DNA from: Kiritimatiellia bacterium | Lineage (GTDB): Bacteria > Verrucomicrobiota > Kiritimatiellia > RFP12 > JBMNHG01 | NCBI GenBank assembly: GCA_050950285.1 | Contig: JBMNHG010000001.1 | Span: 1-52,886, forward strand | Direction: 5' to 3' | Length of the DNA stretch: 52,886 bases | Part shown: piece by piece, positions 1 through 52,886 of the stretch | How the letters are laid out: each line of letters opens with the position of its first letter | Numbering within the stretch: the first letter of the stretch is position 1 | Translations under genes and position numbers: made by a program | Notes under the pieces: model-generated | The model's input: only the letters and a program-made list of their open reading frames with translations | Database searches by the model: none | Told to the model about the DNA's origin: nothing

Positions 1-18
1 GACTCGGCCGGCATTTGG

Positions 19-3000
19 CTATCGGTCCAACGTGGCGGCGGTGAGCGCGAGGAGGGCCGGGGCGCCGCGAGACGGATCGACGGGGATCATGTCCACCGAG
101 GCGATTTCGACGTCCGGACGCGGGTTGTCCCACTGTTTGGCGTAGGCCGCCGCATGTTCGCTGCCGCCGTCGTACGGAGCCGTCCAGGCGAGCTGGGCGC
201 CGGGGATCGCCGAAGGCGTCTTCTGCACGTAGTGCCCGATGTCCAGCTCCGCGCGGATCGGGATCTCGATCTTCTGGCCGTCGGCGTAGTTCACGACGTA
301 GTTGAACAGGACGTGGGCCGTGTGTTCCGCCCGTTCGTGCGGGGACATCCGTTTCGCCAGCTTCGCGGTGTGGAGGAAGAAGAGCGCATCGGCCTTCCGG
401 TTCACCGGGATGCCGGTGATCCGCTCGGGGAGGTCGCCGGGGGCGCCGTCGCCTCGGATCATGAGCACCTGGGGCGTGGGCGACGTCGGCATCTCATAGA
501 CGTCGAATTCCACGCCGGCGTACTTGCCGCGTCCGGCGGGGAGCGCGGCGAAGGTGCGCGCGCGGTCGCCGAACCAGCCCTTCTCGTCCTTGAACGTCGT
601 CGCCTTCGTGTGGATGTCCACGGGTGAAAACGCAAGCGGCGCGCCCACGATCACGGAGCCGTCTTCGTCGAAGGGCGCCTTGAGGTTGCGCAGCACCGTG
701 GCGAGGATCTTCCGTTTCTTCGTCTTGTTGATCGGCACGGTCTCGTGCTCCTGGAACTTGAGGTTGCAGAGCACCACGCCGCCGGGGCCCTTGACGTAGC
801 GCACGAGCCCGCCGATGTTGAGCATCGGGCGGACCGTCGCGTGGAACGCCTCGTCGCGGGCGACGCGGATCCAGATGTTGTCGATGCCGTGGTTTCGGGC
901 CTTGTCCGGCACGATGTCCCACGCGCACGGTTCGAGCGAAATCTCGCTGGCGCGCCGGGGCGGGTCGATCGTCAGGACGCAGGCCGCGCCGTCGGGCGTG
1001 ATGGGGAACTCGATCGGCTCGCCGCCGTCGAACCGCACCGCGAGCCGGGTCGTGGGGTTGTAGTTCACCGACGAATCGTAGACGATCTCCGTGACCGTCT
1101 CCTCCCTCGGGAGCTCGACGAGGATCGGCGCGCTTTGGCCGGGCTCGGGCATCGGGAAGTCGATGATGAGCGGCCAGCCGTCCGCGCCGATGAAGCCGTT
1201 GATGATCTGGCCGTAGGAATGGAAGTCGCTCGTGGCGAAGGGGGCGATGTCGTCCAGGTCGACGATGTGCGTGAAGGCGTCGTCGACGGTGTATTCGTCG
1301 GCGCGGAAGCCGAAGATGCGCTTGCCGGAGAACATCACGACATCGACGTTGGACAGCCCTGCGGTGAGCGGATCGCGGACGGCGGGGAGCTGCACGCGCT
1401 CGCGCCGGAAGGGGCGGATCAGGTGCCTCACGCCCACGATCCGGTTGTAGCTGGCCAGGCCTTCGGGGTCGAGGCCGTGGAAGAGGATCGTGCCGCCGCG
1501 CTCCCAGAACGCCTGGACTTGGGGCATGGCGCCGGCGAGCGCCGCGAGATGCTCCGGCGTCGCGGAGACGACGGCGATTTTGATGCCGGGGTCCGAGATC
1601 GCCTCGAGCGGATTCGCGGCGTACGAGTAGCGCAGGCCGATGTCGTCGAGCGCCTGCTCCAGATCGTCATTCTCCAAAACGGCGGCGACGTTGGCGAACT
1701 CCCGCTTGTACGCGAGGCCGGTTTCGATCAGGTTCAGCAGGAGCCGCTGCGCCGTGGCGTTGCGTTCGAGCCGCCCGCCGATCGCGAGCTGGCTGAGCAG
1801 GAGCACGCCCTTGCCGACCGGCACCTCGACCAGCGCCGTGTGGCCCAGGCACGGGCCGACCTGCAGGAGGCTCCGTCCGCCCTTTTCGGGCTTGGTGTAG
1901 GCATTGCGGTACATCGGCGCGCCGGCGGCGCCGCCCCAGGTGAAGAAGTCCTTGTTCGCAAGCCCGGTGAAAACCGGATGCGCGCTGTCTTCGATGAATC
2001 CCGTGTTGCCGCTGGCGGCCCAGGGCTCCGTGTTCGTCGAAACCGTCTCCATCTCCGCGGGGAGCGCCCGGTGCTCGAGCGGATGCGTCTGGTCCAGCAC
2101 GACGACGGCGTGGCCGGCGGCGGCATGGGCCGCAAGCGCGGGCGACGTGCTGTCGGCCGGCACCAGCGCGTCCGGCCCGACGAGCAGCACCTTGGCGGCG
2201 GGAGGATTCGCGAGCGAGGCGACGCGGACAAAGGGCACGCGCAGTTTCGAAAGCGTCGGCGCGACGGCATCGTGGGGATCGAACACGGCGATGGCGCCTG
2301 CGGGGGCCGGCGCGCGCAGCGTCGGCGGAGGCAGGATCGACACGGCCTTCTCCGCGCGGAAGACCGGGCGGTCCCCGGCGGCGAGTTCGAGCGTCAGCAC
2401 GCCTTCCGTCCGGGCGGCGACGGCGGGCATCGCGATCGTCTCGTCGAACTTCTCGGCGGCGCCGGGCGCGACGGAATGCTTGCTGCGCTTCGCGTAGACG
2501 TTCTTTCCGCCGACGGAAAGCGTCCGGGTGAACGTCAGGGGCGCGGCGTGCCGCGTGTCGTTGAAGATGCCGAAGGTGCGCGTGATTTTCTGGCCGGAGC
2601 CAAAGGTCCAGTCCCACTGGCGGCAGAAGACGGCGCGCGGGGCGTAGGCCTCCCATTGGCGGGGGCCTCCGGCGGCGCCGATCCAGAACGTCCAGGCGGC
2701 GTAGTGCCCGCCCCAGCGGTAGCCTTCGGTGAGCATCCGGGTGCAGAGGCCGACCGCGTCGCGCGCGGCGGCCTGGCCCTGGAAGGTGGCTTCGCCGCCC
2801 CAGGGGGCGAATTCGGCGGGCTGGATGCCGGCCGCGTAGAAATCCTCGCCAAGATAGCGCGGGCGTTGCGCGTCCCACGCCCAGCGGCCGCGGCCGCCGC
2901 CTTCGGGGAAGGTCTCGTAGGCGAGATCGGGGTAGCGCGTGTCGAGCGTGGCGACGTAGTGGTCGCCGTGGACGCCGAGCGAGTTGTCCTTGAGCGCGCC

Positions 3001-5079
3001 GCCGCCGTCGATCATCACGCTGCGGGTCGGGTCGGCGGCCATGACGGCGTCGTGCGTCTTCTTGATCTCGGCCTCGTAGGCGTCCATGTCGGCGGAGTTG
3101 CCGAGCAGGTTGATGAGGTTGATGTAGGCGAACTCGTTCTCGATCGTCCAGATCTGGATGGACGGGTGGTTGCGCTCGCCCTTGACCTGCGCGACGCACT
3201 GGTCGCGCCAGTTCTCCATGAGCGCGAGCTTGAGGTTCGAGCCGTCCTGGCGATCGACGATGGCCGGGTCGTTCTCGCGGAACTGGTAGCCGATCATCTC
3301 GCCGTCGAGCGTCGTGTTGCGGCGCACGACGATGCCGTTCGCGTCGAAGAAGTCGAGCGCCTCGTGCGGTTCGAGGTCGAACCAGTGCGGATCGTGCGAC
3401 GCCTGGCCGGCCGTGGAGAAGCGGTAGGCGCGCTGGTTGCGGGCGTGGTAGTTCTCGGCCCAGAGTTCGGGCGTCGCGCCGGAAGGGCTCAAGTCCGACC
3501 ACATCGGCCACGGGACGCCGTTCAGGAGAAACTGCGTGCCGCGGAGGGTCCATTCGCGGAAGCCGAACGGCGTCTCGCGGATGTCGACGGCGCGGCCGTT
3601 TTCGAGCACCGTGGTGCGCAGCGTGTAGAGCGTGGGGCTGTCCGGCCACCAGAGCTTCGGCGACGCCCAGGCGATGGCGGCGGGGACGGTCCGGGATTCG
3701 TTTGGCTCCAGGGCGACGGCCTTCGGCGTGGACTTGGCTTCGACCGCGCCCGTGGCAGGGTCCACGGCTTCGAGAAGGATCGCGAGGGATCGCGGGGAGG
3801 CGGCGGTGTTGCGGAGCGTGATGTCGGCATCCAGCGACTGGCGCGCGACCGAGGGCTTGACGAAGACGTCGGCGGCGTAGACGGGGCCGGCGGCGTGGAA
3901 GACGGGCGTGGCCAGAATGCCGGACTGGGGGCAGTTCCACACCGGGTAGTCGAGGTCCTGGAAGCCGTCGCCGAGCAGCTTGCGCGGGAAGTTGAAGGTC
4001 TTGCGCAGCTTCATCGGGTTCTCGGGATCCGCGCTGCGGCCGTACCAGGCGTCGCGGATGCCGACGAGGATTTCATTGTCCCGGCCGGGTTTGACCGCGT
4101 CGGTGACGTCGATGGCGAAGCGGCAGAAGGGATTCTTCTCGAAGCCGCAGTAGCGGCCGTTGACGTAGACCGTCGTGTTGAGGTTGTTGAGCGGGAACTC
4201 GATCTGGAAGGAGCGGCCCGCCATCGACGCCGGAACGTGGACGCGCGTGCGGTACCAGACGCGATGGGCGAACTCGAGATCCTTGCGCAGCGCCCCCTTG
4301 TCGCCCGGCACGGCAATGGCGCGGAAAACGGGGTCGCGCGGCAGGGTCTGGATCGGCTCGGCGACCTCGCCGGGCGCCTGCTCGTCGTCGCGGGCGATTT
4401 CCCAGACGCCCTTGAGCGAGACGGCGGCGCGCTCCGCGCCGGCGGCCTCGGGGAGCTGGAAGACGTGCCGCGAAGCGGCTTCGTCTTCGGCGTCGCGCCC
4501 GCTTTCGTCCGGCTTGAACCGGCCGTTCGGACGGAACGGCGGCGTGGCGATGCAGATCGCGTCGCAAGCGAAGAGGATGCGCTCGAATACGCCATCGTCC
4601 TTCATCGGCCGCGGCAGGCGGATTTCCAGCGCATGCTCGCCGGCGGCAAGGGTCGCGTCGCCGAACTTCAGCCAGGCGACCTCGCACCAGAAGTCGATGG
4701 GCATCAGGTCTGTCGTGAGTTCCTCGGGCGAGACGCCCTGCCAATCGCCATCGTCCAGGCGCCACTCGAACGCCGAACGCACGAACTCGTAGCCAATGCG
4801 CCCCCAGACTTCGTACGGCCCTGCCGCATCAAGGGAAAAGGGGTAGCGGATGACCGCGCCATCCTCGGGGACGACGGAGCCGACCTTGCCGGCCTCCACG
4901 CTCACCTGCATCCACTTGCCTCCGGAGAGAAGCTCGGCATTGCCCCAGCCGGCATTGTTGACGGGGACGTCGGCCTGGCCGGCCTCGCCCTCGAGCCAGA
5001 CATGGGCGGCGGGCGTTCGCATCGCGGCAAAAAGAACAAGGAAGGCCGTGATGGAAAGAAGGACGGAGGAGTGTCTCAT
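19..5079 (-). CDS. Large secreted glycoside hydrolase, GH2-like (beta-galactosidase/glucuronidase superfamily) with extra C-terminal beta-sandwich domains
   Basis: 1686 aa. N-terminal signal peptide; GH2 sugar-binding-domain motifs (VWYRTRV, TTVYVNG, DVTDAVKPG.NEI); LWWPDSPTLY...PFGFREW; clan GH-A acid/base motif WTIENE. Confidence 0.8.
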   Translation of the reverse strand: MRHSSVLLSITAFLVLFAAMRTPAAHVWLEGEAGQADVPVNNAGWGNAELLSGGKWMQVSVEAGKVGSVVPEDGAVIRYPFSLDAAGPYEVWGRIGYEFVRSAFEWRLDDGDWQGVSPEELTTDLMPIDFWCEVAWLKFGDATLAAGEHALEIRLPRPMKDDGVFERILFACDAICIATPPFRPNGRFKPDESGRDAEDEAASRHVFQLPEAAGAERAAVSLKGVWEIARDDEQAPGEVAEPIQTLPRDPVFRAIAVPGDKGALRKDLEFAHRVWYRTRVHVPASMAGRSFQIEFPLNNLNTTVYVNGRYCGFEKNPFCRFAIDVTDAVKPGRDNEILVGIRDAWYGRSADPENPMKLRKTFNFPRKLLGDGFQDLDYPVWNCPQSGILATPVFHAAGPVYAADVFVKPSVARQSLDADITLRNTAASPRSLAILLEAVDPATGAVEAKSTPKAVALEPNESRTVPAAIAWASPKLWWPDSPTLYTLRTTVLENGRAVDIRETPFGFREWTLRGTQFLLNGVPWPMWSDLSPSGATPELWAENYHARNQRAYRFSTAGQASHDPHWFDLEPHEALDFFDANGIVVRRNTTLDGEMIGYQFRENDPAIVDRQDGSNLKLALMENWRDQCVAQVKGERNHPSIQIWTIENEFAYINLINLLGNSADMDAYEAEIKKTHDAVMAADPTRSVMIDGGGALKDNSLGVHGDHYVATLDTRYPDLAYETFPEGGGRGRWAWDAQRPRYLGEDFYAAGIQPAEFAPWGGEATFQGQAAARDAVGLCTRMLTEGYRWGGHYAAWTFWIGAAGGPRQWEAYAPRAVFCRQWDWTFGSGQKITRTFGIFNDTRHAAPLTFTRTLSVGGKNVYAKRSKHSVAPGAAEKFDETIAMPAVAARTEGVLTLELAAGDRPVFRAEKAVSILPPPTLRAPAPAGAIAVFDPHDAVAPTLSKLRVPFVRVASLANPPAAKVLLVGPDALVPADSTSPALAAHAAAGHAVVVLDQTHPLEHRALPAEMETVSTNTEPWAASGNTGFIEDSAHPVFTGLANKDFFTWGGAAGAPMYRNAYTKPEKGGRSLLQVGPCLGHTALVEVPVGKGVLLLSQLAIGGRLERNATAQRLLLNLIETGLAYKREFANVAAVLENDDLEQALDDIGLRYSYAANPLEAISDPGIKIAVVSATPEHLAALAGAMPQVQAFWERGGTILFHGLDPEGLASYNRIVGVRHLIRPFRRERVQLPAVRDPLTAGLSNVDVVMFSGKRIFGFRADEYTVDDAFTHIVDLDDIAPFATSDFHSYGQIINGFIGADGWPLIIDFPMPEPGQSAPILVELPREETVTEIVYDSSVNYNPTTRLAVRFDGGEPIEFPITPDGAACVLTIDPPRRASEISLEPCAWDIVPDKARNHGIDNIWIRVARDEAFHATVRPMLNIGGLVRYVKGPGGVVLCNLKFQEHETVPINKTKKRKILATVLRNLKAPFDEDGSVIVGAPLAFSPVDIHTKATTFKDEKGWFGDRARTFAALPAGRGKYAGVEFDVYEMPTSPTPQVLMIRGDGAPGDLPERITGIPVNRKADALFFLHTAKLAKRMSPHERAEHTAHVLFNYVVNYADGQKIEIPIRAELDIGHYVQKTPSAIPGAQLAWTAPYDGGSEHAAAYAKQWDNPRPDVEIASVDMIPVDPSRGAPALLALTAATLDR

Positions 5080-5170
5080 CGCTGTTTTCCTGTGTGTTGT
5101 TTTGTCTTCGACAACGGTTTATGGCAAGGCAAATGGTTGGGGGGCAACCATTATCCTAGGTATGTTCCAC

Positions 5171-5199
5171 ACCATACACCCCCCGCTCCACCCTGTCAA
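5171..5199 (-). promoter_or_regulatory. Putative sigma70 promoter for the GH2 gene
   Basis: Minus strand TTGACA (5199-5194), 17 bp spacer, TATGGT (5176-5171). Confidence 0.6.
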
Positions 5200-5242
5200 G
5201 CAAGGCCTCGCTTTGAGCGAGATGTTTTCCTGCAATGTTTTC

Positions 5243-5271
5243 TTGCTTTTCGAAACGCCACCCCCTATCAT
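5243..5271 (+). promoter_or_regulatory. Putative sigma70 promoter for the divergent secreted-protein gene
   Basis: TTGCTT (5243-5248), 17 bp spacer, TATCAT (5266-5271), in an AT-rich intergenic region. Confidence 0.55.
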
Positions 5272-5294
5272 AAAATTCGAAAACAAGCGTTTCA

Positions 5295-5309
5295 TGTTCC
5301 AGTGGAACA
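5295..5309. promoter_or_regulatory. Palindromic operator candidate
   Basis: TGTTCCA-G-TGGAACA is a perfect inverted repeat; the half-site ATGTTCCA recurs at 5162-5169. Confidence 0.4.
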
Positions 5310-5342
5310 AACCGCCTTTCCGGCAACCAGGAGATTCGCGCC

Positions 5343-8300
5343 ATGACAACCATCCGTCCGCTCGCCTTGTGTTCCGTTTTCGTCTTTGTCCTCGCCTTCG
5401 CGATATCGCCCCCGGTCGAGGCCGCGCCCGCCTGGACGACCGATTCCTACGACCCCACCCAGTGGACGGCCTCCTCCAACAACGTCCTCCTCGGGGTCAC
5501 GGCAGGCGGGTCGGTATCCATCTATACCGAGGGCGGCAAGGATCTCAGCACCGACCCCGCCACGCTGACCGACGGCGTTGTTCCCGGCGCAACGACGGAC
5601 TTCACCAAAATTTTTGCAATCCGGAGCGGCTCCCTGGAATGGACGTTCGGTTCCGAGACCAGCATCTCTGAACTCCGGATTTTCACGCGATGGTGCGACG
5701 GCGGGCGCGACGGCATCAACATCACGTCCGTCGCGGTGAAATACACGGCGGGCGGCAATTGGGAGGCGCTCAGCGCCGTTCCACCCGTCGATTACGGAAA
5801 TTGGGACAACAATACGTCCAGCCATCTTTCCGCCATTCTGCTCGATTCCACCGGCGACGCGCTGGCCACCGGGGTGGTCGGCCTCAAACTGGAATTCGGG
5901 ACGCAGGACAACAACGGGACCGGCTACGCCGAAATCGAGGCGCTGGAACCCGAGACAGGCGCCGTCCGCGCCATCGTCACCCGCAAGTACGTCGCACCGC
6001 GCAAGGCGGGACTGGAGGCGACGATCCTGAACTGCGGCGACGGCGGCAGCACGGTCGATTTCTATTTCGCCTACGGCCCCTCGACCAACGCGCTCCCCGC
6101 CGCCACGTGCTACACCAACGGGCTCGTGCAAGGCGATTCGTTCGAGATTCCGCTGGCCGGGCTCGCGCTCGGCACCACCTATTCCTATTCGTTCTACGCC
6201 GTCAACGACCTCGGCGCGACCTCCCGCGTCGGCAGCGGCAGCTTCACGACGTTGGACGGCAGCACGATCACCTGGACCGGACTCGTCAGCGACAACTGGA
6301 GCGACGGCATGAACTGGGACACCGAAATCGCGCCGTCGGGCCAGATCCCGAAAGTCGTCCTCAACACACCGGCAGGATCTTTTGCGCCCGCCGATCTCGA
6401 CATCGCGGGGCTGGCCATCGACGACCTCTGCTTCGGCTCCGGCTGCACGAACGACTTCACCATCTCCGGCGCGCCGGTCACGCTCAAGACGCTTTCCTCC
6501 CGATCCGATGCATCCGCGACCGTGACGATCCAGAACGACGTCACCTTCAACGGAACGGGCAGAAACAGACTGGCCAACGGCAACATGGCCGTCCGGTTCG
6601 ACGGCGTCGTGAGCGGCGGAGATGCGTCGGGCGGGTTTTACTCCGACACCTACGGGAACATCCATTTCCGCAACCCGGCCAACGATTTCGTCGGCAACGT
6701 CGGCTTCCACCTCGGCTCGTTCTACTTCTGCGCCGACGGCTGCCTCGGCATCCCCCCCGCAGAGCCGACCGACGACTCCCTGTATGAAAACTACGGCGCC
6801 CTCGTCCTCGACAGACTCCCGGGTGCAAACCTCCACCAGACGAGACAGCATGCCAATCGAACCCCGCGTGGCACGATCATCCTGTGCGATGGCACCGAGC
6901 TCTTCTACGACGGCGAACTTCCTGCCGACATCGAATACAGACACAGCGGCAACGACATCAAGCACCTCCACCTCGGCGGCACGGCGAGGACGGTCGACGA
7001 CACCGCCTTCATCCGCCTGGACGGCAGTCTCCTCGCGATCATGGAGTCCGACACCGCCTTTGGCGACGCCACGCGCTGCGTCCGCGCTGCGGGTGGGTCG
7101 ATCGTCGACTTCAACGGCCATTCCACGTCGGCGAAGCTCATCAACTATTTATACGGCTTCGATACGGCCCCGGTTTTCATCAACTCGGACCGCGAACACG
7201 AAACGACGCTTAGCGGCGACATCATTCTCGGGCTCGACTACAACACGAGGTTCTTCGGCGGTCCCGGCGCGATCCGGGTTGAAGGTCCAATCTCGGAAGA
7301 TGAATTCGGACGGCATTTCCACTGGGCCGGCCCCGGCAAGTTGACGCTTGCCGGGACAAATGCCGCCTGGAACGGGGACACCCAGTTCATGGGCGGCAGC
7401 GTCGATCTCGACTATCGCACGAACAGGCAGCCGAAGTTCCCCGGCAACGGCTTCGCCATGACCGACTGCCACCTGCGTCTCCTCGGCCATCCGACCGAGA
7501 CAACCACATGCCAACCCGATTCCATCTCCCTGAACATCTACATCGGGGGGCTGAGCGTGCTGGAAGCCTTCTCCACCGGCGCGGACACCACCCTCCAGAT
7601 CGGCGCCCTCTCGGGCATGCAGCGCCACCGCATGGTCGACTTCCGCACCCATCCCTCGGCCGGCGGAACCGCCTCGATCGTCATCACCAACATGGCGAAC
7701 GACGCCACCTTTGGCGGCATCGGCCCCAACTACACCTGGGATCACGGGCGAAACTGGGCGTACATCAATGCCGACGGCACGGTCGGCCCCATGCCGGACT
7801 CGCTCTTCTCCTCCACCTTCGATGCGGGGGTGATCTGGGACATCCCCGCCGGCGAGACGGAAATCACCGCGCCTTGGGACGGGATCATGCCGAACGGCAT
7901 CCGCATCGCCGGAACGGAAGGCCCCACCACGCTCACGATCTCGGGCCCCGTCAACATCAAAAAGTGCGGCGCCGAAACGATCGGCGGCATCCTGATTTCC
8001 GCCGACGTGGGCGGCGACGTCGTCATCGACGGCGCCAGCCGCATCAACCCGGAGAATTACAACGGCGGCCTCGTGATCCAGAACTGGAGCACGAACCACA
8101 CGACCCGCATCTCCGTGCGCCTCGAGGAGACCAACGACAACGACTTCTCGATCGTCGGCCCCGGCACCACCATTCTCGAGAACGACGACAATTCCTACTA
8201 CTACGGTCCCCACGTCTTCGGCGGCGGCACCGTGAAATTCACGTCCATTGCGAATGCCAGGACCAATTCCGCGCTCGGCAAAGGCCGAAACGACCCCGTC

Positions 8301-8972
8301 GGCGAAATCCAGTGCGGCGCCGGTTGCACCTATGAATACATCGGCACCAACGTCGAGGGCCACGTCTCCAACCGCCGGTTCACCTTGCACGGCGACGGCA
8401 CGCTCAAGGCCTCCGGCGCCGGCCCGCTGGTCCTGGGCAGCGAATGGCCCGTCGGCGCCGCCTATGCTTCCTGCCGCCTCATCCTCGACGGCGACGGCGT
8501 CGGCGTCATCGACGGCGGCATCAATCCCGGCCGCTTCGGGTCGGTCCTGAAGCGCGGATCGGGCACGTGGACGCTCGACACCACCACGTCCGCCTACGAA
8601 TATCCGACCGTCGTCGAAGCCGGGACGCTCCACGTGCACGGCACGCTGCCCAGCTCCGTCGAAATCGGGGCGGGCGGCACGCTTCTCGCCTCCGGCCTCG
8701 TGGTGAAGCGCGACCTCGACGTCGCCGGCACGGTTCGTTTCGACGTCTCCGACCTGGAAGCGAACCCCCTGCCCCTCGCCGTCTGGGGGACGGCCCGGCT
8801 CGGCGGCGAGTTCCAGGTCGCCGGACGGCTCACGGAACCCACCGTCGTCCTCACGGCCGAAAACGGCGTCGAAGGGACGTTCTCGGCGGTTCCCGCCAAC
8901 GTCAAGCTGTCCTACGCCCCCACGTCCGTCACGGCCTCCCCCCGGGGCGGCACGTTGCTCATCGTCCGCTGA
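5343..8972 (+). CDS. Large secreted/surface protein with autotransporter-associated beta-strand-like repeats and a GTLLIVR C-terminus
   Basis: 1209 aa. Signal peptide; discoidin- and FN3-like N-terminal part; passenger repeats such as GPGKLTLAGTN and LKRGSGTWTLDTTTSAYEYPTVVEAGTLHV; no autotransporter beta-barrel; ends PRGGTLLIVR. Confidence 0.75.
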   Translation: MTTIRPLALCSVFVFVLAFAISPPVEAAPAWTTDSYDPTQWTASSNNVLLGVTAGGSVSIYTEGGKDLSTDPATLTDGVVPGATTDFTKIFAIRSGSLEWTFGSETSISELRIFTRWCDGGRDGINITSVAVKYTAGGNWEALSAVPPVDYGNWDNNTSSHLSAILLDSTGDALATGVVGLKLEFGTQDNNGTGYAEIEALEPETGAVRAIVTRKYVAPRKAGLEATILNCGDGGSTVDFYFAYGPSTNALPAATCYTNGLVQGDSFEIPLAGLALGTTYSYSFYAVNDLGATSRVGSGSFTTLDGSTITWTGLVSDNWSDGMNWDTEIAPSGQIPKVVLNTPAGSFAPADLDIAGLAIDDLCFGSGCTNDFTISGAPVTLKTLSSRSDASATVTIQNDVTFNGTGRNRLANGNMAVRFDGVVSGGDASGGFYSDTYGNIHFRNPANDFVGNVGFHLGSFYFCADGCLGIPPAEPTDDSLYENYGALVLDRLPGANLHQTRQHANRTPRGTIILCDGTELFYDGELPADIEYRHSGNDIKHLHLGGTARTVDDTAFIRLDGSLLAIMESDTAFGDATRCVRAAGGSIVDFNGHSTSAKLINYLYGFDTAPVFINSDREHETTLSGDIILGLDYNTRFFGGPGAIRVEGPISEDEFGRHFHWAGPGKLTLAGTNAAWNGDTQFMGGSVDLDYRTNRQPKFPGNGFAMTDCHLRLLGHPTETTTCQPDSISLNIYIGGLSVLEAFSTGADTTLQIGALSGMQRHRMVDFRTHPSAGGTASIVITNMANDATFGGIGPNYTWDHGRNWAYINADGTVGPMPDSLFSSTFDAGVIWDIPAGETEITAPWDGIMPNGIRIAGTEGPTTLTISGPVNIKKCGAETIGGILISADVGGDVVIDGASRINPENYNGGLVIQNWSTNHTTRISVRLEETNDNDFSIVGPGTTILENDDNSYYYGPHVFGGGTVKFTSIANARTNSALGKGRNDPVGEIQCGAGCTYEYIGTNVEGHVSNRRFTLHGDGTLKASGAGPLVLGSEWPVGAAYASCRLILDGDGVGVIDGGINPGRFGSVLKRGSGTWTLDTTTSAYEYPTVVEAGTLHVHGTLPSSVEIGAGGTLLASGLVVKRDLDVAGTVRFDVSDLEANPLPLAVWGTARLGGEFQVAGRLTEPTVVLTAENGVEGTFSAVPANVKLSYAPTSVTASPRGGTLLIVR

Positions 8973-9011
8973 TCCTGGCGGCAGCTCCGGTGGCGAAACG
9001 CGGCGGGGGAT

Positions 9012-9065
9012 CTGTCGGACGGGTCGGACGGGTCGGACTCGTCTGACTCGTCGGACTGGTCGGAC
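9012..9065. repeat. Intergenic 9-mer tandem repeat (NNGTCGGAC) x6
   Basis: ctgtcggac gggtcggac gggtcggac tcgtctgac tcgtcggac tggtcggac. Confidence 0.9.
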
Positions 9066-9095
9066 TCGGCGGTGGTGGCGCGTGCGGAAGGTCTG

Positions 9096-9104
9096 TGATA
9101 TTCT
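9096..9104 (+). promoter_or_regulatory. Extended -10 promoter, likely giving a leaderless mRNA
   Basis: TGaTATTCT ends 6 nt before ATG 9111; no Shine-Dalgarno sequence. Confidence 0.5.
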
Positions 9105-9110
9105 GGGGCC

Positions 9111-10361
9111 ATGAAACGCAAGACCCAGAACACGTTTATCCTGGCACTGATCTATCTGGCCGTCGCGGCGGCGGGCTGGTTTGGCGGACGCATGGCCACG
9201 GGCCTGACGCCCCTGCGCAGCGGGATGAACGGCCTGCAGGTGGCCGGTGTCGTGGCCTTCGTGCTCGCTTGTACCGCCCTCTTTTCGCTGGCGACGCAGC
9301 TGGTCTTCAAGCTCCGCCGCCGTCCGGCGGTCGAGGGCTTCATGCTGGCGCGCCTCTACTGGCTGGTGGCGGCCCTTGTCGCCATCGGGGCCATCGCCTA
9401 CGGCTTCGGCGTGCTCGGCACCTTCGGAACGGCCTTCAGCATGTTCGGCGGCATGCTGCTGGGCTGGTCGCTGCAGGCGCCCGTGAGCGGCTTCGCCGCC
9501 TGGGTGCTCGTCTCGCTCAAGCGTCCCTTCCGCCCGGGAGACCGGGTGCAGTTCCCCAGCCTGGGGCTGACCGGCGACATCATGGAGATCGGCCCGATGT
9601 ACACGGTGCTCAACCAGGTCGGGGGCTCGATCGCCAGCGAAGAGGCCGTCGGCCGCCACATCCTCGTTCCCAACGCCATGCTCTTCGGGCAGGTGGTCAT
9701 CAACTATACCGCCACGCGCGAGGCCTCGTTCATGCTCGACGAGGTGGTCGTGCGCATCACCTACGACTCCGACTGGCGCGCCGCCGAAAAGATCCTGCTC
9801 GACGCCGCCAAGGACGTGACGGCGGATGTGATCGAGGTGACCAAGGAGGAGCCCTACATCCGGGCCGACCTCTACGACTACGGCGTCTACCTGCGCCTTC
9901 GCTACCGCACGCGGGTCAAGGATCGCGCCGAGACCAGCTACCTGATCAACAAGCGCATCTTCGAGAAGGTCCAGCGCACGCCGACCGTCGACCTGGCGAT
10001 TCCCTACATCTACTCCTACCGCTCGGGCCACGACCGTCGCACCGACGAGGCGCGCCGCGGCGCCCAGGACGCCGGGGTGCAGCAGATCGAGATCGCGCGC
10101 ATCCGGCCCGGACCGACCAAGCCGGATTCGCAGGACGTCGAGCAGCTGTCGCGCAGCATCGCCGCCGAAGGGCTGTTGCAGCCGGTCATCCTCGCGCTGG
10201 ACGGCGCCAGCGGCGAATACGAGGTGCTGGCGGGCGAGCTGCGCCTCGAGGCCTGCCGCCACCTCGGCTGGACGAAGGTGCCGGCGCTGATCCACCGCGC
10301 CGGCACGCCCGGGGCGGCCGGCATGGCCGAACCGCCCGACAGCGGCGCGCCCGCGCCGTAG
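9111..10361 (+). CDS. MscS-family mechanosensitive channel fused to a C-terminal ParB/Srx-like domain
   Basis: 416 aa. N-terminal TM helices; MscS beta-domain KRPFRPGDRVQ...GDIMEIGPMYTVL...ILVPNAMLF...INYT; MscS C-domain VRITYDSD...LAIP; then a ParB N-terminal-like segment IEIARIRP...LSRSIAAEGLLQPVIL...YEVLAGELRLEACRHLGWTKVPALI. Confidence 0.85.
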   Translation: MKRKTQNTFILALIYLAVAAAGWFGGRMATGLTPLRSGMNGLQVAGVVAFVLACTALFSLATQLVFKLRRRPAVEGFMLARLYWLVAALVAIGAIAYGFGVLGTFGTAFSMFGGMLLGWSLQAPVSGFAAWVLVSLKRPFRPGDRVQFPSLGLTGDIMEIGPMYTVLNQVGGSIASEEAVGRHILVPNAMLFGQVVINYTATREASFMLDEVVVRITYDSDWRAAEKILLDAAKDVTADVIEVTKEEPYIRADLYDYGVYLRLRYRTRVKDRAETSYLINKRIFEKVQRTPTVDLAIPYIYSYRSGHDRRTDEARRGAQDAGVQQIEIARIRPGPTKPDSQDVEQLSRSIAAEGLLQPVILALDGASGEYEVLAGELRLEACRHLGWTKVPALIHRAGTPGAAGMAEPPDSGAPAP

Positions 10362-10412
10362 CCCGCCGCGAACCAGCGCCCCGACATCCCCGCCCCCGTT
10401 CCGCATGCCGCC

Positions 10413-12578
10413 ATGAAAATCCTCAACTTCGGCTCGGTCAACATCGACCACGTCTACCACGTTCCCCGCTTCCTGCAACCCGGCGAGACGATGGCCGCGG
10501 CCTCCTCCGCGCGCTTCCCCGGCGGCAAGGGCTTCAACCAGAGCGTGGCGCTTGCCCGCGCCGGCGCCAGGGTCTTCCACGCCGGACACGTTGGCGCGGA
10601 CGGCGCGTGGCTCGTCGATTTCCTTCGCGCCGAAGGGGTCGATACGACATTCCTCACGCCGGTGGATGCGCCGACGGGCCATGCCATCATCCAGGTCGAC
10701 CCCTCCGGCCAGAACTGCATCCTTCTCGACGGCGGCGCGAACCGGCGCCTCGCGGCGGACGACGTCCGCGCCGCGCTCGCGGGTGCCGCCATCGGCCCCG
10801 GCGACGTCGTTCTCCTGCAGAACGAGACCTCCGCCACGGCGGAGATCCTCTCCCTCTCCGCCGCCACCGGCGCCACGGTGGCCTTCAACGCCGCGCCCAT
10901 GGGGGAGGAGGTGGCCGGCCTCCCGCTGGACAAGGTGGGGCTCTTCATCGTGAACGAACTCGAAGGGGCCGCCCTGTGCGGCACGCCGGAAGAGACCGAT
11001 GGCGGGAAGATCCTCGATCGCCTGCGCACGAAGTTCCCGGAGGCGGACATCCTTCTCACGCTGGGCGCCTCCGGCAGCCTCTACGGCCCGCACGCCGACC
11101 GGCCCGCCGTGCACGCCTTCCCCGCGCAAAGCGCGCGCGTGGCGGACACCACCGCCGCGGGCGACACCTTCACCGGCTACTTCCTTGCCGCGCGCGCCGA
11201 AGGCGCCGGCCCCGTCTCCGCGCTGGACATCGCCACGCGCGCGGCGGCCGTGTGCGTCTCGCGGCCGGGCGCCGCGCCCTCCATCCCGCGCCGCGACGAA
11301 CTGGCGGCGCCGTGGGACGACACCCTGTTGCGCGGCGTCTGCGACCGCGACCCCGTCTCCTACGCAACGGGCGACCCCATCGTCTTCACGCTGCGCTTCG
11401 AGAATCCGCCCGAAGCCCGCCACGCGGAGGGCTGCGAAGTGCGCTGGCGCCTCGAGGGCGACGACGGCGCGACCGCTTCGGGCGCCGTCCCCGCCGCGGA
11501 CGTGATCGCCGCGCCGCTGGAGATTCGCGCATCCCTTGCCTGCCCCGGCTTCGTCCGCCTCCGCGCCGTCCTGCATGGGCCCGACGGACGCCCCGTCTGC
11601 CATCCTCTCCGGAACGAGGAATGGTGGGAGCCGCTGATCGCCTTCGACGGCGGCGCGGGCGCGGACATCGACGCACTCCGCGCCGAGCCGGAACCCGCCG
11701 ACTTCGATGCGTTCTGGGAGCGGCAGAAGGCGAAACTCGCCACCGTTCCCGTGCGCGCGGAGCGCGTGGAGGCGGCTTCGCCCGACCCGGCGCTGCGGAT
11801 GTTCGCGGTGACGGTCGACTGCCCCGGCCCCCGCCCCGTCACGGGCTACCTCTCCATGCCGGCCGGCGCCTCGCCCGCAAACACCTTCCCCGCGCAGGTC
11901 TTCTTCCAGGGCTACGGGATGAACGCGCCCGCGCCCGACCGCGTCTCCCAGCCGCTTCCCCGCGACGCCATCCGCTTCGAGATCAACGCCCATGGCGTGG
12001 ACCTCGGCCGCGACGACTACCGCTACTACAACGACTTCTTCATGGCGCTCTTCTCCAACGGGTACCCCTACGGCTTCGACCCGGAGCAGAACCGGGATCC
12101 CGAGACCGCCTACTTCGCCGCGATGGCCCTGCGCGTGCTGCGCGCGCTCGAATACGTGCGGACGCTTCCCGAGTGGAACCGGAAAGACCTCGTCGCGCTC
12201 GGCGGAAGCCAGGGCGGCCTGCAGGCGATGTGGGCGGCGGGACTCGACCCCCGGGTGACCGAGGCCTACCCCGACATCCCATGGTGCTGCGACCTGGCGG
12301 GCGTCACCGCGAACCGCATGGCCTCGCCATGGCGCATCCCGTACGTGCCCGGCATCGACTACTTCGACCCCGTCCACCACGCCCGGCGCGTCCGTTGCCC
12401 CGTCCACATCCCGCGCGCCGGCCTGGGCGACTACACCTGCCCGCCCTCCGGCATCGCCATCCTCTACAACAACCTCGCCCGCGCGAAATCCATCCGCTGG
12501 GTCCAAGGCTCGCAGCACGGCTACATCCCGCCCGAACCCAACCAGGAAGCCTTCCGCGAGGCCGCCGGCCCGGAGTGA
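10413..12578 (+). CDS. PfkB/ribokinase fused to an acetyl xylan esterase (CE7-like)
   Basis: 721 aa. Ribokinase motifs GSVNID, PGGKGFNQ, LLQNE, NELE, DTTAAGDTF. Esterase half PEPADFDAFWE, GGSQGG (Ser), LGDYTCPP (Asp), GSQHG (His). Confidence 0.85.
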   Translation: MKILNFGSVNIDHVYHVPRFLQPGETMAAASSARFPGGKGFNQSVALARAGARVFHAGHVGADGAWLVDFLRAEGVDTTFLTPVDAPTGHAIIQVDPSGQNCILLDGGANRRLAADDVRAALAGAAIGPGDVVLLQNETSATAEILSLSAATGATVAFNAAPMGEEVAGLPLDKVGLFIVNELEGAALCGTPEETDGGKILDRLRTKFPEADILLTLGASGSLYGPHADRPAVHAFPAQSARVADTTAAGDTFTGYFLAARAEGAGPVSALDIATRAAAVCVSRPGAAPSIPRRDELAAPWDDTLLRGVCDRDPVSYATGDPIVFTLRFENPPEARHAEGCEVRWRLEGDDGATASGAVPAADVIAAPLEIRASLACPGFVRLRAVLHGPDGRPVCHPLRNEEWWEPLIAFDGGAGADIDALRAEPEPADFDAFWERQKAKLATVPVRAERVEAASPDPALRMFAVTVDCPGPRPVTGYLSMPAGASPANTFPAQVFFQGYGMNAPAPDRVSQPLPRDAIRFEINAHGVDLGRDDYRYYNDFFMALFSNGYPYGFDPEQNRDPETAYFAAMALRVLRALEYVRTLPEWNRKDLVALGGSQGGLQAMWAAGLDPRVTEAYPDIPWCCDLAGVTANRMASPWRIPYVPGIDYFDPVHHARRVRCPVHIPRAGLGDYTCPPSGIAILYNNLARAKSIRWVQGSQHGYIPPEPNQEAFREAAGPE

Positions 12579-12586
12579 CCGAACCC

Positions 12587-13351
12587 ATGGAAACCTCCCT
12601 CCCCGAACCGTCGCCCCACCTGCGCGAACCCGCCACGGACAAGCCGCTCAAGCGCGCCATGGACGCGGAGTCGATGCCCCGGGAGATGCTGCTCGCCCAC
12701 GGGCGGCAGGCCCTTTCCGACGCCCAGCTCCTCGCCATCCTCCTGCGCACCGGAACGGTCGGCTGCAACGTGATGGAACTCGCGTCGAAACTCCTCGCCT
12801 ACTACGGCTCGCTCCGCGCCCTCGTGAGCGCCACGCCGGAGGAGCTGCTCGCGCTCCGCCTGCCCGGATTCAGCCGGGCCAAGGCCGTCACCGTCTGCGC
12901 CGCGCTCGAAATCGCCCAGCGCGTGCTCGCCGACCCCGGCGGCACGAAGAAGCCCCTCAAGAACCCCGAAGCGATCGCGGCCCTCCTCCTCCCGCGCCTG
13001 CTCCATCGCAACCAGGAGGTCCTCCTCGCGCTGCCGCTCGACCGGCGGAACCACCTCATCGGACAGCCCGCCGCCATCACCATCGGCACCGTGGACGCCT
13101 CGCTCGCCCACCCCCGCGAAATCTTCCGCCTCTGCGTGCGCCTTTCCGCATCGTCGCTGATCGTGGCGCACAACCATCCCACCGGCGACCCCACGCCCTC
13201 GCGCGAGGACATCCGCACCACGCGCCAGCTCATCGACGCCGGCCAGGTGGTGGGCATCCCCCTCCTCGACCACATCGTCCTCGGCGACCCCGCGACCCAT
13301 CCGCCGGGATACGTGAGCCTCCGCCAGGCGCGCCTCGCCGACTTCGGCTGA
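12587..13351 (+). CDS. radC: RadC/JAB-domain protein (UPF0758)
   Basis: ATG 12587 lies within the long ORF. MPREMLLAHGRQALSDAQLLAILLRTG, HhH region, JAB motif HPREIF...AHNHPTGDPTPSRED...LLDHIV. Confidence 0.9.
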   Translation: METSLPEPSPHLREPATDKPLKRAMDAESMPREMLLAHGRQALSDAQLLAILLRTGTVGCNVMELASKLLAYYGSLRALVSATPEELLALRLPGFSRAKAVTVCAALEIAQRVLADPGGTKKPLKNPEAIAALLLPRLLHRNQEVLLALPLDRRNHLIGQPAAITIGTVDASLAHPREIFRLCVRLSASSLIVAHNHPTGDPTPSREDIRTTRQLIDAGQVVGIPLLDHIVLGDPATHPPGYVSLRQARLADFG

Positions 13352-13419
13352 CGCCCGCCCCGACCCCGCCCCCGCCCCCGCCCCCGCCCCCGCCCCCGCC
13401 CCGCCCCCGCCCCGACCCC
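13352..13419. repeat. C-rich hexamer repeat (CCCCCG)n; G-quadruplex potential on the minus strand
   Basis: About 11 C4-C5 tracts separated by single G or GA fill the radC-uxaC spacer. Confidence 0.9.
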
Positions 13420-13429
13420 ATCCCACGCC

Positions 13430-14836
13430 ATGCCCGCCTTCATCCACGACGACTTCCTCCTCCCGACGCCCGCCTCGCGCACGCTCTTCCACGAGTACGC
13501 CGGGAACGAGCCCATCTTCGACTTCCACTGCCACCTCCCGCCCGCCGAAATCGCCTGCGACCAGCGCTGGGACGACATCGTCCAGGTCTGGCTCGGCGCC
13601 GACCACTACAAATGGCGCGCCATGCGCTCCGACGGCGTGGACGAGCGGCTCGTCACCGGCGACGCCCCCGCCCGGGAGAAATTCCTCGCGTGGGCCGGGA
13701 CGATGGACCACCTGCTCCGCAACCCCCTCTTCGATTGGTCGCACCTCGAACTCGCCCGCTACTTCGGCGTCTTCGACCGCCTTTCCCCCGCCACCGCGGA
13801 ATCGGTCCGGAACCGCTGCAACGACATCCTCGCCCGCCCGGACTTCTCCGCGCGCGGCCTCCTGCTCCGCTCGAAGGTCAAGGCCGTCTGCACCACCGAC
13901 GACCCGGCGGACGACCTCGCCTGCCACGCCGCCATCCGCGATTCCGGCTTTGCCGTGCAGGTCCTCCCCGCCTGGCGCTCCGACAAGGCATCGAAGATCG
14001 ACGACACCGCCGCCTGGAACCTCTGGATGGACCGCCTGGAGGCCGCCGCGGGAAGCGCCGTCCGCACCTGGGACGACTTCCTCGAGGCGCTGGAAAAACG
14101 GCGCGCCGCTTTTTCCGCGGCGGGCTGCCGGATTTCCGACTACGGCGTGGGCGAGATCCCCTGCGTGCCGTACGACGACGGCGAAATCCGCCGCATCTTC
14201 CGCACCGCCCGCACCACGCGCCAGCCCCCCACGCCCGAAGAAACGCAAAAGTTCCAGTCCGCCTGGCTCTACGAAGGCCTCGCGGCCGACGCCCGTTCCG
14301 GGTGGGCCGCGCAACTCCACTTCGGATGCATCCGCAACGCCAACTCCGCCGCCTTCCGCGCCCTCGGCCCGGACACCGGCTTCGACGTGATCGGCGACTG
14401 GCCCGTGGCGCTGCCGCTCGCGCGCCTGCTCGACCGCCTGGAACGCGCGGACGCGCTTCCGCGCCTCACCCTCTACACCCTCAATCCGCGCGACAACGAA
14501 GTCGTCGCCGCCATGATGGGCGCCTTCCAGCGCGGCCCCGTCGCCGGGAAGATCCAGATGGGCGCGGGATGGTGGTTCAACGACCAGAAGGACGGCATGC
14601 TGCGGCAGCTCGAAGCCCTCTCCCAACTGGGCCTGCTCGCGCGCTTCGTGGGGATGGTCACCGACTCCCGCTCGTTCCTGAGCTACACGCGCCACGAGTA
14701 CTTCCGCCGGATCCTCTGCAACCTCCTCGGCCGCGAAATCGAAGACGGCGCCCTCCCTCGCGACTTCCCCTGGATTGGCGGAATCGTGCGCGCCATCTGC
14801 TACCGGAACGCCGCGACCTACTTCAACCTCGGATAG
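13430..14836 (+). CDS. uxaC: Glucuronate isomerase
   Basis: 468 aa. FIHDDFLL, IFDFHCHLPP, DHYKWRAMR, CTTDDP, QLHFG, GAGWWFND, GMVTDSRSFLSYTRHEYFRRILC. Confidence 0.97.
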   Translation: MPAFIHDDFLLPTPASRTLFHEYAGNEPIFDFHCHLPPAEIACDQRWDDIVQVWLGADHYKWRAMRSDGVDERLVTGDAPAREKFLAWAGTMDHLLRNPLFDWSHLELARYFGVFDRLSPATAESVRNRCNDILARPDFSARGLLLRSKVKAVCTTDDPADDLACHAAIRDSGFAVQVLPAWRSDKASKIDDTAAWNLWMDRLEAAAGSAVRTWDDFLEALEKRRAAFSAAGCRISDYGVGEIPCVPYDDGEIRRIFRTARTTRQPPTPEETQKFQSAWLYEGLAADARSGWAAQLHFGCIRNANSAAFRALGPDTGFDVIGDWPVALPLARLLDRLERADALPRLTLYTLNPRDNEVVAAMMGAFQRGPVAGKIQMGAGWWFNDQKDGMLRQLEALSQLGLLARFVGMVTDSRSFLSYTRHEYFRRILCNLLGREIEDGALPRDFPWIGGIVRAICYRNAATYFNLG

Positions 14837-14890
14837 GCGCGCCGCCTTCCCCGCCACCCCATCCCATCCACCCGCTCCAGGACCCGTCCC

Positions 14891-16801
14891 ATGAAACTTC
14901 TCGAAGGACTCCTCGACCATGGCGTGCTGCAGCGCGCCGCGAACAACCTCTCCGCCGCCGTCTTCCGCGGCGAGTGCGACCCCGCCGCCCGCGGCGCGGT
15001 GCTCGCCACCGTGAAGTCGAAGGGGAAGATCCTGGACGGCTTCCGGGACAAGCCCGTGGGCAAGGCGGCCAAGGGCGCCTTCTCCGGCGAGCTGGAGGGC
15101 CTCCCCGCAGGCGGCCCCTACCACGTCTCCCTCGCCATCGCCGACGCCCCGAAGGAACGGTGCGCCGCAAGGGACCTGCTTGTGGGCGACCTCTGGATCG
15201 CCGCCGGGCAGTCCAACATGCAGGGCTGCGGCTGGCTGCGGCATCCGCCCAAGATCGACCCGCTCGTCCGCGCCTTCTACATGACCGACGAGTGGAAGCC
15301 CGCGCGCGACCCCATCCACGACCTCTGGAACGCGGTGGATCCCGTGCACGTGCTGCTCAATGGCGGCGTGCCGCATCCCATCCCCGATCCGCGCTGGGGA
15401 ACCGGGCCCGCCGTCCCGTTCGCGATGGCCATGCGCAAGTCCACGGGCGTCCCGCAGGGCATCGTCGCCTGCGCGCACGGCGGCACGTCGATGGAGCAAT
15501 GGGACCCGGCGCGCGCGCCGGAGGAAGGCACGGGCTGCCTCTACGGCGCGCTGCTGCGCCGCCTCCGCAAGAACGGCGGGAAGGTCGCCGGCATGATCTG
15601 GTATCAGGGATGCAGCGACGCGAACCCCGCCGCCGCCGCCCTCTTCACGCAACGCAACCGGGCGCTCGTGAAGGCGCTCCGCAAGGATTGCCGCAATCCG
15701 ACGCTGCCGGTCGTGATGGTCCAGATCGCGCGCGTCGTGGACGGCGCCGATCCGGACGGGGAGGCCGCGATCGCCTGGGAATCCATCCGCGAGCAGCAGC
15801 GCCTGCTCCCCAGGCGCATCCGCCACCTGCTCGTCGTGCCGGCCATCGACCTCGCGCTGGAGGACAACATCCACCTCTGCGAGGCCGACCAGCACCTGCT
15901 CGGGTGGCGCATCGCCCAGGCGATGTGCTCGATGACGCTCGGCACGAAAGAGGCCGGCCCCGCGCCCATCGAACTCCGCCGCCTGGCCACCGAACCCGAT
16001 TTCCTCGGACGGCTCACCATCCTCGCCGAGTTCGACAACGTGGCCGGCGAACTCACCACCGGCGACGGCGGACCACGCCCCTGCGGCTTCGAGCTTCGCG
16101 GCCCCGTCGGCCACGTCTTCGACGTTCGGCTCGACGGCGCCCGCGCCATCCTCCGCACCGACCTCGGCGGCACCTGCGTCGACGGCGTCTCGGTCGTCTA
16201 CGGCAAGGGATGCGACCCCGTCTGCAACATCGGCGACGAAGCGATGCGCTCGCTCCCCGCCTTCGGGCCCATCCCCATCGGGAAGCCCCGTGCGGTGGAA
16301 ACCGTCCGCAAGGCGCTCGCGAGCGACGTCCTGCCGGGCGCCGGGAAGCTCGAAAAGCTCGCCTTCCCGAAGCCGGCGTCGCGCAAGGGCTGGTCCCTCC
16401 GGGCGATCGACGATTCGGCCCAGGCGGGATTCCTCAACGTCCGCGAGGAGATCGTGAAAACGGCGGGCCGCGATGGCCTGGTGTGGTTCGTGGTCCCGCT
16501 CGATGTCCCGGAGGCCATGAAGCTCGCCTTCGGCCTCGGCTACGACGGGCCCGTCAAGGCGTGGCTCGATGGACGGGAGATCGGCGCCGATCCGGACGGC
16601 GTGAACCCGTGCGTTCCGTGGAAGACGCGGAGCAAGGCCCTTCCCGTCTCCAAGGGCAGGCACGAGCTGCTCGTGGCGCTGGGCACGAATCGGGCCGGCG
16701 CGTGGGGCGTGATGCTTTCCATCGAGCGCGCCGACGTCCCGCCCGCCGTCCTCCGCAAGCGGGATCCCTCCCTCTACCGGATGCCGGCGGTCGCGCTCTA
16801 G
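14891..16801 (+). CDS. Sialate O-acetylesterase (SASA/SGNH) family protein with an extra C-terminal domain
   Basis: 636 aa. VGDLWIAAGQSNM, AHGGTSMEQW, MIWYQGCSD, IREQQ, DNIH. Confidence 0.85.
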   Translation: MKLLEGLLDHGVLQRAANNLSAAVFRGECDPAARGAVLATVKSKGKILDGFRDKPVGKAAKGAFSGELEGLPAGGPYHVSLAIADAPKERCAARDLLVGDLWIAAGQSNMQGCGWLRHPPKIDPLVRAFYMTDEWKPARDPIHDLWNAVDPVHVLLNGGVPHPIPDPRWGTGPAVPFAMAMRKSTGVPQGIVACAHGGTSMEQWDPARAPEEGTGCLYGALLRRLRKNGGKVAGMIWYQGCSDANPAAAALFTQRNRALVKALRKDCRNPTLPVVMVQIARVVDGADPDGEAAIAWESIREQQRLLPRRIRHLLVVPAIDLALEDNIHLCEADQHLLGWRIAQAMCSMTLGTKEAGPAPIELRRLATEPDFLGRLTILAEFDNVAGELTTGDGGPRPCGFELRGPVGHVFDVRLDGARAILRTDLGGTCVDGVSVVYGKGCDPVCNIGDEAMRSLPAFGPIPIGKPRAVETVRKALASDVLPGAGKLEKLAFPKPASRKGWSLRAIDDSAQAGFLNVREEIVKTAGRDGLVWFVVPLDVPEAMKLAFGLGYDGPVKAWLDGREIGADPDGVNPCVPWKTRSKALPVSKGRHELLVALGTNRAGAWGVMLSIERADVPPAVLRKRDPSLYRMPAVAL

Positions 16802-16829
16802 GCGGTCCCTCCCGGCGGCATCCGTCCGC

Positions 16830-17720
16830 TCACGGCCTCGGGTGGAACCGCCGATGGGTCTCCAGCAGGCGCTTCCCTTCCACGTGCGTGTAGATCTGCG
16901 TGGTGGCGATGGTCGCGTGGCCCAGCATCTCCTGGATGACGCGGATCTGCGCGCCGCGCTCCAGCAGGTGCGTCGCGAAGCAATGGCGGAGCGTGTGCGG
17001 ATGGACTCGCCCGGCAAGCCCCGCCTCGCGGGCCCGGCGGACAACCATCTTCCACAGCGCCTGGCGGGTGAAGCCCCCGCCCAAACGGGTCAGGAAGATC
17101 TCCGGGACCTCCTCGCGCCCCTCCGCCAGCCGGGGGCGCGCCTCGGCGAGGTAGCGTTCGATGGCGCTCGCGGCGAGACGCCCCAGCGGGACGATCCGCT
17201 GCTTGCCGCCCTTGCCGCGACAGCGCAGGTAGCCGTCGCCGGGGAAGACGTCTTCGGTCCGGAGCGCGGCGAGTTCGGACACGCGCAGCCCGCAGGCGTA
17301 GAAGGTCTCCAGGATCGCGCGGTCGCGCACGTCCAGCGTGGACTCCCCCGCCGGCGCGGCGAGGAGCGCCACCATCTCGTCGCCGGTAAGCGTCTCCGGG
17401 AGTTCCAGCCCCTTGTGCGGGGCGTGGAGCACCTCCGCGATGTTGGAGGAGATTTCGCCTTCCGACACGAGGAAGGCGAAAAAGACCTTGATGGCCACGA
17501 GACGGCGCGCCGTGGTCGCGGGCGCCATCCCCCGGAAGCGGAGGTCGGAGAGGTAGGCCTGGAGGTCGTCGCGCCGCACGGCCGAAGGCGTGGACACCTT
17601 GCGCCTGGCCAGGAAATCCGCCACGTCCGCGAGGTCGCTGCCGTAGGCGTCGCGGGTGTTCGGGGAAAGGCCGCGCTCGAAGGAGAGGTGGTCGAGAAAC
17701 CTGGCGATGCTGCCCATCAT
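16830..17720 (-). CDS. xerD: Site-specific tyrosine recombinase XerD (XerC/D family)
   Basis: About 296 aa from ATG 17720. FLDHLSFERGLSPNTRDAY, RDRAILETFYACGLRVSEL, GKGGKQRIVP, HPHTLRHCFATHLLERGA, MLGHATIATTQIYTHV. Confidence 0.9.
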   Translation of the reverse strand: MMGSIARFLDHLSFERGLSPNTRDAYGSDLADVADFLARRKVSTPSAVRRDDLQAYLSDLRFRGMAPATTARRLVAIKVFFAFLVSEGEISSNIAEVLHAPHKGLELPETLTGDEMVALLAAPAGESTLDVRDRAILETFYACGLRVSELAALRTEDVFPGDGYLRCRGKGGKQRIVPLGRLAASAIERYLAEARPRLAEGREEVPEIFLTRLGGGFTRQALWKMVVRRAREAGLAGRVHPHTLRHCFATHLLERGAQIRVIQEMLGHATIATTQIYTHVEGKRLLETHRRFHPRP

Positions 17721-18088
17721 GGGTCGGACGCTGGGGCGGTCGCTTCCCGGCACGAGGGCGGAAGGTTGGCGACGGCCTCCGCCGGGGCCTTGAGGTCGTT
17801 CGCATCGAACCCCGCATCGCAAATCGCGTGTTCGAGGTTCTTGCGGCCAAGCTGGAGCGAGTCGTAGGTGACCGTGACCGTGCGCGCCTCGAGGTCGAAG
17901 CGGATCGACTGCCCCTCCACGCCCTTCAGGCGGAGGAGTTCCGTACGGGCCCGCCTTGCGCAGGCCTCGTTGTGGATGCCGGGCGTGGAGATCGTGACGG
18001 TGCGTTCGTCGCGCAGGCGGCACCCCGGCGCAACGGCGAGCAACGCGGCGACCATCCAGAGAGAAAAACGGGTGACAGGACGATTCAT
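17717..18088 (-). CDS. HMA-fold lipoprotein with an atypical metal-binding motif
   Basis: 123 aa. Lipobox APGC; HMA pattern TVTISTPGIHNEAC...LKGV...FDLEARTVTVTYD...LEHAICDAGF; stop overlaps the xerD start (ATGA). Confidence 0.75.
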   Translation of the reverse strand: MNRPVTRFSLWMVAALLAVAPGCRLRDERTVTISTPGIHNEACARRARTELLRLKGVEGQSIRFDLEARTVTVTYDSLQLGRKNLEHAICDAGFDANDLKAPAEAVANLPPSCREATAPASDP

Positions 18089-18167
18089 GGCGGTGTGCGG
18101 GAAAATCCCCCGGGAAACGGGAACGGACAAAGCGGCTGCCGGATCGCATTCCATGCGATACCCAGGC

Positions 18168-18197
18168 AGTATACACGGAGAGGGTCCGAAAAGACAA
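18168..18197 (-). promoter_or_regulatory. Putative sigma70 promoter for the HMA-xerD operon
   Basis: TTGTCT, 18 bp spacer, TATACT on the minus strand. Confidence 0.5.
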
Positions 18198-18258
18198 GGC
18201 GGTTCGTTGTTGCGTTTCGCCCGCCGGGGACGGCGGTCCCCTGGGAGATCGTCCGGGA

Positions 18259-18888
18259 TCAGGAGGTGGCGCTGCCGTCGCCGATTTCCAGGCCCAGGAG
18301 GGCGGCCATGCGGACGAGTTCGGCGACCGAAAGAACGTCGAGCTTGGCCATGACGCTTGCGCGGTGGACCTTGACGGTGGGTTCGCTGATGCGGAGTTCC
18401 AGCGCGATCTGTTTGTTGAGCATCCCGCGCACGACGCGGACGAAGACATCGTGCTCGCGAGGGGTCAGGCGGCGCTCGCGTTCCCGCAGGATGGCCCGTT
18501 CCGCGCGCTTCGCGCGTCCGGCGCGATTCCGGCGCAAGGCTTCGTCCACCGCCTCCCGGAGCAGGGTGGGGGAGGGGGGTGTGTCCAGTACGGAGACGGC
18601 GCCCGCGCGCATCGCGGCGACGACCTCCTCCGTCGCGGGCCCATGTGCGAGGACCACCACCGGCAGCGCGTCGTCCGCAGGGAGCCGCTGGGCGAGGAAA
18701 CGCGGCAGGCCGCATCCTGCCGGGACGCTTTCGCGGTCGAGGAGCAGGCAGGCGGCGGACTCCGGGCGGTCGGCCGTCCACGCCTCGACGGTGGCGTATG
18801 CGCGGACCTTGTGGCCGAAGCGTTCCAGCAGGTCCGCCCATTCCGCCCGGTCGCGTTCTTCCGGCGCAATCAGGGCGATGCGTGGCAC
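18259..18888 (-). CDS. FixJ-like response regulator (degenerate receiver plus LuxR HTH)
   Basis: GTG 18888 with upstream GGAAGGA. LuxR HTH LTPREHDVF...GMLNKQIALELRISEPTVKVHRASVMAKL. Confidence 0.85.
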   Translation of the reverse strand: MPRIALIAPEERDRAEWADLLERFGHKVRAYATVEAWTADRPESAACLLLDRESVPAGCGLPRFLAQRLPADDALPVVVLAHGPATEEVVAAMRAGAVSVLDTPPSPTLLREAVDEALRRNRAGRAKRAERAILRERERRLTPREHDVFVRVVRGMLNKQIALELRISEPTVKVHRASVMAKLDVLSVAELVRMAALLGLEIGDGSATS

Positions 18889-20234
18889 GGGGCGTCCTTC
18901 CTTCCGGCGTCGTCGCGGAGGATGTCCAGGATTTGCGCGGCGCAACGGTCGACGACGCCCTTGCGCGACAGGACGGCGGCGCGCGCCCGTTCCCCGAGGG
19001 CCTTTCGCTCGCCGGGCCGTGCGAGGAGGGTTTCGACCGTCTGGCGGAGGGCGTCGGAATCCGGCACCTGGAGGATGGCCTTCGCGGCGAGCAGGTCGGC
19101 CATCACGGGGCGGAAGTTCTCGGTGTTGGGGCCCACGATGGTGGCGGCGCCGCAGAGGCAGGGTTCGATCATGTTCTGGGCGCCGTGTTCCATGAGGCTC
19201 TTGCCGACGAACACGATGTGCGCGTTGCCGTAGAAGCCCATCATTTCGCCGGTGGTGTCTACCAGCAGCACGGCTTCGGGGCCGGTCGCCTCCGGGTCGT
19301 CTCCGGCATCGAGGCGGCTTTTCCGGACGCAGGCGAAGCCGGCATCGTGGATGGCGGCCTCCACTTCGGCGCCCCGTTCGAAGTGGCGCGGAACCAGTGC
19401 GAGGCGGAGTCCGGGATGGGCGGGGGAGAGTTTCCGATAGATCGCGAGCAGGATCTCCTCTTCGCCGGGCCAGGTGGACCCCCCCAGCAGGAGGGTGAGG
19501 CCTTCGCCGGCGAGGCCGAGGCGGGAGAGGATCGCGGCGGCGGCCGCCTCTTTTGCGGGGGCGCGGTTCGCGACGTCGAACTTGAAGCTGCCGGCGACCT
19601 CCACGGTGTCCGGACGGGCGCCGGCGGCCAGCAAGCGGTCGCGGTCGAGGCCGGATTGCGCCTGGATGAGGCGGAAGGCGCGCAAGGCGGGTCCGAACCA
19701 GATGCGAAGGCGTCGGTACCCGGGCGCGGAACGGTCGGAAACGCGGGCGTTGACGAGGAAAAGCGGCACGCCGCGTTTTGCGGCGGCCCGGATGAGGTTG
19801 GGCCAAAGCTCCGATTCGGTGAGCAGGAAGGCGCGGGGGCGGACCGCATCGAGGGCGGAGCGCACGGCGCCCGGGAGGTCGAGAGGGCAGTAGATCCGTG
19901 CGTCGCGTCCGGTGATCTGTTCTTCGGCCTGCTTCCAGCCGGTGGAGCTGGTGGTGCTGAGCACGAAGCGGACGGAGGGGTCTTTCGCGCGCATGGCGCG
20001 CATCATCTGGCCCGCCACAAACACTTCGCCCACGCTCACGGCGTGGATCCAGACGGGGGCGACGCCCTCCGCATGCAGCGCGTCCAGCTCCTTCCGGTCC
20101 TCCGGGGAGTAGCGGCCGAAGCGTTGTCCGAACTTTTCGCGGTAGCCGCCGCGCTTCCGCATCCGGAGCAGGAAGCGGGGGGCCATGAACAGATAGGCGA
20201 GCGAGAAGAAGAAATTGTAGAAAATCCAGCGCAT
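18870..20234 (-). CDS. waaA: 3-deoxy-D-manno-octulosonic acid (Kdo) transferase
   Basis: VWIHAVSVGE, YCPLD, ESELWPN, VNARVSDRS, GSFKFD, GGSTWPGEE, LVPRHFER, DTTGEM, AQNMIEP. Confidence 0.95.
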   Translation of the reverse strand: MRWIFYNFFFSLAYLFMAPRFLLRMRKRGGYREKFGQRFGRYSPEDRKELDALHAEGVAPVWIHAVSVGEVFVAGQMMRAMRAKDPSVRFVLSTTSSTGWKQAEEQITGRDARIYCPLDLPGAVRSALDAVRPRAFLLTESELWPNLIRAAAKRGVPLFLVNARVSDRSAPGYRRLRIWFGPALRAFRLIQAQSGLDRDRLLAAGARPDTVEVAGSFKFDVANRAPAKEAAAAAILSRLGLAGEGLTLLLGGSTWPGEEEILLAIYRKLSPAHPGLRLALVPRHFERGAEVEAAIHDAGFACVRKSRLDAGDDPEATGPEAVLLVDTTGEMMGFYGNAHIVFVGKSLMEHGAQNMIEPCLCGAATIVGPNTENFRPVMADLLAAKAILQVPDSDALRQTVETLLARPGERKALGERARAAVLSRKGVVDRCAAQILDILRDDAGRKDAPCHASP

Positions 20235-20273
20235 GGGCGACCCCGGGAACGGATGAACGTGGGGATTTCCGGA

Positions 20274-20302
20274 AGGGTAGCAAGTTCGCTCCGAAGGGTC
20301 AA
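20274..20302 (-). promoter_or_regulatory. Putative sigma70 promoter for waaA
   Basis: TTGACC, 17 bp spacer ending in TGc, TACCCT. Confidence 0.55.
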
Positions 20303-20379
20303 ATTCCCCCTGCCGGGAAAAATGCGGCGCCGGCAACGCGGAGGGGCAACGCGAAGCGTCTTGGCCGGAGAAATTTGGA

Positions 20380-20408
20380 TTGCGAGGGGGCCGGTTGCGC
20401 GGTATACT
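20380..20408 (+). promoter_or_regulatory. Putative sigma70 promoter for rpoZ-smpB
   Basis: TTGCGA, 17 bp spacer, TATACT; SD GGAGG at 20426-20430. Confidence 0.65.
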
Positions 20409-20440
20409 CTATCCTTCAACCTTTTGGAGGTACTGCCCAC

Positions 20441-20695
20441 GTGAACGTCGAATTTCTTGAAAAGGCCCGCGAGCGCATCGGCAGCGTGCCCGTGCTTGTG
20501 AACATGATTTCGAAGCGGGTCAAGCAGCTCAATGCGGGGTCCCGGCCGCTGCTCAAGCCGCTTTCCCCGGACGAGGACAAGATGGACATCGCCCTTCGCG
20601 AGATCGCGGAAGGGCTGCTCGTCTCCGAAATCGACTTCGATGCCGTTGCGCGCCAGGAGAAGGCGCAAAGACGCTACAGCAGCGACCCGTTCTGA
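20441..20695 (+). CDS. rpoZ: RNA polymerase omega subunit
   Basis: GTG start after GGAGG. LVNMISKRVKQL...DIALREIAEG is the omega signature. Confidence 0.9.
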   Translation: MNVEFLEKARERIGSVPVLVNMISKRVKQLNAGSRPLLKPLSPDEDKMDIALREIAEGLLVSEIDFDAVARQEKAQRRYSSDPF

Positions 20696-20797
20696 TCCGG
20701 CCGGACGCCGGCGGAATCCCTTTCCCGTTTCCCGACGCCGCGCCGGCCCTGCTTCGATCGCGGCGTCTTTTGTTTTCCCTTTCGGCCCCACCTCGAC

Positions 20798-21283
20798 ATG
20801 GCTTCCACCTCCAAAGCCCGCAAGGGCGGGAATCTTGCGACGAACCGCAGGGCGTCGCACGACTACACCGTCCTGGAGAGGTTCGAGGCGGGAATCGCCT
20901 TGCAGGGCACGGAGATCAAGGTGGTGCGCAACGGCGAGGCCGGGCTGGCGGGTTCGTACGTGCAGGTGGATCCGCAGGGCAGCGCCTGGGTGCACCAGAT
21001 GACCATTCCGCCCTACGCCTTCGGGAACCGGTTCAACCACGACCAACTGCGTTCGCGCCGCCTGCTCCTCCACCGCCGCGAGATCCAACGCCTGCGCACC
21101 GCCCAGGAGCAGAAAGGCTGTACCATCATCCCCCTTCGCCTCTATCTCACGCCGCGCGGCCGCGTGAAGATGGAGATCGGCATTTGCCGAGGCAAGAACG
21201 TGGCCGACAAGCGCGAGACCCTTCGCCGGAAAGACGCCGACCGCGAAGCCCGCCGCGCCATGGCCGCCCACGGCCTCGATTGA
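20798..21283 (+). CDS. smpB: SsrA-binding protein
   Basis: LATNRRASHDY...FEAGIALQGTEIK, RRLLLHRREI, TIIPLRLY, GKNVADKRETL. Confidence 0.97.
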   Translation: MASTSKARKGGNLATNRRASHDYTVLERFEAGIALQGTEIKVVRNGEAGLAGSYVQVDPQGSAWVHQMTIPPYAFGNRFNHDQLRSRRLLLHRREIQRLRTAQEQKGCTIIPLRLYLTPRGRVKMEIGICRGKNVADKRETLRRKDADREARRAMAAHGLD

Positions 21284-21351
21284 CGCGCCGCGCGCGCCGT
21301 TTCTTCCGTCCATCCGCATGTCCGTCCACCCACATTGACAAGGAGGTTTCC

Positions 21352-21804
21352 ATGACCATCACCGATCTCGCGCAGATTCCCGGATCGTTTTATCCGGCCC
21401 GCCGCCGAACCCAGAACGTCGTGGGCGGCGCCGCCCCCATCCAGGCCACCCATTTCAGCATTGGCCTGGTGACCCTCGAACCGCGGGGCGGCCAGGTCCC
21501 GTGGCACAACCAGGAGCAGGAGGAGGTCTACCTCGTGCTCGAAGGCGTCGCGGAAATGTGCCTGGGCGACGAAGTGTCCGAGCTGCGTCCCGGCATGGCC
21601 GTGTACATCCCCAGCAAGGTCTTCCACCAGATCTCCAACAAGGGCGACACGCCGCTCCGCATGATTTACACCTACGGCCCCGCCGGCAACGTCGACCATT
21701 GGAAACAGGAACTGGCCGGCACGCTTCCCAAGGCCGGCGTCGACGCCCCCCCCCTGCCGAAGGGCGCCTGCTTCCCGCAACATACCGACAAGCCGAAGGC
21801 GTAG
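21352..21804 (+). CDS. Cupin-domain protein
   Basis: SD AAGGAGG. VPWHNQEQEEVYLVLEG...LRPGMAVYIPSKVFHQISN. Confidence 0.85.
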   Translation: MTITDLAQIPGSFYPARRRTQNVVGGAAPIQATHFSIGLVTLEPRGGQVPWHNQEQEEVYLVLEGVAEMCLGDEVSELRPGMAVYIPSKVFHQISNKGDTPLRMIYTYGPAGNVDHWKQELAGTLPKAGVDAPPLPKGACFPQHTDKPKA

Positions 21805-21853
21805 GCTGCACCGGCCCCTTCCTTCCTCCCCGTCCCAACGAAAGATCCCCCTC

Positions 21854-23017
21854 ATGAAAAAGAAACCCGTCGTCCACAAAATCGGCATCATCCTGAACGG
21901 CGTCACCGGGCGCATGGGCACGAACCAGCACCTGATGCGGTCGATTGTCCCCATCCTCCGCCAAGGCGGCGTGAAGGTCTCGCCCACCGAGGCCATCCTG
22001 CCCGATCCCATCCTCGTGGGGCGCAACCCGCTCAAGCTCGAGAAGCTTGCCGCCGCCTCCGGCATCGAAAAGTGGACCACCGACCTCGCCTCCGTGCTGA
22101 AGGACCCGGACTATCCCGTCTACTTCGACTCCCAGGGGACGAACCTCCGCGTGGCCGCCGTGAAGAAGGCCATCGCCGCCGGGAAGCACGTCTACTGCGA
22201 AAAACCCACCGCCACCAGCACCCGGGACGCCTACGAACTCTACAAGCTCGCGAAAAAGGCGGGCGTGAAGAACGGCGTGGTGCAGGACAAGCTCTGGCTT
22301 CCGGGCTTCCTCAAGCTCAAGTCCCTGATCGACCGCGGCTTCTTCGGCGAGATCCTCTCCGTGAAGGGCGAGTTCGGCTACTGGGTCTTCGAGGGCGACA
22401 CCATCCCCGCGCAGCGGCCCTCCTGGAACTACCGCAAGGAAGAGGGCGGCGGCATGGCGATCGACATGCTCTGCCACTGGCGCTACCTCATCGACAACGT
22501 CTTCGGCCCCGTGAAGTCCGTCTCCTGCACGACCGCCACGCACATCCGGAAGCGCTACGACGAGCGGGGCAAGCCCTACACGTGCACGGCGGACGACGCC
22601 GCCTACTCGACCTTCGAGCTCGAGAACGGCGTGATCGTGCACTTCAACTCCTCGTGGTGCACGCGCGTGCGCCGCGACGACCTGCTCACCGTCCAGGTGG
22701 ACGGCACCGAAGGGTCCGCCGTCGCCACCCTGCGCGACGTCTACCTCCAGCCCTACGGCGCCACGCCGCGCCCGATCTGGAATCCGGACATCCCGCAGCC
22801 GATCAACTTCTTCGACGGCTGGCAGAAGATGCCCGAACAGCGCGACTACGACAATGCCTTCAAGGTGCAATGGGAACTCTTCCTCCGCCACGTCGCGCTG
22901 GACGAGCCCTTCCGCTGGACGCTCCTCGAGGGCGCCAAGGGCGTGCAGCTCGCCGAAAAGGGCCTCGAATCCGCCCGGAAGCGGGCCTGGGTGAACCTTC
23001 CCAAGCTCGCCGAATAG
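21854..23017 (+). CDS. Gfo/Idh/MocA-family oxidoreductase
   Basis: IGIILNGVTGRMG, AGKHVYCEKP, VVQDKLWLPG, GGGMAIDMLCHW. Confidence 0.92.
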   Translation: MKKKPVVHKIGIILNGVTGRMGTNQHLMRSIVPILRQGGVKVSPTEAILPDPILVGRNPLKLEKLAAASGIEKWTTDLASVLKDPDYPVYFDSQGTNLRVAAVKKAIAAGKHVYCEKPTATSTRDAYELYKLAKKAGVKNGVVQDKLWLPGFLKLKSLIDRGFFGEILSVKGEFGYWVFEGDTIPAQRPSWNYRKEEGGGMAIDMLCHWRYLIDNVFGPVKSVSCTTATHIRKRYDERGKPYTCTADDAAYSTFELENGVIVHFNSSWCTRVRRDDLLTVQVDGTEGSAVATLRDVYLQPYGATPRPIWNPDIPQPINFFDGWQKMPEQRDYDNAFKVQWELFLRHVALDEPFRWTLLEGAKGVQLAEKGLESARKRAWVNLPKLAE

Positions 23018-23053
23018 CCCCTTCCACCCTCCGCTCCGCCGCCAGGTGACGCG

Positions 23054-24505
23054 ATGAAACTGCTGGTTGGATACCCCCCGCTCCCCTCCGAAAAGGGCGT
23101 GCCGCTGCTTTCGCAGAACCGGCAGTTCCAGTGGTTCAACCGTCCCACCTTCATCTACCCCGTGGTCCCCGCCTGCGCCGCCACGATGGCGCGCGACGAC
23201 GGGCACGAAGTCTGCTGGCTCGACGGCATCGCCGAGGGGCTCCCGCCCGCGGAGTTCGACGCCCGGCTTGACGCCTTCGCGCCCGACGTGGCGGTGTTCG
23301 AGACGAAGACCCCCGTGGTGCGCCGGCATTGGGAGATCGTGAAGGCCCTCAAGGCGCGCCGCCCCTCCACGCGCGTCGTGCTCGTGGGCGACCACGTCAC
23401 CGCGCTTCCCGCCGAGACGATGGCGGCCTGCCCCGTGGATTTCATCCTCACGGGAGGCGACTGGGACTTCCTCCTTCGCAACCTGCTGCGACACCTGCGC
23501 GACGGCGCGCCGCTCGAGCCCGGCATCTGGCGTCGCGACACCTCCGGGGAGCCCGTGGACGGCGGCGCCTTCCGGCTCGACCACGACCTGCGCACCCTGC
23601 CCCGCATCGACCGCGACCTCACCCAGTGGAAGCGCTACAGCGTGCACAACGGGAACTTCCGCCGTACGCCCGGCGCCTACGTGATGGCCGGGCGAGACTG
23701 CTGGCACGGCCGCTGCACCTTCTGCTCGTGGACCACCCTCTACCCGAAGTACCGAACCCGCGAGCCTGCCGACGTGGTGGACGAAATCGCCGGACTCGTC
23801 GAACGCTACGGCGTGCGCGAGGTGATGGACGACACCGGCTGCTTCCCCGTGGGCGACTGGCTGCACGAATTCTGCCGCCTGATGATCGAGCGCAAGCTGA
23901 ACCGGCGCGTGAGCATCGACTGCAACATGCGCTTCGGCGCCCTCTCCGCCGACGAATACCGCATGATGCGCCGCGCGGGCTTCCGCTTCGTGCTCTTCGG
24001 CCTCGAATCCGCCAACCAGGCCACGCTCGACCGTCTCCGCAAGAACCTCCGCGTCGAGCAGATCGTCGAAGGCGCCCGCGACGCCGCCGCCGCCGGACTC
24101 GACGTGCACGTGACCGTGATGCTCGGCTTCCCGTGGGAGGGCGGGGAGGAAATCGCGAAGACCGTCGCACTCGCCCGCCAGCTGCTCGTCCGCGGCCACG
24201 CGTACACGCTGCAGGTGACCCTGGCCATCCCGTATCCCGGCACGCCGCTCTTCCGCGAGTGCGACGAGAAGGGCTGGCTCCTCACCCGCGACTGGGACGA
24301 CTTCGACATGCGCGGCGCCGTGATGCGTTCGCCCGTGGACGAAGGCCGCACCAAGGCCGCCATCCGCGACATCTACCGCGCCTTCTTCCACCCGCGCGCC
24401 CTGTGGAACCGCCTCCTCCACACGCGCCATCCCATCGACGACGCGAAGTTCTACCTGCGCGGCCTCCTCTCCCTGGTGGGCCACCTCCGCGATTTCCGCG
24501 GGTAA
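23054..24505 (+). CDS. B12-binding-domain radical SAM protein
   Basis: N-terminal cobalamin-binding-like domain (VVLVGDHVT); cluster motif CWHGRCTFC (CX4CX2C); FGLESANQ; MLGFPWE; IPYPGTPLF. Confidence 0.9.
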   Translation: MKLLVGYPPLPSEKGVPLLSQNRQFQWFNRPTFIYPVVPACAATMARDDGHEVCWLDGIAEGLPPAEFDARLDAFAPDVAVFETKTPVVRRHWEIVKALKARRPSTRVVLVGDHVTALPAETMAACPVDFILTGGDWDFLLRNLLRHLRDGAPLEPGIWRRDTSGEPVDGGAFRLDHDLRTLPRIDRDLTQWKRYSVHNGNFRRTPGAYVMAGRDCWHGRCTFCSWTTLYPKYRTREPADVVDEIAGLVERYGVREVMDDTGCFPVGDWLHEFCRLMIERKLNRRVSIDCNMRFGALSADEYRMMRRAGFRFVLFGLESANQATLDRLRKNLRVEQIVEGARDAAAAGLDVHVTVMLGFPWEGGEEIAKTVALARQLLVRGHAYTLQVTLAIPYPGTPLFRECDEKGWLLTRDWDDFDMRGAVMRSPVDEGRTKAAIRDIYRAFFHPRALWNRLLHTRHPIDDAKFYLRGLLSLVGHLRDFRG

Positions 24506-24513
24506 GGTTGCTG

Positions 24514-24542
24514 TTGACGGGGATAATCCCGTTTGGTACTAT
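24514..24542 (+). promoter_or_regulatory. Sigma70 promoter with overlapping palindrome upstream of marR-1
   Basis: TTGACG, 17 bp spacer, TACTAT (TG-extended); GGGAT-A-ATCCC inverted repeat in the spacer. Confidence 0.65.
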
Positions 24543-24577
24543 CCGCGCTCGAACCTTCCGGAAGAGGAGGCATGCCG

Positions 24578-25084
24578 ATGGATGGAACCTACAATCTGGA
24601 ATCGCCCGGACACAGGAAGCGGTTGCGCGAGGTGATGGCGCAAAGCAAGCTTTCGGTCCTGCGCATCGTCAGCGACGCCCTCGTCGACCACGTCCGCAAG
24701 ACCAGCGGCCTCACCAGCCCGATGGCCTTCGTCCTCGTCCATCTTCTTTTCCACCCGGACGACTACGAGCCGGCCCAAATCGCCGATGGCACGATGGTGC
24801 CGCGCCAGACGATGACGTCCGTTCTCGACGCCCTCGAGAAGGCGGGGTTCGCCGTTCGCAAGGACCACCCGACCGACCGCCGCAAGAAGAAGGTCGTGCT
24901 GACCGGCAGAGGCGTCTCCAAAGCCTTCTCCATCCTCGACGAACTCCGGAAGTTCGAAGCCGATCTCATCGCCGACCTCACCCCGGAGGAGACGGAAGCC
25001 TACGCGCATTTCATGTCCAAAATTCTCGCGCGCCTCTCGAAGAGGGGCGACGGTGTCTATGGAAAGCAGGAGGTACTCGAATGA
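24578..25084 (+). CDS. MarR-family transcriptional regulator (copy 1)
   Basis: SD GAGGAGG. EPAQIADGTMVPRQTMTSVLDALEKAG...HPTDRRKKKVVLTGRG. Confidence 0.9.
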   Translation: MDGTYNLESPGHRKRLREVMAQSKLSVLRIVSDALVDHVRKTSGLTSPMAFVLVHLLFHPDDYEPAQIADGTMVPRQTMTSVLDALEKAGFAVRKDHPTDRRKKKVVLTGRGVSKAFSILDELRKFEADLIADLTPEETEAYAHFMSKILARLSKRGDGVYGKQEVLE

Positions 25085-25632
25085 AAAATACCTTTTTTGA
25101 CTGCAAGGCGTGGACTTGCCTGGGCGTCCTGGCGTCCTGCGTCCTTCCCCTGGTGACGGGATGCATCACGTACGATGAGGGATACGGATACCATGGCGAT
25201 GGATACGGAGGATACGGATACTACGGCGACACCGGCTACTCGCGCTCCGAATACCGCAACCATCCCGCGTATGGACGCCCGCCTCCGCCGCACAGGGACG
25301 ACCGTTACGATCCCCAGTATCGGCCCGAGCGGCGCGACGACGGCGGGCGCCGGGGCGGGAAGGGCTTCGTTGCCACCCTCACCGCGCGCGGCAAGGCCAA
25401 GGAGGTGGCCGTCAACCGCACGATTTCCCACATCGTCATCGAGGCGAACTCCGGGAACGTGATCATCAACACCGTCGTCATCCGCGAAGGAAGCGAAAAA
25501 GACGCGCGTCCGCAGGCCGTCCGCCTTTCCGCCGGAGAGAGGCATGTGATTGTCCTCGGCGGCAGGCGGCATGTCACGGGGCTGCGCATTTCCGACTCCG
25601 GCGGCGGAAACTACTCCGTGTATGTCCGCTGA
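25081..25632 (+). CDS. Hypothetical lipoprotein with a Gly/Tyr-rich low-complexity segment and a C-terminal beta domain
   Basis: ATGA overlap with marR-1; lipobox VTGC; YDEGYGYHGDGYGGYGYYGDTGY then a Pro/Arg linker. Confidence 0.7.
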   Translation: MKNTFFDCKAWTCLGVLASCVLPLVTGCITYDEGYGYHGDGYGGYGYYGDTGYSRSEYRNHPAYGRPPPPHRDDRYDPQYRPERRDDGGRRGGKGFVATLTARGKAKEVAVNRTISHIVIEANSGNVIINTVVIREGSEKDARPQAVRLSAGERHVIVLGGRRHVTGLRISDSGGGNYSVYVR

Positions 25633-25807
25633 CGCGGAAGGCGCGGCCACGACGCGTCCATCCGGAACGAGGCATCGGTTTTGGGAAGGCGAAACGAGTT
25701 GGCAAGAGCATTTCAGAACAGCATCCTTCGCGCCCGCCGCGTAGCCGCCGCCCCATCCCGCACGCGGCGGGAACGCCGCGTCTATCATCACGCCTTTTAC
25801 ACTCTCC

Positions 25808-25832
25808 GATCATACGACCGGGCCGTATGATC
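25808..25832. promoter_or_regulatory. Perfect 9-bp inverted repeat (operator or hairpin)
   Basis: GATCATACG-accgggc-CGTATGATC. Confidence 0.45.
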
Positions 25833-25949
25833 AACATGTGGGCGAGATAGAGGGCAGGTATAGGCGACTGGTCGGCACAGCACCCCGCGTGCGGTTTCCC
25901 TTGGCGCCCCCGGCGTTTTGGCGGTTCAAATTGAAAACGATCATGGCGC

Positions 25950-25978
25950 TTGACGAAAGTAGTCCAGTTTCGTAATAT
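25950..25978 (+). promoter_or_regulatory. Sigma70 promoter with palindrome upstream of marR-2 and the RND operon
   Basis: TTGACG, 17 bp spacer, TAATAT; inverted repeat ACGAAA-N9-TTTCGT. Confidence 0.65.
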
Positions 25979-26022
25979 CCCGCCTCGAACTAACCCGGAG
26001 CGATGTAGAATGCCCACGGATA

Positions 26023-26491
26023 ATGAGCCCACATCCAGAGCCGCCAGACGTGCCGCCCTTGGCCAGCCTGCTGCCCGTCTGGCGCCGCATCCAGCAGGCG
26101 ATGGCGCAGCGTCTTTCGAGCCATGGCGTGCCGCTCTCGCTCGGCGGTGGCACTGCTCTATCTGAATGCGCATGAAGAGGAGTACGAGCCCGCACAACTC
26201 GCCGACAAGCTACTGGTGCCGCGCCAGACGACGACCTTTATTCTCGACTCCCTCGAAAGCAAGCGACTGGCACGCCGCCGCCCCCACCCCGTTGACCGGC
26301 GCCGCAAGGTGATCCAGCTTACCGCCAGGGGCCGGCAACAGGCACAGCTCATCCGCGACGATCTGCTGGCCTACGAGACCAGCGCCGCGAACATGATCTT
26401 TTCGCCGGACGAGGCCGCCAGCTTCCGTAATACCGTAACGCGGCTGGCCGATGCCCTGGAAGAGTTGAACCGTTCCATACCTACCGCCTAG
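26023..26491 (+). pseudogene. MarR-family regulator (copy 2), one frameshift near 26140 (error or pseudogene)
   Basis: MSPHPEPPDVPPLASLLPVWRRIQQAMAQRLSSHGVPLS in one frame continues as AVALLYLNAHEEEYEPAQLADKLLVPRQTTTFILDSLE...HPVDRRRK in another. Confidence 0.8.
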
Positions 26492-26500
26492 GAACCGCCC

Positions 26501-27944
26501 ATGCGTAACCATCTATCCTTGCTAATAATCCTGCCGGCAGCGCTGCTGGCCGTGGCGGGCTGCTCGACCTTCGACCCAGCCCGGACGCGCGCGGAGCAGA
26601 GCCGCCTCTTCCGCGCGAACGCTCGAGCGCCAGGCGCAGCGAGCTGCTGGCCCGGCCGCTCTCGCTGGACGACTGCATCCGCATCGCGATGACCAACAAC
26701 TACGCGGCGCGCAAGGCCGATCTCGACACGGAGATCATGCGCATCGCCAAGAACACGGCCTTTACCGCCTTCCTGCCCAACGTCTCCCTCTCGGCCGGCT
26801 ACAACGCCCACCACAAGGCGCCGAGCCCCATGAGCGAGAAGCGCTACGGACAGGCCAGCCTCGAGGCGGGCGTGCCGATCTTCATGCCTTCCGCCTGGTT
26901 CCTCTATGCGGCGGCGCGCCATGGCCATAGCGCGGCGGAACTGGCTGCCAACTTCGTCCGCCAGGGCATCGTGCTGGAGACCTCGCAGGCCTACTACCAG
27001 GTGCTGGTGCTGCAGGATACCGTGAACGCGATCGAGACACAGCTCGGCGCCGCGCGCGAGAATGCCGCGCGCATCGAAGGACTCGCCCGCGAGGGCTTCT
27101 TCACCGCCTGGGAACGCGACCAGGCGCGCCTGCAGACCGAGATGCGGCAGGCCGAGCTGGACACCGCACGGCGCCACCTCGAAATCGCGCGCGCCGACCT
27201 GCTGGTGACGCTGGGACTCTCGCCCATCCCGGCCTGCGGATGCCGCAGTACCACCTGCGGCTCTCGGGCGACACCGGCGAGCCGAAACGTCCCGAAGGCA
27301 CGACCGCCGACCTTGTCCTCACGGCGCTCGAGGTGCATCCCATGCTCTCGATCGCCGACCGCCAGGTGGTGATGCAGGAGCATGCCGTGCGCCAGGCCTT
27401 CACCGCCTTCCTGCCGGTGCTCAACCTCACCGCCGCCGGCACCTGGACCGGCAACGACCTGGCCGACGCACGCCTCGAACTGGATGACGGCCTTCGGCGG
27501 CACATGGAAGGTCTTCAGCGGGCTGGCCAACGTCAGCCCGCTACAAGGCGGCAAGGGTCGAGCGGCGGCAGAGCGAGCTCGAGCGCGAATCCACGTTCCT
27601 CAACATCATGGCGCAGGTCATCGCCGCCGAGGCGGCGGTCAGCGATGCCGTCGAGGCGGCACGGATCCGGCAGCGCGCCTACGAGGTGGCCGCCGCCAAG
27701 ATACGCCGACTACGACGCCAAGAGCCGCGAGGGCCTGCTGCCGCTGAGCGACGCCCTGGACGCCCGCGCGGACATGGATCTGGCGCAGGTCGCCATGGTA
27801 AAGAGCCGCTACCAGGAGCGGATCGCCCTCGCGGCTCTGGATCTTGCCATGGGGGTTACGCTCATTCCGGAGTGCAGCCCAGTGAGCCCAACGTTGTCGC
27901 GAGCCTTGTCGGTAACTTTGTCGAAAGAAACCCATGACCTTTAA
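26501..27944 (+). pseudogene. TolC-family outer membrane efflux lipoprotein, multiply frameshifted
   Basis: Lipobox VAGC. OEP-like segments (LSLDDCIRIAMTNN, AFLPNVSLS, ETSQAYYQVL, EVHPML, AFLPVLNL, REGLLPLSDALDA...LDLAMG) are spread across several frames. Confidence 0.8.
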
Positions 27945-27973
27945 CCACGGAAAACTCGAACGTCTACCAGCGC

Positions 27974-29156
27974 ATGAACACACAACCCGCACTCCGCTAC
28001 TTCGCATTCGCGCTTCTGCTGCCGCTGGCCGGGCTGCCGCTCGGCTGCGGCCGCGCCCAGGCACAGGCTCCCGCCAATGAGGCAAAACCGCAGGAGAGCC
28101 GCCCTGGCGGTCCGTGCGCAGGTGGTGACCAACCGCGTCTTCGAGCGCCGGTTCACCGTCCAGGGCACGTTCGAGGCCAAGCGCACCGCCAATGTCGCCG
28201 CCCGCGTGCCGGGCAACCTCGACGCCATCTGGGTGGACGAGGGCGACATCGTCGAGGCCGGCAAGACCCGGCTCTTCCAGATCGATCCGGTCGGCCTCTC
28301 CAACGCCTGGGTCATCGCCGGCCAGCAGTGCGACGTGGCCCGCGCGGGCCTGCAGGTCGCCCAGGCCAGCGCCGCCAAGGTGCGTGCCGAGGCACGCAAG
28401 GTGACCCTCGACTTCGCGCGCTACGACCGGCTGCACAAGGATGGCAAGGTCAGCGACCACGAATACGAGACGGCCCTGACGCTCAACGAGCAGGCCAAGG
28501 CCGGCATCGCCGTCGCCGAGGCACAGGTCGAGCTGGCGGCGCGGCAGGTGGCCCAGGCCGAGGCGTCGCTGGCGATCGCGCGCAAGAATCTCGACGACTC
28601 GCTGGCCATCGCGCCGATCTCCGGCGTGATCAGCCAGCGCAGCGCGGAACCCGGCGAGCTGATGGCGGTGGGCCGCACGATCCTGGTCATCGTCGATCCC
28701 ACCCTGATCGAGGCCGGAGCCTTCCTGCCGGCCCAGTACTACCGGGACGTGGTTCCGGGCGAAACCGCCTTCCGTCTGGAGATCGATGGCCAGCCGGCGG
28801 GAAGCCATCTCGTGGGCTACCGCGCTCCAACCATCAACCCTACCCTGCGCACCTTCGAGATCAAGGGGGTTGTCGACACAAGCACGGTTCCCGCCGTGCC
28901 CGGAGGGATGGCAACGCTCACGATTCTCTTCGAGAGCCGCGAGGGGCTCGGCGTGCCTTCCTCGTCGATCCTGAACCGCGAGGGGAAGAAAGTCGTTTTC
29001 GTAATCCGTGACGGACGGGCCTACCAGACCCCCGTGACGACCGGCTTCCAGAACGGCACCAGCACCGAGATCGTCTCGGGGCTGAAGGCCGGCGACACCG
29101 TGGTCACCGAGGGGCAGACGCTGCTCCGCGACAACCTCGCCGTCGATCAAATCTAG
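27974..29156 (+). pseudogene. RND efflux membrane fusion (periplasmic adaptor) protein, one frameshift near 28100
   Basis: Lipoprotein N-terminus (PLGC) in one frame; VAARVPG...VDEGDIVEAG, IAPISGVIS, GLKAGDTVVTEG in the other. Confidence 0.85.
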
Positions 29157-29178
29157 ACCCGCGGCATCGGAGTAATCC

Positions 29179-32100
29179 ATGTTTCTAGCTACCGCATCCA
29201 CCAAACGACCGATCGCGATGAGCTGCCTGCTCATCGCACTGATCGCCCTTGGGCTGAACTCCTACCGCAAGATGTCGCTGGAGAGCATGCCGAAGGTCGA
29301 CATCCCCTATGTCGCAATTATCACCACCTGGGTCGGTGCCTCGGCAGAGGACATCGAGAAGGACGTCAGCAAGCATATCGAGGACGCCGTCTCGGGAATC
29401 GACGGTCTCAAGCATATCGAGTCCTCCAGCCTTGAGAACGTCAACCAGATGGTGCTGGAGTTCAACATTGACGTTGATGTCGACGTGGCCGCGCAGGATG
29501 TCCGCGAGAAGCTGGACATGGTGCTGGATCAGTTGCCGGCGGACGCCGACCGGCCGGTGATTATCAAGGCCAACATCAACGCGACGCCCATTGCCAACAT
29601 CTTCCTCTCCGGCGACTCGCCGGTCGACGAGCTCTACGACTACGCCGACAACGTGATAGCCGACCGCTTCGCCACCGTGCCGGGCGTCGCCGAAGTTCAA
29701 CTGATCGGCGGCAACGAGCGCGAGGTGTGGGTGGAACTGGACCGCGACGCCCTGGCGGCGGCGGGTCTGACCAGCCTGGACGTCGCGGGCGCCCTGCAGG
29801 GGGCGATCCTCTCGCTGCCCGGCGGGCGCATCCGCCAGGCGGGCAACGAGCTGGCGGTGCGTTTCGACGCCGAATACTCATCGGTCGAGGCCATCAGGGA
29901 ACTGGAGGTTGTCAGCCGCGATGGCGCCCGGCGCCGCATCGGAGACCTTGGCCGAATCCGCATGGCTACCGAAGAGGTGCGCCAGCGCGCGATCCTCGAT
30001 GGCCGCCAGGGCGTGGTGCTCAAGGTGGTCAAGAAGGCGGAGGGCAATACCGTCGCGGTCGTCCGCGAGACGCAGAAGCGCTTCGAGGAGCTGAGCCGCG
30101 AACTGCCCGGCGGCATGCAGCTGACCTGGGTTTCGGACGAGTCGGCGAGCGTGGTCGACTCCGTCAATTCCGCAGTGGAGAGCATCTGGCAGGCAATCCT
30201 GCTCTGCGCGATTATCCTCTTCGTCTTCCTTGTCAACATCCGCACAACGGTGATCGTCGCCATCACGATGCCGGTGACCGTCGTGATCAGTCTCTTCTTC
30301 ATGCATCTGTCGGGGCAGTCGCTCAACACCGTCACCCTGCTGGCCATCGGTCTCTCGACCGGTGTGCTCGTCTCCAACTCGATCGTCGTGCTCGAGAACG
30401 TTGTTTCAAGGTTCGAGGAGCTGGATGACCGCTGGGAGGCGGCCGGACAGGGTGCCTCGGAAGTAGGCGTTGCGGTCCTTGCCTCGGCCGGCACCAACGT
30501 AGTCGTGATGCTGCCGCTGGCCATGATGGCGAGCATGGTCGGCATCATGCTGCGCGCCTTCGCCGTGACCACGCTGATCGTCAACGCCGTATCTATCCTG
30601 ATCAGCTTCACGCTGACCCCGATCCTCTGCGCCATGCTGCTGCAGCCGGCCAGCCAGCGCCGCGACAACGTCTTCTCGCGCTTCGGCCAGCGCTGGCTGC
30701 GCAGCTTCCAGTATTTTGCCGTGCGCTACACCAGGGTGATCCGCCGCATCGCCTGGCACAAGTCCCTCAACATCGCCATCGTGCTCGGGTTCGTCGTGGT
30801 CTTCTTCCTGACACTGAAAGTCGGCGCCTCGCGGCTCGGCTTCAGCTTCTTCGAGACCACCGACCGCGGCCGTATCTTCATCCGGGCCGACTTCCCCTCC
30901 TACTACAATCTTGAAAAGACGGTCAGCCGGCTTGAAGGCATCCAGGCGCGCCTGATGGATCTGCCGGATCTCACGCACATCCTGACCACGGCGGGCAAGG
31001 CCGAGGCGTTCGGCGGCCAGCCGAACGAGGGCGTCTACCTGGGACAGATCGAGCTCTTCTTCAAGCCCAAGACGGAGCGCGACTGGAAGATACTGGATCT
31101 GCTCAGCGACATCCGCGCCATGCTGGCCACCGAGACCGACTGCCTGCTCTCGGCCTCGGTGCAGAGCGGAATGGGCGGTGGCCAGAGCTTCGCAGATCAA
31201 CTACAACCTCACCGGTGAGGACCTCGACATCCTGGAGAGCGCCGCCAACGCAATCCAGGAAGTGGCGCGCGACGTGCCGGGCGTGGAGCAGCTCGACACG
31301 ACCGTCCGCGAGCGCAAGCCAGAAATCCGCGTGGTGCCGAAGCGAACCATCCTTGCCGACCTCGGCATGCCGGCCATGCGGCTCGGCACGATCGTGCGGG
31401 CCAACATCGAGGGTATCGAGGCCGCCAGCTACAAGCGCGGCGACCGCACCTACGATATCCGCGTCAAGCTGGCTGAGCAACCCGGCAAGGAGCAGATCCG
31501 CCAGTTCATGCTGCCGGGCACCGATGGCCGCCCGATACCGCTCGATGCCGTGGCCGATGTCGTGGACAGCCGCTCAACGATCCAGATCTTCCGCGTCGAC
31601 AAGCAGCGGACAGTCAAGATTCTGGGCGACATCGTGCCGGGCGCGACCATGAGCGAGGTCAATCAGCGCGTCGCAGCGGCGATCGAGGAGCGGAATCTGC
31701 TTCCTCCGGGCTACCGCCTCGACACGTCGGGCATGAGCGAGATGATGGGCGAGGCGCTGGCCGACTTTGCCGAGGCGCTGCTGCTGGCGGCCTTCCTGAC
31801 ACTGCTGACGCTCGCGGCAATCCTCGAGTCGTGGAGCCGTCCGGCGCTGGTGCTGCTGACGCTGCCCATGGGGCTCATCGGCGTGATCTGGTCACTTGTG
31901 CTGAGCGGCTCCGCCATCACCATCCTCGTGCTGCTCGGCACGCTGATGCTGATCGGCGTGGTGGTCAACGCCGCCATTCTGATCGTTGACAAGATGGCGC
32001 AGAACCTGCATGCGGGCATGGGCCGCCGCGAGGCGATGCTGGCGGCCCTGGCCGACCAGTTCCGCCCCGTGCTGATGGTGGTGCTCGCGTCGAGCCTCGG

Positions 32101-32260
32101 CATGCTGCCGATCGCGCTAAGCACGGGTATCGGCTCCGAGAACCGGGCCGGCATCGGCATCGCCTCGTTGGGCGGCATCATTGTCGCCGGCGTGCTGACG
32201 CTCACGGTGCTGCCGCTGATCTACCTTCTCTTCACCCGAAGGCCCGGCAGACGCAAGTAG
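29179..32260 (+). pseudogene. AcrB/AcrD/AcrF-family RND permease, one frameshift near 31190
   Basis: KRPIAM, PKVDIP, IEDAVSGIDGLK, VSNSIVVLEN, LTPILCA; second frame GVVVNAAILIVD, FRPVLM, LTLTVLP. Confidence 0.9.
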
Positions 32261-32271
32261 AAGAATCTGAA

Positions 32272-33288
32272 ATGCCCAGCCTCCTCTACTATCTCCACAA
32301 TGGCCGACGGGGCAAGTTTCCGGCATACGTCCAAGGATGGGTCAACCAGATCCTCCCCACCGCCTTCTTTCGCCATCGGCTTGCCGGCATTCTCGGGAAG
32401 GCGGGCTCCCGCCCCGACTACACCGAACTCCTCGCCCGCGTGGAATACTGCAATAAACTTGCGCCGGGCACGGCGCTCGGCCCGGCCCCCACGCGCCTTG
32501 CCGACCTCAGCCTCTCCAATATCGCCACCACCTATTTCCACGATGCCTTCAAGTACACCCGCTACTTTCCGCAGGACAACCGTTGGAACTATCTCCCCGG
32601 CGACATCTCATGGATTCCGGAAGTCCCGTCGATCGTCAAGAGCCGCCCCATCGCCGGCGACAACGCCAACGGCGTCCTGATGCGCCTCAACGACGTCCGC
32701 CACTTCAACTTCGTGAAGTCCGACATCCCCTTCCAGAAAAAGGATGACATCCTCGTCTTTCGCGGCAAGATTTGGAACAAGCCCAAGCGGATGCGTTTTT
32801 TCGAGAAACACTTCGGCAAACCGGGAATCGACATCGGCGCGACCGACTCGCACGGATACACGGAAGAGGAGGCCGCGAAATTCTTTGGACCGGGTTGCGG
32901 CGACAAATCGCACTGGCGCGGCAACAAGCTCACCCTTGCGCAACAACTCCGGCACAAGTTCATCCTCTGCCTCGAGGGCTATGACGTCGCGACGAGCCTC
33001 AAGTGGGCGATGTCGTCGAACTCCATCGCCGTAATGCCCCGGCCGGAGTTCGAAACCTGGTTCATGGAAGGCACCCTCGTGCCCGGGGTCCACTACATTG
33101 AAATCCGTCCCGACTACGAGGATTTGATGGAGAAGCTCGCGTATTACGCGGACAAGGCACACGAGGCGGAAGCGCTGGAGATCATCCGGAACGCGCATCG
33201 ACACGTCGCGAGATTCCAAGACATGGAGTTCGAGAAGATCGCCTCCCTCATGGTTCTCGACAAGTACTTCCGATCCACCCTTCCATGA
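32272..33288 (+). CDS. Glycosyltransferase family 90 (LpsA-like) protein
   Basis: PSIVKSRPI, LNDVRHFNFV, VFRG, HKFILCLEGYDVATSLKWAMSSNS...FETWFMEGTLVPGVHYI. Confidence 0.85.
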   Translation: MPSLLYYLHNGRRGKFPAYVQGWVNQILPTAFFRHRLAGILGKAGSRPDYTELLARVEYCNKLAPGTALGPAPTRLADLSLSNIATTYFHDAFKYTRYFPQDNRWNYLPGDISWIPEVPSIVKSRPIAGDNANGVLMRLNDVRHFNFVKSDIPFQKKDDILVFRGKIWNKPKRMRFFEKHFGKPGIDIGATDSHGYTEEEAAKFFGPGCGDKSHWRGNKLTLAQQLRHKFILCLEGYDVATSLKWAMSSNSIAVMPRPEFETWFMEGTLVPGVHYIEIRPDYEDLMEKLAYYADKAHEAEALEIIRNAHRHVARFQDMEFEKIASLMVLDKYFRSTLP

Positions 33289-33375
33289 AACACCGGCGGT
33301 TCCCCTGCTCCGGGCGGAATCGCGAGGACATCGCATCGGATGGCGCCCGGCGCGGCTGTACGCACATCGTGAAAC

Positions 33376-33727
33376 TGGTGGAGGCGGGGGGAGTCGAACC
33401 CCCGTCCGAAATGGAGTCACCCAAGCGTCTACATGCGTGTTCCGTCGTTGAATCTTACTTCCGGACAAGACGGCGGACAGACACGTCCGGAAGCCAGTGT
33501 CCACGTTGATGCAAGCGCGGTTGTTCGGTCACCCAGCAACCGGCAGGTCCTGCTGTTGACGCACGCACCGCTTAGCAGGGGTCTGCGGGAGTGCGCGTGG
33601 CTTGATTAAGCCGCGAGAGCCATATCGTTGGCGGTTACGTTTTTTCCCGGATGATTTACGAGGCCAACCAGGATTCCTCGGCATGCAGCTTGGACTTCAA
33701 CCACCCCGTCGAAACCGGAACGCCCCC
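33376..33727 (-). ncRNA. ssrA: tmRNA (one-piece), tag reading frame ANDMALAA* at 33632-33606
   Basis: 5' GGGGGCGTTCCGGTTTCGACGGGG; 3' T-arm GGGGGTTCGACTCCCCC then CGCCTCCACCA; tag ends ALAA-TAA; 352 nt. Confidence 0.97.
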
Positions 33728-33774
33728 AAGAAGATCGCGTTCCGCGGCTTGTCCGCGGTCGGGAAATCGACCCA

Positions 33775-33803
33775 AGCGTAACATGCCATCGGGCCGGGCG
33801 CAA
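33775..33803 (-). promoter_or_regulatory. Putative sigma70 promoter of ssrA
   Basis: TTGCGC, 17 bp spacer ending in TGt, TACGCT. Confidence 0.55.
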
Positions 33804-33848
33804 GCGCGGATTTTCGTTCGCGGCGGAAAGGGCAAGGCGTTCCGCGGG

Positions 33849-35579
33849 TCAGTCCTCCGTGCCGGGGGAGGGGGCTGTGGGCCGGTTGCGGCGCGAGAGG
33901 ACGAGCGGGACGATTTCGAACGGCTCGCGGACGCGGAGCAGCCACAGCCCCGCGAGGGCGGCCAGGGCGCCGGCCCCGCCGCCCAGGAGCAGGCGGGCCA
34001 TGTCCTCGACGCGTCCGTCGAGCTGGGCGGGGTCGATCGGCAGCAAGGCGGCGCAGCGGGAGGCGGCCCATGCCGCGACGCCCGAGGCGACGGCGACGGC
34101 GAGCACTCGCACGAGGAACCAGGCCGTCGCACGGGGGGGGAAGACGGGTGCGCTGGAACGGAGCATCGCCACGAGCGCCACGCATTTGAAGACGCGCGTG
34201 ATGGAGAAGCCGCCCGCGATGGCCGCCAGCGTGATCCATCCTTCGCCGAAGCCGCGAAGGTGCAGGGCGTCGCAGGCTCGGACGGCCCACGGGAGCGCGG
34301 TCTCGATCCCGCCGGCGGCCAGGTCGAGTTGCATGCCCGTCCAGCTGACCAGCATGCTCAGCGACGAAAAGACGATGCCGACGACCGTCATCGCCACCAT
34401 GCGGCGGTTCGCGAAGAAGCCCCGCATGGCGAGAGCCTCCACGGCGGAGGCGGGGATGACCAGCACGTACAAGGCGGTCGAGAGCGATGCGATTTCGACG
34501 GCTTCGGCGTCGAACTGTCCGCCATGGAAGATGAAGTGGGTGAGCGGGAACGCCAGCACCGCCAGCACCGTGACGAAGGGGAGGAAGACCGCAAGCAGGA
34601 AGCGGCCCATGCGGGTGAGCGTCTCGGCGAATTTCACGGTGTCGTTGTTGTCGACCAGTTTGCAGAAGAAGGGGAACACCGCGGTGGAGAGGGTGAGCGG
34701 CACGAGCGTGTGGATTGCGCCCTGCAGCATGCGTCCGACCGAATTGGCGCGCATGAGGCCCGTGCTTTCCAGGCGGCTGAGCACCGTCACGTTGTTGAAG
34801 AGGTCGCGCAATTTCGCGAAGAGGATCCCCGCGATCAGCGGGAGCATCAGCCGGTACAGGCGTTTCATCGCGGGGGAGCCCCAGTCGAAGGAAGGGCGGA
34901 AGAAGCGCACCTTGTCGCGCAGGCCCACGAGGTGCGTCCCGACTTTGAGCAGCGCCCCGACAACCAATCCGGCCATCAGCAGAATCCGGGCGTCGCCGCG
35001 GAGGAAGACGACGCCCACGAGCAGCGCCGCGACCACGGTGAACTTCCACACGGCGTCGCCGAAGGCCGCGAGGAAGAAGCGCTGGTAGGCGTTGAGGATC
35101 ACGTAGGTGGTGGTTCCGAGCGAAAGGCCGATCAACGCGGGGGCCAGCCATCGCACGCCGACGCACCCGAGGCGGAAGCGGTCGGAGTCCGGCGCCCAGT
35201 CCGTCCAGAGCCGAACCATCCAGTCCGGGAAGAGCATCAGCAGGGCCACCGTCCCCACGAGGATCACCGCCTGGAGCGTGAGCACGGAGTTCGCGAAGCG
35301 CCAGCCCTTGCGGTCGTCGCCGTCGCCCAGTTCTTCGAGGAAGACCGGCATGAAGGCGGGCGCGAGACTTTCCTCGCCGATGAGGAAGAGTCCGTAGATG
35401 CAGTTCTGGAAGACGAACGAGTAGAGGACGTCGAAGTCGCCCGGCAGAAGGCAGTGGCCCATCACCTTGGCCTGGATCAGGCCCGCGAGCTTGAAGAGCA
35501 GGTTCGCGACGATGATGAGCGCGGTGGCCCTGAAAATCTTTTTCCCCAGCGAGGCGGGGGGCTTGGAGGTCGGGTGCAT
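33849..35579 (-). CDS. murJ: Lipid II flippase MurJ/MviN family
   Basis: 576 aa multi-TM protein. IFRATALII...GEESLAPAFMPVF, LNAYQRFFLAA, LSTAVFP, GGQFD, RGFFA. Confidence 0.8.
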   Translation of the reverse strand: MHPTSKPPASLGKKIFRATALIIVANLLFKLAGLIQAKVMGHCLLPGDFDVLYSFVFQNCIYGLFLIGEESLAPAFMPVFLEELGDGDDRKGWRFANSVLTLQAVILVGTVALLMLFPDWMVRLWTDWAPDSDRFRLGCVGVRWLAPALIGLSLGTTTYVILNAYQRFFLAAFGDAVWKFTVVAALLVGVVFLRGDARILLMAGLVVGALLKVGTHLVGLRDKVRFFRPSFDWGSPAMKRLYRLMLPLIAGILFAKLRDLFNNVTVLSRLESTGLMRANSVGRMLQGAIHTLVPLTLSTAVFPFFCKLVDNNDTVKFAETLTRMGRFLLAVFLPFVTVLAVLAFPLTHFIFHGGQFDAEAVEIASLSTALYVLVIPASAVEALAMRGFFANRRMVAMTVVGIVFSSLSMLVSWTGMQLDLAAGGIETALPWAVRACDALHLRGFGEGWITLAAIAGGFSITRVFKCVALVAMLRSSAPVFPPRATAWFLVRVLAVAVASGVAAWAASRCAALLPIDPAQLDGRVEDMARLLLGGGAGALAALAGLWLLRVREPFEIVPLVLSRRNRPTAPSPGTED

Positions 35580-35622
35580 GGGGGAAAGAACGGCGCGGGG
35601 ATGCGGCGGGAGGGCTGTCCGC

Positions 35623-36429
35623 TCATCGTGCGGCGGGAGGGGCGGGGGCGCGGCCCAGGCGGGCCATCACCTTCTTGAGATCCTCCCAGGCGTCGCGCTT
35701 GGCCACCGGATACCGCAGGAGGTAGGCCGGATGGAAGGTGGGCATCACGGGGATTCCGCGGTAGGCGAACCACCGCCCGCGCATCCGGGAGAGCCCGCTC
35801 GAGGAGGAAAGGAGGATCTGCGCCGCGATGCGCCCGAGGGTGACGATGGTCTTGGGGCGGATGAGGTCGATTTGCCCGTTGAGATAGCCGATGCAGGCCG
35901 CGGCCTCTTCGGGCTTGGGGTCCCGGTTGCCCGGCGGACGGCACTTGCAGATGTTGGCGATGAAGACCTCGTCGCGGGTGTAGCCCATGGCGGCGATCAT
36001 CTTCGTGAGGAGTTGTCCGGCGGCGCCGACGAAGGCGAGGCCCTGCTGGTCTTCGTCGTGCCCGGGCGCCTCCCCGATGAAGAGGACGTCGGGGCGCTCG
36101 GGATTGCCTTGCCCGGGAACGACCTTCGTGCGCGTGGCGGCGAGGGGGCAGCGCGAACAGGACTGGAGGTCGCTTTCGAGGCGTTCGAGCGCGGCGCGGC
36201 GTGCCGCGGGCGAATCGGCCGCCTCCCCGGGGGCGGCCGGCGAAGCCGTGAGCGTGAGCGGTTCCGGCGCGGGGGCGGCAGGACGGGTGCGCGCCGCGGC
36301 TTCGGCGGCGAGCTGGGCGGGGGAGGGGAGGATGCTCTCCGGCGGGAGGCTGAGCGAACGATCGCCGCACTCGTGGCGATAGGCCAGGTAGTCGCCCACC
36401 GCATCCAGGATGTCGTTCCATTCATTCAC
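35623..36429 (-). CDS. Uracil-DNA glycosylase family 4 (Fe-S)
   Basis: CSRCPL, FIGEAPG, FVGAAG, ANICKCRPPGNRDP, TFHPAYLLR; GTG start at 36429. Confidence 0.93.
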   Translation of the reverse strand: MNEWNDILDAVGDYLAYRHECGDRSLSLPPESILPSPAQLAAEAAARTRPAAPAPEPLTLTASPAAPGEAADSPAARRAALERLESDLQSCSRCPLAATRTKVVPGQGNPERPDVLFIGEAPGHDEDQQGLAFVGAAGQLLTKMIAAMGYTRDEVFIANICKCRPPGNRDPKPEEAAACIGYLNGQIDLIRPKTIVTLGRIAAQILLSSSSGLSRMRGRWFAYRGIPVMPTFHPAYLLRYPVAKRDAWEDLKKVMARLGRAPAPPAAR

Positions 36430-36483
36430 GGAAGACGAAGGATAGCACGCCGCCTCCCGCCTTGGCAAATCTCCGTTGCCGCT

Positions 36484-38199
36484 TCAGCCGGTGACGCTCA
36501 GGTCGCGGTGGATGCCCGCCTGCCAGGTGGCGGTGGTGACGCCCGTGGGCACGGTTCCGCGGGAGAGGCGGGAGAGAGCCTCCCGCAGGGTCGCCGCGAG
36601 GGAGGCGTTGACGGCGCGCACGAAGACCGGGATGCCGGGGCATGGGGCGGGCCAGGCGTCGTGCGGGCCCGGGGCGGCGGGGGTGCCGGTCCAGGCATCG
36701 AGCCATCCGTCGCCGGGGATGGCGACGGGGCGGGCGTCGAGGCCTGGGTCGAGCACGGGGCACACGAGCAGGTCGTCGCCCAGGAAGTACTGGTCCGCCA
36801 CGGCCCAGCGTTCGGATCCGGCGGCGGCGCCCCATCCCATCGGGCGCAGCAGCGGCGCGCCGCACACATCGGCGGCATGCCGCGCCAGGTAGTCCTGGAG
36901 GGCCTTGTGGAGGCGGGCGAGGGCGAGCACCGCATCCGCGACGGGCGCGGCGTAGTTCCAGGGGTAGTAGCTGAACTGGAGGAGGGGGAGGAAGGCGGAG
37001 AGTTCGGTCCAGCGGACCATGAGTTCGTCCGTGGGCAGCGGGTCGGAGGCGTCCATCGTCTGGACGCGGCCGGGGACCATGTCGGGCAGGATGGAATCGT
37101 AGCCGGCGAGGGCGAGGTGGAGCGCAAGGTTCAGCATGGCCTTGAGTCCGTTGTCGCGCCCCCAGTGGCTGTCCTTTCCGCCGAGGCGCCAGAGGATGGC
37201 GCGCTGCTGGGAGAGCCAGGCGGTGCGCGTTTCGCAGAGGCCCGGCGCAATCTCCTCGTAGAGGGCGAGGAGGGCGTCGGAGAAGCCGGAGGCGCCTTGC
37301 GGATCGTGGAAGGCGGCGATGTCGGGGGAGGGCTGGTACTTGGCGTCGCCGCCGTCGATCTTGAAGCCGTCCGCGCCGAGGCGGCGAAGATGCAGCAGGC
37401 GTTGGCGGAACCAGTCGCGGCCCACGGGGTTCGTCACGTCGACGAGGCCGGCTTCTCCGCCCCACCAGCGGAGCATCGCGGCCCCGGCGCCGTCGCGGCG
37501 CGGCACCAGGACGCCGTCCCGTTCGAGGCCGGGGAAGGTCGCGGCCTCGCGGTTCACGAAGGGGGTGGTCCAGAGCAGCGCCTGGAATCCGAGCCGGTGG
37601 AGTTCGGCGAACATTCCGGCCGGGTCGGGGAAATCGGGGGAGAATTCGAGTTCGCCGAAGTTGTTTTCCCAGCGGTCGTCGATGACGATCGTCGAGCACG
37701 GGTAGCCGCGGTCTCGGATTTCGCGGCCCATGGCGAGCACGCGGTCTTGCGTGATGCATCGCGGGAACTGGGTCCAGGTGCAGAAGAAGCAGTCGCCGTA
37801 GAGGTCGGGCCGGACGGGGGGGCGGGCATCGGCGCGGAGGTGCGCGAGGAGGGCGGTGCGGGCTGCGGCGAGAGTGTCGGCGGCGAAGACGCGAAGCGGG
37901 GCGTCCTCCGAAGGCGCGAGGCGCAGGAGCCCGTCGCCATCGCGGTTGACGGCCACGGCGATGGGGGCGGTCGTCTCGAGGAGGAGCGCGATTCCTGCCG
38001 TGCACATCCAGATGGGGCACTGGATGTTGTTCACGGCGAAGGCGTCGTTCGCGATGCTTCCGGTTTCGAGCGGGAAGGGCTGGTCGTGCGAGAAGCCATG
38101 TCCGAACCAATGGCCGCCGGGGGCGAGCGGGATTGCGGTTTCCGTGCCGGCGCGCAAGGGGAGGGTTCCCGTCCGGAGGGCTTCGAAGGGAAGGGTCAT
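36484..38199 (-). CDS. Glycoside hydrolase family 31 (NET37/MYORG-like subgroup)
   Basis: IVIDDRWE, FPDP, GFKIDGGD (nucleophile), GKDSHWG, LPDMVPG, ELMVRW, DQYFLGDDLLVCPV. Confidence 0.85.
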   Translation of the reverse strand: MTLPFEALRTGTLPLRAGTETAIPLAPGGHWFGHGFSHDQPFPLETGSIANDAFAVNNIQCPIWMCTAGIALLLETTAPIAVAVNRDGDGLLRLAPSEDAPLRVFAADTLAAARTALLAHLRADARPPVRPDLYGDCFFCTWTQFPRCITQDRVLAMGREIRDRGYPCSTIVIDDRWENNFGELEFSPDFPDPAGMFAELHRLGFQALLWTTPFVNREAATFPGLERDGVLVPRRDGAGAAMLRWWGGEAGLVDVTNPVGRDWFRQRLLHLRRLGADGFKIDGGDAKYQPSPDIAAFHDPQGASGFSDALLALYEEIAPGLCETRTAWLSQQRAILWRLGGKDSHWGRDNGLKAMLNLALHLALAGYDSILPDMVPGRVQTMDASDPLPTDELMVRWTELSAFLPLLQFSYYPWNYAAPVADAVLALARLHKALQDYLARHAADVCGAPLLRPMGWGAAAGSERWAVADQYFLGDDLLVCPVLDPGLDARPVAIPGDGWLDAWTGTPAAPGPHDAWPAPCPGIPVFVRAVNASLAATLREALSRLSRGTVPTGVTTATWQAGIHRDLSVTG

Positions 38200-39014
38200 G
38201 CGGAGGCTCCTCGGGCTTGCAGCGCGCGATCCACGTCGGGGGCGGCGTCCAGCAGGGCCCGTACCTGGGGATGGGAGGGGTGGCGAAGGACGTCGTCCGG
38301 CGGACCGGATTCGAGGATCCGCCCCTGCCAAAGCACGTGCACGCGGTCGCAGACGGCGCGCACCACGGCGAGGTCGTGGGCGATCAGCAAGACGGCGAGG
38401 CCGAGGCGGTCGCGCAAGTCGGAGAGGAGGTTCAGGATGCGCGCCTGCACGGAGACGTCGAGGGCGGAGACCGGTTCGTCGGCGATCAGGATCTGCGGCT
38501 CCACGGCGAGGGCACGGGCGATGCTCACGCGCTGGCACTGCCCGCCGCTCAACTCGCGGGGGGTCTGTTCTGCGGTCTCTTCGGGAAGGCCCACCTCCCG
38601 CAGGAGCCCGGCGACGCGGGCATCGAGCGTGGAACGGGGGCAAATGCCGTGGACGGAGAGGGCTTCGCGGAGGGCGGCGCCCGCCGTGAAGCGCGGATTG
38701 AGCGATCCGGCGGCGTCTTGGAAGACCATCTGCACGCGGCGGCGGAAAAGGCGGCGCGCCGCGGAATCGAACGTCGCGATGTCGGCGCCGTCCGACAGCA
38801 CGCGGCCTTCGTCCGGGCGCAGGAGGCCCAGGAGGGTTTTCGCGAGCGTGCTTTTGCCGCTTCCGCTTTCGCCGATGAGCCCCACCATCTCGCCGCGCCG
38901 GAGGGAGAGCGAAACGCCGTCGAGGGCTTGGATGGAGGCGCGGCCCGGGCGGCGATAGCGCACGGAGACCGTCTCCGCGGCCAGGGCGGGAGGGGGGAGT
39001 GCGGATGCGCGCAT
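38196..39014 (-). CDS. Oligopeptide/dipeptide ABC transporter ATP-binding subunit (OppF-like, orphan here)
   Basis: GESGSGKST, QMVFQD, LSGGQCQR, IADEPVSALD, IAHDL. Confidence 0.92.
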   Translation of the reverse strand: MRASALPPPALAAETVSVRYRRPGRASIQALDGVSLSLRRGEMVGLIGESGSGKSTLAKTLLGLLRPDEGRVLSDGADIATFDSAARRLFRRRVQMVFQDAAGSLNPRFTAGAALREALSVHGICPRSTLDARVAGLLREVGLPEETAEQTPRELSGGQCQRVSIARALAVEPQILIADEPVSALDVSVQARILNLLSDLRDRLGLAVLLIAHDLAVVRAVCDRVHVLWQGRILESGPPDDVLRHPSHPQVRALLDAAPDVDRALQARGASA

Positions 39015-39021
39015 CGGCTTC

Positions 39022-39579
39022 CTACAGGCCTTCCAGGAGTTCGATGCGGATGGTGCGTCCCTTGGCGGCGGCGATCTCGGCGGGCGAGGCCTGTATGCTC
39101 TTGAGGGCCTGGCTGGTGCCGGGATCCGACTCGAAGGGGATGATGAGCGCGGCGGAACAGGCCGGGCACTCCGCGGGGGATCCCGCCATGTCGATGGGGG
39201 CTTCGATTTCCTGGCCGCAGGTGATGCAGAGGAACGAGACGAAAAGTTCCGAGGGGTCGGTGGCCGCGCGTTGCGAGCGGTTCGGGAAAGGCACGGTGAA
39301 GGCGCGTTGGCAAATGGGGCAGTCGGCGGCCTGGCCGGCGCAGTCGTCGGTGACTTCGATGACGGTGCCGCAGTAGGGGCATTCGAAGGAGAAGGTCAGC
39401 GCATCGGCGGGAGGGGGGGCGGCGAGGCCGCAGAGGGCGGCGATGTCCACGCCATTTGCGGCCTCTCGCGCGGAGATGTCGGCCATCGCATGCAACAGAA
39501 TCTCCACGCGCTTGAGCGAGACTTTCGCGGTCTCGGAAAGCTCGGCAATGAGTTTCGCCTTGGAATAGGGAGCGTTCAT
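39022..39579 (-). CDS. HU/IHF-like N-terminal helices fused to two zinc-ribbon domains
   Basis: 185 aa. SKAKLIAELSETAKVSLKRVEILLHAMADISAREAANGVDI resembles HU helices 1-2; CPYC..CPIC and CITC..CPAC; C-terminal KGRTIRIEL. Confidence 0.7.
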   Translation of the reverse strand: MNAPYSKAKLIAELSETAKVSLKRVEILLHAMADISAREAANGVDIAALCGLAAPPPADALTFSFECPYCGTVIEVTDDCAGQAADCPICQRAFTVPFPNRSQRAATDPSELFVSFLCITCGQEIEAPIDMAGSPAECPACSAALIIPFESDPGTSQALKSIQASPAEIAAAKGRTIRIELLEGL

Positions 39580-39605
39580 GGGAGGTCCGGAATGTAGGGT
39601 GGGAA

Positions 39606-40079
39606 TCAAAGGGGGGCGGAGGGAGGCGTTTCCCTTTCGATGGTGATGCGGCGGTAGCCGGGATCGGGGTCGAGCTCGAGCGTGACATGTACGGCGCCGG
39701 GGAGCGCGTCGATCAAGTCCGCGGCGCGTTCCGGCCATTCGACCACCACGAGCGAACCGCTCTCGAGGTACTCCTGCCAGCCGATCTCCAGGAGGTCGCC
39801 CGAGTCGGAGAGCCGGTACAGATCCATGTGCACGAGACGGCCGGAGGTGCCCTGGTGTTCGGCGACCAGCGTGAAGGTGGGGCTGGTGACGGGACGTTCC
39901 ACGCCGAGGGCGAGCGCGAGCCCTTGCGTGAAGGTGGTCTTCCCTGCACCGAGGCAGCCATGGAGGGCGACCACCGTACCGGCGGGAAGGCTGTGCGCCA
40001 GGGCTGCGGCGGCGCGCCGCGTCCCGGAGGCCCCTCGCACGCGTCGGGTGGATCCCGTGATGGTGGCGCAAGACGTCAT
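39606..40079 (-). CDS. tsaE: tRNA threonylcarbamoyladenosine biosynthesis ATPase
   Basis: [34 protein letters not shown]. Confidence 0.93.
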
Positions 40080-41035
40080 TCGGCGACCTCGAAGGCGGAG
40101 AAGAGTGCGCCGCACACTCGTCCATGCAGATCGCGGTCTGCCGCGAGCGAGGCGTCCAGGGCAAAGATGCGACCGTCCAGGCCGGCTGCGACGAGTTTCC
40201 CGCGCCAGAGGTTCCCGGAAGAAAGCACGTCCGTGAAAATCCGTTCGAAGGCGTCGGGGTCCGTCCAGAGCGTGCGGATGTCGTAGCCTTCCAGTTCCAC
40301 CTCGCTGGAGAAGCCCCACGCGGCGGCAAAGGCGGGATTGGCGAAGGTGATGGCGCCATCCTCCCCGCAAAGGGCGAACGTCGCAGGCGAAGCGAGAATC
40401 GCCAGATGTTCGCTCCGCAGGCGCTGCTGGGCGCGGCGGCGCCTCTCCGTGTTTCGGATGAAGAAGACGAGATCGCCGTCGTTCACCAGATGGATGCCGC
40501 TCACGGCGACCTCGGCGGCGAAGCTCTCGCCGTCGCGACGGCGGCAAAGCGTATCGAGCAGCACATGGCGTTTCCCGGCGATCGTCTTGTGGATGTGCGC
40601 CAGAATTTGGGCATTCAGGCTGCGGATGAGGGTGTCGATCGGCTGGTCCCAAAGTTCCGCCTTCCCATAGCCGAAGTAGTCGGTGGCGCGCGCGTTGCTG
40701 TCGATGATCCGCCCGGAGGGATCGGTGACGATCACGGCGTCGTACATTCCGGCGAGGAGTTCTTTGTAGAGCGACCGATGGTCGGCATGGCCGGGTTCGT
40801 CGGACGTTTTCTTCGCGACGACGCGCAGGCGGGATTCTGCCGGGGAAGCGGTACGCACGGCGTCCGCTGGTGGGACGGCGGAGAGGTCGTCCTCCGAGGC
40901 ATCGGAAGCCGGATCCGCCGGAGGGCGGTCGGATTCGGGGGGCGCGGGAGGAAGGCCGGAGGCCAGCCCCTCCGTTTCAGCATCGGCCACCTTTGAAAGA
41001 TCCTGCGCCAATTTGGTATTGAACCACAATTTCAT
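40076..41035 (-). CDS. Tandem PAS-domain protein with no output domain
   Basis: Disordered N-terminus; PAS1 [16 protein letters not shown]...FGY...[14 protein letters not shown]2 [11 protein letters not shown]...W; ATGA overlap with tsaE. Confidence 0.85.
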
Positions 41036-41041
41036 AGCATG

Positions 41042-41070
41042 AAAATAGCACGAACGAGACCCGGATGCAA
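41042..41070 (-). promoter_or_regulatory. Sigma70 promoter, likely leaderless for the PAS gene
   Basis: TTGCAT, 17 bp spacer ending in TGc, TATTTT ending 6 nt before ATG 41035. Confidence 0.55.
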
Positions 41071-41112
41071 TCCATATTGATGAACCATTGATGAACCACG
41101 CCCAACATGGGT

Positions 41113-41161
41113 CAAACAAACAAGAAAACCCGCGAGACCCTGGTGCTGGGGGTCTCGCGGG
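41113..41161 (-). terminator. Intrinsic terminator after tRNA-Ser
   Basis: Stem CCCGCGAGACCC / GGGTCTCGCGGG followed by TTTTCTTGTTTGTTT on the minus strand. Confidence 0.85.
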
Positions 41162-41177
41162 CTTCCGTAGGCAAAAG

Positions 41178-41271
<94 letters not shown>

Positions 41272-41310
41272 GGAAAACCGGATTTCTCGGGGGAAACGGT
41301 GAAAGCAGAC

Positions 41311-41339
41311 AAAATAGACCAGTCCACGGACGGACGCAA
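41311..41339 (-). promoter_or_regulatory. Putative sigma70 promoter of tRNA-Ser
   Basis: TTGCGT (41339-41334), 17 bp spacer, TATTTT (41316-41311). Confidence 0.6.
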
Positions 41340-41533
41340 GAGGATTTTTACCCCGCCGCGTCAAAGAGGTGTGATTCAAAATAGCTGATAGTGTAGCGGC
41401 AATCTGGCGGGAGTGTTTCGTCCGGCCGAAAAAAAGCGCGTGGTTTTGTTGGTTTTGCACTTGCTTTCCCCGAAACGATGCGCCAATATTGGTGTACTCA
41501 AATACGAGTACACTAATCAAGCCGAGGAAAACC

Positions 41534-41887
41534 ATGGACATGGACAGGAAAACAGGGCAAATCGACAGGGACGCGGACGGGATCGAACGGGAGATGGACG
41601 GGATCGCCAGGGAGATACTGGCGCTCGGGCCCTGCCTCGAGGGCAGCTTGAAGGAGAACCCGAAGACGAGGTACGTGAAGAAGGACGGGACCGTCTCCGA
41701 GTATCCGACCTCGCCCATCCTGCAATACAACGACGGGACGGGGAAACGCAGGTACTGCCGCATCCCGCGCGACAAGGTCGGGGAAGTCCGGCGCCTGCTG
41801 GAGAACGGGCGCAAGTACCGGGAGCTGGCGTCCCGCTACGAGAAGCTCGGCGCCCGCCTTGCGCTGCGCTTCAAAAAAAAAGCCTGA
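41534..41887 (+). CDS. IS OrfA, small basic protein (DUF6788-like)
   Basis: SD GAGGA. ILALGPCLEGSL...GKRRYCRIP...ENGRKYREL; ends in the A9 run. Confidence 0.7.
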   Translation: MDMDRKTGQIDRDADGIEREMDGIAREILALGPCLEGSLKENPKTRYVKKDGTVSEYPTSPILQYNDGTGKRRYCRIPRDKVGEVRRLLENGRKYRELASRYEKLGARLALRFKKKA

Positions 41888-43302
41888 TCCCCTCGCTTCC
41901 CGAGGTCGCCTTCGCGAATCTGGGAGAGGTTTTGCGGGGGCTCCGGCGAGCCGATGCCGGATGCGGCCCCGGCGAAACCCCTCCCTGTCTCGACCGGCTC
42001 GACGAGCGGCTTGCCCGGGCCGCCGCCAAGGACCTTGCCGCGCTGCTCTCCCTCGTCCTCTGCGCCGTCGGGAAGGCCGCGCCCCACGGCGCGCCCGACG
42101 GCTGGCGCGAGACCGGGGCGGACACGCTTTTCGGGCACGTGCGCTTCACGTGCGCCTACTACGGCCCCGCGCCGGAACGGATGACAAGGCAGGCCCGGCG
42201 GGCCCGGGAGCGGGCGGCGGCCAAAGGCAGGCGGCAGGCCAAGAACGGGAAGTTCCCCCGCAAGGGGGACGCGGCGTCGGCCTTCCCGCTCAAGGAGGCG
42301 CTCGGGCTGCGCGACGGCATGACGCCGGCGCTCGCCGGCCGCCTCCAGCGCGCGGCCGTGGCCGCGGGATCCTTCGCAGAGGGGGCGGACCTGCTCGCGC
42401 TGCTCTCGGGCGTGCGCATGTCCGGGTCCACCTTCCGGCGCCGGGCGCTCGCCGCGGGCGCCCGTGCGCTGGAGGCGCAGAAGAACCCCGCCGCGTGGAT
42501 CCCCGAACCGCTCCTGCCCGCCTGGCTGCTGGCGGCGACCGCGCCGGTCGCGCCCACGCTCTACATCATGCTCGACGGCACCGGCGTGCCGTGCGTCAAA
42601 AAAGACGTGAGGGGCGTCAAGGGCAAGGGCGGGGACGGGAAGGCCAGGACCCGGGAGGTCAAGGTCGGCGTCGTGGGCACCTACAGGCGGATCGACCGCA
42701 AGGGCAGGCCGGTCCGCGACCCCGGCTGCGAGTCGCACGTCGTCTCGCCGGAGACCGCCGCGGAGTTCGGCTCGCTGCTCAGGCGCCTCGCGTTCAGCCG
42801 CGGACTCGGCTCCGGGCGCTTCAGGATACAGGTCGTCGGAGACGGCGCCGACTGGATCGCCAGCATCGTCCGCGACGCCTTCCCCGGGGCGGACGTCGTC
42901 TTCACCTGCGACTTCTACCACGCCTGCGAGCACCTGCGGGCCTTCCTCGGGCTCGCGCTCCCGCAGGAGGACGTGAAGAAAGCCTTCGGCACCGCGCGCG
43001 CCGTCCTGCGCCGCCACGGCGGCGCGTCGCTGGTCAAGCACCTGCGCAAGCGACACGGAGCCCTGCCGCCGGACCACCCCGCCTGGAAGGAGCTGGAATA
43101 CTTCGAGAAGCGCAAGGACAACATGCGCTACGGCGAGTACCGCAAACAGGGGCTCTACATCGGCTCGGGCGTCGTCGAAGCGGCGTGCCGAACCGACGTC
43201 GCGAGGCGATGCAAGCAGTCGGGCATGCACTGGCGCTTCCACAACGCCGCCGCCATCTGCGCCCTCACCGCCCGCTTCCGCTCCCACCTCCCTGCCGCCT
43301 AA
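41873..43302 (+). CDS. IS OrfB, DDE transposase (Mutator-like/UPF0236), probably reached by -1 frameshift
   Basis: YIMLDGTG, VVGDGADWI, CDFYHACEHL, IGSGVVEAACR, KQSGMHW; no obvious own RBS/start; in the -1 frame relative to OrfA. Confidence 0.9.
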
Positions 43303-43453
43303 CCATCAACTATTTTGAATCACACCCGCGTCAAAGTTCCGGCTGTTCCGATGCCATGCATCGTGGGGCAACGCGCCATTGCGAAACCCGTTGGCGTGTC
43401 GCCGGACGCCGTCTCCCCGTGGGAGAACAAGCCGGGCATGCCGACAACTGCGG

Positions 43454-44215
43454 CTACATCTGTGCCGAACGCCACCAGCTGTAGTATTTGCCCAGCAGGT
43501 CTTCGCGGCGCGGCATCGGGTAGTAGGCCAGTCCCGTACCGCGGCCGAAGTAGAACCCGCGCGCCATCCGGTAGGGGAAGGTCACCGGATGGTTGCGGTC
43601 GACCATCTTGGTGCTGATGGATTTGATGCGGATGTCCACGAGGCACTGGCGCAAATGGTCCATGTTGCGGTACGGCAGCTCGTCGCCCTCGCCGAACTCG
43701 GGATCCGTGGCCAGCTCGCCCAGCTTGAGGTCGGCGAAGTAGAGCGCCGGCAGCGAGAAGAGGGTGTTGGCGGTGTCCGTCATGAAGCGGTAGAAGGAGG
43801 CCGGCCCCCGCATGCTGACGACGAGCGGGTTGACGGGGCAGATCTCCTGGTAGAGGTGCAGGCGGTCGCCTTCGTCCTCCGGGACAGCCTGTTTTTGCAG
43901 TTCGGCGACCCGTCCGTCGCTCGTGGCGAGATAGAGGGAGCCGAGGGCGGAAAGCGGCAGGTGCTCGGCCACGCGGTAGATGGAGATGTAGACCGAGCTT
44001 TTGGGCTCGCCGTCCGGGTGCGGAACGCAACGCCGGATAGCCTCGTCGATGCGGAAGCAATCCGAGCGGAAGGCCGGATCGACCTCCACGAACATCGCCT
44101 GGCCATGCGCCTTCTTCATCGTGCCGACGGCATAGTAGGCGCCGAACTCCTCCGGCGAGAGCATGGAGGCGATCAGCGCTTCGGGAACCAACGAGGCATA
44201 GAGGTGAATCGACAT
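43454..44215 (-). CDS. Hypothetical protein co-transcribed with hppA, with apparent internal duplication
   Basis: SD TAAGGAG; 12-bp gap after hppA; HLYASLVPEALIASMLSPEEF resembles HLYQEICPVNPLVVSMRGPASF. Confidence 0.75.
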   Translation of the reverse strand: MSIHLYASLVPEALIASMLSPEEFGAYYAVGTMKKAHGQAMFVEVDPAFRSDCFRIDEAIRRCVPHPDGEPKSSVYISIYRVAEHLPLSALGSLYLATSDGRVAELQKQAVPEDEGDRLHLYQEICPVNPLVVSMRGPASFYRFMTDTANTLFSLPALYFADLKLGELATDPEFGEGDELPYRNMDHLRQCLVDIRIKSISTKMVDRNHPVTFPYRMARGFYFGRGTGLAYYPMPRREDLLGKYYSWWRSAQM

Positions 44216-44227
44216 GGCGTTTTCTCC

Positions 44228-46330
44228 TTACTTGACGAGCGTCAGCGCGGCGACGACCGGCGCGAAGAGCGAGCTGACCAGCGACATGACCGTGATCAGG
44301 GTGTTGATCGAGGGACCGGCCGTGTCCTTGAAGGGATCGCCGACGGTATCGCCGACCACCGCCGCCTTGTGGGCATCGGAGCCGGGGCCGCCGTGGTGGC
44401 CGGCCTCGATGTACTTCTTGCCGTTGTCCCAGAGGCCGCCGGAGTTGGACATGAAGAGCGCGAAGATGACCCCCGTGAAGATCGAGCCGCCAAGGAAGCC
44501 GCCCAGCGCATCGGTACCCATCAGGAAACCGACGGCCAGCGGGACGATCACGGCGATGACGGCCGGCAGGATCAGCGACGTGAGCGCGCCGGAGGAGGCG
44601 ATCGAGACGCAGCGCGCGTAGTCGGGCAGCTCGGTGCCCTTGAGGATGCCCGGGCGGGCGCGGAACTGGGAGCGGATCTCCTCGATCATCACAAAGGCAT
44701 TCTTGGTGACCGCCAGCATCAGCAAGGCCGAGAAGACCGGCGGGCAGGTCGCCCCGAGTAGCACGCCGGCCAGCACGACGGGCTTTTGCAGGTCGATATC
44801 GAGCGGCACGCCCAGTCCCTCCAGCACCTCGCCGTAGGCGGCGAAGAGCGCCAGCACCGTGAGGGCCGCGGCGCTGATGGCGAAGCCCTTGGTGATCGCC
44901 TTGGCCGTGTTGCCGGCGGAGTCGAGCGTGTCGCAGCGCTCGACCACCTCGTGCCCCATCTCTGACATCTCCGCGATGCCCTTGGCGTTGTCGACGATCG
45001 GCCCGTAGGCGTCCGCCGAGACGATGACGCCGGTGATCGAGAGCATGCCGACGGCGGCGATGCCGATACCGTAGATGCCGCTGACGTCGTAGGCCTCGGC
45101 GGCGAAGTAGGCCGCCAGCGTGGCGCCGACGATGCCGAGGATGCTCGGAAGGATCGAGATCAGGCCGTAGCTGAGGCCGGTGATGATCGTGATGGCGGAG
45201 CCCGACTTGGACATCGCGGCCACCTGCTGCACGGGGCGGCGCTCGTCGTTGGTGAAGTAGTCGGTGCAGAAGCCGATCAGCACGGCGATCACCAGCCCCG
45301 AAAGCGTGGAGATCAGCACGCCGGTGTTGAAGCCGCCGGCGAAGTTGAGCAGCGTGGCCAGCACGGCGAAGATCACGCAGGTGATCACGGTGCCGTTGTT
45401 GAGGGCCGCGCCGGGCTTGCCGTCGCGGCCGACGCGCACGAACTGGATGCCGATGAAGCTCGCCAGCATGCCGACGGCACAGAGAATCAGCGGGAAGACG
45501 ACGTAGAAGCGCGGATCCCCGTCGCCCACCGCCGCCGTCTGGCCCACGCCGACGCCGAGGATCATGGCCGCCACGGCGGAAGCGACGTAGGAGTCGAAGA
45601 TATCGGCGCCCATGCCGGCCACGTCGCCGACGTTGTCGCCGACGTTGTCCGCGATCACGGCGGGGTTGCGCGGATCATCCTCGGGAATGCCGACCTCGAC
45701 CTTGCCGACCAGGTCGGCCGCGATGTCGGCCGTCTTGGTGAAGATGCCGCCGCCGGCCTTGGCCAGCAACGCCATGGCCGATGCGCCCAGCGAGAAGCCG
45801 AGGATCGTGTTGGGATCGTTTGTGAGCAGGTAGATGGCCGAGATGCCGATCACGGCGGTGCCGACCATGGCCAGGCCCAGCACGGCGCCCGCGTAGAAGG
45901 CCACGCGGAAGGCCGGGTTGAGCCCCAGCTTGGCCGCCACGGCCGAGCGCAGGTTGGCGCGCACGGCGATGCTCATGCCGAGGAAGCCGGCCAGCCCCGA
46001 GCAGGTCGCCCCGAGGACGAAGGCCAGCGCCGTCCAGACGCCCTCCCACGGATTGGCGGCGGGGACGAAGGCGCGTTCCGCCACCGAGCGGGTCATGTCG
46101 AGGCTGAAGACCAGGGCGATGACCACGCCCAGCACGGCCACCAGCACGCCCAGCGCCGTATACAGCTTGGTGAGATAGGCGCGTGCGCCCTCCTGGATGT
46201 AGCCGGCAATCGCCTGCTCGCGCTCGCCGCCGGCGTCCTGCCGGTTTACCCAGGCATAGAGCGCCAGCGCATACCCCAGAGAGACGACACCCAGGCCGAT
46301 GGCCAGAAAAAGCCACAGTGTGATGGACAT
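44228..46330 (-). CDS. hppA: Membrane-bound ion-translocating pyrophosphatase, K+-independent signature
   Basis: GGGIFTKTADIAADLVGKVEVGIPEDDPRNPAVIADNVGDNVGDVAG; DSAGNTAKA (Lys at the K+-dependence position); GDTVGDPFKDTAGP. Confidence 0.95.
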   Translation of the reverse strand: MSITLWLFLAIGLGVVSLGYALALYAWVNRQDAGGEREQAIAGYIQEGARAYLTKLYTALGVLVAVLGVVIALVFSLDMTRSVAERAFVPAANPWEGVWTALAFVLGATCSGLAGFLGMSIAVRANLRSAVAAKLGLNPAFRVAFYAGAVLGLAMVGTAVIGISAIYLLTNDPNTILGFSLGASAMALLAKAGGGIFTKTADIAADLVGKVEVGIPEDDPRNPAVIADNVGDNVGDVAGMGADIFDSYVASAVAAMILGVGVGQTAAVGDGDPRFYVVFPLILCAVGMLASFIGIQFVRVGRDGKPGAALNNGTVITCVIFAVLATLLNFAGGFNTGVLISTLSGLVIAVLIGFCTDYFTNDERRPVQQVAAMSKSGSAITIITGLSYGLISILPSILGIVGATLAAYFAAEAYDVSGIYGIGIAAVGMLSITGVIVSADAYGPIVDNAKGIAEMSEMGHEVVERCDTLDSAGNTAKAITKGFAISAAALTVLALFAAYGEVLEGLGVPLDIDLQKPVVLAGVLLGATCPPVFSALLMLAVTKNAFVMIEEIRSQFRARPGILKGTELPDYARCVSIASSGALTSLILPAVIAVIVPLAVGFLMGTDALGGFLGGSIFTGVIFALFMSNSGGLWDNGKKYIEAGHHGGPGSDAHKAAVVGDTVGDPFKDTAGPSINTLITVMSLVSSLFAPVVAALTLVK

Positions 46331-46685
46331 AACGCGACCTGCATCTGTTGCCGCCAGAAGGCTGTCTTTGCCTGGTAACCGTGCAAGCGGAGCCCACTCC
46401 GCACGCCGGTATCCGGCAAGCCCCCTGAAGCTGGAGCAACGTGAGAGAAATTATCGTCAACCCCGCCGACAAGACAAGCTCAAAACGCATGCGGCAACGG
46501 GGGCGGTTCGCGGTTGATCCGGTCGCTCTGGCTTTGTACAATGCCATGCATCGCGTTGGGGATGACGGATTGCGCCGTCATCGCCTACGGGATAGCCTGT
46601 GGGCTCTGTGAATCGTTTTGGACACGATGCGGCCTGCGTAGAAAACGACAGGGGCAGGTTGAATGATGCGGCAAGGACATCAGGG

Positions 46686-48387
46686 ATGAACCCAGTTATC
46701 GACTCGCCATCAAGGTTGGCCCAAACGCTTCTGGCGGCATGGGGACTTTGTGTGCTCCTGCAGCTCCATCGGATGCGGCCGGCATCACGGGACGGGCGAC
46801 CGGACCGGATGGCACGACGCCCCTCGAGGGGGTTCATGTCACCGCCTACCAGTGGAGCAGGGGCGGTGTAGGGAGTTGGGCTTGGGTGAGCTCCACGATT
46901 ACGGATGTGAACGGCGACTACGACCTTGTGGGGCTGTCTGCCGGGACCTACCGGATCGGGTTCGCGGATGATTCGTCTGTTCACGCTGTCGAGTATTTCA
47001 ACAACGTTCTGTCTCTTGATGACGCCACGGATATTCCGGTAGCCGAGGACGAAGTGGTCTCCGGCATCGACGCCTCGCTGGCGCCGCGTCCCATGTCGCG
47101 GGGCGGGTGACGGGGCCCGACGGCACGCCCCTGGCGAATGTCTGTGTCACCGCCTACCAAATGGACGAGATCTCGTGTATGTATGAGATTTCGGTGGATT
47201 CAGCGTTTACCGACGCGAACGGCGACTACGACCTTGGGGGCTGTCTGCCGGACCTACCGGATCGGGTTCGTGCTTCTTCCGATTACATCAGCGAGTATTA
47301 CGACGACGTTCCATCGGTTGACGAGGCCACGGACATTCCGGTAGCTGCGGGCGCGACGGTCTCCGGCATCGACGCCTCGCTGGCCGTCGCATCCCGCATC
47401 ACGGGGCGTGTGACCGACTTCGACGGCATGCCATTCCGTGTGAGCGTCTGTGTCATCGCCCATCGGTGGGATGAGGAGACGGGGGATTGGGCTCATGTGA
47501 GCGAGACGTTTGTCGACGCCGATGGCTGCTATGATCTCAAGGTCTCGCCTGCTGGAATCTACCGGGTTGGCTTTAACGGTTTTCCTGCCGAGAATCTCGA
47601 CTATATCGACAGCTTTTACAGCAACGCCCGATCGCTTGATGAGGCAACGGACCTTGCGGTGGGCGAGGGCGAAGTCGTCTCCGGGATCAATGCCTCGTTC
47701 GCGTCCCAACCCTGTATCAAGGGGCGGGTGACCGGCCCTGGCGGCACCACGTCCCTAAGGCAGGTCTATGTCACCGCCTACCTATTCTGCGGACCAGGCA
47801 AGTGGATCGGTGCAAGTTCAGTGTATACGGACGCAAACGGCGAGTACGAGCTTTGGGGTTTGGCTGCCGGAACGTACCGGATCGGGTTCCGCGATCATAG
47901 GGCTGGCCACATGGGGGAGTACTACGACAACGTCCAGGCGATTGACGAGGCGATGGATATTACGGTAGCCATAGGCGAAACGATTGCCGAATCGACGCCT
48001 CGCTGTCCATTCCCGCCACGCACACGTCCAACGACGCCCGTGCCGGTGCCCTTCGCATGGCTCGACGGCTATCCCTCGTTGATGGCGTCCGCCGGAGGCG
48101 ACTACGAGACGGCGGCATGGATGGCGAACGGCAAATGCGACGGTGCCGGCAATGCGCTGGCCGTCTGGCAGGACTATGTCGCCGGGACGTGCCCGACGAA
48201 TCCCGCTTCGCGTTTCCGCTGCATCATCGAGATGCGGCAGGGTGCGCCGGTGCTGCGTTGGGAGCCCGATCTGGGAGATGGTCGCATCTACACCCTCTGG
48301 GGGCGGCCGAGCCTGCTGGAGGGCGACTGGGCCACCCCGACCAACGCGGCCTCGCGCTTCTTCCGCGTCAAGGTCTCGATGCCCTGA
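46686..48387 (+). pseudogene. Secreted protein with four carboxypeptidase-regulatory-like (Ig/prealbumin) repeats and a C-terminal FFRV domain; frameshifted
   Basis: About 100-aa repeats ITGRVTGPDG..V.VTAY...TDANGDYDL.GL.AGTYRIGF...EYY....DEATDI.V....VSGIDASLA; frame changes near 46760, 47090, 47240-47270 and 47990; ends ASRFFRVKVSMP. Confidence 0.75.
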
Positions 48388-48587
48388 TCCGCTTGAAGCG
48401 ATCCGATGTGGCAAGGCGGGCCCTGCGGCGGTGCGCGTTGCGATGCGGCGCCGTAGGGCTCGATGGCTTCCTGCGACAAAACGCGGTTGCATGCGAGGAA
48501 GAAAACGTGCCACAATCGGTGGAACCGGAATTTCCGGGCCCGCGTGCGGAGGCGCGCCGCGCCCGATGCCGCATCAGGATGTCGTTT

Positions 48588-49676
48588 ATGAGCCCGATGA
48601 CCCACAAGGAACGTTTGCTTGCCGTTCTCGACCGCCAGGAAGTGGATGCGCTGCCCTGTTGGGACAGTCTTTGGGGAGAGACCTCCGACCGCTATGTCCG
48701 CGAGGGACACATGAACCCCGGCGAAGACTACATCCAGCACTTCGACCTCAGTTTCCGCACCGGCGGCTGGCCGAACAGCACCATCGACCTCGACTACGAG
48801 CCCGTGGTGGTGGAGGAGACCGACGAAACCATCGTCCGCCTCGACGGGAACGGCGCCCAGCTTCGCTTCTGGAAGGGCAAGTCCGGCACGCCCGAGCACG
48901 TGGCCTTCACGATCCAGGACGCCTCCGGATGGGAGCCGGTGCGGCACAAGTTGCTCGGCATGGACCGTCGCCGCATCCCCTTCGAAAGCTACCGCCGGAT
49001 GAAGGCCCTCGCGAAGGCGGAGGAACGAGCGGCCATCTGGGCCGGCGTGGGCCCCTTCGAGCAGATGCATCCGGTCTGCGGCCACGAGAACATGCTTGTG
49101 GGCATGGCGCTCGAACCCGATTGGATCCGGGACATGGTGGAGGTCTACACCGACCTCACCCTCCGGCACCTCACCCTCCTCTTCGCCGAGGAGGGAAAGC
49201 CCGACGTGATGTGGTTCTACGAGGACATGGGCTTCAAGCAGCGTCCCTTCATGTCTCCCGAGATGTACGGCGACCTCGTCCAGCCCGGCCACAAGAAGCT
49301 CTTCGACTTCGCCCACAACCTCGGCCTCAAGGTGATTGTCCATTCCTGCGGCTTCGTGGAGCCGCTTGTGCCGGGCCTGATCGAGGCGGGCATGGATTGC
49401 CTGCAGGCGATGGAGGTGAAGGCGGGCATGGACCTCGTGCATCTCGGCGAACGCTTCGGCAGCCAGATTGCCTTCTGCGGCGGCGTGGACATCCGCGAGA
49501 TCGCCTCGAACGACCGCGACCGGATCGACGCCGAGCTCGAGCGCCGCGTCGCGCCCGTCCTGCGCGCCGGCGGCGGCTACATCCTGCATTCCGACCATTC
49601 GATTCCGCCGGAGGTCGACCACGATTCGCTGGTCTACTTCTTCAATCATGGCCGCACCCTCAACCGTCGCGTGTAA
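48588..49676 (+). CDS. Uroporphyrinogen decarboxylase-like (URO-D/MtaA-CmuA) family protein
   Basis: MTHKERLLAVL, FYEDMG, MSPEMY, VIVHSCG, FCGGVD, GGGYILHSDHSIPP; exact start uncertain (48579, 48588 or 48597). Confidence 0.88.
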   Translation: MSPMTHKERLLAVLDRQEVDALPCWDSLWGETSDRYVREGHMNPGEDYIQHFDLSFRTGGWPNSTIDLDYEPVVVEETDETIVRLDGNGAQLRFWKGKSGTPEHVAFTIQDASGWEPVRHKLLGMDRRRIPFESYRRMKALAKAEERAAIWAGVGPFEQMHPVCGHENMLVGMALEPDWIRDMVEVYTDLTLRHLTLLFAEEGKPDVMWFYEDMGFKQRPFMSPEMYGDLVQPGHKKLFDFAHNLGLKVIVHSCGFVEPLVPGLIEAGMDCLQAMEVKAGMDLVHLGERFGSQIAFCGGVDIREIASNDRDRIDAELERRVAPVLRAGGGYILHSDHSIPPEVDHDSLVYFFNHGRTLNRRV

Positions 49677-49680
49677 CGAG

Positions 49681-49710
49681 TGAACTGAACTGGACTGAAC
49701 TGAACTGGAC
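49681..49710. repeat. Pentamer tandem repeat (TGRAC) x6, equal to two copies of TGAACTGAACTGGAC
   Basis: Directly precedes the AAGGAG SD of the cstA-like gene. Confidence 0.9.
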
Positions 49711-49724
49711 GAAGGAGAGACTCC

Positions 49725-51245
49725 ATGATCGAATTCCTCGGGGGCATCGCATTCCTGATTCTCGGATATTTCACCTACGGGAAGTGGGTGGAACGGATGG
49801 TGGGCCCGGACGATCGGAAGACGCCTGCGCTCGCGAATGCCGGACGGGGTCGACTACGTGCCCCTCCCGAAGTGGAAGAACCAGCTCATCCAACTTCTCA
49901 ACATCGCGGGCGTCGGGCCGGTGATCGGCGTGATCGCGGGAATCAAGTTCGGCAAGATCGCGCTGCTCATCATCCCGGTCGGATGCGTCTTCATGGGCGC
50001 CGTCCACGATTTTCTCGGCGGGATGCTCTCCATCCGCATGAACGGCGCGAACCTTCCCGCCATGATCCGCAAGTATCTCGGGCGCGGCTACGCGTCCGTC
50101 TTTTCCGGATTCATGGTGATCCTGCTGCTGCTCGTCGTCGCGGTGTTCATCAATGTCCCGGCGAATCTCATCGACCAGACCTGGCTTCCGGACATCCCCT
50201 TCTTCTGGTGGGCGGTTCTGGCCATCTTCGTGTACTACGTCGTCGCCACTCTTTTCCCGGTGGACAAGATCATCGGCGCCATCTACCCCTTTTTCGGCGC
50301 CGTGCTGATGATCGGGTCGGGTGCGCCTTGCGGTGATGCTGACGGATTTCCGCCTTCCGGAACCCCGCCCTGCTTTCCGAATCCGCCGCCTTCCTCGACT
50401 ATCGGGCAACTGTCTTCGACGCCGACGGGCGGAGCCCGGTCTTCCCGCTGCTTTTCGTCACCATCGCCTGCGGCATCATCTCCGGATTCCACGCCACGCA
50501 GTCGCCCATCGTCGCCCGCACGATACAGTCCGAGCGCGAGGCCCGCGCGACCTTCTACGGCATGATGATCGCCGAGGGCGTGATCGCCATGATTTGGGCG
50601 GCGGCAGCCCTGGCGATGTACAACCTTGCTCCGGAAAACCTCCACCTCGCCCCCGCCGAGGTCCTTGGCGAGATCACCCGGCACTTCCTCGGGCCATGGA
50701 TGGGAGGGGTGACCGTCCTGGGCGTGGTGGTTCTCGCCATCACCAGCGGGGACACGGCGTTGCGCTCGACCCGCCTCTCGCTCTCCGAGATGCTGCACGT
50801 GCCGCAGGCGAAGTTCTCCGCGCGCCTTTCCATCACGCTGCCGCTCATGGTTGTCGTCTCCGCCCTCCTCTGGTGGTCGAACCAAAGCGCGAAGAGCTTC
50901 AGCCATCTTTGGAACTACTTCGCCTGGGGCAACCAGGTGCTCTCCGCCTCCACGCTCATGGCCTGCACGGTCTGGATGCTTTCGGAGGGCCGGAAGGCCG
51001 CCGCGACCGCCGCGCTGATTCCGGGAATGTTCATGACGAGCGTCGTCGCCTGCTTCATCCTCTGGACCTCGTCGGACAAGGGTCAGCCCGTGGGGCTCGT
51101 CCCGGGCGGCATGCCGCTTCCGGCCGCCATCGGCGTCGCCGTCGTGGTCGCCTTCGTCTTCGCGGCCTACGTCTTCCGGCGCGGGAGGGGCATGGCGTCG
51201 GACGCCGGGGGGACGCCACCATCCATTTGCCCGCCCGAACCATGA
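49725..51245 (+). pseudogene. cstA: Carbon starvation protein A (CstA) family transporter, frameshifted
   Basis: TPA..DGVDYVP, IQLLNIAGVGP, GAVHDF, FVTIACGIISGFHATQSP, FYGMMIAEG, ITSGDTA, LWNYFAWGNQ across frames; shifts near 49835 and 50320-50440. Confidence 0.85.
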
Positions 51246-52138
51246 CCGCATCCGCTTCCACGTCCTCCGGGTCCATCCTGATCATCGCCGGAACCGGCGT
51301 CTACCCGATGCTCACCGCCCAAGGGGCGCGTGCGGCGGGGGTGAAGCGCATTGTCGTGCTCGCGTTGCGCGGGCAGAGCCGCCGCTCCATCGCGCGCCAT
51401 GCCGACGTCGTCCGCTGGTTCGGGGTGGGGGAGGTGCGCCGTGCGCTGGAGTGGGGGGAGTCGACCGGCATCCGCGACGTCATCCTCGCGGGGCAGGTCA
51501 CGCCGACCGCCCTCTTCTGCACCCGCTTCGACGACCTGGGGCGTTCGATCCTCGACTCCCTCCGCACGAAAAACGCCCATTCGATCTTCGGCGCCCTCGC
51601 GTCGCTGATCGCGGAGAGAGGCATGCGGGTGATCCCCGCCTCGTGCTACCTGGATTGCTGCCTGTCCGAGCCGGGCGTGCTCACCACCCGCGCCCCCGAC
51701 GCCCGCGAACAGGCGGACATCGATCGCGCCCACGCAGTGGCCCTCTCCATCGGCGAGCACGACATCGGGCAGACGCTCGTGATCAAAGACGGCATGATCC
51801 TCGCCGTCGAAGCCTTCGAGGGGACGGACGCCGCCATCCGCCGCGCCAGGAAGATCGGCGGGCGCGGCGCCGTGGTGGTGAAGGTCGCGCGCATCGGCCA
51901 CGACATGCGCTTCGACATCCCCGTCATCGGTGCGAAGACCCTCGCCGTGATCCGCAAGGCGGGCGTCACCGCCCTGGCCTTCCAGGCGCGCCGCACCATC
52001 TTCCTCGACCGCGAGAAGGTGATTGCCGGCGCCAACCGGTCCGGCATCGCCCTGGTCGCCCTCGACGATTCTCAATTCCCGCCGGCCCCGCTCCGGCCCG
52101 AACCCGAACCCACCCCCAACCCCGAGACCATGCCATGA
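51242..52138 (+). CDS. lpxI: UDP-2,3-diacylglucosamine diphosphatase LpxI (DUF1009)
   Basis: IIAGTGVYP, DIGQTLV, AVEAFEGTDAAIRR, DMRFDIPVIG. Confidence 0.9.
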   Translation: MTASASTSSGSILIIAGTGVYPMLTAQGARAAGVKRIVVLALRGQSRRSIARHADVVRWFGVGEVRRALEWGESTGIRDVILAGQVTPTALFCTRFDDLGRSILDSLRTKNAHSIFGALASLIAERGMRVIPASCYLDCCLSEPGVLTTRAPDAREQADIDRAHAVALSIGEHDIGQTLVIKDGMILAVEAFEGTDAAIRRARKIGGRGAVVVKVARIGHDMRFDIPVIGAKTLAVIRKAGVTALAFQARRTIFLDREKVIAGANRSGIALVALDDSQFPPAPLRPEPEPTPNPETMP

Positions 52139-52776
52139 AGACCTTCCTTGCCGCCTCCCTCCTCGCCGCCGTCACCGCGTCGTCCGTCGCCGCCGAACCG
52201 CCCGCCGACATCGAACTGCCCGCGCCCCTCCGCCAGGGCGGCATGCCGCTTTTGGACGCCCTGCACGCCCGCCGGTCCGTCCGCGACTTCGACGAGACGA
52301 AGGAGATCCCCCTCCAGACGCTCTCCGATTTGCTGTGGGCCACGTGTGGCGTCAACCGCCCCGATTCGGGCCGTCGCACGAATCCCACCGCCCGCAACTT
52401 CCAGGAAATCGACGTCTACGTGGTTCTCCCCGGAGGCACCTATCGGTACGACGCCGCCGCGCACAAGCTCGTGGGCAAAGTCGCCGGCGACCTTCGGGCG
52501 AAGACGGGCATGCAACCCTTCGCCGCCACCGCGCCGCTGAACCTGGTGTTCGTCTCGGAGACCGCCCGCATGCAGGGCGACGCCGAAAGCAAGTCGTTCT
52601 ACTCCGCCACCGACGCCGGCTTCGCGAGCCAGAACGCCTATCTTTTCTGCGCCTCCGCCGGACTCGGAACCGTCGTGCGCGGCGCCATCGACCGCGACGC
52701 CATCGCCCGCGCCTTCGGGCTTCCCGGCACCTGCAAGGTCATCCTCGCGCAGTCCATCGGTTTCCCGAAGGAGTGA
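52135..52776 (+). CDS. Nitroreductase (SagB/ThcOx-like) family protein with signal peptide
   Basis: IELPAP...GGMPLLDALHARRSVRDF, LSDLLWA, RTNPTARN, QNAYLFCASAGLGTVVRG. Confidence 0.88.
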   Translation: MKTFLAASLLAAVTASSVAAEPPADIELPAPLRQGGMPLLDALHARRSVRDFDETKEIPLQTLSDLLWATCGVNRPDSGRRTNPTARNFQEIDVYVVLPGGTYRYDAAAHKLVGKVAGDLRAKTGMQPFAATAPLNLVFVSETARMQGDAESKSFYSATDAGFASQNAYLFCASAGLGTVVRGAIDRDAIARAFGLPGTCKVILAQSIGFPKE

Positions 52777-52886
52777 TTCCGGCGCTTCCGTCCGCTCCGT
52801 CCGCGTTGCGCTTCGGGCTGGCGGAGCGCGGTGCCGATGCGCTCGAGCGGGTCCGGCGGGCGGCGCCGCCGGGCGAACCGGCGAGT

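Follow-up and report, generated by a model that had tools for sequence, protein, structure and literature searches.

An MscS-like channel with a C-terminal ParB/sulfiredoxin-fold domain in a Kiritimatiellia bacterium, a candidate ligand-regulated channel

One reading frame for two domains

The window analyzed here is a 52,886-nt stretch of a Kiritimatiellia bacterium contig (JBMNHG010000001.1, assembly GCA_050950285.1). At 9111..10361 on the forward (+) strand, it carries a gene for a 416-aa MscS-like channel with a C-terminal ParB/Srx-fold domain, as identified from the ORF list, the translation, Pfam and independent contigs. The gene starts with ATG, ends with the stop codon at 10359-10361 and has no internal stops, which bears out the single unbroken ORF claimed in a preliminary description of this DNA. 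The strings quoted there, namely LAIPY, GLLQP, GELRLEA and LGWTKVPALI, are all present in the translation. A 9-bp repeat array upstream of the gene was considered as a regulator and dropped, because it is a dispersed repeat in the genome and is missing upstream of homologues.

We compared the gene with contigs from other sequencing runs. In run X5, which is not flagged as a possible source of the assembly, a 10,504-nt contig spans positions 9000-10273 with one differing letter and no gaps, and contigs of run X6 span 9846-10036 and 10007-10297. Insertions or deletions relative to the window were not reported in any of the four runs compared. A stop or indel between the domains, which the preliminary description had raised against its own reading, was thus not found; contigs from other runs bridge the domain junction without one. 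Third codon positions of the channel frame hold 30 of the 40 listed variant sites, and the ParB-fold tail is, as judged from sequence comparison, under purifying selection. Note that contigs of a ~94%-identical variant spanning 9405-9810 and 9972-10252 were seen in a metatranscriptome (run X17). We do not claim them as expression because DNA may occur in such libraries.

The architecture is found well beyond this genome. PF02195 was detected in all 120 relatives listed and PF00924 in 119 of them, and of 80 related loci in named MAGs, 77 have both domains in one frame. The labels of these MAGs span 14 phyla, Planctomycetota, Lentisphaerota, Bacillota and Chloroflexota among them. An assembly chimera or a frameshifted gene pair could in principle mimic such a fusion, and one relative (locus L042) does have the two parts in different frames. 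This explanation is nevertheless vanishingly improbable given the bridged junction, the in-frame fusion in nearly all related loci and the selection on the tail, and it is already refuted by the in-frame relatives together with the independent contigs. The MscS and ParB-fold fusion is real and selected. The closest MscS cores were also found with a zinc ribbon, a partial HATPase_c or nothing appended; the ParB-fold module looks exchangeable on the MscS core.

The MscS channel core

The protein begins with three predicted membrane helices (residues 2-28, 41-68 and 73-99; 9114..9407, +), assigned from the AlphaFold2 secondary structure with pLDDT of 77-93. This is one helix more ahead of the pore helix than in E. 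coli MscS. Residues 1-70 have a mean column identity of 0.45 in the homologue alignment. The pore-lining helix TM3a/TM3b follows (residues 102-137; 9414..9521, +), as placed by invariant columns and by aligning the protein with phmmer to chains of E. coli MscS (offset 10). The stretch F112-G-G-M-L-L-G-W-S-L-Q-A-P-V-S-G127 is invariant in the homologues. Within it, M115 and W119 align with L105 and L109, the gate leucines of E. coli MscS, and are hydrophobic but bulkier than leucine; A123-P124 aligns at the G113 kink. Residues 112-144 align without gaps with E. coli MscS chains and with 7DLU through the RPFRxG[DE] motif, and 7DLU was the closest solved MscS match (phmmer, E 1e-10).

The MscS beta-domain (residues 125-200; 9483..9710, +) was identified by PF00924 MS_channel, where it scored 32.2 bits (cut-off 20.2), and its mean column identity is 0.88. 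A putative alpha-beta (cage) domain (residues 211-289; 9741..9977, +) scored 17.3 bits with PF21082, below the cut-off of 21, which is passed by relatives such as P0143 and P0183; the cage region aligns with MscS 7DLU up to residue 282, with a mean identity of 0.79. The core ends in a conserved C-terminal strand (residues 291-306; 9981..10028, +), defined by the invariant residues D294, A296, I297, P298, Y301, S302, R304 and G306 and by a strand at 301-304 in the model. By analogy with E. coli MscS, we assume that this is the barrel strand at the cage bottom. Across phyla, the mean column identity of the channel core is 0.76-0.88, which is unusually high. The PF00924 beta-domain, the pore helix and RPFRxG[DE] are common to this protein and to E. 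coli MscS, YnaI and other homologues (PDB 2OAU, 2VV5, 7DLU, 9H2V), and, by analogy with them, seven copies of the protein would be expected to form a channel with a cage on the cytoplasmic side. On the other hand, the ParB-fold tail sets it apart from these homologues.

The ParB/Srx-fold tail and its nucleotide-pocket motifs

The core is joined to the tail by a flexible linker (residues 307-322; 10029..10076, +), whose length varies among homologues, with insertions in some; pLDDT is below 50 for residues 302-320, and the mean identity of the linker is 0.40. Next comes a minimal ParB/Srx-fold domain (residues 323-396; 10077..10298, +) with the order beta1, alpha1, beta2, beta3, alpha2, beta4, as examined by PF02195, Foldseek and the model. 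The match to PF02195 ParB_N scored 46.3 bits against a cut-off of 26.3 and covered profile positions 3-79 of 95, giving boundaries of 10077-10298 where about 10075-10298 had been proposed. PF00924 and PF02195 thus both lie on one chain above their curated Pfam cut-offs. The remaining residues form an unconserved, probably disordered Pro/Ala/Gly-rich end (residues 397-416; 10299..10358, +; pLDDT below 50, mean column identity 0.16).

The domain model has a core pLDDT of 86-95, and its Foldseek search returned 50 PDB matches at E <= 0.001. At the top stood nucleotide-bound N-domains of ParB and Noc, with E 1.3e-7 and an rmsd of 1.5-2.3 Å, and after them came sulfiredoxin, PadC, KorB, SbnI and a serine kinase; the Foldseek probability was 1.00 for ParB, Noc, sulfiredoxin, PadC and KorB. 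A profile-against-PDB search also placed Noc first (E 9.9e-18). The ParB/Srx fold is therefore shown by PF02195 and Foldseek, and the claimed order of a complete MscS-like core, a poorly conserved linker and a ParB N-terminal-like domain is supported by Pfam, invariant columns and Foldseek. Scans of the 416-aa protein with Pfam and NCBIfam found no HTH or other DNA-binding family, in agreement with the earlier claim that an HTH/parS-binding domain is absent, and no C-terminal dimerization domain; the protein ends 20 residues past the N-domain core. In the full-length AlphaFold2 monomer model, the tail was not confidently placed (pTM 0.43, linker pLDDT below 50). A homodimer prediction for two copies of residues 318-400, run with their own alignment and without controls, scored 0.02 against a mark of 0.42, which is neutral on binding.

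We then compared the tail with the N-terminal CTP-binding domain of ParB/Noc (7BM8, 7BNR, 6SDK, 7NFU), which has the same fold and 29-35% identity over ~78 aligned columns. Conservation figures below refer to 34 homologues. The C motif (Box I), consisting of helix 340-353 and the loop G354-L-L-Q-P358 (10128..10184, +), was assigned by alignment to 6T1F and is 91-100% conserved. Specifically, S349 (91%) and G354 (97%) align with Caulobacter ParB S74 and G79, which are described as reading the cytosine amino group (Jalal 2021), and L355 (100%), Q357 (94%) and P358 (100%) complete the loop. The Box II P motif G375-E-L-R378 (10233..10244, +) was assigned by the same alignment and by conservation, following the GxxR motif definition of Kaljevic 2025. 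In the homologues, its consensus is G-H-L-R, followed by A381 (97%) and an invariant C382; G375 is conserved in 100% and R378 in 97%. The preliminary description had counted one of three arginines as kept, which gives the motif too little weight, because the retained R378 is the GxxR arginine of Box II. The C-motif loop and GxxR are the best-conserved part of the tail, above the linker and the tail end. In addition to C382, L385-G386-W387 is invariant in the tail.

Like ParB/Noc, the tail has the serine and the glycine of the C motif and the arginine of Box II. Unlike ParB/Noc, it has no P-motif 1, no Box III (P-motif 3), no helix alpha3, no HTH and no C-terminal dimerization domain. As for P-motif 1, Caulobacter Q58 aligns to the unconserved K337, and R60 falls in a 4-residue deletion. 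The Pfam match stops short of the end of the profile, and only the unconserved 20-residue end follows where Box III would lie. Also missing is the alpha3-alpha4 loop, which together with alpha3 is reported to be subunit-exchanged and nucleotide-contacting when ParB N-domains engage (Jalal 2021). The position of E102, the catalytic-candidate glutamate of Caulobacter ParB, is variable: among the 34 sequences, histidine is the most frequent residue (21), followed by glutamine (5), glutamate (4), arginine (3) and aspartate (1). Without P-motif 1 and Box III, and with neither an HTH nor a dimerization domain, the tail can act neither as a DNA clamp nor as a CTPase of the ParB kind, and since two of the three ParB phosphate-contacting motifs are missing, triphosphate binding in the ParB manner is not expected. 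Kaljevic 2025, however, describes Box III as "often absent" from proteins in which the fold is non-canonical, and reports that those tested bind CTP, ATP or GTP. In the same work, nucleotide specificity in the ParB-CTPase fold is reported to be predictable neither from sequence nor with AlphaFold3, so that "cytidine" is here a guess from two aligned residues.

Among solved structures, the N-domains of Noc and of chromosomal ParB are nearest to the tail in sequence, which raises the possibility of a link to chromosome partition, in which the tail would pair with the cell's own ParB- or Noc-type N-domains or tie the channel to the nucleoid or a partition complex. The genome does encode two other ParB_N proteins, and Noc is reported to couple CTP binding to membrane binding (Kaljevic 2025). 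This link is very improbable, as the tail is without helix alpha3, the alpha3-alpha4 loop and an HTH, and conserved synteny with parAB was not seen at the 80 loci.

The size of the domain suggests another relationship. Sulfiredoxin and ~100-aa single-domain ParB-CTPase-fold proteins are similar in size and have the same minimal fold, with a target-normalized TM-score of 0.73 for sulfiredoxin 6KY4, although the sequence similarity to sulfiredoxin is weak (profile E 9e-4) and the tail differs in being fused to a channel. We therefore considered an enzyme-like module in the style of sulfiredoxin or the ParB-fold serine kinase, which would use ATP or ADP to modify a nearby substrate or the channel itself. 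Its Foldseek matches to 6KY4, SerK and SbnI (E 1e-5 to 1e-4) and the histidine that 21 of 34 homologues have next to the motif glycine, on its C-terminal side, would suit such a module. By sequence, on the other hand, the tail is nearer to ParB/Noc (E 1e-10 to 1e-7 versus 1e-4 to 1e-3), and the residue after the motif glycine, which is catalytic in sulfiredoxin, is variable in the homologues. C382, four residues past R378, sits where Noc/ParB have V or A in the alignments, indicating that it may only pack in the core. Taken together, an enzyme-like role is quite improbable.

Genomic context and a proposed role for the tail

To look for partner genes, we clustered the ORFs of the 80 loci all against all, with 90 aa as the minimum length. 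No conserved neighbor gene was found in these 80 loci; the top clusters were alternative-frame or antisense ORFs overlapping the channel gene. The best non-overlapping cluster was considered as an operon partner and rejected, because it occurs at only 11 of the 80 loci at a median distance of ~2 kb. Split forms were looked for as well. Beside the close MscS-only relatives L064, L090 and L091, the flanking sequence retrieved contained no ParB-like ORF at E < 1. Among 251 genomes sampled from the phylum to which a Bacillota-labelled MAG belongs, 244 have PF00924, and none of 60 MscS loci (from 150 matches listed out of 312 in total) had a ParB-type domain within +/-4 kb at E < 0.01; note that the phylum sampled may not include Staphylococcus. 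The HMM used in this search recovers the two other ParB_N proteins of the source genome with E values of 2e-7 and 5e-9. A 1,531-aa protein with 12 matched stretches (P0191) was considered as a multi-ParB protein and set aside as repetitive sequence, since its Pfam matches were scattered over unrelated families. In a protein atlas, the nearest non-channel clusters were 82-83-aa ParB_N proteins with a score of 0.95, which we regard only as a lead.

A description of a ParB-fold/MscS fusion was not found in the literature searched, which supports the earlier view that the architecture is uncharacterized. A genetic precedent is the S. aureus parBL-mscS operon (SAUSA300_0361/0362). Shah, Kanampalliwar and Bae (2026, bioRxiv 10.64898/2026.05.29.728642) report that ParBL, annotated as a putative transcriptional regulator, and MscS are needed together there for levels of oxacillin resistance, potassium and c-di-AMP to drop. 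As described, genetic coupling of a ParB-like protein with a channel of the MscS type is common to this operon and the fusion, but the operon has two genes, the ParB-like one first. The pair is likened to the fusion by annotation and description, and, given that no split ParB-like and MscS pair was found in the lineages searched, the S. aureus precedent may be an unrelated association.

The nearest analogy for the tail is found in bCNG channels, which likewise have a nucleotide-binding-type domain appended C-terminal to the cage of an MscS core. The appended fold differs, being cNMP-binding in bCNG and ParB/Srx here, and no cNMP-binding family was among the Pfam hits of the 416-aa protein at E <= 1. 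Furthermore, bCNG channels occur mostly in cyanobacteria, whereas the fusion is found in MAGs labelled with the four phyla named above and others. The resemblance is thus one of design, not of membership.

We infer from this architecture that the protein is an MscS-like channel under ligand control, with a cytidine nucleotide as the probable ligand, a reading to which we assign a probability of about 0.5. The chain runs past the last cage strand and, via the ~16-residue flexible linker, into the ~75-aa ParB/Srx module, so that seven modules would hang directly beneath the cage of the presumed heptamer. The module could still hold a nucleotide in the way of sulfiredoxin-sized members of the fold; the ParB-CTPase fold is said to be able to act as an independent unit "like sulfiredoxin" (Kaljevic 2025). 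The tail would then serve as a ligand-sensing regulatory appendage, with CTP, CDP or a CDP-linked metabolite as the most likely ligand, and its occupancy may shift the posture of the tail relative to the cage or to other tails and thereby influence how readily the channel opens, inactivates or conducts.

The GLLQP and GxxR residues could, however, be conserved for folding alone. The tail may accordingly be a ligand-free scaffold, that is, a module for protein-protein interaction or packing that forms a collar under the cage, clusters channels or recruits a partner. Consistent with this possibility, the tail retains only one of the three phosphate motifs and varies at the catalytic-candidate position, and the invariant C382 and L385-G386-W387, which are not among the nucleotide contacts described in the work cited above, could form an interface or the core; a tethered tail would also be present at a very high local concentration. 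On the other hand, a pure scaffold need not keep the C-motif loop and the GxxR arginine, the best-conserved tail elements, and the neighbor search gave no sign of a dedicated partner. We consider a scaffold possible but rather unlikely. A more specific form of the ligand-regulated reading is a cytidine-nucleotide-gated MscS, in which the ParB "CTP switch" fold would for the first time be seen to control an ion channel. Its seven tethered modules would respond to CTP or a CDP-linked envelope precursor and thereby set the tension threshold or inactivation of the pore, and S. aureus ParBL and MscS would be a two-gene version of it. We offer this form tentatively and regard it as unlikely.

Specialized roles are ascribed to those MscS-like channels that carry an appended sensor domain. 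The ParB-CTPase fold is increasingly seen as a general NTP-binding module reused by fusion, and the main text of that survey makes no mention of a channel or membrane-transport partner for it (Kaljevic 2025). The MscS/ParB-fold family unites the two, appended-sensor channels and a reused NTP-binding fold, in a small and highly conserved single-gene system. If the tail binds a nucleotide, the family would represent a new ligand class for a bacterial mechanosensitive channel and would open a mechanistic approach to the as yet unexplained need for ParBL together with MscS in S. aureus. If the cytidine-gated form is true, turgor relief would be coupled to the cell's envelope-building capacity. If the tail binds nothing, the family would still be a clear example of how a fold for nucleotide binding can be pared down to a structural module.

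Integrity of the MscS–ParB_N open frame

The gene at 9111..10361 of the forward strand forms one ORF with an ATG start, 416 codons and no internal stop, as seen in the ORF list and the translation. Two Pfam domains lie above their cut-offs on the encoded chain, namely the MS_channel beta-domain (PF00924; residues 125-200, 32.2 bits against a cut-off of 20.2) and ParB_N (PF02195; residues 323-396, 46.3 bits against 26.3), confirming the single uninterrupted 416-aa product with an MscS channel and a ParB N-terminal-like domain that had been read from the sequence. The ParB_N match, at 10077-10298 (+), is practically identical in extent to the domain proposed in the preliminary description. It stops at profile position 79 (positions 3-79 of 95), so that the final portion of the family model is absent from the tail. 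The MscS C-terminal domain (PF21082; residues 211-289) scored 17.3 bits, under its cut-off of 21, and the top NCBIfam match for the tail was the Noc model, with a score far under the cut-off. Neither Pfam nor NCBIfam scans reported an HTH or another DNA-binding family on the 416-aa protein, in agreement with the claimed lack of an HTH.

Assemblies of four public sequencing runs were aligned to 9000-10500, testing for a stop or indel between the domains. X5 is a digester metagenome that carried no flag as a possible source; one of its contigs, 10,504 nt long, bridges the junction (9000-10273) without a gap and differs at a single letter. Contigs from another run, X6, span 9846-10036 and 10007-10297. 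All four runs were free of reported indels across 9000-10500, which argues against a break splitting the two domains. A variant of the gene with ~94% identity was found in X6 and in the metatranscriptome X17, where its contigs lie at 9405-9810 and 9972-10252; the latter are not taken as proof of expression. The 40 listed variant sites fall mostly at third codon positions (30, compared with 6 at second and 4 at first positions), as expected of a frame that is translated and under constraint.

Relatives, descent and genomic neighbourhood

A word-indexed protein search, in which 8,000 candidates were scored, returned 1,010 proteins at E <= 0.001; among the 120 listed, with identities of 55-92%, PF02195 was present in all and PF00924 in 119. 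For genomic loci, two peptide patterns were matched in one genome per GTDB species, giving 225 stretches, 141 of which encode a relative. In the best 80 of these 141, all from MAGs, both domains lie within one open frame in 77, the exceptions being L042 (two frames), L079 (cut at a contig end) and L064 (core only), so homologues are indeed fused. The MscS-ParB_N fusion is genuine and its architecture conserved. Submitter labels of the loci cover 14 phyla, including two archaeal-labelled bins. Both halves are already recognised by automated annotation, as in the relative P0061, whose JGI source name is 'small-conductance mechanosensitive channel/uncharacterized ParB-like nuclease family protein'.

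Searching 1.84 billion cluster representatives exhaustively yielded 4,665 matches at E <= 0.001, of which 471 reached 1e-10 and 63 reached 1e-30. Pfam was run on 45 of the 150 listed representatives, the longer ones being chosen, and found both domains in 8, an MscS domain without ParB_N in 35 and neither in 2. In the MscS-only group, near cores at 45-59% identity carry no appended family (P0125, P0132, P0134 and P0142-P0144), P0141 bears a zinc ribbon, and P0126 bears a partial HATPase_c, a record that is perhaps truncated or chimeric. The conserved core also stands without the ParB-fold tail at loci L064, L090 and L091. These cores suggest that the conserved MscS core is an acceptor of interchangeable cytoplasmic modules.

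Within the phylum of the window, 5 of 301 sampled genomes have the full-length form (G000, the genome of the window, and G170, G262, G003 and G269). It is absent from all 32 other same-order genomes among those listed in this sample, and G293 and G251 have the core and lack the tail. A quick maximum-likelihood tree was built from 75 loci and the window's copy, omitting the broken, truncated or tail-less L042, L079, L064, L013 and L057. Phylum labels change 19 times on this tree (minimum 13; shuffled mean 38.5), and the window's copy lies within a 12-row Lentisphaerota/Kiritimatiellota clade (SH-aLRT 100), itself nested in a 21-row group (SH-aLRT 99) that includes nine Planctomycetota rows. From the label changes and clade support, descent is mostly coherent inside lineages, and the gene is patchily present; the few placements that cross phyla could reflect gene transfer or mis-binning. 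Fused genes in two MAGs labelled Thermococci and Hadarchaeota (L021 and L028) have 60-70 additional residues inserted in their first extracytoplasmic loop and pair together (SH-aLRT 100) inside a bacterial part of the tree. These archaeal-labelled copies were either acquired by gene transfer or mis-binned.

Clustering of neighbouring ORFs at the 80 loci yielded no conserved partner gene, the best non-overlapping cluster occurring in 11 of 80, and the flanks in the window are unrelated (a 1,209-aa PATR-repeat protein, a PfkB-AXE1 fusion, RadC and UxaC). The channel gene appears to act without a partner gene. The downstream gene at 10413-12578 (+) is itself a fusion, of a PfkB-family sugar kinase (residues 3-292) and an AXE1 acetyl-xylan-esterase domain (425-632). 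Upstream, 9014-9065 contains GTCGGACNN in six copies, one of them degenerate, phased at 9 bp and lying 46-97 bp before the start codon. A three-unit pattern of the repeat matched the genome 59 times, and its reversed control never did; the matches form roughly twelve arrays, located on contigs C1, C2, C3, C8 and C11, and in other metagenomes the segment is a pile-up of short high-depth contigs and loose ends. No such array precedes the homologous gene at any of the 80 related loci; the array is a dispersed minisatellite.

Other ParB-type genes were also seen. G000 encodes a third ParB_N protein (C3:32610-32813, locus L003; 492-codon open frame, 40.1 bits) and a presumed chromosomal ParB on C6 (97.7 bits). 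Five Bacillota-labelled MAGs with the fused channel (G301-G305; loci L061, L073, L077, L082 and L031) also encode Noc-like proteins, one above the TIGR04285 cut-off (326.8 bits) and one slightly below (313.8 bits), and their ParB/Noc-type genes are often in tandem.

Anatomy of the channel core and the tail

A family alignment of 34 sequences showed striking conservation of the core: mean column identity was 0.76 in the pore region, 0.88 in the beta-domain, 0.79 in the alpha-beta domain and 0.86 in the last strand. The pore helix aligns with E. coli MscS chains at a constant 10-residue offset, and its residues 112-127 (9444-9491) are invariant in the 34 homologues, which come from many phyla. 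Invariant M115 and W119 occupy the positions of E. coli L105 and L109, which we take to be the gate of that channel, and A123-P124 that of the G113 kink; such a fixed, bulky Met/Trp constriction might make the pore narrower or more selective. In the full monomer model, three helices precede the pore helix, presumably one more than in E. coli MscS. Mean pLDDT was 73 and pTM 0.43, and the linker at 302-320 was under 50, so this model is uninformative on tail placement.

A domain-only model of the tail reached a core pLDDT of 86-95, with beta1 at 323-327, alpha1 at 340-353, beta2 at 359-363, beta3 at 370-374, alpha2 at 376-385 and beta4 at 389-395. Foldseek gave 50 PDB matches at E <= 0.001, led by M. 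xanthus ParB-CTPgammaS (E 1.3e-7) and Noc, then Caulobacter ParB-CTPgammaS and B. subtilis ParB-CDP, with sulfiredoxin, PadC, KorB, SbnI and a serine kinase later. Residues were mapped by alignment to 6T1F (native number = chain index + 10), with frequencies from the 34 homologues. In Caulobacter ParB, S74 (through its side chain) and G79 (through its main chain) read the cytosine amino group, the catalytic candidates are Q58 of P-motif 1 and E102 of P-motif 2, and P-motif 3 comprises helix alpha3 and the alpha3-alpha4 loop (Jalal et al. 2021). The C-motif counterparts S349 (for S74, 91%) and G354 (for G79, 97%) are kept, as are L355, Q357 and P358 of the loop (100, 94 and 100%), G375 of GxxR (100%) and R378 at R104 (97%). 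At R103 stands L377 (97% Leu), and at E102 stands E376 in a variable column (H 21, Q 5, E 4, R 3, D 1). Q58 corresponds to K337, within unconserved residues 333-338, and R60 has no counterpart, since four residues are deleted there. Four further residues, C382 and L385-G386-W387, are invariant. The shared core of the ParB-CTPase fold is the C motif and the GxxR P motif, its members bind CTP, ATP or GTP, and specificity is not predictable from sequence or AlphaFold3 (Kaljevic et al. 2025). Since the tail keeps these two motifs and has lost the other ParB motifs, it belongs to the fold and is neither a canonical ParB CTPase nor a DNA clamp.

Known ParB-like/MscS links and a proposed mechanism

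The searched literature contained no description of an MscS-ParB fusion, in line with the earlier claim that the architecture was uncharacterised. The main text of the ParB-fold fusion survey (Kaljevic et al. 2025) mentions no mechanosensitive protein, MscS or channel, and ParB and CTP go unmentioned in a review of MscS-like gating from September 2026; the architecture is unpublished within this literature, except that the survey's supplements might tabulate the pair. That review names the bCNG channels, described there as of unknown role and structure, as those MscS-like channels whose C-terminus bears a nucleotide-binding domain. Only one experimental link from an MscS channel to a ParB-like protein was found, the co-regulated S. 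aureus pair parBL (SAUSA300_0361) and mscS (SAUSA300_0362), whose co-expression lowers oxacillin resistance 4- to 32-fold, an effect of neither gene alone, and also reduces potassium and c-di-AMP (Shah, Kanampalliwar and Bae 2026, bioRxiv 10.64898/2026.05.29.728642). The preprint gives the biochemical function of ParBL as unknown. The two S. aureus proteins share Pfam families with the halves of the fused channel and are its putative homologues. No split ParB-like and mscS pair was found at three MscS-only relatives, or at 60 MscS loci sampled from the phylum of a Bacillota-labelled MAG by an HMM search that passed its positive control.

The conserved elements of the tail are those that line the nucleotide pocket in relatives, and the linker and C-terminal end vary freely; this distribution is easier to reconcile with a ligand-binding module than with a decayed remnant, though a purely structural role for the retained pocket residues is conceivable. 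For a ligand-binding module, the two aligned cytosine-reading residues suggest a cytidine nucleotide. With two of three phosphate motifs lost, CTP itself would have equally likely alternatives: a di- or monophosphate, a CDP-linked metabolite, or contacts that the channel provides. Seven tails would be tethered ~16 residues beneath the bottom of the cage, from where ligand occupancy may be passed to the gate. The protein is best filed as an MscS-like channel bearing an appended candidate sensor domain, and the proposed mechanism of the MscS-ParB_N channel is directly testable.
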